64,000 bases of DNA from an uncultured Spirochaetota bacterium (lineage in GTDB: Bacteria; Spirochaetota; Spirochaetia; SZUA-6; Fen-1364), in assembly GCA_963745235.1 (NCBI GenBank), contig CAVUXE010000044.1, forward strand, positions 1-64,000, read 5' to 3'. Positions 1 to 64,000 of this stretch are shown here, piece after piece; positions within the stretch are counted from its first letter, which is position 1; every line of letters starts with the position of its first letter. Position numbers and translations under genes: made by a program. The notes beneath the pieces were generated by a model. The model was given only the letters and a program-made list of their open reading frames with translations. It did not search any database and was not told where the DNA came from.

Positions 1-252
1 TGCGCGGTGCTCGGCCGCTTGGGAAGCCGCCTCATCGCGCTCGGCTTCCTGCTGGATCTCCTTGCCCTGGCCCTCGTACTTCTTCTTCTGCACTTCGTAA
101 TCGGCTTTCATCTTCTCCGCAGCGTCACCCTTGGCGCCGAGGACCACGAGCAGGTTTAACCCCAGCTCGACGTTGTGCGATTTCACGCGGGATGCCTGGT
201 AATGCGACCAGGCGTCGTTCGCTTCGGACTTGGCAATAATCGCCTCCGTGAA
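1..252 (-). pseudogene. DUF4337-family membrane protein fragment (5'-truncated, runs off the window edge)
   Basis: Manual translation [35 protein letters not shown]...KKKYEGQGKEIQQEAE resembles DUF4337 (A-x-D-x-W-x-x-Y-Q-A motif). An in-frame TGA at 253-255 lies directly upstream and there is no start codon. Confidence 0.6.
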
Positions 253-448
253 TCAGCTCAAGTCGTGCCAGGAGGTATCCCGGATATTCTGCGCCACGGC
301 GAACCCCGTCCAGGTCCTGGTGGGAAGCTCGGACCAGGGCAGGGGGATCATGGGCGTGATTGACGGTTTCCCTCCGAAGGGCGTTGAGAAAGAAAAGGAC
401 AAGACCGAGCGGAGATCCATGCTGCGAAGGTTCGGCTACAAGTTCTGA
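248..448 (+). pseudogene. Adenosine-specific kinase (DUF355) C-terminal fragment
   Basis: [19 protein letters not shown]...[18 protein letters not shown]...FGYKF is the typical DUF355 C-terminus. The N-terminal ~100 aa are absent. Confidence 0.75.
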
Positions 449-465
449 CCGACAGGAGGTTCGTC

Positions 466-1287
466 ATGAAGCGATTGGGGTTTTTCGTGTTCTCCGCATG
501 CCTCGCGGGGCTCCTTGTCAGCTGCGCGAGCCAGGAGCCCATGGTCTCCACCCCGCCCGCCGTGACTGTCAGTAATTTCAAATCCGTCTCCTTCACGCCG
601 CAGCGCATCGAGTTCGACGCAAGGGTCCTCATTCAGAATACCGCTCCGGTGCCTCTCGACCTGGCGAAGGTGGACTGGGCTGTCGACATGTTTGACCAGG
701 AGCTTTTCAACGACTCTTTCAGCGGATTGAAACGCACGGACGGCAACGGCACCCAGACTGTCTCCCTCCCCTTTCATATTGTCATGAAGGACGTGACGGC
801 GCAGGCGCCCGACCTCCTGGCGGAAGGGAAGCTGAGGGTCACGTTCCGCGGCCAGGTGTACAGCGCGGCCCGCTATGGGCTTTCGCCGGTGCCCTTCACG
901 CAATCCATCGAGATCCCGATCCCGAAGCTGCCGGATGTCGCCTATGTGGGGTCCGAAGGCGAGCCTTTTTCGAGCTCGTTCAGGCTCAACTTCACGGTCA
1001 CCAATTCCAACTCTTTCCCGATCGCACTGACCTCGGTCAAGACCTTCCTGGAGATAAGCGGCAGGAAGTACTCGCTGCTGCACACGCGCAAGTCAGTCGA
1101 CGTGCAGCCGGGTGAGACGCAGCCGGTGGTCCTTCAGATGGAGAACTCTCCGGGCAAGGCCCTGAGCATGGCCCTCAACCTCGCGCAGAATCCCAACCCG
1201 ACCTTCAGCATCACGGGGACGGTGACATTCAACACTCCCTACGGGTGGGTCTTCATCCCCCTGAACCAGCAGGAGATGCTGCAGTAA
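466..1287 (+). CDS. LEA_2/WHy-domain lipoprotein (two domains)
   Basis: AGGAGG RBS, lipobox LVSC, and two beta-rich units each with an N-x-x-x-x-P motif (NTAPVP, NSNSFP). Confidence 0.75.
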   Translation: MKRLGFFVFSACLAGLLVSCASQEPMVSTPPAVTVSNFKSVSFTPQRIEFDARVLIQNTAPVPLDLAKVDWAVDMFDQELFNDSFSGLKRTDGNGTQTVSLPFHIVMKDVTAQAPDLLAEGKLRVTFRGQVYSAARYGLSPVPFTQSIEIPIPKLPDVAYVGSEGEPFSSSFRLNFTVTNSNSFPIALTSVKTFLEISGRKYSLLHTRKSVDVQPGETQPVVLQMENSPGKALSMALNLAQNPNPTFSITGTVTFNTPYGWVFIPLNQQEMLQ

Positions 1288-1329
1288 ACCCGGAGGGAAC
1301 CCGCCTGGGGACGGCGCTCAGCGCCGCCC

Positions 1330-2200
1330 TCAGCGTGGCGGCTCACTCGCGTCCGGCATCCAGGCCCTGGCCCTGTCCTTCAGCAGCCTGCTGAAGGTGA
1401 TGCGCGGAACCGCCTGGGGCGGCCGCGCGGCAATCGTGATCTTCTGTCCCGTTGCAGGGTTCACACCGACGCGCGCCTTGCGGGCCGGCTGCTCCCTCAG
1501 GAACAGCCTCCCCAGCTTCCCCAGGGGGACTTTCTGACCCAGGAGCATCCCTGACTGGAGGAGCAGGTGGTAGTCCTCAAGGAGCTGCCTGGCCTGCCTC
1601 TGGCTCAACCCGTTCTTTTCCGCGAGATAGGAGATCATGGATTTCGCGGTCATGAGGTCGGGAAAGCCCGTGCCCGGAGCTGCGACGGTCCGGTTGATCT
1701 TCACGAAAGCGCTGGTCAGGTAGATGGTGGCCTCTCGAATCCTTCGCGCCTGCTCTTCGGCCGGGAGCCCGGGATCGCAGGCTGCGATCTTGAGCAGCGC
1801 GGAGGTGCGCCGGAGCGGCCCCTGTGAGAACTCCGCCTCCTTGTCCACGGCAAGCCCCTGCGGGAAGTCCACGGAGTCCAGGAGCACGAGGTGCGGGACA
1901 TCCATGCGCAGCTCGATGCTGGCGTATTCCCCGTGACGGCCCGCCGTCCCGGGAGGCTCCAGGCTCACAAGTGAGCCGGACCACGTCAGGAGAAGCGCCC
2001 CGCGCGGGTCGGCGGCGGGCAGGGACGCCAGCTCCTGCATGTCGAGCGCCCGGGCCTGGTCCTCGAACATGCGTTTCTTTGAAAGCCACGCCGCTCCCAT
2101 GCGCTGCAGCGACTCCTCGGTGTCCGGGCAGGCCCGAGCTTCGCACAAGGGCCGCGAGGTGCGCGCGTATGGGCGCGCTGATCCCACTGACATCATCCAT
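1330..2200 (-). CDS. HU/IHF-family DNA-binding protein with a ~190-aa N-terminal extension (frameshift ~2125)
   Basis: C-terminal HU signature (LGKLGRLFLREQPARKARVGVNPATGQKITIAA...PRITFSRLLKD). ATG at 2200 follows GGAGG; N-terminus MDDVSGISAPIRAHLAALVRSSGLP joins DTEESL by a 1-nt shift. Confidence 0.75.
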
Positions 2201-2253
2201 AGGGTCCTCCCCTTGAAAACGTAGTGCCCCTTGCGCAGAATCACAATCCTGAT

Positions 2254-3090
2254 ATGACAACCCTCGAACTGAGTGCAATCCTGGCGGGAGCGTCGGTTGC
2301 CGCGGGGCTCATCGGTTCCCTCACGGGTCTCGGCGGCGGGGTGATCGTGATTCCGCTCCTCACGCTGGGGCTGGGAATCGATATCCGCTACGCCATCGGC
2401 GCTTCCCTCGTGTCCGTGATAGCCACGTCCTCGGGAGCCGCGGCCGCCTACGTGAGGGAGGGCTTCAGCAACATACGCATCGGCATGTTCCTGGAGGTCG
2501 CCACGACCCTGGGCGCTTTGGGGGGGGCCGCCATTGCGCTTCGCGTGCCCCCATCCATCATCGCCATCATCTTCGGCTGCGTGCTCCTGTATTCCGCCTA
2601 CCAGACCTTTCGCGCGCCGCCTGAGGATACCGTGAATGTCCCTCCGGACGCGCTGGCATCACGCCTGAGGATGAACGGGACATTCCCGACCTCGGAAGGC
2701 ATTCGCGCGTACAACGTCCGCTCGGTCCCCGCCGGCTTCCTCCTCATGGCAGTTGCGGGAGCAATTTCGGGGCTCCTGGGGATCGGCTCCGGGGCGCTGA
2801 AGGTCATCGCAATGGACCGGGTGATGAAGATTCCCTTCAAGGTGTCCACGACTACCAGCAACTTCATGATCGGTGTCACGGCGGCGGCAAGCGCCGGGGT
2901 CTACCTGAACAGGGGATATATCGACCCGGGGCTCGCCATGCCCATCGTGCTCGGCGTCCTGGGAGGGTCATTCCTGGGCTCGCGCCTGCTCTCCGGAGCC
3001 CGCACGAGGTCTTTGCGCGTCATATTCGCCCTTACCATCGTGGCCCTCGGAGCGGAGATGCTCTACAACGGGATCGGAGGACGGTTCTAG
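2254..3090 (+). CDS. Sulfite exporter TauE/SafE family protein
   Basis: Duplicated GSLTGLGGG / SGLLGIGSG motifs and 8 hydrophobic segments. Confidence 0.9.
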   Translation: MTTLELSAILAGASVAAGLIGSLTGLGGGVIVIPLLTLGLGIDIRYAIGASLVSVIATSSGAAAAYVREGFSNIRIGMFLEVATTLGALGGAAIALRVPPSIIAIIFGCVLLYSAYQTFRAPPEDTVNVPPDALASRLRMNGTFPTSEGIRAYNVRSVPAGFLLMAVAGAISGLLGIGSGALKVIAMDRVMKIPFKVSTTTSNFMIGVTAAASAGVYLNRGYIDPGLAMPIVLGVLGGSFLGSRLLSGARTRSLRVIFALTIVALGAEMLYNGIGGRF

Positions 3091-3477
3091 ATGAAAAGCA
3101 ACCGCGCCCTGAGCGACCACCAGGTGGAAGGCTTCATCGGCAATCTCCTGAGGACGGGGGTGATTACCGCGGCCTGCATCGTTGCGGCGGGCGGCATTTT
3201 CTATCTCTCCCGGCGCGCCGGGACTGTTCCTCGCTACGCGATGTTTCAGGGGGAGCCGGATTTTCTGAAGCGCCTGGGCAAGATCTTTCAAGCCGCATTT
3301 TCGCTGCGCAGCGAGGCGATCATCCAGCTCGGTATCCTTGTCCTGATAGCTGTCCCGATTGCGCGCGTCGCCGTCTCTGTCATCGCCTTCCTGCTGAGGC
3401 GGGACTGGCTCTACTGCGGTGTGACCATCCTGGTGCTGGCGGTCCTCCTGTTCTCGCTTCTGGGAGGCAAGGTGTAG
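3091..3477 (+). CDS. DUF1634 membrane protein (TauE partner)
   Basis: LLRTGV...IIQLGILVLIAVPIARV pattern; usual position directly after tauE. Confidence 0.85.
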   Translation: MKSNRALSDHQVEGFIGNLLRTGVITAACIVAAGGIFYLSRRAGTVPRYAMFQGEPDFLKRLGKIFQAAFSLRSEAIIQLGILVLIAVPIARVAVSVIAFLLRRDWLYCGVTILVLAVLLFSLLGGKV

Positions 3478-3486
3478 GCAGGGCTT

Positions 3487-4158
3487 CTAAGCGCGGGGGC
3501 TCCCGCCGTTCTTCTTCCATATTTCCGTAGCGCTTGCAAAATGGCTTCGCAGGAGGCCGACCGCGCGGGCAGGATCCTTCTGCAGGCAGGACAGGACGTC
3601 CGCGTGCATCTCCGCCCAGTCTTCTTCCATGGTGTGGAAGGTCTTCTCGTGCATCAGGGTCATGTTGACCCGCAGGGTGAGCTGGCGATACGTGGCGTTC
3701 AGGAGATCGTTTCCCGCGAGCGCGCAGATTTCGCCGTGGAACTCCCGGTCCAGGGCAATCGCCTTCTTCTCCTTTTCCGCCGGGTCCTGCTCTTTTCCCA
3801 GGGCGCGCATGCGAGCCACTATTGCCTCCATGCGGGCCAGGTTTGCCCTCGGGAACCTGCCCCCGCAGCAGGAAAGCGCGTACACCTCCAGCGCTTCCCG
3901 AAGCGCGTAGACCTCCAGGATGGTCCGGCGGGACGGCACGCGCACCGTGCACGAGCTGCGCGGCTTGATGTCCACCACGCCCTCGAACTCCAGTCTTTTC
4001 AAGGCCTCCCGGACCGGCATGCTGCTCACGGAAAGACGCCCGGCCACGCCCTTGATGCTGATGGTGTCCCCGTAGCGGATGGCGCCGGTGATGATCTGGT
4101 CCAGCAGGTATTCGTAGACCCTGTCCACGAGGCTTTTCGACGCACGCGTCCGCGCCAT
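3487..4158 (-). CDS. GntR-family (FCD) transcriptional regulator
   Basis: HTH VSSMPVREALKRLEFEGVV; FCD motifs DREFH...AGN...H; stop/start overlap with the upstream mog gene. Confidence 0.9.
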   Translation of the reverse strand: MARTRASKSLVDRVYEYLLDQIITGAIRYGDTISIKGVAGRLSVSSMPVREALKRLEFEGVVDIKPRSSCTVRVPSRRTILEVYALREALEVYALSCCGGRFPRANLARMEAIVARMRALGKEQDPAEKEKKAIALDREFHGEICALAGNDLLNATYRQLTLRVNMTLMHEKTFHTMEEDWAEMHADVLSCLQKDPARAVGLLRSHFASATEIWKKNGGSPRA

Positions 4159-4627
4159 CAGGGGTGTCCTTCCCCCCGCATCATTCTCAGCGCATGCTCC
4201 ATGACCGGTCCCACCACCTTCATGCAAAGGCGGACGGCTTTCAGCGAGCCGGGAAAGTTCACCACGATGGTGCTGCCCTTCATGCCCGCCACGCCGCGGG
4301 ACAGCACGGCGGCCGGGGTCTCCGCGTAGGATTGCGCCCGCAGGCATTCGGAAATCCCCGGCAGCTCTCTCTCGATGAAGCGCCGCGTTGTCTCGGGGGT
4401 GACGTCCCGGGGGATATGCCGGTTCCCCCCGTCGTGAGGATGAAGTCCGCGCCCGCGGAGGCCTGCAGGGCGGCCAGGATGTCGTCAGGCTCATCCGGGA
4501 CAACGCGGCGCGTCACCGCGGCGTCGGCGAACCTGCTTTTCACCTCTTTTTCAATCTCCGGGCCGGAAAGGTCCTCGTATTCCCCTCTGGACGCCCGGTC
4601 AGAGACAGTAATGACAACGACTTTCAA
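4158..4627 (-). CDS. mog: Molybdopterin adenylyltransferase MogA/MoaB (frameshift ~4410)
   Basis: VITVSDRASRGEYEDLSGP...TTGGTGISP, continuing RDVTPE...SRGVAG...VNFPGS in another frame. Confidence 0.9.
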
Positions 4628-5036
4628 GATCGATCTCTCCTCCCCGGATCACGCGCGCAAAAACCCCTTTGCGCGGCATAACGCAATCTCCGACAGCCCG
4701 GAAAATGGCGCAGTGGTGATGACATTCCTTCCCGATCTGGGTTATCTCAAGGAGAGCGTCCCCAATGGAAAGGCGCGCGCCCACCGAGAGCGATCCCACG
4801 TCGAGCCCCCGGGTGGTGAGGTTTTCAGCGAAATCTCCAAAGCTGATCTCAATTCCCCTGTCGCGCATGCATTCGATGTCTTCGTCGGCAAGCAGCGAGA
4901 CCTGGCGATGCCAGTCCCGCGCGTGCGCGTCTCCGACAATGCCGTGGTTCTCCTTGAGGATGGCGCGCGGGACAGGCTTCTTCTGCACGCCCACGATCTC
5001 TGAGACATTGATGGACAGCAGAGAAAAGGCTGTCAC
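4599..5036 (-). CDS. MOSC domain protein
   Basis: GIVGDAHA..HRQVSLL, FAENLTT, QIGKECHHHC...CVMPRKGVFARV. Confidence 0.9.
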   Translation of the reverse strand: MTAFSLLSINVSEIVGVQKKPVPRAILKENHGIVGDAHARDWHRQVSLLADEDIECMRDRGIEISFGDFAENLTTRGLDVGSLSVGARLSIGDALLEITQIGKECHHHCAIFRAVGDCVMPRKGVFARVIRGGEIDLESRCHYCL

Positions 5037-5485
5037 CCGGGGCTCTCTTTGGTTTTTTCGGTAAGCCGGATGCCGGTGATCGTCATCTGCTTGTCCACCG
5101 CCTTGCACATGTCGTACAGAGTCAGCGCGGCGACGGAGACTGCAACGAGGGCTTCCATCTCGATCCCCGTGCTCTCCGTGCACACGGCGCGGGAGGTGAT
5201 CTCGACACCGTCTGCGCGCAGAGCCATGTCCACGGAGACGTGGTCTATCCTGATGTTATGGCAGAGAGGGATCAGCTCGGAGGTCTTCTTGGCGGCGGCA
5301 ATCCCCGCCACGCGCGCCACGGCAAGGGCGTCGCCCTTGCTCAACAGTCTCTCGCTGATCAGGCGCAGCGTCTCGGGCTGCATGAGGACCATGCCCGTTG
5401 CGGAGGCCGTGCGGCGAACCCGCGGCTTGGCGGATACATCCACCATGACGGCCTTCCCTTCCTGATCGAGATGGCTGAAGTCCAC
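5033..5485 (-). CDS. moaC: Cyclic pyranopterin monophosphate synthase
   Basis: FSHLD..G.AVMVDVSAK, LIPLCH, TGIEMEAL, LYDMCKAVDK. Confidence 0.95.
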   Translation of the reverse strand: MDFSHLDQEGKAVMVDVSAKPRVRRTASATGMVLMQPETLRLISERLLSKGDALAVARVAGIAAAKKTSELIPLCHNIRIDHVSVDMALRADGVEITSRAVCTESTGIEMEALVAVSVAALTLYDMCKAVDKQMTITGIRLTEKTKESPG

Positions 5486-5489
5486 CGTA

Positions 5490-6287
5490 TCACCCTCCGA
5501 TCTGCGGCATTGCGCGGTTCCTGCACGCTCCACCGCGCTCAGGCTTTGCGAGCACCGCCTCGCGGAGGCTGTCTTCCAGGCGGGAAAAGTCAAGCCGCAC
5601 TTCCGTGTCGCTGTGGAGGCACGGCTTGAGCATCCCGTCAGCCATGAGCCGGATGCGGTTGCAGCGCGCGCATGACGGAGGCCGGTCGAACCCGTAGGAG
5701 TCCCTCTTCTCTCTGTCCAGGTCATAGTGGTTGATGAGCTGCAGCCGGACCCCGCGCTCCGCGCAGAACTGCCTCATGCCGTCAATCTCTTCCGCGCGGG
5801 TATCATCCAGGACCACCATGTTGATCTTGAGGGGGAACCCCTCCGCCCGGGCGGCCTCGATTCCGGCAAGCGCCTCTTCGATCCGGCCTCCGCGCGTGAG
5901 GAAACGGTACCTGTCGCCCTCCAGGGTGTCCAGGGAGACGTTCAGGGTCTGCAGCCCGGCCTCGCGGAGGGAGCGGGCGAACCTGGACAGGAGGGTGCCG
6001 TTGGTTGTCATGGCCAGGTGCTCCAGGCCTTCTGTCCGGGCAAGCATGCGAACCAGCTCTTCAATACCCCGCCTCACCAGCGGCTCCCCGCCGGTGAGGC
6101 GTACCTTGGTCACCCCCAGGCGGACCGCGGCCCCCGCAACCGCCGTGATCTGCTCGAAAGTGAGGAGGTCCCGGTGGTGGCGCAAGGGCACTCCTTCCGG
6201 GGGCATGCAGTAGCGGCACCTCAGGTTGCACTTGTCCGTGATCGAGATGCGAAGATACGTGATAGGACGATCAAAGCGGTCGAACAT
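5490..6287 (-). CDS. moaA: GTP 3',8-cyclase (short 265-aa form)
   Basis: Radical SAM motif CNLRCRYC, TGGEPL, C-terminal CARCNRIRL...CL and terminal GG. Confidence 0.92.
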   Translation of the reverse strand: MFDRFDRPITYLRISITDKCNLRCRYCMPPEGVPLRHHRDLLTFEQITAVAGAAVRLGVTKVRLTGGEPLVRRGIEELVRMLARTEGLEHLAMTTNGTLLSRFARSLREAGLQTLNVSLDTLEGDRYRFLTRGGRIEEALAGIEAARAEGFPLKINMVVLDDTRAEEIDGMRQFCAERGVRLQLINHYDLDREKRDSYGFDRPPSCARCNRIRLMADGMLKPCLHSDTEVRLDFSRLEDSLREAVLAKPERGGACRNRAMPQIGG

Positions 6288-7437
6288 CGACCTCGACTCC
6301 TTCTTCCAACCCCTCCACGCCCTTTTCCACCCGTATCAGCCCGTCCGCTCCGCCCAGCGCGTTCAGATGGGCCGAGCCGTGGTATGCAACCGGGAAGACC
6401 CGACCGTCACGCGCGCTGACCGGGCAGGAACTCGGTACGCTCCGATCCCCTCCGTCGCACGGCGGAGCCCAGGCGCGCCCGGAAGCGGGGAGGCTTCCAA
6501 TCGATGCCCATCCAGCGATAGAGGAAGGGCTTCACAAAGATCTCGAATATGACGAACGATGACACCGGGTTCCCCGGCAGCCCAAAAATGTAGCACTCAC
6601 CCCGCTTTGCAAACAGTGTGGGCTTGCCCGGCTTGACGGCCACGCCGTGAAAGAGAACGCTCGCCCCCAGCTCCGAGAGGGACCGGGGAACGAAGTCGAA
6701 GTCCCCGGCGGACACGCCGCCTGTCAGGAGAACGAGCTCGCTGGATGCGAGCGCTGCGGAAATGGCCCGCGCAAGCGGCGCCGGCTCATCCGCAACCACG
6801 CCAATGAAGCGCGACGTGCAGCGCAGGGGGGCAAGCTGGGCCGCAAGCTGCGCGGCGCTGCTGTTGTAGATCTCTCCCGGTCCGAGCGATTCGCCGGGGG
6901 AACGGATCTCCGAGCCCGTCGAAATGATCCCGACCACCGGCGTTGTCATGACGTCCACCGCCGCGAAGCCTGAGGCGGCCAGGATCCCGATGTCCTGGGC
7001 GGAAAGCGCCCGGCGCCCGAGCACGGGGTCCCCCGCGCGCAGGTTTGCGCCTCGGGGAATCACGTTGTCTCCCGTTTCCGGCCCCAGCACCCGGATGACT
7101 CCGTCCCTTTCCTCCACGAGCTCCTTGCGGATCACGCGGCCGGCGCCGGGGGCAGCATTGCGCCGGTCATGATGCGGGCGCACTCCCCCGCGCGGAGCTC
7201 CCTCCGCGGAGCGCTGCCCGCGGGGACAATTTCGACGACCCGAAGGGTTGGCGAGAGATCATCCGACCTGACGGCAAAGCCATCCATTGCGGATTTTGCA
7301 AAGGGCGGAGAATCGATGGGGGAACGAACCTCGCGCGCCAGCACCCTGCCGAGCGCCTGGTCCAGAGGGACAGTTTCGAAGGAAGAGCGGGGCTCGACCC
7401 GCCGGATGATTTCCAGAGCCTCTTCGAGCTCGATCAC
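6271..7437 (-). CDS. moeA: Molybdopterin molybdotransferase (frameshifts ~7160 and ~6415)
   Basis: PPFAKSAMDGFAV, IMTGA, ISTGSE, TGGVSAGDFD, KPGKP, GLPGNPVS; C-terminus YHGSAHLNALGGADG. Confidence 0.92.
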
Positions 7438-7449
7438 CAGACATCCCCC

Positions 7450-8454
7450 TCAGTACAGCCTGACGGCGGATGCCTTGAAGGCTACCACGTATTCGCGACC
7501 GGTTTCCATGCCAAGCTCCTCCGCCGCGGGGGGCGTGATCACCGCCTGAATGGGAAGCCCGCAATCCACGGTGATCCGCAGGAGAGCGCCCTCCGGCTGC
7601 ACCCGGGAGACCCGGCCGCGCAGCTGGTTGCGCGCGCTGGAGCTGAGGGGCACCCGTGAGATGATCACGTCATCGAGGGGAAGAACGGCAACCGAAAAGT
7701 CCCCCTGGCGCGCCGGGCAAAGCAGGACCGTCTGGCCGGAGCGAAAGTGCGTGAAATGCTCGTCCGTTCGCTCCACGCTCCCCCGAAAAATGTTCTCCGC
7801 GAAAGGCAGGACCTTGCCTTCCGACATGCGCAGCAGGGAGTCGCACAGCCGGTAGGCGAGCTCCATGGTGTGGGTGCTCATTATCACGCTGCCCCCGGCG
7901 GAAACGGTCTGGCGCACGATGGTCTCCACCACCAGCCGGGAGGCAGGGTCCACGTTCGCGGTGGGCTCATCCAGCATGAGGACTTTCGGCCGCAGCACCA
8001 GGGCGCGGGCCATGGCAACCCTCTGCACCTCCCCGCCGGAAAGCCGGCCGGCGCGTCGACCTTCGAAGCCGGGAAGCCCCACCTCTGCAAGGGCGTCTTT
8101 TGTCCTTTGCGACACCTCGTGCGCCGGCACTCCCCGGATGCGCAGGCCGTAGCCCACGTTGTGCCCGATGCTCCCGCGGAAAAGGAGCGGGCTCTGGTGC
8201 ACCATGACAGTTTCCGCCCTGACTCGCCGGGCGCCCTCTCCGTGCAGGGGCGCGCCGTTGAACAGGATCGCGCCGCGGGAAGGCTGCAGGAGACCGTTCA
8301 GGAGGCGCAGGAAGGTGGTCTTCCCCGAGCCATTCTCTCCCACCAGGACGGTCACCTTGCCGGCCGCAATGGAGAGAGAGCCGATGCTGAGCACCAGGCG
8401 GCCGTCGAGCTCCACGCGCACATCGGCAAGGGAAAACAGCGGAGCGTCACTCAT
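7450..8454 (-). CDS. tupC: Tungstate ABC transporter ATP-binding protein with TOBE domain
   Basis: GENGSGKTT, LSGGE, LDEPT; C-terminal SSARNQLRG...FKASAV (TOBE). Confidence 0.85.
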   Translation of the reverse strand: MSDAPLFSLADVRVELDGRLVLSIGSLSIAAGKVTVLVGENGSGKTTFLRLLNGLLQPSRGAILFNGAPLHGEGARRVRAETVMVHQSPLLFRGSIGHNVGYGLRIRGVPAHEVSQRTKDALAEVGLPGFEGRRAGRLSGGEVQRVAMARALVLRPKVLMLDEPTANVDPASRLVVETIVRQTVSAGGSVIMSTHTMELAYRLCDSLLRMSEGKVLPFAENIFRGSVERTDEHFTHFRSGQTVLLCPARQGDFSVAVLPLDDVIISRVPLSSSARNQLRGRVSRVQPEGALLRITVDCGLPIQAVITPPAAEELGMETGREYVVAFKASAVRLY

Positions 8455-9124
8455 GGCGCACCACCCAGTGCAGGAGCGCGTTCACGCCGAGGGCCATGAT
8501 CATGAGGATGATCCCCAGGGCAAGCCCCAGCTCGAAGTCTCCCATGCCGGTCTGCAGCGCGATTGCCGTCGTCAGCGTCCTGGTGTACCAGCGGATGTTC
8601 CCGCCCAGCATCATGGCCGCGCCCACCTCGCCAATGACCCTGCCGAAGGAAGCAAGGGCGGCCGAAAGCACGGCCCCGCGGGCCTCCCGCACGCTCATCC
8701 AGAAAATCCCCCGCCGCGTGGCGCCGAGCGTGGTGAGCACCTCGGGAAGCAGGGGGTTCAAGCTGCTGAGGGCGCTGGCCGTCAACGAGAGAACCACGGG
8801 GAAAGCCAGGATTGCCTGGCCGATGATGACGGCGCCCGGGGTGAACAAGAGCCCCATCTTCCCCAGCGGGCCGGAACGCGAGATCAGCGCGTAGACCAGC
8901 AGGCCGACAACGACCGTCGGAAGAGCCATGAGGCTGCTCAGAACGGCCAGGAGCGCCCGCCTGCCGGGGAAGCGCTTCAAAGCAATCAGGACTCCGAGCG
9001 GAATGGCGGCAGCGCATGCAATGATGGAGGAAAACAGGGAGAAACGAAGCGAGGTCCAGGTTATGAACCAGACTTCCGGGTCTCCGGAAACGAGGAGCCC
9101 GATGGCCCTTCCCAGGACCCCCAT
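8447..9124 (-). CDS. tupB: Tungstate ABC transporter permease
   Basis: LMALPTVVVGL...SRSGPLG; FGRVIGEVGAAMMLGGNIRWYTRTLTTAIAL. Confidence 0.92.
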   Translation of the reverse strand: MGVLGRAIGLLVSGDPEVWFITWTSLRFSLFSSIIACAAAIPLGVLIALKRFPGRRALLAVLSSLMALPTVVVGLLVYALISRSGPLGKMGLLFTPGAVIIGQAILAFPVVLSLTASALSSLNPLLPEVLTTLGATRRGIFWMSVREARGAVLSAALASFGRVIGEVGAAMMLGGNIRWYTRTLTTAIALQTGMGDFELGLALGIILMIMALGVNALLHWVVRHE

Positions 9125-9130
9125 GTCTCT

Positions 9131-9937
9131 CTAGCGGATCACATCAGGTGTGAACAGCGCCTGGCCGTCCACCGTGTAGTCCCGGATGACCCTCTGGCCC
9201 TGCACCGAAGTCACCCACGCAATGTACTGCATGGCCGCCATGTAATTGACGTCCGGATGCTTCTGAGGGTTCACCGCGATCACGCCGTAGGGATTGAACA
9301 GCGCGCTGTCCCCTTCGCAGAGAATCTTCAAGGCTGGCAGCTTGCCTTTCATTGCGAGCCAGGTGCCCCTGTCGCTCAAAGTATATGCGCCGATGCTGTT
9401 TGCCATCACCAGGACCTCTCCCATGCCCTGGCCGGCGTCCTTGTACCACGAGCCCGCAGGCTTTCTTCCGGCCTTGTCCCAGATGTCGAGCTCTTTGGCG
9501 TTCGTGCCGGACGCGTCTCCGCGGGAGATGAACGTTGACCCGGAAGCAGAGATCCGGGAGAACGCGTCCGCGGCGGCCGCGCTTCCGGAAATCCGTGCCG
9601 GGTCAGAGAGCGGGCCGACAACGACGAAATCGTTGTGCATCACGTCCCTGCGGTTGACCCCGTACCCCTGGGCTATGAACTTGTCCTCCAGCTTCCGGTC
9701 ATGGACGAAGACCACGTCCACGTCACCGTTCTCCCCGAGCTTGATTGCCTTGCCGGAGCCGACGGCGATCACGTCCACCGTGAGGCCGGTCAGCTTCTCG
9801 AAGGGCGGGTTCAGGACCGAAAGCAGGCCGCTGTCCAGGGTGCTCGTGGTGGTGGCCATTTTCAGCCGCGCGCTCTGGGCGGAGAGCGGGATGAGCACCG
9901 CGCAGAGAGCCAGCACGACGAGGGTTGCTTTTCGCAT
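9131..9937 (-). CDS. tupA: Tungstate ABC transporter substrate-binding protein
   Basis: TupA signature ATTTSTLDSGLL, SRGDASGT, GQGMG, YTLSDRGTW; signal peptide. Confidence 0.93.
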   Translation of the reverse strand: MRKATLVVLALCAVLIPLSAQSARLKMATTTSTLDSGLLSVLNPPFEKLTGLTVDVIAVGSGKAIKLGENGDVDVVFVHDRKLEDKFIAQGYGVNRRDVMHNDFVVVGPLSDPARISGSAAAADAFSRISASGSTFISRGDASGTNAKELDIWDKAGRKPAGSWYKDAGQGMGEVLVMANSIGAYTLSDRGTWLAMKGKLPALKILCEGDSALFNPYGVIAVNPQKHPDVNYMAAMQYIAWVTSVQGQRVIRDYTVDGQALFTPDVIR

Positions 9938-9991
9938 TGGATACCTCCAAAACAGTGTTTTGAAGGCAAGATAAGGGCCGGGTTCCTTCTC

Positions 9992-10089
9992 TCGCCTTTC
10001 CGAGCACGGGAGGCGCGCCCGTTTCCCGGCGCACCCTGACGGCAGGCCCCCATGCCATGCTGAAGTTTAGGGGCGCTCTGCTCGGCGAC
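9992..10089 (-). ncRNA. Moco-class riboswitch, P3-less (tungsten cofactor, Wco/Tuco) variant
   Basis: Minus strand reads CGCCGAG...CCTAAA...ATGG...CAGGGTGCGCC-GGGAAAC-GGGCGCGCCTCCCGTGCTCGGAAAGGCG, matching the conserved Moco RNA 3' motif GCCUCCCG...GGAAAGG. It sits in the tupA leader. Confidence 0.88.
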
Positions 10090-10131
10090 ACATTCTCAGG
10101 ACCGGATGCTACGTGCGCTCACCTTTCCCTG

Positions 10132-10305
10132 TCAAGGTTGCCCCTTCCGCGGTGCCGCCGGGATGGTGATGCGGATCTCGCGATCCACGTCCACGTCGTG
10201 CAGCGACTGCAGCATCCCGAGAAGCGTGTTCAGCACGAACGTCTTCGTGAAACCGTTCAGCGACACGAGATCATCCCCGTTCAAAATCGAAAGCTCGCGC
10301 TCCAT
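10132..10305 (-). CDS. 57-aa small protein resembling the accessory C-terminal domain of MobB-type proteins
   Basis: Strong AGGAGGTGA RBS; MERELSILNGDDLVSLNGFTKTFVLNTLLGMLQSLHDVDVDREIRITIP...; below the ORF-track length cutoff. Confidence 0.65.
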   Translation of the reverse strand: MERELSILNGDDLVSLNGFTKTFVLNTLLGMLQSLHDVDVDREIRITIPAAPRKGQP

Positions 10306-10347
10306 GGTTCACCTCCTGCGGCAAAGAGGATACACTCCGCCATCACC

Positions 10348-10902
10348 ATGAAGCAATTGCACCTCATCACGGTGGTCGGGCTGAAGCGGACCGGCAAGAC
10401 GACGGTGGTTGAGGCCCTCGTATCGGAGCTGCGCTCACGCGGCCACCAGGTCGGCACCGTCAAGACCATGAGACATCACCGGATCTCCCTGGACGATGCG
10501 GCGGCGGATACCCGCCGTCACGCCGAAGCCGGGGCCTCCGTTGTGGTCGCCATTACCTCGGACGGCACGGCGCGCTTTGAAATGGGCGCTCCCCCCTCCT
10601 CCCTGGAGGAGGTGTCGAGCCTCTTCCCCCCTGGCATCCGGATCCTGGTCAGTGAAGGGGCCATCGACCCGTCAGCGCCGGGGCTTGTCGTTCTCTGCCT
10701 GGATGACATTTCCGCCCTGGAGGAAACGCTTCGGACGCGGGGCATTCGGAAAGACCTCGTGACAGCCATTTCAGGAAAGGGCGCCACCATCGCTGGACCG
10801 TCATCTCTTCCGTCATTCGACGCGACCGACCCCTTTCAACGGAAAGCCCTTGCAGACCTTCTCCTGGGAAAAATCGCGCAGACCGAAAAGGGGCCTGGAT
10901 AA
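10348..10902 (+). CDS. mobB: Molybdopterin-guanine dinucleotide biosynthesis protein B
   Basis: P-loop VVGLKRTGKTT, VGTVK, DTRRHAEAGA, LVSEG. Confidence 0.85.
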   Translation: MKQLHLITVVGLKRTGKTTVVEALVSELRSRGHQVGTVKTMRHHRISLDDAAADTRRHAEAGASVVVAITSDGTARFEMGAPPSSLEEVSSLFPPGIRILVSEGAIDPSAPGLVVLCLDDISALEETLRTRGIRKDLVTAISGKGATIAGPSSLPSFDATDPFQRKALADLLLGKIAQTEKGPG

Positions 10903-10956
10903 AAAAAGACCTGCCCCGGTGAAGAACAAAAGCTGCTCTAGCGGTGGGGCAGGGTC
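10900..10956 (-). terminator. Rho-independent terminator
   Basis: Minus-strand stem GACC(C)TGCCCC...GGGGCAGGTC followed by T7. Confidence 0.65.
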
Positions 10957-10977
10957 AGGGCTGATAGCTCCAAGCAA

Positions 10978-11017
10978 ATCTGATATATCAGATAGCACAG
11001 ACCCGGAGCTTTGTCAA
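10978..11017 (-). promoter_or_regulatory. Sigma70 promoter with a perfect 16-bp palindromic operator
   Basis: TTGACA (11017-11012), N17, TATCTG, overlapping ATCTGATATATCAGAT (10978-10993). Confidence 0.6.
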
Positions 11018-11094
11018 GGAAAATCGTCAGCAAACAAAAGAAATCGAAACAAATCGATAAGGGGTGACGCTGGGCGCCAGGACTCGGTTCCGGG

Positions 11095-11605
11095 CTACCG
11101 GGTGCCTTCCCCGGAGATCCGGATCTGGCGGTCCGAGGGAACATCGAACACGGTGCAGTCATTCTTGTACGTGCGTTCGGGCAGGACGATCAGGCAATTG
11201 ACCACGTTGCTGCCGAAGGCGTAGGGGGCGTGGTGCCATACACCTGGCCTGAGGCAGGCAAGAGTGCCCCGAGGCACAAGGAACACCTCGGCGTCGTCTG
11301 AGGGAAACTCCCGGGATGGGCCTGCCCGGCGCCACGTGCATGAGCACGTCCCCGTCAAGGGGCAGCACGATCTCGCAGCAGGTGTCGTGGAACTCGGAGA
11401 CGTCAATCACGAAGGGACGCTTCACGACCCGGCACACCCCGAACGAAGCCACGGGAACCGCGCCAAGGGTGGACTGGACCATGTCCCCGTAGAACTCGAT
11501 CGGCTCAGCGCCCAGGTGGGGGCCGGAGGGGCTCACCATGCAGGACCAGGTCCCGAACTTCCGAAACCCTTCGAGAGACAGCTTTTTCCAGGCAATTTCC
11601 TTCAT
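11095..11605 (-). CDS. Ureidoglycolate lyase (AllA)-like cupin (frameshift ~11325)
   Basis: LSLEGFRKFG, SEFHDTCCEIVLPLDG, LRPGVWHHAP. Confidence 0.75.
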
Positions 11606-11817
11606 TTCGCGGGCCTCCGGGGGAGAGTGTAGCCGGGATGCCAGGCGGAGGCAACAAGCGTGTTGCAGGCTGCTCCTGCAATGGTCTATAATCGGGTGCA
11701 TCAGCCGGCCGGTGCCTCGCTCGGTTGTCCGCACCAAGGACTCCGCGGCATGCCGGAAGAAGCTGGCCCCGCTGTGCGGGCGCCAGGCATTCACTTCGCG
11801 TAGAGGAGTAAGGTACC

Positions 11818-12084
11818 ATGACTGATGAAATGGTCGGGAGGGTCATTTCCTGCGTGGCGAAATGCCAGAAGCTGCCCCCGGAAAACATCACCATCGACAG
11901 CAAGTTCGAAGACCTGGGAATCGATTCCCTGGACGGGGTGAACATTCTTTACGCGCTGGAAACAGAGTTCAACGTGAGCATACCGGATGATGGGGTGCTT
12001 GGCATCAAGAGCGTAAAGGAGGCCGTGGACGCGCTGGACAAGCTGATCACCGCCGGGGGGGCAAATGGAGCGGCGCGGGCGTAA
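11818..12084 (+). CDS. Acyl carrier protein (NodF-like)
   Basis: LGIDSLD phosphopantetheine serine; GAGGAG RBS. Confidence 0.92.
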   Translation: MTDEMVGRVISCVAKCQKLPPENITIDSKFEDLGIDSLDGVNILYALETEFNVSIPDDGVLGIKSVKEAVDALDKLITAGGANGAARA

Positions 12085-12101
12085 GGCTCGCGACCAGCGC
12101 G

Positions 12102-13317
12102 ATGGAGCGGCGTGTCGTCATCACGGGCGTCGGGGTCGTCTCCGCCCTCGGAAAAAACGCGCGGGAGTTCTGGGAAGCCCTGGTCAAGGGTGAGAGCGGC
12201 ATTGGCCCCATCAGGCAGCTGGACGTCAGCAGCCTGAAGTTCAAAAACGGCGCGGAGGCCCGCAACTGGGCCCCGGAAGAACATTTCGAAGCAAAGCAGC
12301 TGGATTTCGTCGACCGTTTCGCGCAATTCGCGGTGGTGGCCGCGCGCGAGGCAGTCAGGGACTCCGGGATCGAGTGGACGCAGAAGCTTCGAGAGCAGAC
12401 CGGCATCGTGACCGGCTCCTGCGTGGGCGGCAAGTCCACGGAAGACACGGGCTACCAGGAGCTGTATCTCAACAAGCGGCAGCGAATCAGTCCCCTCACC
12501 ATCATGCGGTCCATGGGCAACGCCGGCGCAAGCCACATCTCAATCGAGATGGGCATCACCGGCCCCGCTTTCACCCTGTCCACGGCATGCTCATCAGCGA
12601 ATCACGCAATCGGCCAGGCCTTCCGAATGGTGCGCTCGGGGGACGTGGAAATGGCGCTGGCGGGCGGCAGCGAAGCCCCCTTCAGCCTGGGGAACCTCAA
12701 GGCGTGGGAGGCAATGCGCGTGGTGGCGCCGGACACCTGCCGTCCTTTCAGCGTGGACCGGCTGGGGCATGATGCTGGGCGAAGGCGGCGCCATCCTGGT
12801 CCTGGAGCCGCGCGAGGCGGCAATTGCCCGCGGAGCGCGTATCTACGGGGAGCTGGTGGGGTTCGGGATGTCCTCTGACGCTCACCACCTCACGCAGGCG
12901 TCCGTGGAGGGGCCGGCACGGGCAATGGCGGCGGCGCTGCAGGACGCGGACCTGGAAGCGGAGCAGATCGGCTACATAAACGCCCATGGCACGGCCACGC
13001 AGGTGAACGACCCGGCGGAGGTGGCGGCCATCCGAATGTCCCTGGGCAGGCACGCGGAGCGTGTTGCTGTCAGCTCCACGAAATCAATGCACGGCCATGC
13101 CCTCGGCGCGGCCGGGGCAATCGAGGCCATTGCAACGGTCCTTGCCCTCAAGAACTGCACACTGCCGCCAACGGCGAACTTCACCAGGATTGATCCGCGC
13201 TGCGATCTGGATGTCATCCCCAACACCGCCCGGCACGCGGAGGTTGAATACGCCCTCTCGAACTCGTTCGCGTTTGGGGGTTTGAACGCGGTGCTTGCCT
13301 TCCGGGCCCCGAGGTAG
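12102..13317 (+). CDS. Beta-ketoacyl-ACP synthase II family, NodE-like (frameshift ~12765)
   Basis: Catalytic STACSSANHA, NAHGTAT and HGHALG; KAWEAMRVVAPDTCRPFS; SNSFAFGG. Confidence 0.9.
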
Positions 13318-13364
13318 CTTCCCGCCCCGCGTGGGGCCAGGGGGCGGCACCAACGAGACCTGCT

Positions 13365-15533
13365 TCACTTCTGGGTCATGACCCACACGCCGCTCCACCC
13401 GTCCTGCGGCGGCGCTGCGGCAAGCTCCCTGCACTTCTCCACGTAGCAGGAGGCCGGAGGGTCCTGTGCGGCCGTCGTCTCGAAAATCCGCTGCGCTTCC
13501 TCGAACCTCCCCGCGTAGTACTCCCTGAGGCCCCGGTCGAACACCTCCAGGGAGGGGCGTCGGCGCTCGTAGGTCTCCGGTGTCATGGGCTCGTAGACCG
13601 TCACGGGCTCCTTGCGGCCCACCACCGCAATGCGGGACACCTCGCGGAGGGGAAACGCTCCACCCAGCCGCTCCTTCACCATGGCTGATATCATGGTGAA
13701 AGTCTTGAACTGCTTGTTCACGCCCTCCAGCCGCGAGGCGAGGTTCACGGCGTCACCCAGCATCGTATAGTTGAACTTCGTGTGGGAGCCGAAGTTGCCC
13801 ACCACGGCGGGCCCGGAGTTGATGCCTATCCGCTTGTACAAGTCCTTCTTCACCCGTGCCCGAAGGATGGGCCGCAGCTCGTCCAGCCGCGCCTGGCAGC
13901 GCAGGGCAGCCCGCACGGCCCGAACGGCGTGGTCCTCCTGCGTGAGAGGGGCGTTCCAGAAGGCGATGATGGCGTCCCCCTCGTACTTGTCTATGGTCCC
14001 GCCCTCCTCCTGGATGATGTCCGTCATGGCGGTGAGATATTCGTTGAGGAGCGCGGTGAGCTCTTCAGGTCCGAGAGCCTCCGAGATTGTCGTGAAACCC
14101 TGCAGATCGGAGAAGAAGATCGAAAGGTCTCTCTTCTCTCCTCCGAGCTTGAGGCGCTCCGGGTGGGCAATCAGCTCTTCGATTATCGTGGGGCTGAGGT
14201 ACTGCCTGAAAGCACTCTTGATGTAGCGCTTCTGCTGGCCTTCCGTGGCGTAGCTCACCAGGCTGGAGCCGACCAGGGAGAGAAGCGTCCCCAGCTCCAG
14301 GACCATGATCTGCATCCAATAGCCCAGGGCGTATGCGGCAATGCCGAGCAGGGGAGCGAGAGGAATGAAAGCCACGTAGATCAGCGCCGTCCGACCGGCT
14401 CGGGAAATGGCAGAGACCGCCACCCCCGCTCCGAGGCACAGGATGAGGAGGAGCGAAATGGTGGCGGAAGCGGACATCGGCCGCATGAAGTCCGCCGAAA
14501 GGAGGTTGTCCAGCATGGTTGCATTCACTTCGACGCCGGGGTATGACCCGCTCATGGGGGTCGGTTTCAGATCGAAGAGGCCCGGGGCGTTGAAGCCGAA
14601 AAGGACGTACTTGTCCTTGAAGACCGCGGGGTCCAACGAGGGGACCTTCCCGTCAGCGATCTGCTGATAGGACTGCAGGACCGCTGCAGCGCTGTATGCC
14701 TTGTGAGTCAGGGTCGGGCCCCGGTAGCGCAGGATGGCCCTGCCGTTGCGGTCGATGGGAACCTGCACCGTGCCCACCGACAGGCGCCCCGGCCGAATGG
14801 AAAGAGAGCCTTCGTTCGGATGTCCGGTGAGCCATGCCGCGAGCGCTTCAGAGGGAACGACCCGGCCGTCGAAGACGCTGAAAAGCGGCTCGCGGCGATA
14901 GACCCCGTCAGCCCTGTCAGGAGGAAGGTTCGTGGTCGCAAGAAGTCGGGCGTTCTCCAGGAGCTCCGGGATGGGCAGCTGGAGGCTCGTGTAGACCATT
15001 CCTTCCGGACGGTTCCCCGCGAGCCACGCGTCCAGCCCCTGGATGCTGATGGGAGGCGCGGCTGCCTGGGCGGGCCACGCCTGTGCCAGCCCTTTTCCCG
15101 TATGGTCGCTGAGCTGCATGACGCCCACGACGTTCCCGCTCTGCCTGAGCCCGGAAGCGAAGCTCTGGTCGTCGTCCACTCCGTAGGTCGACGGCTCGGT
15201 ATACAGAACATCGAACACCACCGCCTTGGCGCCGCCTTGCCGGCAGAAGTCTGCCACGATCCCGTACAGCTCGCGCGGCCACGGCCACGAAAGCCCGTTC
15301 ACGTCTTTTCCCCACGCCAGGCTCCTGTCATCCACCAGGATGGTGACAACCTGGCCGGTGGCGTTTCCCGGGCGCTCCAGGAGCCGGGCGCGCAGGTCCC
15401 AGGTGCGGTACTCGAATATGTCCAGGGCGTGGGGGAGCCACAGCGCGGCTGCAACGGCTGCCGCGATCAGTCCAATGATGCCGCCCTGGATGACCCTGCG
15501 AAGACCGGCCGGAATTGCCCGTGCGCCGGCCAC
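13365..15533 (-). CDS. CHASE2-domain class III adenylate cyclase
   Basis: CHASE2 (WPWPRELYG, VFDVLYTEPS, YPGVEVNAT), 3 TM helices, cyclase motifs FSDLQGFT, DKYEGDA, YTMLGDAVNLASRLEG. Confidence 0.93.
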   Translation of the reverse strand: MAGARAIPAGLRRVIQGGIIGLIAAAVAAALWLPHALDIFEYRTWDLRARLLERPGNATGQVVTILVDDRSLAWGKDVNGLSWPWPRELYGIVADFCRQGGAKAVVFDVLYTEPSTYGVDDDQSFASGLRQSGNVVGVMQLSDHTGKGLAQAWPAQAAAPPISIQGLDAWLAGNRPEGMVYTSLQLPIPELLENARLLATTNLPPDRADGVYRREPLFSVFDGRVVPSEALAAWLTGHPNEGSLSIRPGRLSVGTVQVPIDRNGRAILRYRGPTLTHKAYSAAAVLQSYQQIADGKVPSLDPAVFKDKYVLFGFNAPGLFDLKPTPMSGSYPGVEVNATMLDNLLSADFMRPMSASATISLLLILCLGAGVAVSAISRAGRTALIYVAFIPLAPLLGIAAYALGYWMQIMVLELGTLLSLVGSSLVSYATEGQQKRYIKSAFRQYLSPTIIEELIAHPERLKLGGEKRDLSIFFSDLQGFTTISEALGPEELTALLNEYLTAMTDIIQEEGGTIDKYEGDAIIAFWNAPLTQEDHAVRAVRAALRCQARLDELRPILRARVKKDLYKRIGINSGPAVVGNFGSHTKFNYTMLGDAVNLASRLEGVNKQFKTFTMISAMVKERLGGAFPLREVSRIAVVGRKEPVTVYEPMTPETYERRRPSLEVFDRGLREYYAGRFEEAQRIFETTAAQDPPASCYVEKCRELAAAPPQDGWSGVWVMTQK

Positions 15534-15536
15534 GGC

Positions 15537-16418
15537 CTATATGTTCCCCAAGGCAGCCTGGTAGCGCGCCTGACGGGCAGCCTGCGCTTGCGGCGGGGTC
15601 ACCACCGCCGGCTGGCTGGCCAGCGTCTCATTCACTTTCTGTATCCTGTCCTTGGGATCCGGGTGAGTCTTCGCGAAATCCAGCCCGCCGGGTTTCAACT
15701 TCGTCTTCATGACCTGGAGCATGGCCGTGAAAGCGCTGGGATCATAGCCGGCATTCCTCATGATCTTCAGCGCCATCTGGTCGGCCTGGAACTCCAGGTC
15801 GCGCGAGTAGCCGTTATTGACCAGTGTGTTCGTGACGTCAGTGATGGAGTCCTTGAAGATGTCGGTCAGCTGCTGGACGTTGGAGCCCCCGACGGTGTTC
15901 GCCGTCGCGATTCCAAGCTGCGTGAAGGCGGCGGTCTTGCGCGCCTGCTTGATTGCGTTCAGCCCGTGCTTGAGGACCACGTGGCTTGTTTCATGGGCCA
16001 GGATGGCCGCAACGGAGTCCTCGCTCGTCGCGCATCGCAGGAGACCGCGGCTCACCAGGATGAGCCCTCCCGGAGCTGAGAAGGCGTTGATCTCATCCGA
16101 GTCCATGATCAGCACGTGGTAGCCACCGAAGGTGTCGGGCCTGTCCGAATAGATCGCCAGCGCCCTTTCCAGGACGTTGAGATAGTCGGTTGCCTTCCTG
16201 TCGTCGTAGACCTTGCGGGAGCTGAGGATGTTCGCGGCAACCGCCCGTCCGATATAGTACTCCTGCTCGTCGGTGAACTCTGTCTGCTGGGCCGTCTGGA
16301 CGTTCTGAAGCCCCTGGCCCACCGCCATCACGTTGCCGACGCTCAGGTCCATGCTGGCGCAGCCGCTGAAGGCCAGGACCAGGACCGCGGCGGGGAGGAG
16401 TCGAAGAAAAGTCCTCAC
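15537..16418 (-). CDS. M48 family zinc metalloprotease lipoprotein
   Basis: Lipobox FSGC, INAFSAPGG, HETSH, YSRDLEFQAD, THP...RI. Confidence 0.92.
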   Translation of the reverse strand: MRTFLRLLPAAVLVLAFSGCASMDLSVGNVMAVGQGLQNVQTAQQTEFTDEQEYYIGRAVAANILSSRKVYDDRKATDYLNVLERALAIYSDRPDTFGGYHVLIMDSDEINAFSAPGGLILVSRGLLRCATSEDSVAAILAHETSHVVLKHGLNAIKQARKTAAFTQLGIATANTVGGSNVQQLTDIFKDSITDVTNTLVNNGYSRDLEFQADQMALKIMRNAGYDPSAFTAMLQVMKTKLKPGGLDFAKTHPDPKDRIQKVNETLASQPAVVTPPQAQAARQARYQAALGNI

Positions 16419-16913
16419 TGCGCGCCTCCCGTGGTGTTCAGGCCGCCCTTCTGGAGAAAGGCGAGGACCTGGTCATCCGTCGGACTGTAGCCTTCCATGC
16501 GGTCCACCCAGGTATAGTCGACGTTTCCCTCCGCCTTGTACTGCTTTTCAACGTCTTCGTTGAATCCCTTTCCTGCAAGGGCGACCTCGCCGCCGGAGGC
16601 TCCCGTTTGAGCGGTCTCCGAGCCGGCTTGAAGCTTGATGGGCTTGTCGGTCAGGGCGGAAAGGCTCACCCATCCCTGGATGCCTTTCTCCGGCACGCTG
16701 ATCTTGCGCCACGTCTGCGGCGCGCCGGCCGGCTGATCGAGGACTGTCACCCTGTCCCCGTAGGCAAGGGAGCCGACTATCTTCCCGAGTGCGCTGGGAG
16801 TGGCGCGGACCTTGACGACCTGCACCGTCACGCTCATCTGGGGCGGGTCCGCGAAAAGCAGCAGCGGACGCCAGAACAAGGCACGCTGCCACGGCCAGAC
16901 AGACTCTCGACAT
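16415..16913 (-). CDS. Secreted SH3b-domain protein (frameshift ~16855)
   Basis: GAGGAGG RBS, signal peptide, VRATPS...LAYGDRVTV...W...GWVS, tail VALAGKGFNEDVE. Confidence 0.8.
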
Positions 16914-17010
16914 TCCGCACCTCCTCAGGAATCGCAATGTAGCCTGAAATCGGGCGGTTGTCACGGTGTTTCTTGACATCTGAGGGCGAATCGAGAACAC
17001 TCACCGGATC

Positions 17011-17937
17011 GTGGCAGAATCGAAATGCGCAGGAAGGCTGACGGCAGCAGGCCTTGCCGTCGTGCTTCTTGCCGGGTGTGCCCACGGAGGCAAGGGCGAC
17101 CCGCGTGCGCCAGACACCGTCAAGGCTCGAGCCGCGCAGACGGTGCCATTCACTCTGCAGAATACGGGCTCCGACACGCTGGTCAACCTCGCGCTTGCCT
17201 GGGCGGAACGATACATGGCAGGTCACCCCGTGGTGCGCATCTCCGTGACCGGAGGGGGGTCGGGTACCGGGATAGCCTCCCTGATCAATGGCACCATCCA
17301 GATCGCAAACGCATCCCGGGAGATGTCCCAGGAGGAGATCGCCGCGGCGAAAAAGAACGGGATAACGCCCGTCCGCTTCACCGTGGCCCTGGACGCCATA
17401 GCGGTCGTCGAGAATCCGAATAATCCCGTCACCGGGCTCACGCTGAGCCAGGTCTCTGATCTCTACACCGGCAGGCTCAGGACATGGAGCCAGGTCGGGG
17501 GAGAGGACCGACCGGTAGTCCTCCTCTCGCGAGAATCCAACTCAGGCACGTATGTCTATTTCCTGGAACAGGTCGTGAGACGGGGGAACCCGAAGGGCGC
17601 GGAGCTCTTCTCCCCGGAGACCCTCCTCATGCCGTCCTCGGAGGGCATCACGACTGAGGTCCGGCAGAACCGCAACGCAATCGGGTACGACGGCCTGGGT
17701 TACGTGACTCCAGACTTGAAGAAAGTGGCAATTGCCCGTGGGAGCAACGCGCCGTATGTGCTGCCCTCCGCGCAGACCGTGCGTGATGGCTCCTACCCCG
17801 TGTCACGGCCCCTGTACATGTACACAGCCGGGGAGCCGGACGGACAGATCAAGGCGTATCTGGACTGGGTGATGAAAGACGGCCAGGAGCTGGTGAAGGA
17901 GCTGGGCTTTGTCCCGCTTCCCGGGAGCAGTCAGTGA
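17011..17937 (+). CDS. pstS: Phosphate ABC transporter substrate-binding lipoprotein
   Basis: GSDT, GGGSGTGI, SRESNSGT, YPVSRPLY; lipobox LAGC. Confidence 0.93.
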   Translation: MAESKCAGRLTAAGLAVVLLAGCAHGGKGDPRAPDTVKARAAQTVPFTLQNTGSDTLVNLALAWAERYMAGHPVVRISVTGGGSGTGIASLINGTIQIANASREMSQEEIAAAKKNGITPVRFTVALDAIAVVENPNNPVTGLTLSQVSDLYTGRLRTWSQVGGEDRPVVLLSRESNSGTYVYFLEQVVRRGNPKGAELFSPETLLMPSSEGITTEVRQNRNAIGYDGLGYVTPDLKKVAIARGSNAPYVLPSAQTVRDGSYPVSRPLYMYTAGEPDGQIKAYLDWVMKDGQELVKELGFVPLPGSSQ

Positions 17938-18871
17938 GCGGCGCCGCTTCCGGGGGAGCGGCTCGCGTAAGCCCTCCCTCAGGAAAAGCCGGACCCGGGC
18001 GGGCGAGTTTGCGGTGGAAGCCTTCATCCGCGTGCTCGGCTTCTCTACGATCGGGTTCGTCGTCCTTATTTTCCTTTTCCTTCTTCGAGAGGGCGTCCCC
18101 GCCTTTTTCGAGGTGCCCCTGAACGGGCTCTTCTCCACGCGGTGGTATCCGACGTTCAAGCTCTTCGGGACGCTGCCCCTGATCCTGGGATCGGTTCTTG
18201 TCACTGTGGCGTCCATCGTCATCGCGCTGCCCCTCGGGGTGGCGACGGCCGTCTTTGTCCGCGAGGTGGCCCCTCGCTGGGCGCGGGAAGTCCTGAAGCC
18301 CGTCATTGAGGTGCTTGCAGGGATTCCGTCCGTCGTGCTCGGCTTCTTCGGCATGACCTACGTCGCCCCCCTGGTCCGCGAGCTCCTGGGCGCGCCCACA
18401 GGCCTGACTGCTTTCAGCGGCGCTTTGCTCCTGGCCTACATGGCATTACCCACCATCATCAGCGTTGCCGAGGACGCCCTGGACTCGGTGCCGCGCAGCT
18501 ACCGCGACGCCGGCCTTGCCATGGGGGCCACGCGCTGGCAGACCATCTGGCGCGTGGTCGTGCCCGCGGGCAGGTCCGGCATTCTCACCGCCGTCATGCT
18601 GGGAATGGGCAGGGCCATTGGAGAGACCATGGCTGTCATGATGGTGACCGGCAACGCGGCGGTGATGCCCACCTCCCTGGCGTTCCTGTTCAAGCCCGTT
18701 CGCACAATGACCGCCACGATTGCGGCAGAGATGGGCGAGGTAGCGCGGGGAAGCACCCACTACCACGCGCTGTTCGGCATCGGGATCATCCTTTTTGTCC
18801 TCACGTTCCTCATCAACCTGGCCGCGGCCAAGGCGATCTTCCAGAAGAGGCGCCGGGGAGGCCTGCGCTGA
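17909..18871 (+). CDS. pstC: Phosphate ABC transporter permease (start uncertain)
   Basis: LAGIPSVVLGFFG, GRAIGETMAVMMVTGN. Confidence 0.92.
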   Translation: MSRFPGAVSERRRFRGSGSRKPSLRKSRTRAGEFAVEAFIRVLGFSTIGFVVLIFLFLLREGVPAFFEVPLNGLFSTRWYPTFKLFGTLPLILGSVLVTVASIVIALPLGVATAVFVREVAPRWAREVLKPVIEVLAGIPSVVLGFFGMTYVAPLVRELLGAPTGLTAFSGALLLAYMALPTIISVAEDALDSVPRSYRDAGLAMGATRWQTIWRVVVPAGRSGILTAVMLGMGRAIGETMAVMMVTGNAAVMPTSLAFLFKPVRTMTATIAAEMGEVARGSTHYHALFGIGIILFVLTFLINLAAAKAIFQKRRRGGLR

Positions 18872-19716
18872 TGAGCCGTTCCCTTTTGCAGACCCTTGGT
18901 TTCATTCTCCTTGGCGTGGTCGCAATGATCGTGGTTGCTCCCATTCTCCTGGTTGTCGGGACGATCGTGGCTCGCGGCATCTCCGCAATCAACTGGGAGT
19001 TCATCAGCTCCATGCCGCGGGGCGGGATGCGGGAAGGCGGGATCCTTCCGGCCATAGTCGGTACGCTCCTCCTCACCCTCGGGACCGCTCTGGTGGCCGT
19101 TCCCATCGGCGTCGGGGGAGCGATCTATCTCTCCGAGTATGCGCGTGACACGCGGCTGACGCGGGCCATCCGGCTTGCCATTGTGAACCTTGCGGGCATC
19201 CCGTCCATCGTCTACGGCCTGTTCGGCCTGGGGATGTTCGTGCTGTTCCTGCGCTTCGGCACGTCCATCCTTGCCGGCTCGCTCACCCTCGCTATCATGA
19301 CCCTTCCCGTGATCATCAGCACCGCGGAAGAGGCGCTGCGCGCCGTGCCGCAGGACTTCCGCACCGTCTCCGCGAGCCTGGGGGGATCGCGCTGGCAGGC
19401 GGTGCAGCACATCGTGCTGCCGCAGGCCCTTCCGGGCATCATCACAGGGGTCATCCTGGGCCTCCTGCGCGCGGCGGGAGAGACGGCACCCATTCTTTTC
19501 ACCGTGGCAGCTTTCTACCTTCCCCGTCTTCCTTCCTCGCCCCTTGATCAGACCATGGCGCTGCCCTACCACCTGTACGTGATCACCACGCAGGTGCCTG
19601 GCATGCCTCTCTCTGTCCAGTATGGCACAGCCTTCGTGCTGCTGGCGCTTGTGCTCTCCCTGAACATCGTGGCAACGGTCATTCGCAGCCACTTCCGCAG
19701 GAGAAGGCAATGGTAG
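18871..19716 (+). CDS. pstA: Phosphate ABC transporter permease
   Basis: NLAGIPSIVYGLFG, RAAGETAPILFT. Confidence 0.93.
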   Translation: MSRSLLQTLGFILLGVVAMIVVAPILLVVGTIVARGISAINWEFISSMPRGGMREGGILPAIVGTLLLTLGTALVAVPIGVGGAIYLSEYARDTRLTRAIRLAIVNLAGIPSIVYGLFGLGMFVLFLRFGTSILAGSLTLAIMTLPVIISTAEEALRAVPQDFRTVSASLGGSRWQAVQHIVLPQALPGIITGVILGLLRAAGETAPILFTVAAFYLPRLPSSPLDQTMALPYHLYVITTQVPGMPLSVQYGTAFVLLALVLSLNIVATVIRSHFRRRRQW

Positions 19717-19742
19717 GTGAGAGCACCCGGCTCCGAGGGAAT

Positions 19743-20552
19743 ATGCTCACGCGTTCCTCGAATCGGCAGGGCCCGGGGAGGATCCCGCTTGAAGGCGCGG
19801 CGGCCAAGGTCCGCATCCAGGGAGTCAGCTACTGGTACTCCGGCAAGGCGTCTCTTGAAGGGGTCACGATGGAGGTCCCGGACAAGGCGGTAACCGTGGT
19901 CTTCGGGCCGGCTGGCGGGGGGAAGACAACCCTGCTGCGCCTCATCAACCGGCTGAACGACATGGTGGACGATACGCACATGACAGGGCGCATCCTCCTG
20001 GACGGGGAGGACATCTATGCGCCGGCCACGGACGTGTCACGGCTTCGCCGCAGGGTGGGGATGGTCTTCGCCCTCCCGCTGGCGCTTCCGGGAACGGTGC
20101 GGGACAACGTGCTGTACGGGCCGCGCATGGCCGGGGAGCGCGACACGAGCCGGCTGTCGGACATCGTCGAGCGCAGCCTGCAACAGGCGGCCCTTTGGGG
20201 CGAGGTCAAGGATCGTCTCGACACGCCTGCCCTGAGCCTGTCGGGGGGTCAGCAGCAGAGGCTCTGCATTGCCCGCAGCCTGGCCCTGGAGCCGGAAGTG
20301 CTCCTTCTGGACGAGCCCACCTCGGGCCTGGATCCCATCTCCACCGCCAAGGTGGAAGAGTCGCTCTTCGAGCTGAGGGATCGATACGCGGTGGTCATTG
20401 TGCCTCACAGCGTGCAGCAGGCAGCGCGCGTTGCCGACTACGCGGCGTTCTTTCTTTCGGGTGAGCTGGTTGAGCGGGGCAGCGGCCCGCAGGTCTTCAC
20501 CTCTCCCCGCGACAGAAGGACGGAAGACTACGTGACGGGAAGGTTCGGATAG
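19743..20552 (+). CDS. pstB: Phosphate ABC ATP-binding protein (divergent copy)
   Basis: [37 protein letters not shown]. Confidence 0.88.
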
Positions 20553-20553
20553 G

Positions 20554-21322
20554 ATGGGGAAAATCGCGGTCCGTGACCTTTCGTTCTCCTACGGCCAGCG
20601 CCTCGCTCTTGCAGATGTCTCCATCGACATCGAGGAGCGGGAGGTCACCGCGCTGATCGGACCCTCGGGGTGCGGGAAGTCGACGTTCCTGCGGTGCCTC
20701 AACCGGATGAACGACACGATTGCCCGGCGCGCGGCCGCGCGGGAGCGTGTGCATCGACGGGAAGGACATCTACTCGGGAGGAACGGATGTCGTCGAGCTG
20801 CGCAAGCGTGTCGGCATGGTTTTCCAGAGGCCCAATCCATTTCCCCAGAGCATCTTCGACAACGTTGCCTTCGGGCCGCGGGTGCTCGGAACGCACCGGG
20901 GCGGGGCCCTGCGGGAAGTTGTGGAGAAGAGCCTCCGTTCTGCCGATCTGTGGGATGAGGTGAAGGATTCCCTGCGCGGGGACGCGCTCTCGCTATCCCT
21001 GGGGCAGCAGCAGCGCCTGTGCATCGCCCGCGTGGTCGCGGTGGTCCCCGAGGTCATCCTGATGGACGAGCCCTGCTCCGCCCTGGACCCGATAGGGACT
21101 CTCCGCGTCGAGGAGCTCATGAGGACGCTGAAGGAAAAATACACCATCGTCATCGTGACCCACAACATGCAGCAGGCTGCCCGCGTGTCCGATCGCACGG
21201 GCTTCTTCTGGCTGAACGACCAGAAAGCGGGCATCCTCGCGGAGTTTGGCGCCACCGAGCAGATCTTTACGAGCCCTCGGGACCAGCGCACGGAGGACTA
21301 CATTACGGGACGCTCCGGATAG
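20554..21322 (+). CDS. pstB: Phosphate ABC ATP-binding protein (frameshift ~20725)
   Basis: [48 protein letters not shown]. Confidence 0.9.
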
Positions 21323-21343
21323 AGCAGTCCCAAGGAGTGAAAG

Positions 21344-22012
21344 ATGCCACGGGAAAAGTTCGAGCACGACCTGCAAAGGCTGAAGGACGAGATACTGGCC
21401 CTGGGCGCCATGGCCGAAAGGGCGGTAGCGGAGTCTGTCCAGGCGCTCAAGAAGCGTGACATTGCGAAGGCCCGCATGATCATGGAGGATGACCGCCTGA
21501 TCAACGAAAGGCGCTACGCCATCGAAAACGAGACGCTGACGCTCATCGCCACCCAGCAGCCGATGGCGGGTGACCTGCGCATCCTGGCGGCCATTTTCGA
21601 GATCGCGACCGAGCTTGAACGAATCGCGGACTACGCGAAGGGAATCTCCAACGTCACCCTCATGCTGGGGGAGGAGCCCCTGATAAAGCCCCTGGATGAC
21701 GTGCCTCGAATGTCGGACAAGGCGTGCGACATGCTCCACAGGGCCCTGGACTCCTTCATGCGGGAGGATGTGGAGGAAGCGAGGAGCATCCCTCCGGAGG
21801 ACAGCGAGGTGGACGCGCTTTACGAAAAGACCTACCGCGAGCTCATCGCCTGCATCATGGCGGATCCCAGGACAACCGAGCAGGCCAACCGTCTCACCTG
21901 GGTTGCCCACAACCTGGAGCGCGTGGCTGACCGCGTCGGCAATATCTGCGAGCGCGTCGTGTTCTCCATCACCGGCCAGGGGGAGGAGCTGGACGGCCCG
22001 CTGCCGAGGTAG
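21344..22012 (+). CDS. phoU: Phosphate signalling complex protein
   Basis: QQPMAGDLR, ELERIADYA, LERVADRVGNICERV. Confidence 0.95.
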   Translation: MPREKFEHDLQRLKDEILALGAMAERAVAESVQALKKRDIAKARMIMEDDRLINERRYAIENETLTLIATQQPMAGDLRILAAIFEIATELERIADYAKGISNVTLMLGEEPLIKPLDDVPRMSDKACDMLHRALDSFMREDVEEARSIPPEDSEVDALYEKTYRELIACIMADPRTTEQANRLTWVAHNLERVADRVGNICERVVFSITGQGEELDGPLPR

Positions 22013-22352
22013 CTGAGGCGCCAGCCTCCTCAGCCCTCAATCGCAACTCCAGGATCCTCGGCCACCCGGCCGGGGCTGAATCGATCACCGCCTTTCCCGC
22101 CTTTGCGGCAAACTCAACTCCCCGGTTCAGCAGGTCTACGAGGCGCCCCTCACCTGGGCCGGGGATCTCCAGAGTGATCCCGGCGGCATTCGATGAGGCG
22201 TTGATCAAGACCACGACCGTCCGCCCGGCGTGCCTGCGGGCAAACGCGAGCTGCTCGTGGCGCAACGCCTCGCTGCCCCGCCTGATCCCGTCAACGGGAC
22301 GGACGGCGCCCGGGAGATCGGGATGCGGCGCGGTGGTGACCCAGTGTTCCAT
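21969..22352 (-). pseudogene. Internally deleted alpha-amylase (GH13)-like remnant, read through from TetR
   Basis: MEHW start joined to IRRGSEALR..HEQLAFARR...VVVLINAS...LVDLLN, resembling an amylase C-terminal beta domain. No catalytic barrel is present. Confidence 0.5.
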
Positions 22353-22361
22353 GGTTGCCGC

Positions 22362-22928
22362 CTGACTGTAGATCCCGTGCTCGAACTGACGGACAGCCCT
22401 TTCCAGGAGAGGGTCGATAAGGACAAGGAAGCCGTTGAGGGCGAGCCCGATGCAGGTGTTGATCATGCCGAGAAAAGATGCCCCATAAACCTTGTGACGA
22501 CCCTTCATGTTGCCGTGGTCCCGCGAAGCCTGCAGAAAAACGCCTTCGATCAGCGTGAACTGTTCCTCGTTCAACGACGCCACTTGACCGAACGCATCGC
22601 CGCGATGGAGTGCGAAGAACAGGGAAAGCTGCATCCGATCGAACAGGGGGTCCCGTGTCGAAAAACGAAAATACGCGGCGGCAACCCGCCTGAGGGTGGC
22701 CGGGAGGTCACCGCGATATCCAGCCGCACGACCTATCTCCTGGGTCAGCCCGTCGTAATGAAGCTGGAGCAGCGTTTTCAGGAGGCCCATCTTGTTCCCG
22801 AAGTAGTGGTACAGGGTGGGCTTTGTGACCCCTGCGCTTTCCGCGATCTCCTGGACACCCACGGCGTCATGACCCCTGGATGCAAAGAGACCGAGAGCCG
22901 TTTCGAGCAGAACCGTCCCCGTTTCCAC
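22362..22928 (-). CDS. TetR/AcrR family regulator (no stop; runs into the remnant)
   Basis: ALGLFASRGHDAVGVQEIAESAGVTKPTLYHYFGNK; the domain ends HGIYS followed by CAG. Confidence 0.88.
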
Positions 22929-22937
22929 GTGGCCTTG

Positions 22938-22953
22938 TATACCGATCGGTATA
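22938..22953. promoter_or_regulatory. TetR operator
   Basis: Perfect palindrome TATACCGATCGGTATA, 10 nt upstream of the TetR GTG. Confidence 0.8.
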
Positions 22954-23012
22954 GGAGAGCCAACCCCTATTGCACAGTGAGACGCCCTTCTGTAGAGTAG
23001 CCGCTCGATTGC

Positions 23013-25130
23013 ATGAGCGACACTGAATCGGGTGATCTTTTTTCCCGGCTGAAGGGAATCGTCCTCGGCAAGGCAAAAGACATCCGGGATCCGAACATCT
23101 TCCACAAGCTTTCCCTGATCGCGTTCTTCGCGTGGGTCGGGCTCGGCGCGGATGGCCTGTCCTCCGCGAACTACGGGCCGGAGGAATCCTTTCTCAGCCT
23201 GGGCGTGCACGGTCACCTGGGCATCTTTGTCGCGCTGGCCACTGCCTTCACGGTCATCGTCATTGCTTCCAGTTACTCGCAGATCGTCGAGCTTTTCCCC
23301 GGGGGCGGGGGAGGCTACCTTGTGGCGAGCAAGCTCCTCACCCCGACCCTGGGGATGATCTCCGGGTGCGCACTTCTCATCGACTACGTGCTCACCATCA
23401 CCCTTTCCATCGCAAGCGGCGCTGATGCCATTTTCAGCTTCCTGCCCATTCCCCTGCTCCGCTACAAGCTCATCGTGGCGGTCCTGGGCGTGCTTCTCCT
23501 GATGGTGCTCAACCTTCGCGGCGTCAGGGAATCCGTGATGCCGCTCGTGCCGATCTTCCTGCTGTTCCTCGTTACCCACACCTTCGCAATCTTCTATGCC
23601 CTCCTCACCCACATTCCGTCCATAGGCGAGGTTGCACAGACGACCATCGTGCAGACGCGGGCGGCACGGCAGTCTCTCGGGGGCTTCGGCGTCTTCCTTC
23701 TCCTGATGCGCGCCTACAGCATGGGCGCCGGCACGTACACCGGCATCGAGGCGGTCAGCAACGGCCTGCCGATCCTGCGCGAGCCGAGGGTCCAGACCGC
23801 GAAACGGACAATGCGGTACATGGCCGCATCCCTCGCCTTCATGGCGGCGGGGTTGATGATCGGCTACCTGCTCTTCGGCGTGACAAAGGTTCCCGGACGG
23901 ACGCTGAATGCCGTCCTGATGGAACGAATCGCTTCCGGCTGGGGTGTTCCCGGTTCCCTCTTCGTGCTGCTGACGTTGATCTCCGAGGCGGTGCTCCTGT
24001 TCGTTGCGGCGCAGGCCGGCTTCCTGGACGGGCCGCGAGTCCTTGCCAACATGTCGCTGGACAGGTGGCTGCCCGGGCAATTCAGCCTCCTGAGCGAACG
24101 TCTGGTCATCAAGAACGGGATCGTCCTGATGGGCGGGGCCGCCCTCGTTCTCATGCTGGTGAGCAATGGCTCGGTCAATTTCCTCATCGTCCTCTATGCA
24201 ATCAACGTTTTCATCACGTTCTGCCTTTCCCAGGCCGGCATGGTGCGCCATTGGTGGAAAGAGCGCGGCCACGTCACGGTGTGGAAGCGCAAGTTCCTGA
24301 TCAACGGCATCGGCCTGCTCCTCACCGGCTTCATCCTGATCTCCCAGGTGGTCCTCAAGTTCCAGACGGGAGGCTGGATCACCGTGCTGATCACGGGGTC
24401 CCTCGTCGTTGTGGCGCTCCTGATCAAGCGCTTCTACTACCAGACGGGACGGAGGCTCGCCCGGCTGGATCACCTCATGGCCACCGCTGCTGCGAGCGAC
24501 GTCCAGGCCCTCGCGGCCGACTCACGCGGCGTGAAACGCAAGCCGCCTCCGAAGTTCGACCCCAAGGGAAAGACGGCCGTGCTTCTTGTTTCCGGCTTCA
24601 ACGGCACCGGGCTGCACACCCTGTTCAGCATCCGCCGGATTTTCGGAGACACGTTTCGAAACTGGTTCTTCATCCAGGCGGGCATCATCGATGCGGACCG
24701 GTTCAAAGGCTCGGAAGGCATGGAGAAACTGCGCGAGCACGTCGAAGACGGACTTTCGAAGTACGTCTCGTTCATGCAGGCGGAGGGGTATCATGCGCAG
24801 GGGTTCGCAGCCATCGGGACCGACGTCTCTGACGAGATCTGCGACCTTGCCCAGGGCATATTCCGCAAGCACGCCAACGCGGTGTTCTTTGGCGGGCAGA
24901 TTGTCTTTGCCGAGGAGAGCATCCTCACCCGCCTCCTGTTCAACCACACCGCCTTTGCCGTGCAACGACGCCTCCACAGGGAAGGGATTCCCTTCCTCAT
25001 CATGCCGGTGCGCGTCGGGGCGCCGGTGCGCTTGTCCCGCGACTCCCCCCGTCAGTACATTCAATCTCAGAGAGAGCCGGCACGGGCCTCTCTCCGGGAA
25101 TCGCCCAGCACGGGGGACCGGAAGGCTTAG
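23013..25130 (+). CDS. APC superfamily transporter, KimA/YdaO-like
   Basis: DGLSSANYGPEE, GGGGYLVA, LLIDYVLT, TGIEAVSNG; cytoplasmic C-terminal domain. Confidence 0.85.
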   Translation: MSDTESGDLFSRLKGIVLGKAKDIRDPNIFHKLSLIAFFAWVGLGADGLSSANYGPEESFLSLGVHGHLGIFVALATAFTVIVIASSYSQIVELFPGGGGGYLVASKLLTPTLGMISGCALLIDYVLTITLSIASGADAIFSFLPIPLLRYKLIVAVLGVLLLMVLNLRGVRESVMPLVPIFLLFLVTHTFAIFYALLTHIPSIGEVAQTTIVQTRAARQSLGGFGVFLLLMRAYSMGAGTYTGIEAVSNGLPILREPRVQTAKRTMRYMAASLAFMAAGLMIGYLLFGVTKVPGRTLNAVLMERIASGWGVPGSLFVLLTLISEAVLLFVAAQAGFLDGPRVLANMSLDRWLPGQFSLLSERLVIKNGIVLMGGAALVLMLVSNGSVNFLIVLYAINVFITFCLSQAGMVRHWWKERGHVTVWKRKFLINGIGLLLTGFILISQVVLKFQTGGWITVLITGSLVVVALLIKRFYYQTGRRLARLDHLMATAAASDVQALAADSRGVKRKPPPKFDPKGKTAVLLVSGFNGTGLHTLFSIRRIFGDTFRNWFFIQAGIIDADRFKGSEGMEKLREHVEDGLSKYVSFMQAEGYHAQGFAAIGTDVSDEICDLAQGIFRKHANAVFFGGQIVFAEESILTRLLFNHTAFAVQRRLHREGIPFLIMPVRVGAPVRLSRDSPRQYIQSQREPARASLRESPSTGDRKA

Positions 25131-25165
25131 CCCGCACGGGAAGCCGCACCGACCAGGAGGCGCAT

Positions 25166-25705
25166 ATGAACAGGGTCTTCTCCTTCGACCTCGGCCGCGT
25201 CATGGACGAGGCCTTCAAGTTCGCGGAAAGCATCGGAGAAACAATCGACCAGGAGGCCGCGGAAAAGATGCGGCGGGCCGCCGAGCACCTCGGCCGCGGG
25301 CCCTTCGCCAACCCCGACTACTACCCGGCCTACCTGTATCCCCCCTCCACCATCTACCTCTCGCGCGACAAGAAGCTGGTGTTCGAGATTGCCCTTGCCG
25401 GCTTCGATGAGAAGGACATTACCGTCCAGTTCCGCGGTGACCATCTCCTGTTCTCCGCCAGCGCGCCGCGCGTCGAGGAATCCGATGAGAGCGTGCAGTA
25501 CTTCAAGCGCAGGCTGAAGCTCAAGGATATCGAGGAGCAGAGATACTACGTGCCGGCGGACAAGTTCGACCAGGCGGGCACGCAGGCGCGGTTCCACAAC
25601 GGCCTTCTCACCCTCGTTGTGCCTCCGCGGGAGCATACGGACATCGGGGACGAGATCAGGATCGACATCAAGACGGAACCCACGAGCGCTGACAGCAGTG
25701 CCTGA
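25166..25705 (+). CDS. Hsp20/alpha-crystallin small heat shock protein
   Basis: YPPSTIY, FEIALAGF, ARFHNGLLTLVVP; AGGAGG RBS. Confidence 0.9.
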   Translation: MNRVFSFDLGRVMDEAFKFAESIGETIDQEAAEKMRRAAEHLGRGPFANPDYYPAYLYPPSTIYLSRDKKLVFEIALAGFDEKDITVQFRGDHLLFSASAPRVEESDESVQYFKRRLKLKDIEEQRYYVPADKFDQAGTQARFHNGLLTLVVPPREHTDIGDEIRIDIKTEPTSADSSA

Positions 25706-25763
25706 TACGGCGGGAGGCCGACCCCCTTTACACGCGCCGGGCACCGGGCTATACATGGTGCCC

Positions 25764-27111
25764 ATGAAGAGGGCGCGTCCCCGTTTGGCAGGTTTCGCAA
25801 TCCCTCTTTTTCTTGCATGCCTTGCCGCTCTGCCGCTTGCCGCCCGACCCCGATCGACCGCTGACGGCCGCCCCGCGGCCGCTTTTGTCCTGCATGCGAG
25901 GTCAGCAATCCTCATTGACCAGATCACCGGACGGGTGCTTTTCGAGCACAACGCGGACCAGGCGCTGGTCCCTGCGTCGCTTGCGAAGCTGATGTCGCTC
26001 CACATCGTCTTCGAGAAGCTCGAAGAACGTTCCATCCATCGCGACGACGTGGTCGCAATCACCTCCAACGCGTGGGCGGACAACCAGGCGCCCGGTTCAT
26101 CCCTCATGGACCTGGGACCGGGCCAGATCGTGACGGTGGAGGAGCTGATGAAGGGGATGGCGGTGGCATCCGGAAACGACGCGGCCACCGCTCTGGCTGA
26201 GTACGTTGCAGGAAGCACGGAGAAGTTCGTCCGCCTCATGAACGAGGAGGCCAGCTTCATGGGCTACAGCGTCACCCGGTTCACCGACCCCTCCGGGGTC
26301 GGCGCGGGAAACCTGACAACCGCGCGGGAGTTTGCGGACTTCTGCCGACGCTACATCACGGCTCATCCCGAGGCCCTGGAGGAGCTGCACTCGCTTCGGG
26401 AGTTCGACTATCCGCTCCCGCAGAACATGGCGGACGGCCGGCTCACCCCGGGCGACGACGAAAAAACAGTTCAATCCGAACTACCTGGTCTGGGATGACT
26501 TCGGCGTGGACGGGCTGAAGACGGGCCACCTTGATGACAACAACTTCACGGCAGCAATCACGGCCAGGCGGGGTGACATGCGCCTGATAGCGGTCCTCCT
26601 GGGCGTCCCCGGGAGATCTCTGGTGGACGGGTCACGGAACAGGGCGGAGGACGGGTTGAACCTTCTCTCCTACGGGTTTCGCAACTATACCACGGTGGAG
26701 CTCGATCCGCCGTCCCTGCCGTCCATGCGGGTGTGGAAGGGGGCGGCAAGAGACGTGACAATTTCCCCCGCCCAACCGGTGTTCATTACCGCGCGTCAGA
26801 GGGAATTCGAAAATCTCGCCTATACCATCGATATCCCTGCCCCGGTGATTGCACCCGTCGGCCAGGGGCAGAAGATCGGGGCTCTTGTCTACCTGTCAGG
26901 AAATCACGAGGTGGGAAGAGTTCCCCTTGAGGCAACCGGCGCCGTGGAACAGGCGGGCCCTGTGCGCTGGGCGTGGGACTCCGCGCTCCTGGGCCTTTCT
27001 ACGCTCCTTGGCGGACCGGCCGCCTCGCTTCGCGCCACCTTCGACACGCTGCCGCCGCAGGCGCTTCTTTCCGCTGGCACGACTGCCGAGGCGGCCAGGC
27101 GGACTCCCTAG
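25764..27111 (+). CDS. D-alanyl-D-alanine carboxypeptidase, family S11 (frameshift ~26455)
   Basis: SxxK ASLAK, SGN, KTG motifs; PBP5 C-terminal domain (APVGQGQKIG). Confidence 0.9.
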
Positions 27112-27530
27112 CTCTTCTGGCAGTCGCAGGTGCCGCCGCAACCGCAGGTGGCTCCCTGCGCCGTCTCAGCTTCAGACCCGGATGAGGCCGAGGCCCCTGT
27201 CCCGCATGCCCCGCCGCAACCACATTCCTTCTCCGGCGCCGGGTTGGGGTTGGCAATGCTGAACCCGCCATTCACCGGGTCCTCGATCCAATCCACGGTC
27301 GACCCGTCCATGTAGGAGAGGCTCTGGGGATCGATGACGACTCGAATGCCGTTTGCGTCGAAAATCGTGTCATCCTGCTCAGGCTGACGGTCCTCGATTC
27401 CCATTCCGTACCGGAATCCCTGGCATCCCAGGCCCGCAACCCATACCCTGAGCATGGCGTCGGCCTTGCCCTGTTCACCGAGAATGCTGACAAGCTGTCC
27501 GGCGGCCTTGTTTGAAACCATGATCGGCAT
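27108..27530 (-). CDS. HesB/IscA-type Fe-S carrier with a Cys-rich tail
   Basis: LRVWVAGLGCQGFRYGM, IDPQSLSYMDGSTVDW, GFSIANPN, CGCG. Confidence 0.88.
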   Translation of the reverse strand: MPIMVSNKAAGQLVSILGEQGKADAMLRVWVAGLGCQGFRYGMGIEDRQPEQDDTIFDANGIRVVIDPQSLSYMDGSTVDWIEDPVNGGFSIANPNPAPEKECGCGGACGTGASASSGSEAETAQGATCGCGGTCDCQKS

Positions 27531-27653
27531 TCTGCATGCCTCCTTGTCATCGCGCTAAGTATAGCAATATTGATATAAAGCGAAACGCCCGGGAAGTCAA
27601 GATTGCCGCCCCGGGCTTTGCCTCGCGTGCGCCATTCTGCTACACTGCCGCCC

Positions 27654-28763
27654 ATGAGCGCAATCGAGGAGGCTCTCGCGCTGGTTCGCGGCTCCGTCCG
27701 CGAGATGGACGGGTATGTCCCCGGACTCCAACCGTCGCCCGGTCAGCGCCTGGTCAAGCTCAACACGAACGAAAACCCCTACCCGCCCTCACCCCGGGTG
27801 CTGGAGGATCTCCAGCGGGCAATCGACGGCTCGCTTCGCCTGTACCCGAGCCCGGATGCGGCCTCCCTCCGCGCGGCTGCCGCCCGGCAGTACAACATCA
27901 GCCCGCTCCAGGTGCTGTGCGGGAACGGCTCGGACGAGATCCTTGCCCTGATCATGCGCGCGCTTGTGGATGAGAGGGACACGGTTTCCTTTTTCCAGCC
28001 CTCCTATTCCCTTTACCCAGTGATGGCCGCAATGGCCCGGGCGCGGACAATCACGGTGCCCCTCCCCCGTCTTCGCCGGGAAAGCGACCTTCTCCAGCTT
28101 CCGGTCCCCTCCCCGCGGGCAAAGATCTTCTTTCTCACAACGCCGAACTCGCCGTACGGCTATGCATTTCCTCCCGCGTGGACGGCCCGACTCCTGTCGT
28201 CCTTCCGAGGGATCGTCGTTGCGGATGAGGCATACGTGGACTTCGCCGAGGAGTCCAGTCTCTCTCTCCTTGCCGACAACCCGCGGCTCCTGATCGTGCG
28301 CTCGATGTCGAAGTCCTCATCTCTGGCAGGCATGCGTGTCGGGTTTGCCTTCGGACACGAGGCGATGATCGCCCAGATCATGAAGGTAAAGGACAGCTAC
28401 AACGTCAGCCGCCTTGCCCAGGTTGCCGCCTGCGCCGCCCTGGAAGACCAGCAGTACGCGCGGGAAACTCGACGCCGCATCGTGGCGACGCGGGAGAAGC
28501 TCGCCGGGAGCCTCACGGCGCTGGGCTTCACCGTCATGCCGTCCCGCGCCAACTTCGTCTTCGCGGTGCCGCCGGCGGGCGCGGATGCCCGCGCCCTGTA
28601 CGAGGGCCTTCTCCGCCGGGGTTTTCTGGTCCGCCACTTCGCCTCCAACGGCCTTTCAGACGGCCTTCGCATAAGCGTCGGAAGCGACGCGGAGATGGAT
28701 TCACTTCTTGCAACCATCCAGGGAGAGCACGCATGGCGGTCAGTAGCAAGGTCCTCGGGATGA
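27654..28763 (+). CDS. hisC: Histidinol-phosphate aminotransferase
   Basis: KLNTNENPYPPSP, GNGSDEIL, DEAYVDF, RSMSK...LAGMRVG. Confidence 0.92.
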   Translation: MSAIEEALALVRGSVREMDGYVPGLQPSPGQRLVKLNTNENPYPPSPRVLEDLQRAIDGSLRLYPSPDAASLRAAAARQYNISPLQVLCGNGSDEILALIMRALVDERDTVSFFQPSYSLYPVMAAMARARTITVPLPRLRRESDLLQLPVPSPRAKIFFLTTPNSPYGYAFPPAWTARLLSSFRGIVVADEAYVDFAEESSLSLLADNPRLLIVRSMSKSSSLAGMRVGFAFGHEAMIAQIMKVKDSYNVSRLAQVAACAALEDQQYARETRRRIVATREKLAGSLTALGFTVMPSRANFVFAVPPAGADARALYEGLLRRGFLVRHFASNGLSDGLRISVGSDAEMDSLLATIQGEHAWRSVARSSG

Positions 28764-29917
28764 TGGAAACCGCATCATGGATCAGGCGCATGTTTGAAGC
28801 GGGCAACGCGCTTCGCGCGCAGCACGGTGCGGCCAGCGTCTGCGATTTCAGCCTCGGGAACCCGGACGTGGAGCCCCCGACCCGGTTCCAGGAGGCGCTC
28901 CGCGAGGTGGTGGATTCCGCGCTGCCGCTGAAGCACGGCTACATGCCCAACGCGGGCTATCCTGAGACCCGGGCTCGCGTGGCGGAGCTTGTCTCACGCG
29001 AGCAGGGTGTTGCGCTGGACGGGCAGAGCGTGGTGATGTCCTGCGGCGCAAGCGGCGGGCTGAACTCCGTGCTCAAGACAATCCTCAACCCGGGTGACGA
29101 GGTCATCGCGACCATACCCTGCTTCATGGAATACGCGTCCTACGTTGACAACCACGGGGGCAAGCTCGTGCTGGCCCCGTCCGCGCCGGATTTTGACCTG
29201 GACGTTGCCGCGCTGGAAAGCAGGATCGGTTCGCGCACCGCGGCAGTGCTGGTGAACTCCCCGAACAACCCCACCGGTCGTATCTACCCCCGGGAGACCC
29301 TGAAAGAGCTCTCGGACATGCTCGCCCGGGCGGGCAGGAAGACCGGCAGGACCATCTACCTGCTTGCAGATGAGCCGTATCGGAAGCTCGCATATGATGG
29401 GGCTGAGGTGCCGGGGATCATGAGCCTGTATCCGCATTCCATCGTCGTCACATCCCATTCAAAAGATCTCTCCCTCCCGGGAGAGCGGATCGGCCACGTG
29501 GCGGTCAACCCGTTTGCCGACGATGCGAAGAAGCTCGTTGACGGAATCATCCTCTGTACGAGGATCCTCGGGTACGTGAACGCCCCCGCTCTCATGCAGC
29601 GCACGGTGGCAAAGATCCAGGGTCTCTCCGTGGACATCGAAATCTATCGAAAGAAGCGCGACCTGTTCTGCTCCGCGCTTCGCGGCATGGGATACCAGTT
29701 CTCCGTTCCGCAGGGCGCCTTCTACATCTTCCCTCGCGCGCCCGGCGGGGATGACCTTGCGTTCGTGCAGGCCCTCCAGGAGGAGCTGGTGCTCGTCGTA
29801 CCGGGCCGCGGCTTCAGCTTTCCCGGATACTTCCGCATCGCCTATTGCGTGGATACCTCGTTCATTGAAAAATCGCTGGCCGGCTTCGAAAGAGCGGCAA
29901 GAAAAATGGGAGCCTGA
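28733..29917 (+). CDS. PLP-dependent class I (aspartate-type) aminotransferase
   Basis: SWIRRMFE, DFSLGNP, NSPNNPTG, DEPY, SHSKDLSLPGERIG. Confidence 0.9.
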   Translation: MAVSSKVLGMMETASWIRRMFEAGNALRAQHGAASVCDFSLGNPDVEPPTRFQEALREVVDSALPLKHGYMPNAGYPETRARVAELVSREQGVALDGQSVVMSCGASGGLNSVLKTILNPGDEVIATIPCFMEYASYVDNHGGKLVLAPSAPDFDLDVAALESRIGSRTAAVLVNSPNNPTGRIYPRETLKELSDMLARAGRKTGRTIYLLADEPYRKLAYDGAEVPGIMSLYPHSIVVTSHSKDLSLPGERIGHVAVNPFADDAKKLVDGIILCTRILGYVNAPALMQRTVAKIQGLSVDIEIYRKKRDLFCSALRGMGYQFSVPQGAFYIFPRAPGGDDLAFVQALQEELVLVVPGRGFSFPGYFRIAYCVDTSFIEKSLAGFERAARKMGA

Positions 29918-29919
29918 CC

Positions 29920-30867
29920 ATGGCCAGAAGGACGGTCCCCGTTCTCATCCTCTGCATTGCAATCGCGTTCCCCCTGCTCGCGCAGGAGACCCCTTCCTTC
30001 CAGGCGGGAACAGCAGGGCCGGCGCCGGCTCCCCGGTCTTCCATGGGCATCCCGCAGGCCATGGTCCTCGGGATCGTCGAAGGCCTCACCGAATACCTCC
30101 CCGTGAGCTCCACCGGACACCTCACCGTTGTCCAGGACCTGCTCGGCCTCTGGTCAACTCCCGAAGAGAAAAGCGCCTCGGACGCGTACGCCATCTGCAT
30201 TCAAGCGGGCGCCATCATCGCGGTGTTCCTGGTCTCCTTCGGGAGAATCAGGGCAATGGCCAGGGGCATCGTCGGGCGGGACCGGGATGGGCTTCGCCTG
30301 TTCGGCAACGTGGTGGTCTCCTTCATTCCAGCAGCGCTCATCGGACTTGTGCTGGAGGATACAATCAAGCGCCATCTCTACGGACTGTGGCCCGTGGCGG
30401 GAGCGTGGCTGGTGGGCGGGGTCTTCATCCTCCTGGTGCTGGCGCGGCGGCAGGGACAGGACGGGTTGCCGGTGGAAGGGCTCACGGGGCGAACGGCGCT
30501 GCTGATCGGGCTTGCTCAGGTGCTGTCGCTGTGGCCCGGCGTGAGCCGGAGCCTCGTCACGATTGCCGGTGGCATCTTCGTCGGCCTCTCCGTGTCAGCG
30601 GCCGTGGAATACAGCTTCCTCCTGGGGCTGGTCACCCTGGGGGCGGCAACCATCTATGAAGGGGTGAAGCTCGGCCGCCTGATCGTGGGCAGCTTCGGAT
30701 GGGCGTCGCCGCTCATCGGCCTCTTGTTCGCCGCGGTGTCCGCGTTCGTCGCGGTGCGCTGGATGGTCGGCTACCTGCGGACGCGGAGCCTTGCGATCTT
30801 CGGCTGGTACAGGATTGTCATAGCGGTCATCGCGGGCGTGCTGGTCCTGAGCGGAGGCATTTCGTAG
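29920..30867 (+). CDS. uppP: Undecaprenyl-diphosphate phosphatase
   Basis: GIVEGLTEYLPVSSTGH, PGVSRS. Confidence 0.95.
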   Translation: MARRTVPVLILCIAIAFPLLAQETPSFQAGTAGPAPAPRSSMGIPQAMVLGIVEGLTEYLPVSSTGHLTVVQDLLGLWSTPEEKSASDAYAICIQAGAIIAVFLVSFGRIRAMARGIVGRDRDGLRLFGNVVVSFIPAALIGLVLEDTIKRHLYGLWPVAGAWLVGGVFILLVLARRQGQDGLPVEGLTGRTALLIGLAQVLSLWPGVSRSLVTIAGGIFVGLSVSAAVEYSFLLGLVTLGAATIYEGVKLGRLIVGSFGWASPLIGLLFAAVSAFVAVRWMVGYLRTRSLAIFGWYRIVIAVIAGVLVLSGGIS

Positions 30868-30876
30868 CGGCCTTTA

Positions 30877-31755
30877 TCAAGCGAAAAGCCCCATGACTCT
30901 TTCGCGGAGGGCAACATAGGCGCAGGCTGCCAGGACGACGAGCGCGCCGGCAATCGTCAGCGGCTGCATCCTTTCTCCGAAAACGACAATCCCGAGCACG
31001 CTGTTGACCACCGGGACGAGAAAAGCAAGGAGGCTGCCCTCGGTTGCGGGCACATCGCGGTACGCGGTGGTCATGAGGAGCTGCGCCACGGTCGCCAGGA
31101 TCCCGATTCCTGCCAGCACGAGCCAGAGAGGCAGGGCGAAGCCGAAGGAGCTCGTGGCGGTTGGATAGCCAATGACGATCATCCCGAAGACGCATTGCGC
31201 AAGGTAGATCATGGACGGCGAATCGGTGGCCTGGAGCTTGCGGATAGTCACAATGGCCACCGCGGAAAGCAGCCCTCCGAGGAGGGCAAGGAGCTGGTAA
31301 GCGCTGATGGAGAACGACCCGGCCCCGCCGGTCGCGCCCATGGGGTTGACAACGAGCCAGATACCGACAAAAGACACGGCCACGGCCACAAAGACATCCG
31401 GGTGCACCTTCTCCCGGATGATGAGGGGGGCAAGCAGCGCGGCGAACACGGGGTAGGTGTAGCTGAGGATTGTGCCCATGCCCAGGCCCAGCTTCACCAT
31501 GGCGAAATACATGAGGTACACGGAGGCGGCCCCGAACGCCCCCCTGCCAATCAGCCAGGGCTTGTTGACCGGCTTCAGCGGGATGACCCGAAACAGGCCA
31601 AGCCCGCCAATCACGACAATCCCGGTGGTGAAGCGGACCGCCGTCACGATGGAGGTGTTGATGGACCGCGTGAAAGGGACCAGGAGCGACATGGCGGAGA
31701 ACACGAGGCTGGAGGCAGCCATCACGAGCATTCCGCGGCTATAGGAGCCTGTCAT
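30877..31755 (-). CDS. DMT/EamA family transporter
   Basis: About 10 TM helices in two EamA repeats (YTYPVFAALLAPLIIREK; VFGERM). Confidence 0.85.
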   Translation of the reverse strand: MTGSYSRGMLVMAASSLVFSAMSLLVPFTRSINTSIVTAVRFTTGIVVIGGLGLFRVIPLKPVNKPWLIGRGAFGAASVYLMYFAMVKLGLGMGTILSYTYPVFAALLAPLIIREKVHPDVFVAVAVSFVGIWLVVNPMGATGGAGSFSISAYQLLALLGGLLSAVAIVTIRKLQATDSPSMIYLAQCVFGMIVIGYPTATSSFGFALPLWLVLAGIGILATVAQLLMTTAYRDVPATEGSLLAFLVPVVNSVLGIVVFGERMQPLTIAGALVVLAACAYVALRERVMGLFA

Positions 31756-31771
31756 GACCGAACGCTGCGGG

Positions 31772-33087
31772 CTATCTGCGCTGCGCGCGCTCGACGTAGT
31801 GGCGCTCGGTGCTTCCCACGTAGACCTGGCGCGGCCGCATGATGCGGAAATCCTGGCCGTGATACATCTCGCGCCAGTGCGCGAGCCAGCCCGGGGTCCG
31901 TCCAATCGCAAAGAGGACCGTGAACATGTCATACGGGATCCCGGTGGCGCGCAGGATGAGGCCGGAATAGAAATCCACGTTGGGGTAGAGGTTGCGTGAC
32001 ACGAAGTAGTCGTCCTTGAGGGCAATCTCTTCCAGGCGAAGGGCGATGTCCAGGAGGGGATCATCCATGCCCGGGCTTCCGCAGCAGCCGATGGCAGGCC
32101 TCCTTGAGGATCTTCGCGCGCGGATCGAAGCTCTTGTAGACCCTGTGCCCGAATCCCATGAGCCGGTCCGGGGTGTTTCTGTCCTTGGCCCTGGCCACGA
32201 ACTCCGTGCCGTCTCCTCCCTCGTTGCGGATCTTTTCCAGCATCCTGATGACTTCCTGGTTGGCCCCGCCGTGACGCGGGCCCCAGAGCGCAGAAATGCC
32301 GGCGGAAATGACGGCGTACACGTTGGCAAGGCTGGAGCCCGTCAGCCGCACGGTGGAGGTGCTGCAGTTCTGCTCGTGGTCGGCGTGGAGAATGAGGAAA
32401 AGGTCAATTGCGCGCACCATGTCATCATCCAGCCGTCGACTCCTTGACCGGTGAGGAGAACATCATGTTCAGGAAGTTCGGCACGTAGCGAAGCCGGTAG
32501 GAGGGGTAGACGATGGGCTCTCCGATTGACTTCTTGTACGAGATGGCGGCGATTGTCCGGATCTGCGAGATCAGGTTTGCCAGGATCTGGCGCTCGGACG
32601 TCTCGTCCATCACCTCGGGGATGGGGTAGAAGGTGGACAGTGAGGCGACCGTCGTGGCAAGGATCCCCATGGGGTGGGACCCGCGGGGGAAGCCCACGAA
32701 GAAATGCAGCATGTCTTCGTGGATCAGGGACGACTCATTGAGGAACGTGGAAAACTCTTCCAGCTCGCTGATGGTCGGCAGCTCGCCGTAGAGCAGGAGG
32801 TAGGCAACCTCCGTGAAGGTCGACTTCTCCGCAAGCTCTTCGATGGGATAGCCGCGGTAGCGAAGGACGCCTTTTTCCCCGTCGATATACGTGATTGCGC
32901 TGCGGCACGAGCCGGTATTCTCGTACCCGGTGTCCAGAGTGATGAAGCCGGTGGTCTTTCGAAGGCTGGTGACATCTATGGCCTTCTCCCCCTCGGTGCC
33001 CATCACGACGGGCAGCTCGTACTCCTTGCCCTCCAGGATCAGGCGGGCAGTTTCCGGCTTCCTGGGGTCCCTGCGTGCGTCAGCCAT
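31772..33087 (-). CDS. gltA: Citrate synthase (frameshifts ~32430 and ~32070)
   Basis: [49 protein letters not shown]. Confidence 0.95.
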
Positions 33088-33132
33088 TTCTCACCTCTTA
33101 TGTGCGTATGGAGATGGAAACGGCGGAAAAAG

Positions 33133-34391
33133 TCAACGGCGTGCGTGGTTCGCGGAAGCCTCCAGGAGCTCCAGGGCCTTTTTGAGTTGCGCGTCAGAGC
33201 TTGCCGCCAGCGCCTTTCTTGTCATGCCGCTCAGCGCGGTCGGAGTGATCAGGGACGCATCCGGGGGCAAGGGGACAGGAGTATCGGGAACGATTCCCTT
33301 GTGCCAGATGGTTTTGCCGGAGGGCGTCAGCCACTCCCTCACGGCAAGGAGGAGCGCGGACCCGTCGGGAAGCGGAAAGTTCTGCAGCACGGTGCCGGTT
33401 CCGAAGGTGGTCTCTCCGACAAGGACAGCCCGCTTCGCGTCGTGGAGAGCCCCGGCCACGATCTCTGCGCCGCTGGCGGTTCCCTCATTGATCAACACGA
33501 CCACGGGAAGCGCCATTGCCACTCCTCCCGGCTGGACCGTGTCGTGGGTAATCCCGCCATGCGCGTCTTTCTCCAGCACCACGTCGCCGCCGGGCAGGAA
33601 CTGGCTCGCGACCCCGATCGCCTCGTGGAGCTCGCCTCCAGGATCGTTTCGCAGGTCCAGGACAACTCCGGCCAGCTTCATCCCCTCCAGCTGCTGGAGC
33701 GCGGCCCTGATCTCCGTCGTGACTCCCCTGCTGAACGCTGCAACCCGGATGTCGGCAAAGGGATAGCCGGGCAGCTGTCGCCATGACACGTTGTCCACCC
33801 GTATGCGCGCGCGCCGCAGCGGCACCTCGGAGGTGGCGCCGGACGCCGGATCGAAGATGCTCAGGACCACGGTCGTCTCCGCGGGGCCGACAATCATGCT
33901 CACCACCTCGCCGATGCCGAGGCCCTCGACGGATTGGCCGTTCACCTTGAGGATCTGCTCTCCGGCTCTGAGTCCCGCGCGTATGGCGGGGGATCCGTCC
34001 AGCGGCGCCACAATCACCACGCTGTCATTCTTCAGGGTGATCTCGAGGCCCACTCCGACGTATTCACCCCGCATCATTGAGCGCTCCTCGTCCACCATGC
34101 TGGTGGTGAGATACGCGCTGTGGCCGGTATCTCCCAGAGCGTCGACCATCCCGGTAATGGCGCCGACGGTGAGCGGGCCAGGCGAGACGGCAGAGCGGTC
34201 CACGTACTCCTGGTTGATGATGTCCCAGGCCCGCCGGATGAGGGCGGTATCCGGCCCGCGCGCCGGACCGCCGGGTCGGGCGCCCTTCGAGGGGCGCGCA
34301 CGGTCCTGTCTACGGCCGCTCCGGCAAGGAATGAGACGGCGACAGCGGTCGCCAGGACGGCAAGGAACGCGACTCTTCGCGGCTGTGCCAT
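33133..34391 (-). CDS. S41 carboxy-terminal protease with PDZ domain (frameshift ~34255)
   Basis: DLRNDPGG, TASGAEIVAGAL, GETTFG, WLTPSG; own ATG at 34391 with a hydrophobic N-terminus. The usual catalytic Lys (FGKG) reads FGTG. Confidence 0.85.
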
Positions 34392-36171
34392 CAAACGCAC
34401 TCTCCGACCGCGGAGGCTTTCCGCGCGCCGCCGTTTGCCTCAATGGCAGGAATCCGCGCAACCTGCCAGTGCCCGCCGCCGCAGAGAACGAGCCGCGAAT
34501 CATGAAAGGCAAGCGAGGCTCGAGCGATGGCCGACGCTCACAATCGCCGTCCGCGGGCAGGAGGTCGATCAGCGCTCCGTAGAGGGTGCCCTCGGCGGGC
34601 TCGTCGACGGCGGAGGTTGCTTCGTCCATGAAGACCCATGCCGGTCGCTGGAGGAAAATGCGGCCAAAGGCAAGGCGTTGCTGTTCCCCGAGGGACAGAA
34701 CCTGCGCCCACATGCGGTTTTCGTTCAGCAAAGGGAAGAGCTCCGGCAGGCCCGCCCGATCGAGAACGCCCCGCAGCTGATCATCGCTGGTGGCCGGGTC
34801 CCCGAATGGATAGAGAAGCGCTTCCCGCAGGGTGCCCAGTGGCAGGTATGGTTTCTGCGGCATGAAGAGGGAGGCATCTCTTCCGGGAAGCTCCACGGTT
34901 CCCTCGCCAAACGGCCAGATCCCCGCCACTGTACGCATGAGCGTGCTCTTGCCGCTCCCGGAGGCTCCCATCACGAGCAGGCGTTCGCCGGGCGTCAGCT
35001 CGAGATTGAGGTTCCGGACCAGCTCGCGGCCGTCGGGCAGCTGGACCTTCAGCCCCCGAAGCCGCAGGATCTCGCCGTCGCGCCGGATGATGTTGGCGTG
35101 CTTCTCGCGAATCGAGGAGATCTTGTCCATGGCCTGCTGGAAGAAGCGCAACCGGTCCACCACCGCGTGCCAGCTGGCCAGGTCGGTGTAGCTGTTGACA
35201 ATGAAGGAAAGCGCGCCCTGCACCTGGCCGAAGGCGCTTGAGATCTGAAAGATGGACCCGATCTGGATCACCTTGGCAAAGTAGGCGGGCAGGCTGACCA
35301 GGACGGGAAAGATGACGGCGGCCTGGCCGTACCCGGAGACCCACCAGTTCAGGCGCTTCGTCCGTTTCATGATCTGCCAGAAGTTTCGAAAGACGTTGGC
35401 AAACCGCCCCAGGAGGTGCTCGCGCTCCTGCGCCTCACCGCGGTAGAGAGCAATAGACTCGCTGTTCTCCCTGATGCGGACCAGGCTGAAGCGGAAATCC
35501 GCGTTGAATCGCTCCTGGTTGAAGTTCAGGTGGATGAGCCGGCGGCCCACCACCGCGGAGAGGACGGTGCCGCAGACGGAATACAGCAGCGCCGCCCACA
35601 CGAGGTAGCCGGGGATGACGACCTTCGCGCCGTGCCAGGGGATTGCCACCTGGCTGGAAAGAGTCCACAGCATCGCGAGGAATGCGGCAATAGTGGTGAC
35701 GGAGCTGATGACGCCAATGACGAAGTTGAGGGTCTGGGAGGAAAAGGTTGCCAGGTCCTGGCTGATGCGCTGGTCAGGGTTGTCTGTGCCGTCCCCCAGC
35801 ACCTGCATCTGGTAGTAGGTGCCGCGCGCCAGCCACGCATCGAGGTACTTCTTCGTGAGCCATTGACGCCACCGGATCTGCAGCATCTGTGTCAGGTAGG
35901 TCTGGTAAACCGCCGCTATGATCCAGGGTGTTGCAAGGATCAGGAATACGAGGAGCTGGTGCCACGCCTGCGGCGCGTCATATTTCTGAAGGGCGTTGTA
36001 GAAGGTGTTGTACCATTCCGTGATGCGGTACGAGATGAACACCATGAAAAGGTTCAGGAGAACGATGGCAAGGAACAAGCCTCGCGCCAGCCATTTCTCC
36101 TCGGAGCTCCACCAGTAGGGCTTCACGATCCCCCACAGGTCGCGAAAGAAAGCGCGGTTGAACTGCTTCAT
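34391..36171 (-). CDS. ABC transporter permease/ATPase, YddA/BacA-like (frameshifts near the 3' end)
   Basis: DNPDQRI, NADFRFSLVRIRENSESIA, GASGSGKST, LSLGEQQRL, MDEATSA. Confidence 0.9.
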
Positions 36172-36264
36172 GACCAGTCAAATATCGAAAGGAATCCTGC
36201 CGCAAAGCAAATGCCTGGTCGCTTGACTTCCCGTGCGATTCGTCCCGATCTTCTGGGCGAGAGA

Positions 36265-39204
36265 ATGTCGAAAAGCGCAGGGGCCGTTCTTCTGGGGGCG
36301 ATCTTTTCAGCGGGCGCCATGCTTTTGGCAAGCGCTCCGCTCTGGTCCAGCCCCGCGGGATCCCTGGAGCCCGACTTCGAAGGGTGGCAGGAAACGGAAA
36401 CTGCGCATTTTGTATTCGTGTTCGAGCCGCGGGACAGCCGCGCGGTGGGCCAGCTCGTCTCTTTTGCCGAGGACGTTTACCAGGATGTGACAGGGTTCAT
36501 CGGCACGCGGCCTGCCCGCGTCTGGGTTGTCGTTGCGGGCCGCATCGATCTGGCAAACGCGGTCACGTACCCGTTGCCTCCCCACATCACCCTCTACCTG
36601 GCACCGCCGCCCGAGCCCCTGGTTGGACTGGAAGCCTCGTCGTACCTTCGCCTCCTCCTGGCGCATGAGCTGACCCATTTCCTGAATTTCGAGTACGACA
36701 AAGGGTTGTTCGCGTTTCTCTCCATGGTTTTTGGACCAGCTGTAAAAGGGGCCAACGCCGCTTTCCTTCCCACCTGGTTCCTGGAAGGGATCGCCACGCA
36801 TTCGGAGACGCTTTTCACCGACGGCGGACGCGGACGGAACCCCTTTTTCGAGATGGAGTACCGGGCTTTCGCAATGTCGCACCGCTTCTTTCCTTTGAGC
36901 AAAGCGGCCTACAGCTCGTATTTTCCGCCGGCGGACCGGGACTGGATCGGCGGCTATCTCTTCTTCCGCTATCTGCTCGACCACTACGGGAGCGATATCT
37001 ACATCCGCATCCACGACGAATACGTAAAGTTTCCCTTCCTCGGCCCATGGAAAGCAATCGAGCGGGCAACGAGAGAGCCGACCGACCGCTTGTACGGGGA
37101 CATGGTGGCCGAGTTGGAAGCTCACTCCTTTTCGCGCGGTTCGGCTGAAGAAGGAGCCAGCGTCGTTCCCACGGGCATCGCGGACTACTACCTGCCGGTG
37201 ATCACCTCCCGTGGCTGGTACCTGTACCGCACGACACTCGACAAAGCGCCCGGGATCGTGCTGTACGACCCAGCGACGAAAAGCGAGCGCCTCCTTCTCT
37301 CAACGCCTTTGACGGACAGCGCCTCTTTGACGGCGTCGGTGGACGGCGCGCGAATCGCCTTTTCAACGTACGAGGCGACCATCGGAAACAGCGGAGAGGT
37401 TGTGGCCTCCGATCTTTTCGAGCTGGACCCGGGAAGGGGAGTGGTTCGGCGAATCACCTCGGGCGGCCACGCATGGCAGCCGCGGCTCTCACCGGACGGG
37501 TCACGGCTCCTGGCAGTATCTGCGATCGGCCCCTGCTCGCGGCTCGTGGAGGTGGACCGGCACAGCGGTTCTCTTCATCTTCTTTTCTCGATGAAGGACG
37601 CCATCGTCTCCACGCCGTCTATTTCTCCTGACGGCTCGCTCGTGGCATTCGCAGTTTTCTTGCGCGGCGCATGGAGTATCCGGGTCCTCTCCCTCTCGAG
37701 CTCCGAAGTCCCCATTGCGGCTTCTGAGCCGATCACGGACTTCAACGTGGACATGGCAAGGATAGCTGTCGGCCCCACGCGGGCGGGCGCATATTACCCC
37801 CGGTTCGCAGATTCGGGAGACCTTCTTTTTTCCTCGGATATGAGCGGATCGCTTGCTCTCTATTCAACCGATACCGACGGGACCCGCTTCGCTCTTGTCT
37901 GCGATGACCCTGTTGGCGCGTGGGCGGGAGAGCTCTCTGGAAACCGGATCCTCTACGCATCATACAGGACCGACGGATACACGCTCATGGTCAAGGACGC
38001 GCGAGCCCAGCCGACGCAGCCTCCCACGGTGATCTCGGCTCAGGATGCAGAGGAAACGGCAGTAGGGACGCTTGCGCAGACCCCCTACGTGGACCTCCCT
38101 CGGTTCCTCGCCTGGGCGCCCCTGCCCATCTATTACAGCACGATTGCGGCCGGAGAGATCGTGGCCGCCCCCGGCGCGGCCGTCTGGGGCGTTTCCAACC
38201 TGGGCACGAGCTCCTACGCGGTCTCGACTTCCTTCCGGATTGACGCTCTCCAGCCTGCCGTTGAGCTGTCCCTGCAAACCGAGGCCGGCACGGTCGGCCT
38301 CGGCTACTCGCTTTCCGAGGGCTACACCAACCTCTCTCCAACAGATCACGACCAGGAGCTTGACCAGCAGGTGCAGCTGTCATTCCCGCTCATCTCTTCC
38401 ACCCGGCTCAATACCGCCACGGCGCTGTCTGTTTTCACGGCGGCGAGCGACACCCTCAGAGCGGAAGGATCGCAGGTCTTTTCCTTCCTGGACGGCTTAG
38501 GCGTGGGGCCAGGCGCGGCAGGCCTGAGCTATTCCCATGACATCGACGCCACGATCGGCGTGGGCTTCCGACGAAGCTCGATCGAGAGCCCGATGGACCT
38601 GTTTGCCCTTTCCCAGACCCGGGCTTCCCTGGGCGTCTCTCTGTATCCGCCTGTTCTGTCCGCCACCGGCCCTGGCGTGGTCACGACCGGCCTGTTGTCT
38701 GTTTCGTTCCCCTCCCCCCTTGCCCACCAGGTGCTGCAGTTTGGGCTGAAAACGAGCTACGTCAGTCTCAACGAGACATTCTATCAGATGACGAACCCTC
38801 GCGGCGCTTTCGATCCCGTCATCCAGACCATGCCCGCGCGGACGCTTCTCTCCCTGGACTATCTCATTCCCATTGCGTTGCTCGATGCGCCCCTTGCCTA
38901 CAGTCTCGGCCTGGTCGGGGTGGGATGCGGTTTTCACATCGAAGCGGCCGCGGACTGGTCCGCGGCCCCGGCCGTCGTTGCAGCCGACCGTGACGTGTAC
39001 GCTGGTTTCGAGCTCGTGGTGGAGGTCGCCGCCGGGGAGCAGACCTTTCCCGTGGGCCTTGGGCTCAGCTTCCGGTTCGACCCGCGTTTCGCCACGCCCC
39101 CGGACTGGGGAACGGACCTTCGGCCGTACCTCTTCATTTCAAATGACAGCTTTGACAGCACCATCTTCGGAGCGCGCCTCAGGCGCGCCATTGCGGCGCC
39201 TTGA
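36265..39204 (+). CDS. Secreted multidomain protein: gluzincin-like peptidase, TolB/PD40 propeller, beta-rich C-terminus
   Basis: Signal peptide, AHELTH, WFLEGIAT, PRLSPDG and PSISPDG repeats, amphipathic beta strands. Confidence 0.75.
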   Translation: MSKSAGAVLLGAIFSAGAMLLASAPLWSSPAGSLEPDFEGWQETETAHFVFVFEPRDSRAVGQLVSFAEDVYQDVTGFIGTRPARVWVVVAGRIDLANAVTYPLPPHITLYLAPPPEPLVGLEASSYLRLLLAHELTHFLNFEYDKGLFAFLSMVFGPAVKGANAAFLPTWFLEGIATHSETLFTDGGRGRNPFFEMEYRAFAMSHRFFPLSKAAYSSYFPPADRDWIGGYLFFRYLLDHYGSDIYIRIHDEYVKFPFLGPWKAIERATREPTDRLYGDMVAELEAHSFSRGSAEEGASVVPTGIADYYLPVITSRGWYLYRTTLDKAPGIVLYDPATKSERLLLSTPLTDSASLTASVDGARIAFSTYEATIGNSGEVVASDLFELDPGRGVVRRITSGGHAWQPRLSPDGSRLLAVSAIGPCSRLVEVDRHSGSLHLLFSMKDAIVSTPSISPDGSLVAFAVFLRGAWSIRVLSLSSSEVPIAASEPITDFNVDMARIAVGPTRAGAYYPRFADSGDLLFSSDMSGSLALYSTDTDGTRFALVCDDPVGAWAGELSGNRILYASYRTDGYTLMVKDARAQPTQPPTVISAQDAEETAVGTLAQTPYVDLPRFLAWAPLPIYYSTIAAGEIVAAPGAAVWGVSNLGTSSYAVSTSFRIDALQPAVELSLQTEAGTVGLGYSLSEGYTNLSPTDHDQELDQQVQLSFPLISSTRLNTATALSVFTAASDTLRAEGSQVFSFLDGLGVGPGAAGLSYSHDIDATIGVGFRRSSIESPMDLFALSQTRASLGVSLYPPVLSATGPGVVTTGLLSVSFPSPLAHQVLQFGLKTSYVSLNETFYQMTNPRGAFDPVIQTMPARTLLSLDYLIPIALLDAPLAYSLGLVGVGCGFHIEAAADWSAAPAVVAADRDVYAGFELVVEVAAGEQTFPVGLGLSFRFDPRFATPPDWGTDLRPYLFISNDSFDSTIFGARLRRAIAAP

Positions 39205-39266
39205 AGAAAAGTCAGCCGAGATTGACGGCCTGACGGGCAGGAGGCATGTTATAGGGAGGAGCGATC

Positions 39267-40076
39267 GTGTCGTTGAGCACCAGAAAGACTTTTTTCGTTC
39301 TCCTGCTGGGGGCCGCAGCCTGCTTGCCGGCCGCGGCAGACAAGAGCTTTGATCCAGCACTGTCCCAGGAGGTCGGCTTCTATGAGAACCCCGGCGGCCT
39401 GGTCCCGCTGGATACGGCCTTTCGCGATGAGGGCGGGAACCCTGTCACGTTGAGAAAGCTCATTCACGTTCCGACCATTCTCGCCCTCGTCTACTACCAG
39501 TGCCCCAACGTTTGTGACGCTCTTCTCACGGGGGTGGCCGGATCTCTCAAGTCGCTGGACGCCGTGCCGGAGAAGGATTATCAGGTGATCACCATCAGCA
39601 TCGATCCCACGGAGACTTCCGTCGAAGCCAGAAAGGCACGGAGGATATCCCTGGAATCCATCGAAAAGCCCTTTCCACCCTCGGCATGGCGTTTCCTCAC
39701 AGGGGATGCGGCGAGCATAGGTCTGGTTGCCCAGGCAATCGGCTACCGCTACAGGAAGGTCGGCGCAGGCTTCGATCATCCTGTGGGGATCATCGTCCTG
39801 TCCTCTCAGGGCAAGATCATCCGCTACATGTACGGCGCGGATTTTCTCCCCGCGGACTTGAAGCTTTCCTTGCTCGAGGCTTCTTCGGGCAGGGTGGGAC
39901 CCACGATTGCCAGAGTTCTTCGTGTCTGTTTCACCAAGGATCCGAAAAGCCACGCTCTTGTGTTCAACCTCTTGAGAATTGTCGGATCCGTGACTCTTGC
40001 CGCGGCCGGTCTGCTGGTCGGCTACGTTGTATTCGCCACCATGAGACGAAAACGGGCGGGCCATCAGACGATATGA
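39267..40076 (+). CDS. SCO family copper chaperone with C-terminal TM anchor
   Basis: YYQCPNVC, WRFLTG, FDHP. Confidence 0.9.
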   Translation: MSLSTRKTFFVLLLGAAACLPAAADKSFDPALSQEVGFYENPGGLVPLDTAFRDEGGNPVTLRKLIHVPTILALVYYQCPNVCDALLTGVAGSLKSLDAVPEKDYQVITISIDPTETSVEARKARRISLESIEKPFPPSAWRFLTGDAASIGLVAQAIGYRYRKVGAGFDHPVGIIVLSSQGKIIRYMYGADFLPADLKLSLLEASSGRVGPTIARVLRVCFTKDPKSHALVFNLLRIVGSVTLAAAGLLVGYVVFATMRRKRAGHQTI

Positions 40077-40090
40077 AGGAGGCATCTCAC

Positions 40091-40807
40091 ATGAAGGTGC
40101 TCAGAAATCTTGCCATGCTGGGGGCTTTGGCCGCGCTGGCGGCTGGCCCTCTTCACGCTCTTCCCGTTCTCAAAGGCAATGTCTTTGCCCAGCCATGGGC
40201 AGCATCCGACTTCACGCTCATAGACCAGAATGGTGTTCCGTTTCACATGGCTGACACGAAGGGCAAAGTGGTCGTCATGACGTATATCTACACGCATTGC
40301 ACCGACTTCTGCCCGTTTGTGGCGCTGAAGATGAACGCTGCGGGAAAGCTCCTGGGAGCCGACACCGGCAAGTTCGTCATGGTTGCCGTGACCACGGACC
40401 CGGAGAGGGACACCCCCCAGGTCTGCGCGTCATACAGCAAGGCGATCGGGATGGCTGATTCCTGGCGCTTCGTGACTGGACCTCTCGCGAAAGTTCAAGC
40501 GGTCTGGAAGAACTACTACATCGGCGTCGAGAAGGAAGAAGAACAGCCTGCCGCCTCCGCCAAACCGCCCAGCCCTCAGGAAGAGAAGGCCGCGCAGGAA
40601 GAGGCCGCCAGAGTGGCACGGGGCCTCGGCGCTGACGACAAGGCCCTCGTGGGAAAGATCATCGACGCCTTCGGCGGCGGCTATGACGTCTCCCACGACA
40701 TCCCCTTCTGGATCGTGGACAAAGAAGGGATGATGCGCGTCGACCTTGAAGCGGATGCGACTCCCGCAGACATCGCTTCCGACGTGAAGGCTCTCATCGC
40801 GGAGTGA
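40091..40807 (+). CDS. SCO family copper chaperone
   Basis: YTHCTDFCP, TDPERDT, YDVSH; AAGGAGG RBS. Confidence 0.9.
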   Translation: MKVLRNLAMLGALAALAAGPLHALPVLKGNVFAQPWAASDFTLIDQNGVPFHMADTKGKVVVMTYIYTHCTDFCPFVALKMNAAGKLLGADTGKFVMVAVTTDPERDTPQVCASYSKAIGMADSWRFVTGPLAKVQAVWKNYYIGVEKEEEQPAASAKPPSPQEEKAAQEEAARVARGLGADDKALVGKIIDAFGGGYDVSHDIPFWIVDKEGMMRVDLEADATPADIASDVKALIAE

Positions 40808-40891
40808 CTTTCAGCGCTCCAAGCGCTTCCCTTTCATTTCCTGTCGTTCTTCTCACCGAGTCCCCGATGACGGCTGAGATGCTGACGTGAC

Positions 40892-40935
40892 TTGACGATG
40901 CCGGTTCGAATTGCTAAGTTAGACACGTCAAATTT
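40892..40935 (+). promoter_or_regulatory. Promoter with a DtxR/MntR-type operator
   Basis: TTGACG-N17-TAAGTT overlapped by the imperfect palindrome AAGTTAGACACGTCAAATTT. Confidence 0.65.
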
Positions 40936-40953
40936 ACGGTTTTGGAGGCGTTC

Positions 40954-41638
40954 ATGTCGGAGATCGCGCTTTCGGGAGCTCTCCAGGACTACCTTCGGGC
41001 CATCTACTGTCTGGAAAGGGAGGCCGGAGGGGCCTCAACCTCGCTTCTGGCCGAGAGACTCGGCGTGTCCCAGCCTTCGGTGACGAGCATGATGAAGAAA
41101 CTGGCCTCCCGGAAGCTCATCTCGTATGCCCCGTACCTTTCCATTTCTCTTACGAAAGCGGGGGAACGACGAGCTCTTGAAATGGTCCGCCATCACCGCT
41201 TGATCGAGACGTACCTCCAGCGTGCTCTGGGGTTCGGTCTGGAAGAGCTCCACGATGAAGCTGAGATACTCGAGCACGCCTTGTCGGAAAAGCTGGAGGA
41301 AAGGATCGACGCCATGCTCGGATATCCCGCGTTCGACCCGCACGGGTCCCCCATCCCTGATCGCGAAGGACACGTGAGTGCAAGGAGCCTCGTTCCGCTT
41401 GCCTCGCTGGGCCGGGGAGAGAGCGACGGTGGGCCAGATCGTGTGCAGGGCCCCGAAGCAACTGCGACACCTGCAGGAGATCGGGCTCGTCCCGGGAGCC
41501 GTTGTTCGCGTGAAGGGCAGCGACGCCGGGAGCGGGATCATGCGGATCGAGTTGGCGTCCCGTCCGGATGAGCCCATCGGAGAAGGCATTGCCCGCTGCG
41601 TCCTCGTGTCGAAAGGAAAGAAGGAAAGGAATGGCTGA
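40954..41638 (+). CDS. DtxR/MntR family metal-dependent repressor with FeoA domain (frameshift ~41425)
   Basis: QDYLRAIY, VSQPSVTSM, RHHRLIE, AEILEH, DPHGSPIP; FeoA-like LQEIGLVPGAVV. Confidence 0.92.
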
Positions 41639-43003
41639 AACGACTCATGTACAGTCGTCCCCGGTCATCACCCATGAGGACGTAGATCGCGCTCGTGACC
41701 GATTGGCCCTGGCGAAAGCCCGGGCCCCTGGCGCACGGCTGGGGTGGCTTCGTTTGTTCTGGCTCCTGATCGGGCCGGGAATCCTGGTCTTCCTGGGAGA
41801 GAACGACGCGCCGAGCATGCTGTCCTATGCGGCAACGGGATCGAAGTTCGGGATCGGGTTCTTCATCCCCTTTGTATTGGTCACGTTTCTCATGGGGTAC
41901 GTGGTCCAGGAGATGACGGTGCGCCTCGGCGCGGTCACGCACCGCGGTCACGCGGAGCTGATCTTCGACAGGTTCGGGAAATTCTGGGGCTGGTTTGCCA
42001 TGACCGATCTGGCCATCGGCAACTTCCTGACCCTGGTCACCGAGTTCATCGGCGTCCGCGCGGGCCTGAGCTTCTTCGGCATTCCACCTGTTGTTGCCGT
42101 GGGCGGCTCCCTGGTGATCGTGCTCGGCGCGGTCCTCAGCCACCGCTACTGGACGTGGGAGCGCATCGTGCTGGGTCTCGCCATCTTCAACGCGCTCTTT
42201 ATTCCGGCAGCCCTGTTCGCGCATCCCGGGTGGGGAGCCATCGGGCGTGCGTTCCTGACATGGTCACCCATGCCCGCCGGCGGACTGCTCAAGCCCGACA
42301 CCCTTCTCATCATCGTGGCCGATATCGGTGCAACGGTGACGCCCTGGATGCTCTTCTTCCAGCAGAGCGCCGTTGCGGACAAGGGTTTGCAACCACGAGA
42401 CATCCGCGGGGGCCGAATGGATACGCTGCTGGGGACTCTGTTGGCGGCGGTCTTTGGCATCGCGGCAATCGTGGCCACGGCCCCGCTTTTCGCAAAGGGC
42501 ATCGACGCGAGCGACTATCAGGCAGCCCAGTTCGCCCAGGCGCTCCAGCCGCTCATCGGTCGCGCCGGGGCCGCGCTGTTTGCGCTGGGGATCTTCGAGG
42601 CAGGGCTCGTGGCAGCCATCACCATCTCGACATCTTCCGCGTATGCGTTCGGCGAGGTGGCAAGAAAGCCTCACAGCCTCAACCGCTCTTTTCGAGAGGG
42701 ACGGGGCTTTTACGGTATCCTTATCAGCTCGGTCGTAGTAGCAGGGGCCCTGGTCCTGATCCCCGGCGCCCCTCTGGAGTACATCATACTCATCGTCAAC
42801 GTCATTGCCGTCCTTGCCATGCCGCCTGCCCTGCTTTTCCTGGTCCTTCTGTCGAATGACCCGAAAGTGGTGGCCGAGCACACGAGCTCCCCTCTGGCGA
42901 ACGTGGCCATCATCGCTGTGACGGTCGTTCTCGTCCTCGCTGGGCTGGCTTTCGGGGTGACCACATTGTTCCCCAACCTGCTCGGCGGTGGGGGGGAGGA
43001 TAA
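41631..43003 (+). CDS. NRAMP-related divalent metal transporter
   Basis: GPGILVFLGENDAPS, QEMTVRLGAVT, GATVTPWMLFFQQS. A probable native stop TAA at 43001 is out of frame after a G-run. Confidence 0.88.
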
Positions 43004-43007
43004 GGAA

Positions 43008-43244
43008 ATGAAAGACACGGAAACCAGGGCTCCGGACCTCGAGCACAAGCCGGAAGCGGTCCTCTCCCTGCTGGAGGAAGATCAGCTTTTCGTGGCGAAG
43101 CAGAAGGCGCACCTGGGCCGGGCAACGCTTTCACGAGGCACCCGCATCCTCATGTGGTGCCTCCGCGGCTACGTCATCCTCATGCTGGTGGTCATCGTGG
43201 TGGAGGTAGTGCGTTCGCTGCACGGGGGAGGCGCAGGTCAGTAG
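43008..43244 (+). CDS. Small single-TM protein downstream of (or fused to) the NRAMP
   Basis: AGGA RBS plus ATG; LEEDQL...LMWCLRGYVILMLVVIVV. Confidence 0.6.
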   Translation: MKDTETRAPDLEHKPEAVLSLLEEDQLFVAKQKAHLGRATLSRGTRILMWCLRGYVILMLVVIVVEVVRSLHGGGAGQ

Positions 43245-43248
43245 TTTT

Positions 43249-44133
43249 ATGAAGCGAATCCCTTCTCTCCTGGCGCTCGCTGTCCTGGCAGTTTCCGTCC
43301 TCTCGTGCTCTGACAGGGTCCGGGCCAGATTGCCGGTGATTGCCGCGGCCGCAGGGCCGCTGGAACGCTCCGATCCGGGCCCCCTGATACTCTCGTTCGG
43401 CACGTCGGACCCATCTCTTGTGCCGGACGATTACAGCGTTGCGGCGGCAACCGTGATATCGCCTCTGGTTACCGGATGGTCCGCCAGGGAACAGCTCGTG
43501 GGAGATGGCGAGCTTCTTTCCTACGTCCACCCTTTGCTTGGCGCTATCATGGTTGCCGTTCACATAGGTCCGCCTGGTACGGTCACTTTCAACGGCGTAC
43601 TGCGAGACAACGAGAGCCGTTTCACGGCGGTCGTGCACAGGGACGGCACTTTCCAGTTCGACCAGGTCATTGCCGCGACCGTGATCGAAACTGCCAAGCC
43701 GCCTGTTCGGTCGTATCAGGCGTACGCCCATTCGCGTTTCACGGGCGCAATTGCTCCGGACGGCGGGTATGGCGGCCACGGAACGGCCATCAGTCTTGCC
43801 TCTACTGTGGCCTACCCCCATCCTCCCAACCCCGCAATCATCGCGCCGACAGGGACGGAAGGCTACTGCATGACGTATGCCGTGAAATCCGTTCCCTCGA
43901 AATCCTTCTTCGGGATCGAGTTCTACCCCTGGGAAGACGGATATTCGGATTCCGCCCCTGCCACGATTTCTGCTCCCGCCTCCTCCGTCTATGATCGCCA
44001 GGTCACGGCAAAAAGTCGTGATCCGCACTCGGCGTACAGTTACATGTTCTACTGGCGCTCCGGATTTTTCTACCAGATTCCGTGGGGCGCCATCACAAGC
44101 TACGACGTACCAGAAACCTGGGACAGATTCTGA
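43249..44133 (+). CDS. Hypothetical lipoprotein
   Basis: Lipobox VLSC; beta-rich and Tyr-rich; no family recognised. Confidence 0.65.
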   Translation: MKRIPSLLALAVLAVSVLSCSDRVRARLPVIAAAAGPLERSDPGPLILSFGTSDPSLVPDDYSVAAATVISPLVTGWSAREQLVGDGELLSYVHPLLGAIMVAVHIGPPGTVTFNGVLRDNESRFTAVVHRDGTFQFDQVIAATVIETAKPPVRSYQAYAHSRFTGAIAPDGGYGGHGTAISLASTVAYPHPPNPAIIAPTGTEGYCMTYAVKSVPSKSFFGIEFYPWEDGYSDSAPATISAPASSVYDRQVTAKSRDPHSAYSYMFYWRSGFFYQIPWGAITSYDVPETWDRF

Positions 44134-44140
44134 CCCTCCG

Positions 44141-45151
44141 TCAGTTCCGGACCGCTCTCAACTCTTCCAGCTGAGGGGTTCCCAGCAACTTCGCGTTCGC
44201 CGCGGCGTAGTCGAAAGCCGTCTTCCCAAACCTGTCCTTCATTGTCGAGTCCGCCCCAGCGGCAAGCAGAATGGAGACAATTTCGGGATTGTCGTTGAAG
44301 CGAGCGGCAAGCATCAGGGGGGTCGAACCGGAAGTGCTTCTTTCGTCAACGACCGCTCCTGCTTTCAGGAGAATGGAGACAATCTCGGGGTCGCGGGCGT
44401 TCATCGCGGCGAACATGAGCGGCGTCCAGCCCTCCGGCGTCCGGTCTTCAGCCCGGGCCCCTTCCCGCAGCAGCGTCGAGACGACCTCGGGATTCCTTGT
44501 GTTCACGATCGCGAACGTCAAAGCCGTCCAGCCGTCAGGGGTCGTGTCAGCCGTCCTGGCCCCTCCCGCCAGGAGGGCTGAGACGATTGCCGGTTCCGGG
44601 TTGTTTTCCGCCGCCCACATCAGCGGCGTGTACCCATCGGCGTCCCTGTCTTCGATTTTCGCACCCGAGCGCAGAAGGACGGAGATGACCAGCGGATTCG
44701 CGTTGCTCCTGGCCGAAAGCATCAGAGCAGTCACGCCAACGGCCGTCCTGTCATCAACGTGAGCCCCGGCGGCAAGCAGGACGGAGATGACGGCGGGGTT
44801 GGAATTGTACTCCGCCGCCCACATCAAGGGCGTTCCGCCTTTGTAGTCCTTGTCGTCGATCCTCGCGCCCGCCTTCAAGAGAACGGAGATGACCCGCGCG
44901 TCGTGGTTGAAGGCGGCGGCAAGCATCAACGGCGTCAAACCTTCAGTATCGATCTGGTATTGGCGGGCGGCCTCGGCCCGAAACGGCGTGACCTTCCAGA
45001 AGGGAAAGTCGGTTACTTCGACGTCGGCGCCTCGGGCGAGCGCTTCCTGGATTTCCTCGACGGTTGCGGTTCTCACGAGCTCGGAAAAATCCTGAGCGAG
45101 AACAGCACAGGTCGGGGAAAGGAATGCCGCGAGAAGAACGAGCTGTTTCAT
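44141..45151 (-). CDS. Secreted ankyrin repeat protein
   Basis: Signal peptide; seven full 34-aa TPLMxAA...LLxAGA repeats plus a partial one. Confidence 0.93.
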   Translation of the reverse strand: MKQLVLLAAFLSPTCAVLAQDFSELVRTATVEEIQEALARGADVEVTDFPFWKVTPFRAEAARQYQIDTEGLTPLMLAAAFNHDARVISVLLKAGARIDDKDYKGGTPLMWAAEYNSNPAVISVLLAAGAHVDDRTAVGVTALMLSARSNANPLVISVLLRSGAKIEDRDADGYTPLMWAAENNPEPAIVSALLAGGARTADTTPDGWTALTFAIVNTRNPEVVSTLLREGARAEDRTPEGWTPLMFAAMNARDPEIVSILLKAGAVVDERSTSGSTPLMLAARFNDNPEIVSILLAAGADSTMKDRFGKTAFDYAAANAKLLGTPQLEELRAVRN

Positions 45152-45197
45152 GGCAAACGCCGTGGTGTCCTCTTCTTTGAGTATAGCGCAGATCAGA

Positions 45198-45265
45198 AAT
45201 GAGACAAAGTCTCATTGACTCCGCCCTGACTTCTCGCTATATTCGAAGATGATACGTCGTATCAT
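45198..45265 (+). promoter_or_regulatory. znuA promoter flanked by two Fur/Zur-type boxes
   Basis: AATGAGAC-AAA-GTCTCATT (45198-45216), TTGACT-N17-TATATT, ATGATAC-GTC-GTATCAT (45249-45265). Confidence 0.8.
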
Positions 45266-45293
45266 TAGCAGACTTCTTCCGGGAGGTGTACCC

Positions 45294-46178
45294 GTGCGCA
45301 AACCGGTTGTTCTCATATCCGTCTTTCTCCTTTTCATGGGCGCGGCGGCGCTGGAGGCGCAGCAGTCGCGCGTGGTCAACGTCGTTGCGGCGGAAAACTT
45401 CTACGGCAACATCGTCAGCCAGATCGGGGGTGACGCGGTCAACGTAACCAGCGTCATGTCCGACCCGAACGTGGATCCGCATGAATACGAATCCAACGTG
45501 GAAGACGCGAAGGCGATAGCCGATGCGGAGCTCGTGGTCGAAAACGGCGCCGGCTACGACGACTGGATGGACAAGCTTCTCTCCGCGTCTCCCGACGCTT
45601 CCCGCGTCGTGCTGAAGGGCTTCGATCTGGCCGTGAAGAAGCTCCCGGACAACGAGCACGTGTGGTACAACGTCGACAATGTGCAGGCAATGGCATCCGC
45701 CATCTCCCGAAGCCTCCAGAAGCTTGTTCCTCAGAGCGCCGCCCTGTTTGCCAGGAACGACCGGGCTTTCCAGGAATCCCTCGCACCCATCCGGCAGAAA
45801 ATGGCGCAGATAGCGGGCAAATATTCAGGCACTCCGATCGGCCTCACGGAGACCATCTTTCTCTATCAGGCGGTCCCGCTCGGGCTGAAGGTCCTCACCC
45901 CTTTCGAGTTCCAGAAGGCCATAGCGGAAGGGAATGATCCGCCCGCCGATACTGTCGTGGAGACCGAGAATCAGATCAAACAAAGGCTGGTCAAGATCCT
46001 CGTTTACAACGAACAGACCATCTCCCCCATCACCACCAAGGCGCAGGCGGACGCCAAAGCGGCCAACGTTCCCATCGTTGGCGTCACGGAGACCATGCCA
46101 CCCGGGGAGACATATCAGACGTGGATGCTTCGCCAGCTGGATGAGCTTCGCAGCGCGCTCATCAGCGCCACCTCATGA
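45294..46178 (+). CDS. znuA: Zn/Mn ABC transporter substrate-binding protein
   Basis: VVAAENFYG, DPHEYE, NGAGYD, NEHVWY; GGAGG RBS. Confidence 0.88.
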   Translation: MRKPVVLISVFLLFMGAAALEAQQSRVVNVVAAENFYGNIVSQIGGDAVNVTSVMSDPNVDPHEYESNVEDAKAIADAELVVENGAGYDDWMDKLLSASPDASRVVLKGFDLAVKKLPDNEHVWYNVDNVQAMASAISRSLQKLVPQSAALFARNDRAFQESLAPIRQKMAQIAGKYSGTPIGLTETIFLYQAVPLGLKVLTPFEFQKAIAEGNDPPADTVVETENQIKQRLVKILVYNEQTISPITTKAQADAKAANVPIVGVTETMPPGETYQTWMLRQLDELRSALISATS

Positions 46179-46972
46179 GCAGTCCCGCGCTGATGCCGGG
46201 GCCCTCGCCCCGGCCCGTCATTTCCGCGGAACGGATTCGCGTGGACCTCGGCGGACGGACAATCCTGACTGACGTCAGCTTCGCCATCGAGGACGGGGAG
46301 CTTGTCGCCATCCTGGGCCCGAACGGCGCGGGGAAGAGCACGCTGTTGAAAGTGGTCCTGGGGCTCATACGGCCCGTGACGGGCCGGGTTTCCGTGCTCG
46401 GCACGCCGGCCGGAAGAGCGAACGCCCGCATTGGCTACGTGCCTCAGTTCCGGGCCATCGAGGCGGAAACGACGCTTCGCGCGCGGGACGTGGTGCGCTT
46501 CGGCCTGGACGGGAACCGCTGGGGACCGGGCTGGCCGAGCCGCGCCCGGGAAAGGCGCATAGACGCGGTCCTGGAGGAAGTGGACGGGCGTGAGCTTGCA
46601 AAGGCCGCAATGGGTGAGCTTTCCGGCGGCGAGCGCCAGCGGCTCCTCATCGCCCAGGCTCTCTTGAGCGATCCCCGGCTCCTGCTCCTCGACGAGCCGC
46701 TTGCAAGCCTCGACCTGGGCAGGGAGCAGGAGATCATCACCCTGATCAGGCGTGTCTGCCGCTCGCGGGGCGTCGCCGTGCTGTTCGTGACGCATGACAT
46801 CAACCCGCTGCTGCCAGACATCGACAGGGTGTTGTACCTTGCCAACGCCAGGGGCGCCATCGGCCGGCCCGACCAGGTGATCACCCGGGAAACGCTGAGC
46901 GACCTTTACGGCGCACCCGTGGAAGTCGTAAAGACGGGAGGAAGAGTGTTCGTGGTGGGGGCGCGGACATGA
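46175..46972 (+). CDS. znuC: Metal ABC transporter ATP-binding protein
   Basis: GPNGAGKSTL, IGYVPQ, LSGGERQR, LLDEP, VTHD. Confidence 0.88.
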   Translation: MSSPALMPGPSPRPVISAERIRVDLGGRTILTDVSFAIEDGELVAILGPNGAGKSTLLKVVLGLIRPVTGRVSVLGTPAGRANARIGYVPQFRAIEAETTLRARDVVRFGLDGNRWGPGWPSRARERRIDAVLEEVDGRELAKAAMGELSGGERQRLLIAQALLSDPRLLLLDEPLASLDLGREQEIITLIRRVCRSRGVAVLFVTHDINPLLPDIDRVLYLANARGAIGRPDQVITRETLSDLYGAPVEVVKTGGRVFVVGART

Positions 46973-47820
46973 CGGACGTGATAGCGCTCCTGCGCTACCC
47001 GTTCATCGTGAACGCCCTCGTAACGGGCTCCGCGGTGGCAGTGGCCGCCGCGGCAAGCGGGTACTTCATGGTCTGCCGCAGGGCCACGTTCGCGGGGCAC
47101 GCGCTGCCGAACATCGGTTTCGCCGGGGCGGCCGGGGCGGTGCTCATGGGAATCGAGCCGGTGCTCGGACTTTTCGCCATCACCATTCTTGCGGCCATTG
47201 CCATGGGCGTGCTCGCGCGGGACCTGCGGGACAGGGATGTCACGGTCGGCGTGATCATGACTTTCGCGCTGGGGCTGGGGTTCCTTTTCCTGGCCTTGTA
47301 TTCGGGCTACGCGCAGAGAGTCTACGGCATTCTATTCGGGAGCATCCTCGGGATCAGCGTGCAGGCTTCCCGCTTGACCGTGGCGGCCGCGGCCGCGTCG
47401 CTCGCGGGCCTTGCGCTTCTTTACCGGCCCCTCCTGTTCAGCACTTTCGATCCCGAGCTCGCGGTGGCGCGCGGGGTTCCGGTGTCCCTTCTTTCCGTCC
47501 TGTTCCTGGTCATCCTTGCGGTCATCGCTTCTCTGGCCGTGCAGGTCATGGGCGCGCTTCTGCTGTTCACCCTGCTGGTCGGTCCCGCGGCCACGGCAAC
47601 GAGGATCGTGAAGAGCCCACCCGCGGCAATAGCGCTGGCAACGGGTCTCGGACTGCTCTACGTCTGGTTGGGAACCATGGCCGCCGCTGCAAACGGAACG
47701 ATTCCGGTGAGCTTCTGCATCGCTTCGATCTCCTTCCTCGTCTATCTGCCGGTACGACTTTTTGTTCGTCCGGCCTCGAGACACCGGGAGGCGCCTCGTC
47801 ACCAGAGGCGGACCGCATGA
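46969..47820 (+). CDS. znuB: Metal ABC transporter permease 1
   Basis: FAGHALPNIGFAG, LFGSILG, FDPELAVARGVPV. Confidence 0.85.
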   Translation: MTDVIALLRYPFIVNALVTGSAVAVAAAASGYFMVCRRATFAGHALPNIGFAGAAGAVLMGIEPVLGLFAITILAAIAMGVLARDLRDRDVTVGVIMTFALGLGFLFLALYSGYAQRVYGILFGSILGISVQASRLTVAAAAASLAGLALLYRPLLFSTFDPELAVARGVPVSLLSVLFLVILAVIASLAVQVMGALLLFTLLVGPAATATRIVKSPPAAIALATGLGLLYVWLGTMAAAANGTIPVSFCIASISFLVYLPVRLFVRPASRHREAPRHQRRTA

Positions 47821-48776
47821 CAATCCAGCTGCTTGCCTCGGACATTTTTCGCAATGCGATGATTGCCGGCACCATTGCTGCCGCCGTTGCCTCTCTCGTG
47901 GGGTATTTTGTAGTCCTTCGTGCCCAGGCTTTCGCGGCGGAGTCGCTTCTGGACGTGTCCTTTGCCGGAGCCACGGGCGCCGCGCTTTTCGGCGTCGCTC
48001 CCGTCCTGGGGGCAGCCATCCTGGGGCTCGGCGCCGCATTTGGCATTGGCGCAATGGGAGAGAGAGCACGGGAACGAGACGTCGAGATCGGGATGGTCGT
48101 CTCCTTTGCCCTCGGCCTCGGGATCTTCTTTCTGAGCCTCTATGCGCGCGGCAGCGCATCGCATGCAACGGCCGGAATGTCCATCCTTTTCGGATCCCTC
48201 CTCAGCGTCCAGCCCCAGGACATCCTGCGCCTCAGCCTCCTCTCTGCCGTCGTGCTCGCGGGGCTTGCCGGAGTTTTTCGTCCGCTTCTCTTTTCGACAA
48301 TAGACCCTGAGGCGGCCCGGGCCCGCGGCGTGCCGGTACGCCTCCTTTCCACCCTTTTCCTTCTCATTCTGGCGCTGGCTGCCGCGGCCGGCGCGCTTGC
48401 CGTGGGGATCCTTCTGGCGGCGGCCCTTCTGATAGCGCCCGCTGCGACGGCCGTGCGCCTGACGCGACGCCCGTCGGCGACGCTTGTGCTCTCCCTGTGC
48501 CTCGGCGTGGGCATCATCTGGGGAGGCATCCTCATTTCATTCCTGTGGCCCGGGCGGCATCCCCCCGTGGGCTTTTCCGTCTCCACGCTGGCGGCAGCCG
48601 TCTACTTCATTGGCGTCGCCGCAAGCCGCAGAGCCTATGCACGCCGGGAGAAAACGATTATCATCGGAGACAGCGCGGAAACAGCCCAATGGACATCGAG
48701 AAAAGAATCAACGAAGCGTTTGCGGAGCTCGGTGAAAGAAAAACCGGGCCCCGGCGTGCCATCGCACAGAACCTGA
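47817..48776 (+). CDS. znuB: Metal ABC transporter permease 2
   Basis: Paralog of permease 1 (LFGSLL, IDPEAARARGVPV). The 3' end overlaps the Fur gene. Confidence 0.82.
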   Translation: MTIQLLASDIFRNAMIAGTIAAAVASLVGYFVVLRAQAFAAESLLDVSFAGATGAALFGVAPVLGAAILGLGAAFGIGAMGERARERDVEIGMVVSFALGLGIFFLSLYARGSASHATAGMSILFGSLLSVQPQDILRLSLLSAVVLAGLAGVFRPLLFSTIDPEAARARGVPVRLLSTLFLLILALAAAAGALAVGILLAAALLIAPAATAVRLTRRPSATLVLSLCLGVGIIWGGILISFLWPGRHPPVGFSVSTLAAAVYFIGVAASRRAYARREKTIIIGDSAETAQWTSRKESTKRLRSSVKEKPGPGVPSHRT

Positions 48777-49123
48777 TTCGCCTGGGACACTCCGGCTCGG
48801 CGTTTTCAGCGGATGAGCTGCTCCAGAAGCTGCGCCGCACCAACCCGCGCATCGGGAGAGCCACCGTCTACCGATCCATCGACAAGCTGGTGCGGATGAA
48901 GGTGCTGGATCGGATCGAGTTCGCGGACGGAACGCATTCCTTCCGGCTCTGCGAAAGCGACCATCACCACCATCACCTGGCGTGCACGAGATGCCACCGC
49001 GTGGTCGAGCTGGACTTCTGCCTGGAGTCGGACATGATCGCGGCCATCGGGAAGCGGGAGAGCTTCGAGATCGACGACCATTCGATCACCCTCTTCGGTC
49101 TTTGCCGGGAGTGCCGAGACTAG
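48689..49123 (+). CDS. zur: Fur family regulator, likely Zur
   Basis: IGRATVYR, HHHHHLACTRC, GLCREC; ends the znu operon. Confidence 0.8.
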   Translation: MDIEKRINEAFAELGERKTGPRRAIAQNLIRLGHSGSAFSADELLQKLRRTNPRIGRATVYRSIDKLVRMKVLDRIEFADGTHSFRLCESDHHHHHLACTRCHRVVELDFCLESDMIAAIGKRESFEIDDHSITLFGLCRECRD

Positions 49124-49124
49124 A

Positions 49125-49922
49125 ATGATGCGCGCGTTTTCCGCCTTGTTCCTCTGCCTCCTCCTGCCCGTGGCAACCCTTCAGGCCGGCACAGGGTTCA
49201 CCCCCGAGTTCTCCCTCTCTGTGGACGACCTGAAGGGAATGACCGCCGACATGCCGCAGGCCGTCCGTGACGGCATCCTGTCCCGGCCGTCCGTGTTCCT
49301 GCAGCTCATGGCCCAGGTCCTGGATCAACCCGCGGACCTCCTTGTGCTCGTTGACAAGGAGCACGGCCTCCCCGCGGACTACGTCCCGAAGGACCTCGTC
49401 CCGCTGAAAGACTACGCCCTGCGGACCACGTGGCCCGACCTCATGCTGCGCAAGGCCATCATGCCCGCCGTGCTCCGGATGGTGCGCGCCGCGCGCGCTG
49501 ACGGGGTGACAGTCACCTTCTCCTCCACCTACCGGTCCTACGACTACCAGCGGGGTCTCTTTGCCCGCGAGGTGAAGATGTACGGGAGGGAGGCGGCGGA
49601 ACGGGAATCCGCGCACCCGGGCTTTTCCCAGCACCAGCTCGGGACGGCAATCGACTTCGGGACCATCAGCGACGGCTATGAGAAGACAAAGGAGGGCCGG
49701 TGGGTGTCCGCCCATGCCTGGGAGTATGGCTTCACCCTCTCCTACCCCGCGGAGTACGAGCGGGTCACCGGGTACCGCTACGAGAGCTGGCATTATCGCT
49801 ACATCACGCGGCCGGGGGCGCAGATGCAGCGGGAGTTCTTTGCCGACGTGCAGCAGTACTTCCTGCAGTTCCTCAACGACAACCGACCCGTGCTCGAGCA
49901 GATGCGGGTGAAGAGAGGCTGA
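49125..49922 (+). CDS. M15B (VanY-like) D,D-carboxypeptidase
   Basis: STYRSYDYQ, SQHQLGTAIDF, YESWHYRY. Confidence 0.9.
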   Translation: MMRAFSALFLCLLLPVATLQAGTGFTPEFSLSVDDLKGMTADMPQAVRDGILSRPSVFLQLMAQVLDQPADLLVLVDKEHGLPADYVPKDLVPLKDYALRTTWPDLMLRKAIMPAVLRMVRAARADGVTVTFSSTYRSYDYQRGLFAREVKMYGREAAERESAHPGFSQHQLGTAIDFGTISDGYEKTKEGRWVSAHAWEYGFTLSYPAEYERVTGYRYESWHYRYITRPGAQMQREFFADVQQYFLQFLNDNRPVLEQMRVKRG

Positions 49923-49930
49923 GGGCGCCC

Positions 49931-50185
49931 ATGAGTGAGCCGAGCGAACGTCTCCTCCTTCAGAACGAGGCCGAAGCGTCGCTGCTCCATGGCATCCTGG
50001 AGGAAGACGGCGTTCCGCACATGATCCGCTCCTACCACGACAGGGCGTACGACGGGCTGTGGCAGATGCAGGCGGGATGGGGCTACGTGGAGACCTCGGT
50101 GCGCTTTGCGGGCGGGGTGCGGGCGCTCCTCCAGATGCTTCGGAAGAACCGCCCGTCCTCAGAGCTGGGCAAGGAAGAAGACTAG
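49931..50185 (+). CDS. Small DUF2007-like putative signalling protein
   Basis: NEAEASLLHGILEEDGVPHMIRSYHDRAYDGLWQ. Confidence 0.6.
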   Translation: MSEPSERLLLQNEAEASLLHGILEEDGVPHMIRSYHDRAYDGLWQMQAGWGYVETSVRFAGGVRALLQMLRKNRPSSELGKEED

Positions 50186-51088
50186 ACCAAACAGAAAGAG
50201 TATTGCCGCCCCGGCAATCTCGATGATCCTGCGGATCTTCGCGTCACGCTTTTCATGAGCGCCCGCCACCGCCTTGATGGCGCCCCTTTTCACCAGGATG
50301 ACCACGGCGCCGGTTGCGCTGATCGTCGTGCCCATTCCCAGGGAAATAGAAGACACCGCAAGGATGCTCACGGCCAGCATGTGAAGGGACAGGGCGAACA
50401 GGACCACGGCCACGGCGCCCGGGCATGGTATGACGCCCGCCGGCAGGGCGATTCCCAGGAGATTCCTCATGGTGAGCTCGTTGCCGGGTCCCGGGGGATG
50501 GTCATGCTCCCCGTGGTCGTGGTGGGCGTGGCTGTGTGCCCTCCCCAGGGATCGCCGGACAAGCATCACGGCGCCGATCGCCGTGATCACCGCGAAGGTG
50601 ACGAGCTGGATCCAGTGATTGGCCTGCTCGACTCCTGTGGCAAAGATGCCGCGGATCAGGTAGTAGAGGACAAGGACGACGGCGAGCGCTGAGAGCGCAT
50701 GAACGGCCGCCACCAGGTACCCGATGATGAAGCTCTGCCGGATCTTTCCGTCATTTGCAAGCAGGAATGATGAAACGATGGTCTTTCCATGCCCCGGGCC
50801 GGCCGCGTGGAAGATGCCGTATGCCAGCGCAAGCGCGGCAACGAGGAGGAGCCCGCCCAGGGATTGCGAGCCTTTGAGGGCGCGGGTCATGCTAGCAAGG
50901 CTCTCGCTGAGCATCTTCTGGACAGGGGCCATCACGGAGAAGATGAAGGCGGAAGCCCCCGAGGTGAGCGATGTGAAAACGCCGCTGGGAGGCCGCGTGT
51001 CCCGCGCGGTGAACGGATTGGGAGCCTCCTGCGCAAAGCAGGTGACGGCGGTGAGGAGAGCGGCAAGAAAAAGCGCGGGTCGCTTCAT
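50159..51088 (-). CDS. NiCoT/RcnA-like metal permease (ZevB-like)
   Basis: YGIFHAAGPGHGK, His-rich loop, PCPGA. Confidence 0.88.
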   Translation of the reverse strand: MKRPALFLAALLTAVTCFAQEAPNPFTARDTRPPSGVFTSLTSGASAFIFSVMAPVQKMLSESLASMTRALKGSQSLGGLLLVAALALAYGIFHAAGPGHGKTIVSSFLLANDGKIRQSFIIGYLVAAVHALSALAVVLVLYYLIRGIFATGVEQANHWIQLVTFAVITAIGAVMLVRRSLGRAHSHAHHDHGEHDHPPGPGNELTMRNLLGIALPAGVIPCPGAVAVVLFALSLHMLAVSILAVSSISLGMGTTISATGAVVILVKRGAIKAVAGAHEKRDAKIRRIIEIAGAAILFLFGLVFFLAQL

Positions 51089-51687
51089 GAGATCTCCTTG
51101 AATCGAATGACGAGGTTGTCCGGCATGTACTGCCCGGGCCACAGGGGCTTCACTTTCGTCTTTTCTATGGACAGTCCGACGGAAACGCCGCTGTCGCCCT
51201 TGACGGTGACGTCGTCCGCGTGCATCAGGTCGAAGGCGACGAAGTAGGTGTCGTCATAGACGGTCACCCGCACGGTCTGCTCATCCCCGGTGACGGGAAG
51301 GTCGAGGGGAACGAAGAATGAGTACACCAGCTTGCTGCCTTCCACCACGCTCGGGGTGAACTGCTCGATGCGGATTTTTTTCACCGCCTTCTTGCCGATG
51401 AAAAATGCCAGGAAGTAGTGGTAGTTCTCGAGGTTATCGAAAGCGCCCGCCTTGATGGTGGCGGTCTGTTTCGCGCTGAAGTTCCCGTCCACGTTCGGTT
51501 TGAAGTCCGTGAGGATCATGGCGGAGAACATGTCGTCGAAGGCCCAGCGGAAGGAGATGCCTTTCAGCGTTCCGGCATCGAACAGGACGGTCATCCTGTT
51601 GTTGATGAAGACGTGGGGATGCGCGAAGGCCGAGAACGCCGCCACGAAGGCGAAAAGAAGGACAAACGCCGTCTTGCGGGCCATCAC
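51085..51687 (-). CDS. DUF1007 periplasmic metal-binding protein (ZevA-like)
   Basis: Signal peptide then HPHVFI, W-x-FDDMFS, YDDTYFV. Confidence 0.88.
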   Translation of the reverse strand: MMARKTAFVLLFAFVAAFSAFAHPHVFINNRMTVLFDAGTLKGISFRWAFDDMFSAMILTDFKPNVDGNFSAKQTATIKAGAFDNLENYHYFLAFFIGKKAVKKIRIEQFTPSVVEGSKLVYSFFVPLDLPVTGDEQTVRVTVYDDTYFVAFDLMHADDVTVKGDSGVSVGLSIEKTKVKPLWPGQYMPDNLVIRFKEIS

Positions 51688-52568
51688 CCCGCCTCCCGGA
51701 GGGACCCGTGGGCTTCGACGGCGCCGCCGGCCCGGATGCCGAACCGGGACTCGAGGAACGCGTTCAGCCGTCGGGCGGCATCCAGGATGACGCCTTCGGG
51801 CACGCTTTGCCCGGCTCCGAAGCGCTTCATCACCCTGCTGAAATACTCCGGAGCGTACCTGGTCGGCTGCTGCATGAGATAGGCCTGAAACTCGTTGACG
51901 GCAAGGTAGCGATAATCCCCGTCATAGCCCAGCTCATCCAGAAACCTCCTGAAAAAGGCCCGCGCCCGGGGATCCAGGGAGTCCCAGAGCTGAAAGCAGA
52001 ACGCACGATAGTCCGCGGAAGCAAAGAAGATCCCGTGAAAGGATTCATGGGCAAGAAGCAGCCTGCGCTCGATGGCAGAGGAGGCCCGTGAGATCGAAAT
52101 GACGCCTCCCGCTCCGGGGGCATAGCGGTCACGGACCGTCGTGAGGACTCCTTCCTCCAGGGCGATATCCCTGAGGGTGAGCTCTTCAGGGTCGAGGAGG
52201 AAACCCACCCGCGCGGCGGCGTTGAAGAATGACGACAAACCGTCCGGCCCGTAGTCATGGGCATTCCACCCATGCAGCTTTTCCAGCGTGACGTTGTCCA
52301 GGAGCCGCCCGCGGAAGCCCCGCTTCTCCAGGAAGAAAGCCAGCCGGGAGAACATCCGGTCCTGGAAGCGGTAATCCACGGTGTCAAAGATAAGGACGGA
52401 AGGGAATCGGTCCCAGCGATACAGGCGAAAGAGCGGGTCGCCTTGGTCAGGGGGAGCGCTCAGCACCGACTGCAGGGAGGCGAGCGGCTCCGCAGTGACC
52501 CGCGGTGAACCGGCCACGATCGCAACAAGCGCACAGGACAGGACAAGCCAGCGTCTCACGTCAGTCAC
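51684..52568 (-). CDS. Secreted hypothetical protein with an HExxH motif
   Basis: Signal peptide; LAFFLEKRGF, HGWNAHDY, AHESFH, NEFQAYLMQQ. Confidence 0.7.
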   Translation of the reverse strand: MTDVRRWLVLSCALVAIVAGSPRVTAEPLASLQSVLSAPPDQGDPLFRLYRWDRFPSVLIFDTVDYRFQDRMFSRLAFFLEKRGFRGRLLDNVTLEKLHGWNAHDYGPDGLSSFFNAAARVGFLLDPEELTLRDIALEEGVLTTVRDRYAPGAGGVISISRASSAIERRLLLAHESFHGIFFASADYRAFCFQLWDSLDPRARAFFRRFLDELGYDGDYRYLAVNEFQAYLMQQPTRYAPEYFSRVMKRFGAGQSVPEGVILDAARRLNAFLESRFGIRAGGAVEAHGSLREAG

Positions 52569-52685
52569 AGCAGCTCTGTACAGCGCCCCTTCACTCTAGA
52601 GTATCGTCACAGAATTGTTCTTGTTCAACCCGTGCACACCGCGGCGCTTGTTGCCCGCCGGGGCATGCGGGGCTACACTGGTCGC

Positions 52686-53483
52686 ATGGACCTTGCCTAC
52701 CGGGACCTCGGCGGCGAGGGGCCGCCCATCGTTTTCCTGCACGGCCTCTTCGGCTCCTCCCAGAACTGGGTCGGAATGGGCCGCCGTCTTTCGGGCCTCG
52801 GCCGCTGCCTGCTCCTGGACCTTCGAAATCACGGGGATTCTCCGCACGCACCCGAGCATTCCCTGGAAAGCTGCGTGGAGGATGTCCTGGAGTGGGCGCA
52901 CCTGCACGCTCCCGGCCCCCTTCGGCTGATCGGTCACTCAATGGGCGGGCTGGTGGCCATGGGGTTCGCCATTCTTCAGCCCGAGACGACTGAGGCCGTC
53001 GTTTCGATCGACATGGCTCCGCGCGGATACCCCCGGGCCCACGAAGCTGAGTTTCGGGCTTTTCATGCGGACATCAGCGCGTGCCGATCACGCGCGGAGC
53101 TGGATGGGCTGCTCGCTCCGCTCCTTGCGGACACGGCAACTCGGCAGTTCATCATGACAAACGCGGTCCGCGACGGCTCCGGCTTTCGGTGGCGGCTGAA
53201 CGTGCCCGCCCTCGAGTCATCCACCATAAGCTCTGACTTCTCGCACGTCAGCGGGCGGTTCGACGGGCCAGCGCTCTTTGTGTCAGGGGGAAGGTCGTCA
53301 TATGTCACACAGGCTGATCTCCTTGTCATGCGCCGGCATTTCCCCGCGGCGGTCATTGAGACCGTCCCCCAGGCGGATCACTGGATTCACATCAGCGCCC
53401 CGGAGGAGCTTGCAGGCATCCTGACGGGTTTTTTCAGCGGCTCGACGGCAGATGCAATAAAAGGGCGGGGTTTCCGTCCTTGA
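52686..53483 (+). CDS. Alpha/beta hydrolase (YbfF-like esterase)
   Basis: LHGLFGSSQNW, DLRNHGDS, GHSMGG, HWIH. Confidence 0.92.
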   Translation: MDLAYRDLGGEGPPIVFLHGLFGSSQNWVGMGRRLSGLGRCLLLDLRNHGDSPHAPEHSLESCVEDVLEWAHLHAPGPLRLIGHSMGGLVAMGFAILQPETTEAVVSIDMAPRGYPRAHEAEFRAFHADISACRSRAELDGLLAPLLADTATRQFIMTNAVRDGSGFRWRLNVPALESSTISSDFSHVSGRFDGPALFVSGGRSSYVTQADLLVMRRHFPAAVIETVPQADHWIHISAPEELAGILTGFFSGSTADAIKGRGFRP

Positions 53484-53487
53484 TGGC

Positions 53488-54000
53488 ATGAGCGCGGATA
53501 CGCAGAGGAAGCGGATCACGGACTTCATCGCAGCCGAATGGCATTCGCTGGTCGGCTACGTACGCTCATGGATCGAGGACAGCGGGGACAGGGATGCGGA
53601 AGACATCGTCCAGGACGTCGTGGTCGGCATCTTCGAGAAGGCCGACGTGACGGCGCCCATAGCGGACCTTGCCGCCTATGTCTACCGATCCCTGCGAAAC
53701 CGCATTGTGGACGCCTACCGGGCGGCCCCGAAAAAGGCAGTGGCCCTGACCGAACCGGTGCTGGATGAGCGGTACGAGGCGTCCATGGCGGCTGAGTGGA
53801 AAGAGAACAGGGAAAAGCTGCTGGAAGCTATCGAGTCCCTGGTTCCCGCGCAGAAGTCCGTGCTGGTAGCGACAGAGCTGGAAGGGAGAAGCTTCCGGGA
53901 GCTCTCGGAGGAATGGGACGTCCCCATCGGAACCCTTCTGGCGCGGAAGCACCGGGCCATCCACGCCTTGCGAAAGGCGCTCGAGGGAGGAACTGTATGA
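53488..54000 (+). CDS. ECF RNA polymerase sigma factor
   Basis: DAEDIVQDV, RNRIVD, SFRELSE...PIGTLLARKHRA. Confidence 0.92.
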   Translation: MSADTQRKRITDFIAAEWHSLVGYVRSWIEDSGDRDAEDIVQDVVVGIFEKADVTAPIADLAAYVYRSLRNRIVDAYRAAPKKAVALTEPVLDERYEASMAAEWKENREKLLEAIESLVPAQKSVLVATELEGRSFRELSEEWDVPIGTLLARKHRAIHALRKALEGGTV

Positions 54001-54491
54001 CGGAAGAGGCAAAACAGGGCTGGCACATGAGCCCGCATTCTCACCGCCCCGGCCTGCGCGGGCTGCGCATCGCGGGAATGGTGCTTGCCGGCGTGATCTT
54101 CGCCGCGGTCTTCGCGCTTGTTTTCGGCTGGCTCGTGATGATCCTGTGGAACTGGATCATGCCGCCGATCTTCCACCTGGGAGAGATCGGCTACTGGCAG
54201 GGTTTCGGGATCCTGCTCCTTGCAAAAATCATCTTCGGGGCCCTGGGCAGCCGCGGGCCCGGCCACGGTCCCTCGCGGGGCTGGGGCGGGAACCCCTTCA
54301 GGAAAGAGTCGTGGCACAGGGGTGACTGGCGTGAGGACAGGGAGTGGTGGCGCTACGCGCATGACTTCTGGAAGGAAGAGGGCAAGGAGGCGTTCGAGCG
54401 GTTCATGGACCGAAAGAAAGCCGCCAGCTCCGACGCTCAGGCGGGCGGCGCGGCCGCGGAGGCCGGACCGGCAGGGCCCGCAAAAGCGTGA
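53997..54491 (+). CDS. Membrane protein co-transcribed with the ECF sigma
   Basis: ATGA overlap; VMILWNWIMPPIFHLGEIGYWQGFGILLLAKIIFG. Confidence 0.8.
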   Translation: MTEEAKQGWHMSPHSHRPGLRGLRIAGMVLAGVIFAAVFALVFGWLVMILWNWIMPPIFHLGEIGYWQGFGILLLAKIIFGALGSRGPGHGPSRGWGGNPFRKESWHRGDWREDREWWRYAHDFWKEEGKEAFERFMDRKKAASSDAQAGGAAAEAGPAGPAKA

Positions 54492-54504
54492 GCTGGTGAA
54501 GGAC

Positions 54505-54532
54505 GGGGAGGCTGGGGCCTCCCCCTTTTTTT
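54505..54532 (+). terminator. Rho-independent terminator
   Basis: GGGGAGGC-TGGG-GCCTCCCC followed by a T-run. Confidence 0.88.
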
Positions 54533-54607
54533 GTGGTGGTCTACTGATGCGGGGTAGCGGGAGCGGCAGTTGACAGCTCTTTCCGGGCGTCCTAAGGTGG
54601 CGAACGC

Positions 54608-55483
54608 ATGAAGAGGGGCTTCGAAGACGCCCAGGAGAGACTTGCCGTCTGGATGGGGATCATCGGGAACGTGATCCTCTTCGCAGGCAAGGTCCTCGTG
54701 GGCTTTTCTTTCAACTCCATCGCCATCATCTCAGACTCCTTCAATTCCCTCGCAGACATCATCGCCTCGACAATCGTATTCGTGAGCATCAGGAGCTCGT
54801 ATCAGGGCCCGGACGCGGACCATCCCTTCGGGCACAAGCGCGCCCAGCCGATTGCCGGCCTCGTGGTTGCCATCTTCATGGGGATCGTCGGCTTCGAGAT
54901 CATCACCCAGTCGGTGACGCGCCTGTTCACGGGAGAGCAGATCCTGAAAGGCATTCTCCCGATCGTGGTCCTGGCCTGCGTGCTGGTGATCAAGCTCGGA
55001 ATGCACCTGTACGCTCGGATCACGGCGACGCGGACGGGCAGCACCGCCCTCATGGCGTCAGCCACGGATCACCGAAACGACGTCCTCATCTCGGGCGCGG
55101 TCATTCTGGGCGTCGGGGCATCCAACCTCGGTTTCCCCATATTCGATCCCATCGCCGCGATCCTGGTCGGCCTGTGGATCATCCGCTCGGGTTTCACCAT
55201 CGGCAGGTCGAATGTCAAGTACCTGATGGGAGAGGCTCCGCCGGCCGTCATGGTGGACGCAATCAAGACCTGCGCGCGGGGAGTGCCCGGCGTGCAGGGC
55301 CTGCATGACGTGTCCGCACACTACGTGGGCACCTCCGTCGAAGTGGAGATCCATGTGGACGTGGACCGGCGTCTCTCCGTCGAGCAGGCCCACGATATCG
55401 GGGAGAAAGTCCAGCTGGAGATCGAGCGCGTGGACGGGATCTCACGCGCTTTCGTTCACATCGACCCGCTGGAGGTCAGGTAG
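54608..55483 (+). CDS. Cation diffusion facilitator (FieF-like)
   Basis: SDSFNSLAD, DADHPFGH, DHRND, FVHIDP; upstream TTGACA-N17-TAAGGT. Confidence 0.92.
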   Translation: MKRGFEDAQERLAVWMGIIGNVILFAGKVLVGFSFNSIAIISDSFNSLADIIASTIVFVSIRSSYQGPDADHPFGHKRAQPIAGLVVAIFMGIVGFEIITQSVTRLFTGEQILKGILPIVVLACVLVIKLGMHLYARITATRTGSTALMASATDHRNDVLISGAVILGVGASNLGFPIFDPIAAILVGLWIIRSGFTIGRSNVKYLMGEAPPAVMVDAIKTCARGVPGVQGLHDVSAHYVGTSVEVEIHVDVDRRLSVEQAHDIGEKVQLEIERVDGISRAFVHIDPLEVR

Positions 55484-55499
55484 AGCCCGAACCGGCGGT

Positions 55500-56366
55500 C
55501 TAGCCCTTCACCGATCCCGCCAACAGGCCGCTCATGAAGTAGCGGCTGAGGAAGATGTAGATGAGCATGGTGGGGAGGGCGGCAATGAGCGCCCCTGCCA
55601 TCTGCACGTTCCATTCGACGAAATAGCTGCCAGCAAGATTGTTCAGGGCTACGGTGATGGGCTGCAGCGACGGGCTGCTCGTCACGATCAGGCCGAAGAG
55701 GAAGTCGTTCCAGATCGAGGTGAATTGCCAGATCATGACAACGACAAAGCCCGGAAGCGACAGCGGGAAAAGAATGTTCGCGTAGATGGTGAGGATCCCC
55801 GCCCCGTCGATCTTGCTCGCCTCCAGGAGCTCGTCGGGAATGACGGCGTAGTAATTCCGGAAGATCAGGGTGGTGATGGGAATCCCATAGACCACGTGGA
55901 CGAAGATCAGCCCTCCCCGGGTTCCGTAGAGGCCGATATTTTCAAGCACCTGGACCAGGGGAATGAGAATGCTCTGATACGGAATGAACATGCCGAACAG
56001 GAGCAGCGGGAAGACGACGTTCGCGCCGCGAAAACGCCACTTGGACAGCACATAGCCGTTCAGGGAGCCCAGGAAGGCGGATAGCAGCGTCGCGGGAACG
56101 GTGATGTAGACGCTGTTCATGAAGTTCGCGGCAAGCCCGTTCATGCCCTGGGCCTCCGAGCCGAGCCATGCCTTGGCAAAGCTCGCGAGGCTGAGCGTCC
56201 GCGGGAACCTCCACATGGTAGCGAGGCTCACCTCCCGGAAGCTCTTGAAGCCCGTGACGAGCTGCAGGTAGATCGGTCCAAGGAAGAGCAGGGAGCCAAT
56301 GATCAGGATGCAATAGACGATCACCGTGCCGGGACGGATTGCTCGGCGGGAGGCGAGCGCCGTCAT
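55500..56366 (-). CDS. Carbohydrate ABC transporter permease
   Basis: ELLEASKIDGA, FIPYQSILIPL, QFTSIWNDFLFG. Confidence 0.92.
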   Translation of the reverse strand: MTALASRRAIRPGTVIVYCILIIGSLLFLGPIYLQLVTGFKSFREVSLATMWRFPRTLSLASFAKAWLGSEAQGMNGLAANFMNSVYITVPATLLSAFLGSLNGYVLSKWRFRGANVVFPLLLFGMFIPYQSILIPLVQVLENIGLYGTRGGLIFVHVVYGIPITTLIFRNYYAVIPDELLEASKIDGAGILTIYANILFPLSLPGFVVVMIWQFTSIWNDFLFGLIVTSSPSLQPITVALNNLAGSYFVEWNVQMAGALIAALPTMLIYIFLSRYFMSGLLAGSVKG

Positions 56367-57361
56367 GTATGCACCTCCCGGCGCGTGGATGAAACCAGGT
56401 AGGGAATGATGAGAAGAGCCACCACGAACAGCAGAAGGATCGCGATTGCCGCTCCCTGCGCGAAGTTGTTGCCGCGGAACGTCGTGTCCCACATGTAGAA
56501 GGCCGGCACGTCGGTGGCAAACGCGGGCCCCGGCCCTGTCATAGACACGACAAGGTCGAAGATCTTCAGCGATATGTGCCCCAGCACGATGAGAGCGCTG
56601 AGGGTGACCGGCCGGATCATGGGAAGGATGACGCGTCGATAGATCTGCAGCTCGGAGGCCCCGTCCACGCGGGCCGCCTCCCTCATTTCCGTGGGAATCC
56701 CGCGAAGAGCGGCAAGGTACATGGCCATGGTGTAGCCGGACATCTGCCACGTGGCGGCGATCACAACGGATATCATGGCGAGGGAAACGCCAATGTAGGG
56801 GCTCGCAAGCCCGCCGAGACCGATGTGACCCAGGAAAGCTCCGAAGCCTGAATCAGGATGGACGTACAGGATGGTGGGATCGGTGAACCACCCCCATTTC
56901 AGGAAGCCGAGCCCGAGCTTCTCGAAGATCAGGTTGACTCCCAGGGCCCCTGTCTGGGAGCTTCCAGGACTGAGGATCCACCTCCACAGCACCCCGGTGA
57001 CGATATAGGAGATTGCCATGGGGAAGAGGAAGAGGTTGCGGAATATCCCCTCCCCCTTGATGTGCCTGTCCAGGAGAATTGCCAGGGCAAGACCGAGCAC
57101 GATGGACCCGATCAGGAAAAGGACCGTGAAAGTGACCGTGTTTCGCAGGTCGCAGAGGAAACGATCCGTGGGAACGGTGCCGAAGAGCCTCTGGTAGTTA
57201 TGCAGGCCGACGAATGTGAAATTCGGCTCCAGCGAGTCCCACTTTGTCAGAGAGGCGAACCCGGTAAATCCAATGAAGCCGTACACGAAGACTGCAATCA
57301 GGATTATCGACGGCGCAACCAGGGCAAAAGAGATTGCGCGGTCCCTCGTGACTCCCTTCAT
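56363..57361 (-). CDS. Carbohydrate ABC transporter permease
   Basis: FPMAISYIVTG, WQMSGY, EAARVDGA. Confidence 0.92.
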   Translation of the reverse strand: MKGVTRDRAISFALVAPSIILIAVFVYGFIGFTGFASLTKWDSLEPNFTFVGLHNYQRLFGTVPTDRFLCDLRNTVTFTVLFLIGSIVLGLALAILLDRHIKGEGIFRNLFLFPMAISYIVTGVLWRWILSPGSSQTGALGVNLIFEKLGLGFLKWGWFTDPTILYVHPDSGFGAFLGHIGLGGLASPYIGVSLAMISVVIAATWQMSGYTMAMYLAALRGIPTEMREAARVDGASELQIYRRVILPMIRPVTLSALIVLGHISLKIFDLVVSMTGPGPAFATDVPAFYMWDTTFRGNNFAQGAAIAILLLFVVALLIIPYLVSSTRREVHT

Positions 57362-57373
57362 GGCGCCTCCCCT

Positions 57374-57405
57374 GAAAAAACCTGCCAGGCTTGGGGCCTG
57401 GCAGG
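57374..57405 (-). terminator. Intercistronic hairpin or partial terminator after the binding-protein gene
   Basis: CCTGCCAGGC-loop-GCCTGGCAGG followed by T6 on the minus strand. Confidence 0.75.
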
Positions 57406-57435
57406 AAGTGACACGCTATCCGAGCGAGACGTGAT

Positions 57436-58686
57436 CTACATCGCGAGGTTGTCGGTAGCCGCCTGATCAAGCGCCTTCTGAGCAGCTTCGACATCGCCCT
57501 TTGTCGCGAAGGTGGCAAGGATGTCCTTGTACACCGTGGCCCATTTCTCCTTTGCCGCGGCGCCGTGGACGACGCTCGGCACGATGGGCTCGGAGGTCCA
57601 GTCCTTCATTGCGGACTGGGAATAGGGATTGAACAGCGAGGGATCAACGTCCGTGCGGGCAGGAATGGAGCCCTTCAGGGGGTTGAACGCCGCCTGGCCT
57701 GCCTGTGAGCCGCAGACCTTCAGCCAGTTCATGGCGTTCTGCATGTCAGGAGCTCCCTTGGGCACCGCGAAGCTGTCCGAGAGGCCATCAAAGATCTTGG
57801 GCCCGGGGACGCATTCCCAGCCGTAGTCCGTGAAGTTCTGGGAAATGAACCAGCCGTTGACCCAGTCTCCCATGATCATCATGGCAGCCTTGTTTGTGAT
57901 GAAGTACTGCCCCAACGCCCCATCCCAGGTGAGCGCGGCGTTGTCCGTGTTCGTATCAGCGAGCATCCTCTTCAGGATGTTCAACGCATCCGCAACCTTG
58001 GGATCAGTCCACTTGGTAGCTCCAGTCCACAGGCCCTTGTAGCCGTCCGGCCCGAGAACGGACACCAGGATTGTCTCGAAGTTGTGCGAGGCCTCGTACC
58101 CATCCTTTGAGCCAAATGCGAGAGGGATGATCTTCCTGGCCTTCAGGGCCTTGGCCACCTTGAAATACTCGTCCCACGTCGTTGGAGGCTGCAGCTTGGC
58201 GTCGGCAAACACCTTCTTGTTATACCAGAGGATGTTCGCTCGGTGGATGTTGACGGGAACGCCCCAGTAGTGCCCCTTGTACTGCAGCAGGCTCAGGAGG
58301 TCCTTCGGGAACACCTTGTCCAGGCCCTCTGATGTATAGAAGGAATCCAGTGGCAGGACGTACTTTTCGGGATCATACTTTTCGACCTCCAGACCCGCGT
58401 GAAGCTGGAACGCGTCTGGGGGTTTGCCGCCGGTCAGTCGTGTCGCGAGAACAGCCTTGGCGTTTGTTCCCGCGCCGCCGGCGACTGCCGCGTTGATGAT
58501 CTGCACATTCGGGTACTGTTTGTGGTAGATGTCGAAAAGGGCCTTGAGGCCTTCTCCTTCCCCCCCGACCGTCCACCAGGAAAAGATCTCCAGCTTGTTG
58601 CTCTTTCCTCCGCCGCAGGTGACCAGAGCGAGAGAGAAGCAGAGGACGAGGACAATGCTGAAGACGGAAATGAGTCTTCGGATCAT
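57436..58686 (-). CDS. Sugar ABC substrate-binding lipoprotein (glucose/mannose type)
   Basis: KLEIFSWW, VAGGAG, VPVNIHR, IMGDW, LSDSF, PLKGSIPAR. Confidence 0.88.
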   Translation of the reverse strand: MIRRLISVFSIVLVLCFSLALVTCGGGKSNKLEIFSWWTVGGEGEGLKALFDIYHKQYPNVQIINAAVAGGAGTNAKAVLATRLTGGKPPDAFQLHAGLEVEKYDPEKYVLPLDSFYTSEGLDKVFPKDLLSLLQYKGHYWGVPVNIHRANILWYNKKVFADAKLQPPTTWDEYFKVAKALKARKIIPLAFGSKDGYEASHNFETILVSVLGPDGYKGLWTGATKWTDPKVADALNILKRMLADTNTDNAALTWDGALGQYFITNKAAMMIMGDWVNGWFISQNFTDYGWECVPGPKIFDGLSDSFAVPKGAPDMQNAMNWLKVCGSQAGQAAFNPLKGSIPARTDVDPSLFNPYSQSAMKDWTSEPIVPSVVHGAAAKEKWATVYKDILATFATKGDVEAAQKALDQAATDNLAM

Positions 58687-58733
58687 GGATCAGCCCTCCT
58701 TCCTTTGAGTGGAGCTAGACTTTAAATCATCAT

Positions 58734-58763
58734 TACCGTAGGTCCATGATTCCGAGTTGTCAA
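58734..58763 (-). promoter_or_regulatory. Sigma70 promoter of the sugar ABC operon
   Basis: TTGACA-N17-TACGGT on the minus strand. Confidence 0.55.
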
Positions 58764-58770
58764 GCCGGTT

Positions 58771-59403
58771 TCAGGCCACCTCGGCGGAAGTGACCAGTCG
58801 GACGCCCTCGGCCTCCATTTCCCTCCAGGCCTTTGCAACGCTCCCCTTCGGAAAATCCACGCCCCGGCAGGCGTCGCGGACCACCGAGACTTCGAACCCG
58901 AGCCTCCGCGCGTCCAGGGCGGAAGCGCGCACGCAATAGTCCGTTGCCAGGCCGCACAGGAAGAGCTGCCGGGTCCCCAGGCCCTCGAGGTAGTACCTCA
59001 GGCCGGTATCCGTTCGATGATCGTTTTCGAAAAATGCGGAATACGAATCCAGCCTGCGCCGCAGCCCCTTGCGAAGCACCAGCTCGATTCTCCCGACGGA
59101 AAGGAGCGGAAAAAGGTCGGCACCCCTGGTCCCCTGGACGCAATGGTCAGGCCAGAGCACCTGCTCCACCCCGTCCGCGTCCACCACGTCGAGCACTTTC
59201 CGTCCGGGATGGCTGGACGCAAAGGAGACGTGGTCTTTCGGGTGCCAGTCCTGCGTGGCGACCACCCGGTCGAAGAGGGGCATCAGCCGGTTGATGATTG
59301 GAGCAACCTGGTCCCCCTCCTCCACCGCCAGGCTTCCCCCGGGGCAGAAGTCGTTCTGAACGTCCACGACCAGGAGCGCACGGGCGCCGCTTTGTCCTGC
59401 CAT
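58771..59403 (-). CDS. pncA: Nicotinamidase/pyrazinamidase
   Basis: VDVQNDFCPGGSLAV, TQDWHP, WPDHC, DSYSAF, GLATDYCV. Confidence 0.95.
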   Translation of the reverse strand: MAGQSGARALLVVDVQNDFCPGGSLAVEEGDQVAPIINRLMPLFDRVVATQDWHPKDHVSFASSHPGRKVLDVVDADGVEQVLWPDHCVQGTRGADLFPLLSVGRIELVLRKGLRRRLDSYSAFFENDHRTDTGLRYYLEGLGTRQLFLCGLATDYCVRASALDARRLGFEVSVVRDACRGVDFPKGSVAKAWREMEAEGVRLVTSAEVA

Positions 59404-59527
59404 GGTTCGCCTCCGTTGTCAATGTATATCCTGGGGCCTTGCCATGAAAGGGCCCGCGCCCGGTTCGCTGCGTTGCCCGCTTCGGCGCGGCTTGGACGAA
59501 ATCCCTCCGCTTTCGTACATTTGAGGG

Positions 59528-59941
59528 GTGAGGTCCTGCACTCTTTTGCTGGATGATGGGCTGCAAGGCGCCGCGCGGTGCGTCTCCTGGGCGCTGCATT
59601 GCGAGGTGACAGTTGTGGACTCGGAGCCTGCGTGGTCGCACCAGGACAGGCGGATGGTCCAGATCGACATGCCGGATTTCCTCTATCGGATCCTGGAGGA
59701 GTTCAGTTCTCTCAATGGCGCCTCGGTGGAGGCGCTCCTGCGCACCTGGATCGAGGAGCACGCAGGCGAGTCCGTGAGCGAAGAGGGACGCAAGATCCAG
59801 GAACGCTGCCGACTCATCACGGAATGGCTGGACCTGGGGTTCTCGGGAAAGCAACCGGACCTGAAGTACTTCGCGCAAAGGCTTGCTTCCGCACAGCCGG
59901 CTATCCGTCAGCCGCCGCTCCCCGACTCGATGGCTGGGTAG
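59528..59941 (+). CDS. Hypothetical protein with a possible ribbon-helix-helix motif (start uncertain)
   Basis: MVQIDMPDFLYRILEEFSSLNGASVEALLRTWIEE; the last 2 codons and the stop are donated by the intron. Confidence 0.5.
   Translation: MRSCTLLLDDGLQGAARCVSWALHCEVTVVDSEPAWSHQDRRMVQIDMPDFLYRILEEFSSLNGASVEALLRTWIEEHAGESVSEEGRKIQERCRLITEWLDLGFSGKQPDLKYFAQRLASAQPAIRQPPLPDSMAG
59908..59932 (-). CDS. 3' exon of the C45 peptidase gene
   Basis: Splicing restores ...HLGSY-IESGSGG-stop in frame. Confidence 0.7.
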
Positions 59942-61951
59942 CTCTGGGCGATCCCTCGCCCAGAGCCCCCACGGACCCGTACGTGCGCGATTCGACGCAT
60001 ACGGTTCTTCGGGCCATAGTTTCACTGCTTAACAAGAGTGCGCTATCCGAGCTGCAGGGAGTGGATACCTCTGGAGCAGTTGCAGAAAACGCTCCCAGGG
60101 CATGTATTGCCCGCGACTGCGACGCATGAGCCACTTACGCCACGCTCTTTTGACTTCGTAGAAGAAGCTGCTGATCCAGTGCGAGTTTCCAGTTATCCCG
60201 TAGTACGCGTAGTGTCCGTTGAGCTTCCATGTGAGCATACGTTGTTGATCCTTAAGCGGTAGATGGCGATTACGCCTACACCACTCACAGGTACTCTTCA
60301 GCGCCCGAGTAAAGCGACTCGGTTCCGTCTTTCGCTTCACGACCCACGCCCCTTTTCGACTCCGCCCCCAGTAGTGTGTGAAGCCCAGAAAATTGAACTT
60401 CGCCCACCGAGGTGGTTCAACCGTCCCTCCCTCGCGCTTCTGAGGCTTGTCGAAACATATCAACCGAGTTTTCTCGGGATGAATGGTGAGGCCATATTTG
60501 CCAAATCGCTTCGGCAGCACGTCCATCACCCGCTCGGCGTCCTCTTTGCGCGCAAACACCAGTACCTCGTCATCCGCAAACCGAATCAGGAACGCATCAC
60601 CCTTCAGGCGCGGCTTCACCACCTCTGCAAACCATCTGTCCAGCACATCGTGCAGGTAGATGTTGCTTAAGATTGGTGAAATCACAGCGCCCTGTGGAGT
60701 CCCCCGCTCAGGGTAGCTTACCCCTCCCTCCTCCAGTACTCCAGCATTCAGCCATTTCCCGATCAGACGAAGGAGCACCCCGTCACACACCCGCCTCTTG
60801 AGGATCTCTCTAAGGTGGCCTTTGTCGAGAGTGTCGAAAATTTTCGTATGTCAAGATCAATTATCCACCCGCCACCCATCTTCATCAGCCCGTCCCGAAG
60901 TGCCCGCAACGCATCATGGGCTGACCGCCCTGGCCGAAATCCATACGAGCAGTCCAAAAACTCCTGCTCGTACAGCGGTTCCAGCACCATCTGCACTGCA
61001 CGTTGCAGCACCTTGTCTTCGAAGGAGGTAATACCGATCGGACGTGTTTCACCTTTCGTGCCCTTCGGTATATACACGCGCTTAACAGGAGGAGCGACAT
61101 ACGTTCCCGCTTTCGCCCTCTCCAGTAGGCTCCTGAGGTTACCCCCAAGATCCTTTGCGTATTCCTCGGCTGTCTGTCCGTCCACTCCCACCGCCGCGTC
61201 CTTGCGCGTGCGGAGGTAAGCTTCGTACAGCCATCGCAGGTCGATGTGATGCGCCAGCGACGTGAAACTCACCTCGGGATGAATCCTCGCGAGTTCCGTT
61301 ATCCGCCGTTGTTTCGTTGACACGTCTGTGGATTCCATCGCATCCTCCGTGTGTCCCACCGACAGCTCTATGACCCGACGCCTCCCTTCCCTCCACGGGG
61401 TTCCTGCTGGGTTTGGTTCCCCCGCTTCAGCGGTACTGTGAAGGCGCTACGACTTCTCGTTGACCGTTTCGCTTCGCTTCGTTTCCTTCGCTCGGCAATA
61501 CCATTTGCAGCCTGCGTCTTTGTTCTTCGCTCCGCATGGGCATCATGACGCTTCTGCCCATGGGCCAGGGGTTCATTCTCTGGTGACCCTCGTCCAGTTT
61601 CCGAAGGCATGGAATCAACGAGATCTCCCAAGTTCCTGGGTGACCCTTATTCGTATTTGCCCTGTTCTCCGACCCCGGCGGGACCTCCACGTCGGGCCAT
61701 TACGACGCTTCGGTGCTGTCCCCGCATAGTTAACTGCGAAGACTCCCGCATGGCTGCTATCGAGGCTCAATCGCACGGCTTTTACGATCGTTGTCTACGC
61801 TTCATGGCCACAGTCGCCTGTGGTCACGCAAGACTCACTTCCAGCTGCTGGCCAAGCTTTGCTGTGTTGGATTGGTTACCAACAGGGTCACGATGAAAGG
61901 TTTCCGCCTACATGCTGAGCATCCTCCTTTCCCAAGCTTTGCTTGGCGCGA
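59933..61951 (-). mobile_element. Group II intron (2019 nt, RT without endonuclease domain)
   Basis: Domain V at 59974-60007; domain VI at 59933-59970 with a bulged A at -7; EBS1 UAACUA (61727-61732) pairs with IBS1 TAGTTA (61952-61957); lower GC than the flanks. Confidence 0.93.
60029..61338 (-). CDS. ltrA: Group II intron reverse transcriptase/maturase (frameshift ~60840)
   Basis: AVGVDG, RVYIPK, RPIGI, SYGFRPGRSAH, GTPQG, RFADD, FLGF, and domain X (GHYAYYG); no HNH domain. Confidence 0.95.
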
Positions 61952-63816
61952 TAACTACCCAGGTGCACGGTCACGGGCTTATCTCCATAGTAGCCGTACA
62001 GGCTCGTCATCTTTCGCTTCGTGAGCTCGCACAGGCTGACGCTTCCATGGACCTGGATGTCGGCCCATGACCTCTCCCCGCCCGGGTTGTAGAAGTCCGG
62101 GAACCTGCCGTTGGGCCGCAGAAAATTGATGAGGTCCCAGGCGGTTTCCTCGGTGACCCCGGAAGGGGAGGCGGCAATGGCATCCAGGATCTCGCGGCTC
62201 AGCTCGTCGTAGCGCCACTGGATCTCGTTCAGATTGCCTCCCGCCAGGAGCGCTATCCACTCGTTCATTGCGGTGAGCCGGATTTCCGGCGAGATGGCAT
62301 GGTTGGTCGCCACGAGGACGTCCGGGCGGTGCTGCCGCTGAGGCGCAAAGTAGAACGGACCGGGGCAGTTCTTCTCCTTCCAGCTTGCGTTGATGTAGCC
62401 GCGCTCAGCGAAATCCACTTTCGTGAAGTCGGCCTCCTGGTGCAGGGCCTGCACGTCCTTGTGCAGGAGTGCCCAGAGCCATCTCCCCCTGAACAGGTCG
62501 ATGATGAGCCCTGCCAGGTCCCCCAGGAAGTCAGGAATCCGCGCGAACCAGTCCCCTTCAAAGGCGCGCCACAACCGCTCGTTCCATCGCGTAATGTATT
62601 CGTCGGGAAGGGCGTAGTGGTTTCCGCGCGCAAGTGCTCCCATGATCGGACGGGGGGTCCGGTACCTGCGGCCCATCCGGCGGATGAACGAAAGGGTCGG
62701 CAGGCGCCTGCGGTAATGCCAGGGAACCCAGGTGAAATAGGGGAACGGCTCCCAGGGACCGAGCTTCCTGCCGGCTTCCACGACATACGCGTTTCCGTCT
62801 CCATCAGCAACCGGGTACAGCCAGGTCACGCCGCGCTGGGCGTGAGCGATCCGATCCACCACCTGGGATGAGGTTTCACAGTACTCGAGGCAGTCACGCA
62901 CCAGGGGCAGGGAGTTGAACCCGGGTCTGCGGGCTGAACAGAACATGCTGGGAAGCATATTGACGCCCATCGCGACCCCCGCGGAGTTCATCCCCGTTAT
63001 CGAGCCGACAATGCCGGGAGCGGTCTGGCTGACGAAGGGCAGGCGCTGTTTTCCCCGCCGCGCCACAGGCCTCTGCACGATGAGGCACGCGGTCTCCTGG
63101 AAGATGTTCGCCGTCGGGAACATGAAGTCCCGGCCGAAGAAGCACGCGCCGCCCGCCGCGACGCCTCCGATGAAGAATGCGTTGCACCCGATGGGCGTCT
63201 TCAACATCCCGGGTTTGAACCCCCTGCGCGCGAAAAGCGCTCCGGAGTACACGTGGGCAAGAATCGCGTCGATTCCGAAGTTCAAAGTTATGAGGTCCTC
63301 CAGCGTGACCGCCGTGTCCGTGCGGGAGGTGCCTGGCCCCGTGCCCGGGCCGGAGGAAGCCGAGGCGCGGCCCGACCCCGGCTCAGAGGAAGCGTATCCG
63401 TCGACAATTCCCTGGAGCTCTTCCTTGTATTCCTCGGGGATGTCCGGCAGAACGGCATGAGTGGCGCCCGTGGCGATGTGCGTCATGAGGTTCCTGAGGT
63501 CAGAGGAAAGGCCCCGCGCCCGCACCTCGTGGGTGTCGAAAAAAGCGAACACGACCTTCTGCAGGAACTCATGGGTCATCCGGGAGATCTCCTGCGGGGC
63601 GAGGCGGCCGAGAAGGAAGCCCATCTGGTAATTGTCGCCCTCGAGGTAGAAGGCGCGCTTCGCGCGGGACGACCTTCCGATTCTCGCGCTTACGTGCTCG
63701 GCTGCCGCGCCGAGGCAGCCGTCCTTTTCCGCGGTCTGCGTCACCACAAAGCCGTCGTGGCGGAAAGCGTTCTCTATCCGCGCCCGCCTCTGAGGAATCG
63801 GCTCGAAAAATGGCAT
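61952..63816 (-). CDS. C45 family Ntn-hydrolase/acyltransferase, 5' exon
   Basis: Autocleavage site G|CNAF, FGRDFMF, GMNSAGVAMG. The unspliced frame runs into the intron to 61888. Confidence 0.8.
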
Positions 63817-63866
63817 GGATTCATAGTATGATCAGCACACCCCGCTGGCAAGGTGAGGAGGCGTGC

Positions 63867-64000
63867 ATGAGCCGGTTCGAAGCGCTCGTCGCAAGCCGGA
63901 AGCCGGATGGAACGTTCGTCCGGGAGCTCCGGCAGCAGGATACCGCGGATCTCCCCGCCGGGGACCTCATGGTTCGTGTCTCCTACAGCTCCCTCAACTA
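63867..64000 (+). CDS. YhdH/YhfP (AcuI-like) MDR oxidoreductase, partial
   Basis: GAGGAGG RBS; MSRFEALV...DLPAGDLMVRVSYSSLNY. Confidence 0.85.
   Translation, partial: MSRFEALVASRKPDGTFVRELRQQDTADLPAGDLMVRVSYSSLN

Follow-up and report, generated by a model that had tools for sequence, protein, structure and literature searches.

A probable recently mobile group II intron with two natural compensating swaps at its ends and active site in an uncultured Spirochaetota bacterium

A group II intron occupies positions 59933-61951 on the minus strand of the window, the whole 64,000-nt stretch of DNA analysed here (contig CAVUXE010000044.1). It is, in all likelihood, a genuine and recently mobile member of an endonuclease-less, IIB-like bacterial lineage with two natural compensating swaps in its active site and ends. 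The first proposed swap puts U and G at the first and penultimate nucleotides, which elsewhere make a G-A contact needed for exon ligation. The second would replace the middle G of the domain V triad by A and the J2/3 nucleotide stacking on it, G, by U. Both covariations are seen across related introns. An initial annotation, which omitted the strand, had proposed this interval with a UCGCG start and an AGC end; three copies, a joined contig and intron-less orthologues agree with it. The element and its ribozyme parts are:

59933-61951 (minus): whole group II intron, copy A, 2019 nt; homology among the three genome copies starts and stops here
61663-61875 (minus): domain I core, RF02005, E 1e-40, model positions 1-225 of 225
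61947-61951 (minus): 5′ terminal pentamer UCGCG (canonical GUGYG)
61727-61732 (minus): EBS1, UAACUA, in a hairpin loop of domain I; pairs 6/6 with IBS1
61952-61957 (minus): IBS1, the last six bases of the 5′ exon; common to copies A and C, which differ farther upstream
61670 (minus): EBS3, G, intron position 282; pairs with the C of IBS3
59932 (minus): IBS3, C, the base that opens the 3′ exon; copies B and C are followed by it as well
61448-61450 (minus): J2/3 triplet G-U-A; gamma G at 61450, second nucleotide U at 61449 (canonical G), third A at 61448
59974-60007 (minus): domain V, 34 nt, aligned base for base to the RF00029 consensus
59933-59973 (minus): J5/6 and domain VI, with the bulged branch A at 59939 and the 3′ end AGC

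Two Rfam families match the ribozyme. RF02005 (group-II-D1D4-6), at 61663-61875 on the minus strand, scores 139.6 bits against a cut-off of 49, and RF00029 (domains V/VI), at 59933-60009 on the minus strand, scores 38.7 bits, slightly below its cut-off of 40. The D1D4-6 family is a motif family and is not known to map to any named intron class. The type recurs across the genus; RF02005 was matched in 17 of the 31 genomes searched, the window's own counted. Domain V is a hairpin of about 34 nt that carries a two-base bulge. Its triad, aligned to the Rfam consensus, reads AAC (60006-60004) where the consensus has AGC, as annotated initially, and is neither AGC nor CGC; the middle A of the triad stands opposite G at 59976. 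The bulged A is, as had been stated, the seventh base from the 3′ end (59939, position -7), and that end is AGC at 59935-59933 with the penultimate G at 59934. The unusual U at the second J2/3 nucleotide (61449) had been missed. The intron ends, UCGCG...GC, depart from the boundary consensus 5′ GUGYG...AY 3′, which is a consensus and not a mechanistic requirement, the partner positions having changed together.

A check for other copies and intron-less alleles, suggested with the initial annotation, found both. The genome has three copies (A, in the window, B and C) of 2019-2021 nt, at least 99.8% alike, which differ at only five alignment columns, have identical ends and sit in differing flanks. 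A few of the bases at -9 to -14, looked at for an EBS2/IBS2 pairing, are common to copies A and C. Contigs of three further public runs reach the same intron ends (the strain of origin of public-run contigs is indistinguishable), and loose contig ends of other intron copies break exactly at 59932 in three runs. At such loose ends in run X5, one intron copy has G instead of C at the IBS3 position. One contig of run X1 joins 59932 to 61952, an exact empty site: exactly 2019 nt are skipped, 81 nt lie on the shorter side and the cut is unambiguous. It could be an intron-less allele, or a spliced transcript if the library were RNA, the library type 'DNA?' being a guess. Among relatives, the site of intron L026 is uninterrupted in L023/L024. 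From the one RNA run, X20, came just one identical contig of 203 nt, within the ORF and possibly carried over from DNA, and fragments of other introns; none of these is evidence of splicing. Logan contigs are incapable of showing lariats or transcript ends.

Sequencing or assembly errors in a canonical GUGCG...AC intron with an AGC triad might be blamed for the odd ends and triad, and the assembly does have at least one doubtful homopolymer length within the intron. The chance of this is practically negligible: the three genome copies carry the same ends and triad, the contigs of X1, X2 and X5 agree with them letter for letter at the ends and throughout domain V, with GTGCG/AC ends in none, and the same states occur in dozens of introns of other phyla and in finished rhizobial plasmids.

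The true 5′ or 3′ splice site might also lie elsewhere, UCGCG and AGC being merely the limits of the mobile DNA. Shifted splice sites have precedents in fungal rRNA IIB1 introns, C.te.I1 and class B introns with a 3′ extension (excerpts of PMC4424553). According to the same excerpts those introns likewise break GUGYG...AY at the exon junctions but keep the GUGYG or AY motif internally, whereas here the motif itself is altered and its position is usual. We consider a shift very improbable given the exon pairings. The perfect EBS1/IBS1 pairing of the initial annotation was recovered, UAACUA pairing 6/6 with the six bases directly upstream of the 5′ end, and across relatives the EBS1 loop varies in step with these six bases: a 6/6 match (G-U allowed) is found in 57 of 71 introns at offset 0, and in 14 to 46 of the 71 at offsets -4 to +4. 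In 16 of 17 introns the EBS3 column can form a Watson-Crick pair with the base directly downstream of the 3′ end (runner-up column, 9 of 17), as expected of IIB-type introns, in which EBS3 in domain I, and not delta beside EBS1, reads the +1 exon base. Of 75 relatives, 72 have gamma paired with the proposed last base and the other three are probably miscalls, the branch A is at -7, and both the empty site and the reading frame of the orthologues fit the proposed cut only. The boundaries are fixed by the copies, the joined contig, the intron-less loci and the EBS1-IBS1, EBS3-IBS3 and gamma-gamma′ covariation. The flanking genes are:

61952-63816 (minus): 5′ exon, the 621 host-gene codons that precede the intron, with a weak Pfam AAT/PF03417 match
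59908-59932 (minus): 3′ exon, the rest of the host gene; finishes a Tyr codon, which seven codons and a stop follow
59528-59941 (plus): convergent ORF of 137 aa, its last three codons (two residues and the stop) within the intron's 3′ end

The intron is in sense orientation, seven codons ahead of the host-gene stop. Both flanking genes had been said to be restored when the intron is removed. This is right for the minus-strand host gene, where deleting 59933-61951 restores a Tyr codon (TA + C), seven further codons and the stop; the convergent plus-strand ORF, for which no Pfam family was found, merely changes its stop codon, which moves two codons earlier. Of the 21 genomes of the genus that were searched, 17, its own included, have an orthologue of the host gene. 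In the intron-less orthologues L064, L065 and L066 both exons are adjacent, and the proteins end there with Tyr or Phe plus 2 to 7 residues.

The covariation sample comprised 118 related introns, with subsets according to the state called. States were called by our own regular expressions and hand curation. Eight of the 47 genome-collection loci, being partial or disrupted (L033, L040, L044, L046, L047, L049, L050 and L051), are out of the state table, L024 and L035 were excluded from counts as near-identical to L023, and the 3′ ends of L085 and L136 were left uncalled because of an extended domain VI. The recurrence of the non-canonical nucleotides in a lineage, as had been proposed, was found among these introns; UCGCG itself begins 16 of the 70 with both pentamer and triad called.

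At the ends, the first and penultimate nucleotides are G/A in 29 introns, U/G in 30 and mixed in 0 (n = 59). At the active site, the second J2/3 nucleotide and the triad are U/AAC in 32 introns, G/AGC in 49, C/AAC in 4, C/AGC in 2, A/AGC in 1 and A/AAC in 1 (n = 89), so that 81 of 89 fall in the two main states of J2/3 and triad middle nucleotide and eight in other combinations. Counted by triad, 32 of the 37 AAC introns have J2/3 U and 49 of the 52 AGC introns have J2/3 G; C is found with either, and the two A calls are probably miscalls. The base facing the middle nucleotide of the triad is a Watson-Crick partner in 0 of 105 introns, which matches the wobble or mismatch expected at a metal-binding site, and showed no strict covariation with it. 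For intron position 2 (C or U) no partner was seen in domain VI by eye.

The genome-collection sample was first read as a single five-way covariation of the first base, J2/3, the triad, its partner and the penultimate base. We split this set into two pairs because the larger metagenome sample has UUGCG introns with AGC (10 introns) and L111, which has GUGCG with AAC; all four pair combinations exist. Since the two pairs can occur apart, the termini and the triad are not obligatorily linked. The co-variation of terminal and active-site nucleotides that had been suggested at the outset therefore stands for each pair and not for one set.

On a tree of 106 RTs the first base requires 8 changes, of which well-supported branches force at least 3; the corresponding figures are 11 and 4 for the penultimate base, 10 and 3 for the triad, and 11 and 4 for the J2/3 G state. 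The tree was built from the RT protein and not the ribozyme, and its support is modest. Between some well-supported sisters, such as L077 and L114, or L120 and L105/L130, both members of a pair have changed. Tests on independent pairs could draw on no more than 3 and 2 pairs from well-supported branches, with sign test p values of 0.25 and 0.5.

The encoded protein has these features:

60029-61359 (minus): RT/maturase gene, in copy A split into 60763-61359 and 60029-60790; no endonuclease domain
60837-60840 (minus): four consecutive T where copies B and C have five; breaks the RT frame of copy A
60569-60580 (minus): FADD codons, RT block 5

The frameshift of copy A had escaped the initial annotation. 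The extra base is present at the T run in every covering contig of all four public runs compared, and the four-T form is in no public contig. The same T deletion occurs in L008, a 99%-identical intron that is also frameshifted, and copy C carries a different indel; in view of these lesions some copies may be dead. Copy B has an intact 443-aa ORF, which lies in domain IV and matches TIGR04416 with 329.9 bits (cut-off 300, the match running to residue 414) and, as its sole Pfam match, RVT_1 with 133.7 bits; there is no HNH. The nearest solved proteins in a PDB search were IIC-type RTs, GsI-IIC RT and LtrA, and the search gave no structure for this intron lineage.

The FADD motif was correctly noted (codons at 60580-60569), but it does not belong to the pattern of altered nucleotides. 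The first residue of block 5 is F in 36 and Y in 75 relatives (n = 111), and each occurs with either triad (F/AAC 22, Y/AAC 20, F/AGC 9, Y/AGC 49). FADD is linked to neither compensating pair, and PMC3552965 already gives it as the consensus of the 'g2' intron-ORF variety.

The intron had been said to retrohome still, on the grounds that EBS1 matches the present site. What can be upheld is recent mobility, to which three copies at different sites and an empty-site allele point; together with the EBS1-matched insertion sites they are at most indirect signs of lariat self-splicing and retrohoming. The argument from EBS1 falls, as a match to the present site shows only site choice by base pairing, not activity; nor can the claim rest on the protein of copy A, whose RT frame the assembly shows as broken.

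One might instead see in the U...G/AAC lineage a set of decaying, splicing-dead copies, spread passively by recombination, IS elements or trans help from canonical relatives. RT frames are indeed broken in two of the three copies, several copies adjoin IS66 transposase genes, and canonical GUGCG relatives coexist in the same genus. Decay would nevertheless leave unexpected the repeated matched changes of partners, with no mixed state at the ends and few at the active site, and the intact gamma, EBS1 and EBS3 pairing. Passive spread would not be expected to give an EBS1 that in each intron matches its own insertion site. The non-canonical states are moreover conserved with intact ORFs across Spirochaetota, Nitrospirota, Acidobacteriota, Bacteroidota and Alphaproteobacteria, and rhizobia in culture have them on finished plasmids (L155, of the AAC/U type, on pRetMIM1e of Rhizobium etli bv. 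mimosae Mim1; L156 on a plasmid of Bradyrhizobium barranii). We judge decay improbable.

As a recently mobile intron with two compensating swaps, the element would splice and reverse-splice through its rewired ribozyme by the ordinary two-step pathway. Insertion would proceed by EBS1/EBS3-guided reverse splicing followed by cDNA synthesis, presumably with no cleavage of the target since the protein is without an endonuclease domain, and the copies with broken frames would rely on an intact RT supplied by another copy. In the laboratory, model introns with AGC-to-AAC changes are crippled; the probable activity of the AAC form is therefore deduced from how it has spread.

The ribozyme might alternatively be active by another route, with a hydrolytic first step or circles, the altered first nucleotide and triad marking a loss of branching and not an equivalent exchange. 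Introns of the related IIE and IIF lineages splice largely by hydrolysis or form circles in vitro (excerpt of PMC3753933), and G1 and U2 touch the branch helix in a pre-branching complex of known structure (excerpt of PMC10733145), a contact that U1 and C2 could weaken. Yet every relative examined has the bulged A of domain VI at its usual distance, and the compensation at the penultimate base points to a preserved second-step contact; on this evidence we find such a route unlikely.

The intron resembles the endonuclease-less IIB-like introns (classes D, E and F; g1-g4 of Toro and Martinez-Abarca 2013; RmInt1) in its six domains with the ORF in domain IV, its EBS1 and EBS3 recognition, the bulged A of domain VI and a protein of RT and maturase only. 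It differs from them in U1 and a penultimate G for G1 and A, AAC for AGC, and J2/3 G-U-A for (gamma)-G-A; RmInt1 deviates at the 3′ end only, with CC (excerpt of PMC4238363). With g2, whose named members include Mx.xa.I1, Sg.ce.I1, B.th.I3, W.e.I5 and Ma.sp.I2, it shares FADD in place of YADD and the lack of a DNA-binding/endonuclease region after the maturase, a likeness by traits. Hosts of the relatives (Polyangiaceae, Myxococcales, Bacteroidales) are of the kinds named for g2 members.

The lineage also has the architecture of the catalytic triple helix of group II introns and U2/U6 (AGC triad with J2/3 or ACAGAGA): J2/3 nucleotides 2 and 3 lie over triad nucleotides 1 and 2, and a non-Watson-Crick partner stands opposite the middle triad base. 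In the middle layer U stands over A (opposite G, A or C) where the known triple helix has G over G (opposite U or A). In IIC introns the CGC triad is accompanied by a changed third J2/3 base. CGC is the sole natural triad variant named in the excerpted text of a review (PMC4424553). The contact of first and penultimate nucleotides in group II introns was already known (excerpt of PMC4238363), as were the base triples that the J2/3 'GA' makes with the triad (excerpt of PMC6224600). A literature search found no paper on bacterial group II introns that start with UCGCG or UUGCG or have an AAC triad; such boundaries may be listed in the curated bacterial intron database, subscription papers or supplements.

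The Rfam domain V/VI model under-detects introns of this kind, as the score here shows, and boundary profiles built on GUGYG...AY possibly do so too. Tentatively, we go further and suggest that nature may have repeatedly rebuilt two parts of the group II active site usually taken to be invariant, the triad G with its J2/3 partner and the first/penultimate pair, giving fully mobile introns that score below the thresholds of standard models.

In AT-AC (mostly U12-type) spliceosomal introns, the end nucleotides that touch in exon ligation change together. These introns belong to a different machine and change the first and last base, whereas this intron changes the first and penultimate. The likeness is an analogy only; if our suggestion is true, the lineage would be their group II counterpart. 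It offers natural double mutants in which the chemical requirements of both contacts can be tested, and sequence-based, independent support for contacts that until now have been known through crystals and through mutagenesis in one or two model introns. If true, it would give the triple helix's middle layer and the first-penultimate contact their first phylogenetic proof, and by homology it would implicate the spliceosomal active site.

The intron in the window (copy A) is one of three full copies in the genome, on contigs C44 (window), C22 and C78; the two outside the window are called copies B and C here. Features of copy A are as follows.

59933-61951, minus strand: group II intron, 2019 nt, copy A (Rfam and copy comparison)
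61663-61875, minus strand: domain I core (Rfam RF02005, 139.6 bits)
59933-60009, minus strand: domains V/VI (Rfam RF00029, 38.7 bits; family cut-off 40 bits)

The RF00029 score falls just short of the gathering cut-off of 40 bits, so routine annotation would overlook domain V/VI in this AAC-triad lineage.

The three copies differ in only five alignment columns, and their homology runs from UCGCG to AGC. Beyond it, copies A and C have only the six bases of the exon-side pairing site IBS1 in common on the 5′ flank, and all three copies share a single C on the 3′ flank. Public contigs were also aligned to the window. A 378-nt contig of sequencing run X1 joins 59932 to 61952, so that precisely 2019 nt are missing; its shorter side spans 81 nt and the cut is unambiguous. 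The run is labelled ‘DNA?’: a DNA library would make the contig an intron-less allele, an RNA library a spliced transcript. Either way the contig bears out the splice junction named in the initial annotation. Loose ends from other copies stop exactly at 59932 in runs X1, X2 and X5, one of their flanks starting with a different base, and others lie at 61956/61957, past the shared IBS1.

Excision of 59933-61951 completes a Tyr codon in the host gene, followed by seven codons and a stop. Among 11 orthologous loci of the genus, three (L064, L065 and L066) have the exons adjacent without an intron, their genes ending in Tyr or Phe and then 2 to 7 residues; the remaining eight match the 5′ exon only. 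The host gene and a convergent plus-strand ORF of 137 aa, which has no Pfam family, overlap tail to tail at 59908-59941, with the intron within the overlap. The claim that both flanking genes are restored thus holds for the host gene, and is true but trivial for the convergent ORF, where excision merely swaps the stop codon. What the initial annotation observed is confirmed as a whole; its interpretation is supported in part.

The RT/maturase is encoded by a domain IV ORF and has no endonuclease domain. It is intact in copy B (443 aa; TIGR04416, 329.9 bits, cut-off 300; Pfam RVT_1, 133.7 bits) and broken into two frames in copy A as assembled, where a T run has four bases versus five in the other copies; copy C has a different indel. 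The extra base is present in all covering contigs of four public runs, a check of the frameshift limited by the merging of copies and loss of minor variants in such contigs. A locus from another assembly (L008:1909-3927) is identical to copy A throughout the aligned intron columns and shares its one-base homopolymer deletion in the RT gene, either because the allele is real and common to both or because the same assembly error recurred.

Relatives were collected as 47 loci from genome contigs, with the intact RT protein as query, and as 80 loci from metagenome contigs, the top-ranking among 594 confirmed relatives, with an alignment of 16 RTs. In their alignment the EBS1 loop (61732-61727 in copy A) covaries with the six bases 5′ of each intron. 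This is clearer evidence than match counts because the background is high: EBS1 matches 6/6 at the proposed boundary in 57/71 introns (G-U allowed, within 105 nt of domain I), and still in 14 to 46 of the 71 when the boundary is moved by 1 to 4 bases. For EBS3, the alignment column of intron position 282 (window 61670) can form a Watson-Crick pair with the 3′-exon base that directly follows the intron in 16/17 introns, the next best column in 9/17. Gamma, in the J2/3 motif (61450 in copy A), and the final base of the intron as proposed are complementary in 72/75 introns (G-C 51, U-A 15, A-U 4, C-G 1, G-U 1); the three non-pairs stem from doubtful J2/3 calls.

Five positions were called in 118 introns by regular expressions and hand curation, and each position could be read in 78 to 105 introns. 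Two pairs compensate. In pair A, the first and penultimate nucleotides are U/G in 30 introns and G/A in 29, with none mixed (n=59). In pair B, the second J2/3 nucleotide and the domain V triad are U/AAC in 32, G/AGC in 49, C/AAC in 4 and C/AGC in 2 (n=89); two ‘A’ calls in J2/3 (loci L034 and L045) are probably miscalled. The pairs are separable, as observed in the combinations below. Locus L151 combines AAC and J2/3 U with a penultimate A, its 5′ end lying beyond the contig.

Intron 5′ pentamer by triad (n=70)
GUGCG with AGC: 34 introns
UUGCG with AGC: 10 introns
UUGCG with AAC: 8 introns
UCGCG with AAC: 16 introns
UUGUG with AAC: 1 intron
GUGCG with AAC: 1 intron (L111, twintron, hand call)

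C was observed at position 2 only together with AAC. The middle nucleotide of the triad never faces a Watson-Crick partner (0/105), the facing base being A (56) or U (3) for AGC and G (30), A (14) or C (2) for AAC. In the best tree that a quick LG+G4 search gave for 106 RTs, the first base needs 8 changes, the penultimate 11, the triad 10 and the J2/3 G state 11, of which well-supported branches force at least 3, 4, 3 and 4, respectively. Independent pairs all run in the same direction, at numbers too small to reach significance (supported branches give 3 and 2, all branches 8 and 9). Both pairs match experimentally known contacts; the conserved J2/3 ‘GA’ makes base triples with the triad (PMC6224600). 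A layer of U over A may take the place of G over G with similar geometry.

FADD, which the initial annotation had included in the altered set, is real in the copy A RT and lies outside the pattern: F occurs with AAC in 22 and AGC in 9, Y with AAC in 20 and AGC in 49. It is the published consensus of intron-ORF variety g2 in PMC3552965, a source that states the boundaries of its new varieties as defined but ‘not shown’.

Some relatives are nested. L026:1847-3925 is a twintron in which an Acidobacteriota UCGCG...GGA intron interrupts domain VI of another, canonical group II intron; L023/L024 carry this site uninterrupted, with the outer domain VI downstream near 4370-4430. Domain I of L111:59-2950 contains another intron, a span of a few kb holds two or three domain V hairpins in L036 (Nitrospirota) and in L045, and these three loci and L033 hold further nested or adjacent introns. 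Within one genus and one Rfam family, GUGCG (canonical; L052, L054) and UCGCG introns (L055, L057, L058) coexist. A second, different family in the genome of the window (G000) gives three weak RF02005 matches.

C54:154631-154893: RF02005, 38.9 bits
C22:52717-52979: RF02005, 38.9 bits
C99:14689-14951: RF02005, 38.9 bits

Several features speak for a live intron: near-identical copies at different sites, each matching EBS1, the empty-site form in public data, the intact copy B ORF, the conserved pairings and the same intron type across many genomes of the genus (RF02005 matched in 17/31, counting its own, against 0/14 control genomes). The broken frame of copy A, the same deletion in L008 and the other indel in copy C speak against it. 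At L002:715-1461 a DUF222/HNH-endonuclease gene adjoins copy B. Several copies follow an IS66-family transposase gene (Pfam PF03050), starting a few bases past its stop codon, as seen at L003:783-1500 for copy C, in L008 and L055 and at the loose ends at 61956/61957, and the near-identity of this flank across genomes suggests a preferred homing site at that IS end.

In the literature searched we found no bacterial group II intron starting with U or carrying an AAC triad; PMC4238363 notes of databases that ‘some variations have been reported’ and treats the RmInt1 3′ CC as remarkable. The sequences have long been public, since members lie on finished plasmids of cultured bacteria, and a curated intron database may already list these boundaries. 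Rhizobium etli bv. mimosae Mim1 (L155) has UUGCG, J2/3 G-U, AAC and ...GGC, and Bradyrhizobium barranii (L156) is similar; the Halomonas member (L154) is canonical. Aside from its altered nucleotides copy A is an ordinary mobile intron, and the most useful outcome is the two natural compensations, which are directly testable in a cultured, harmless host.
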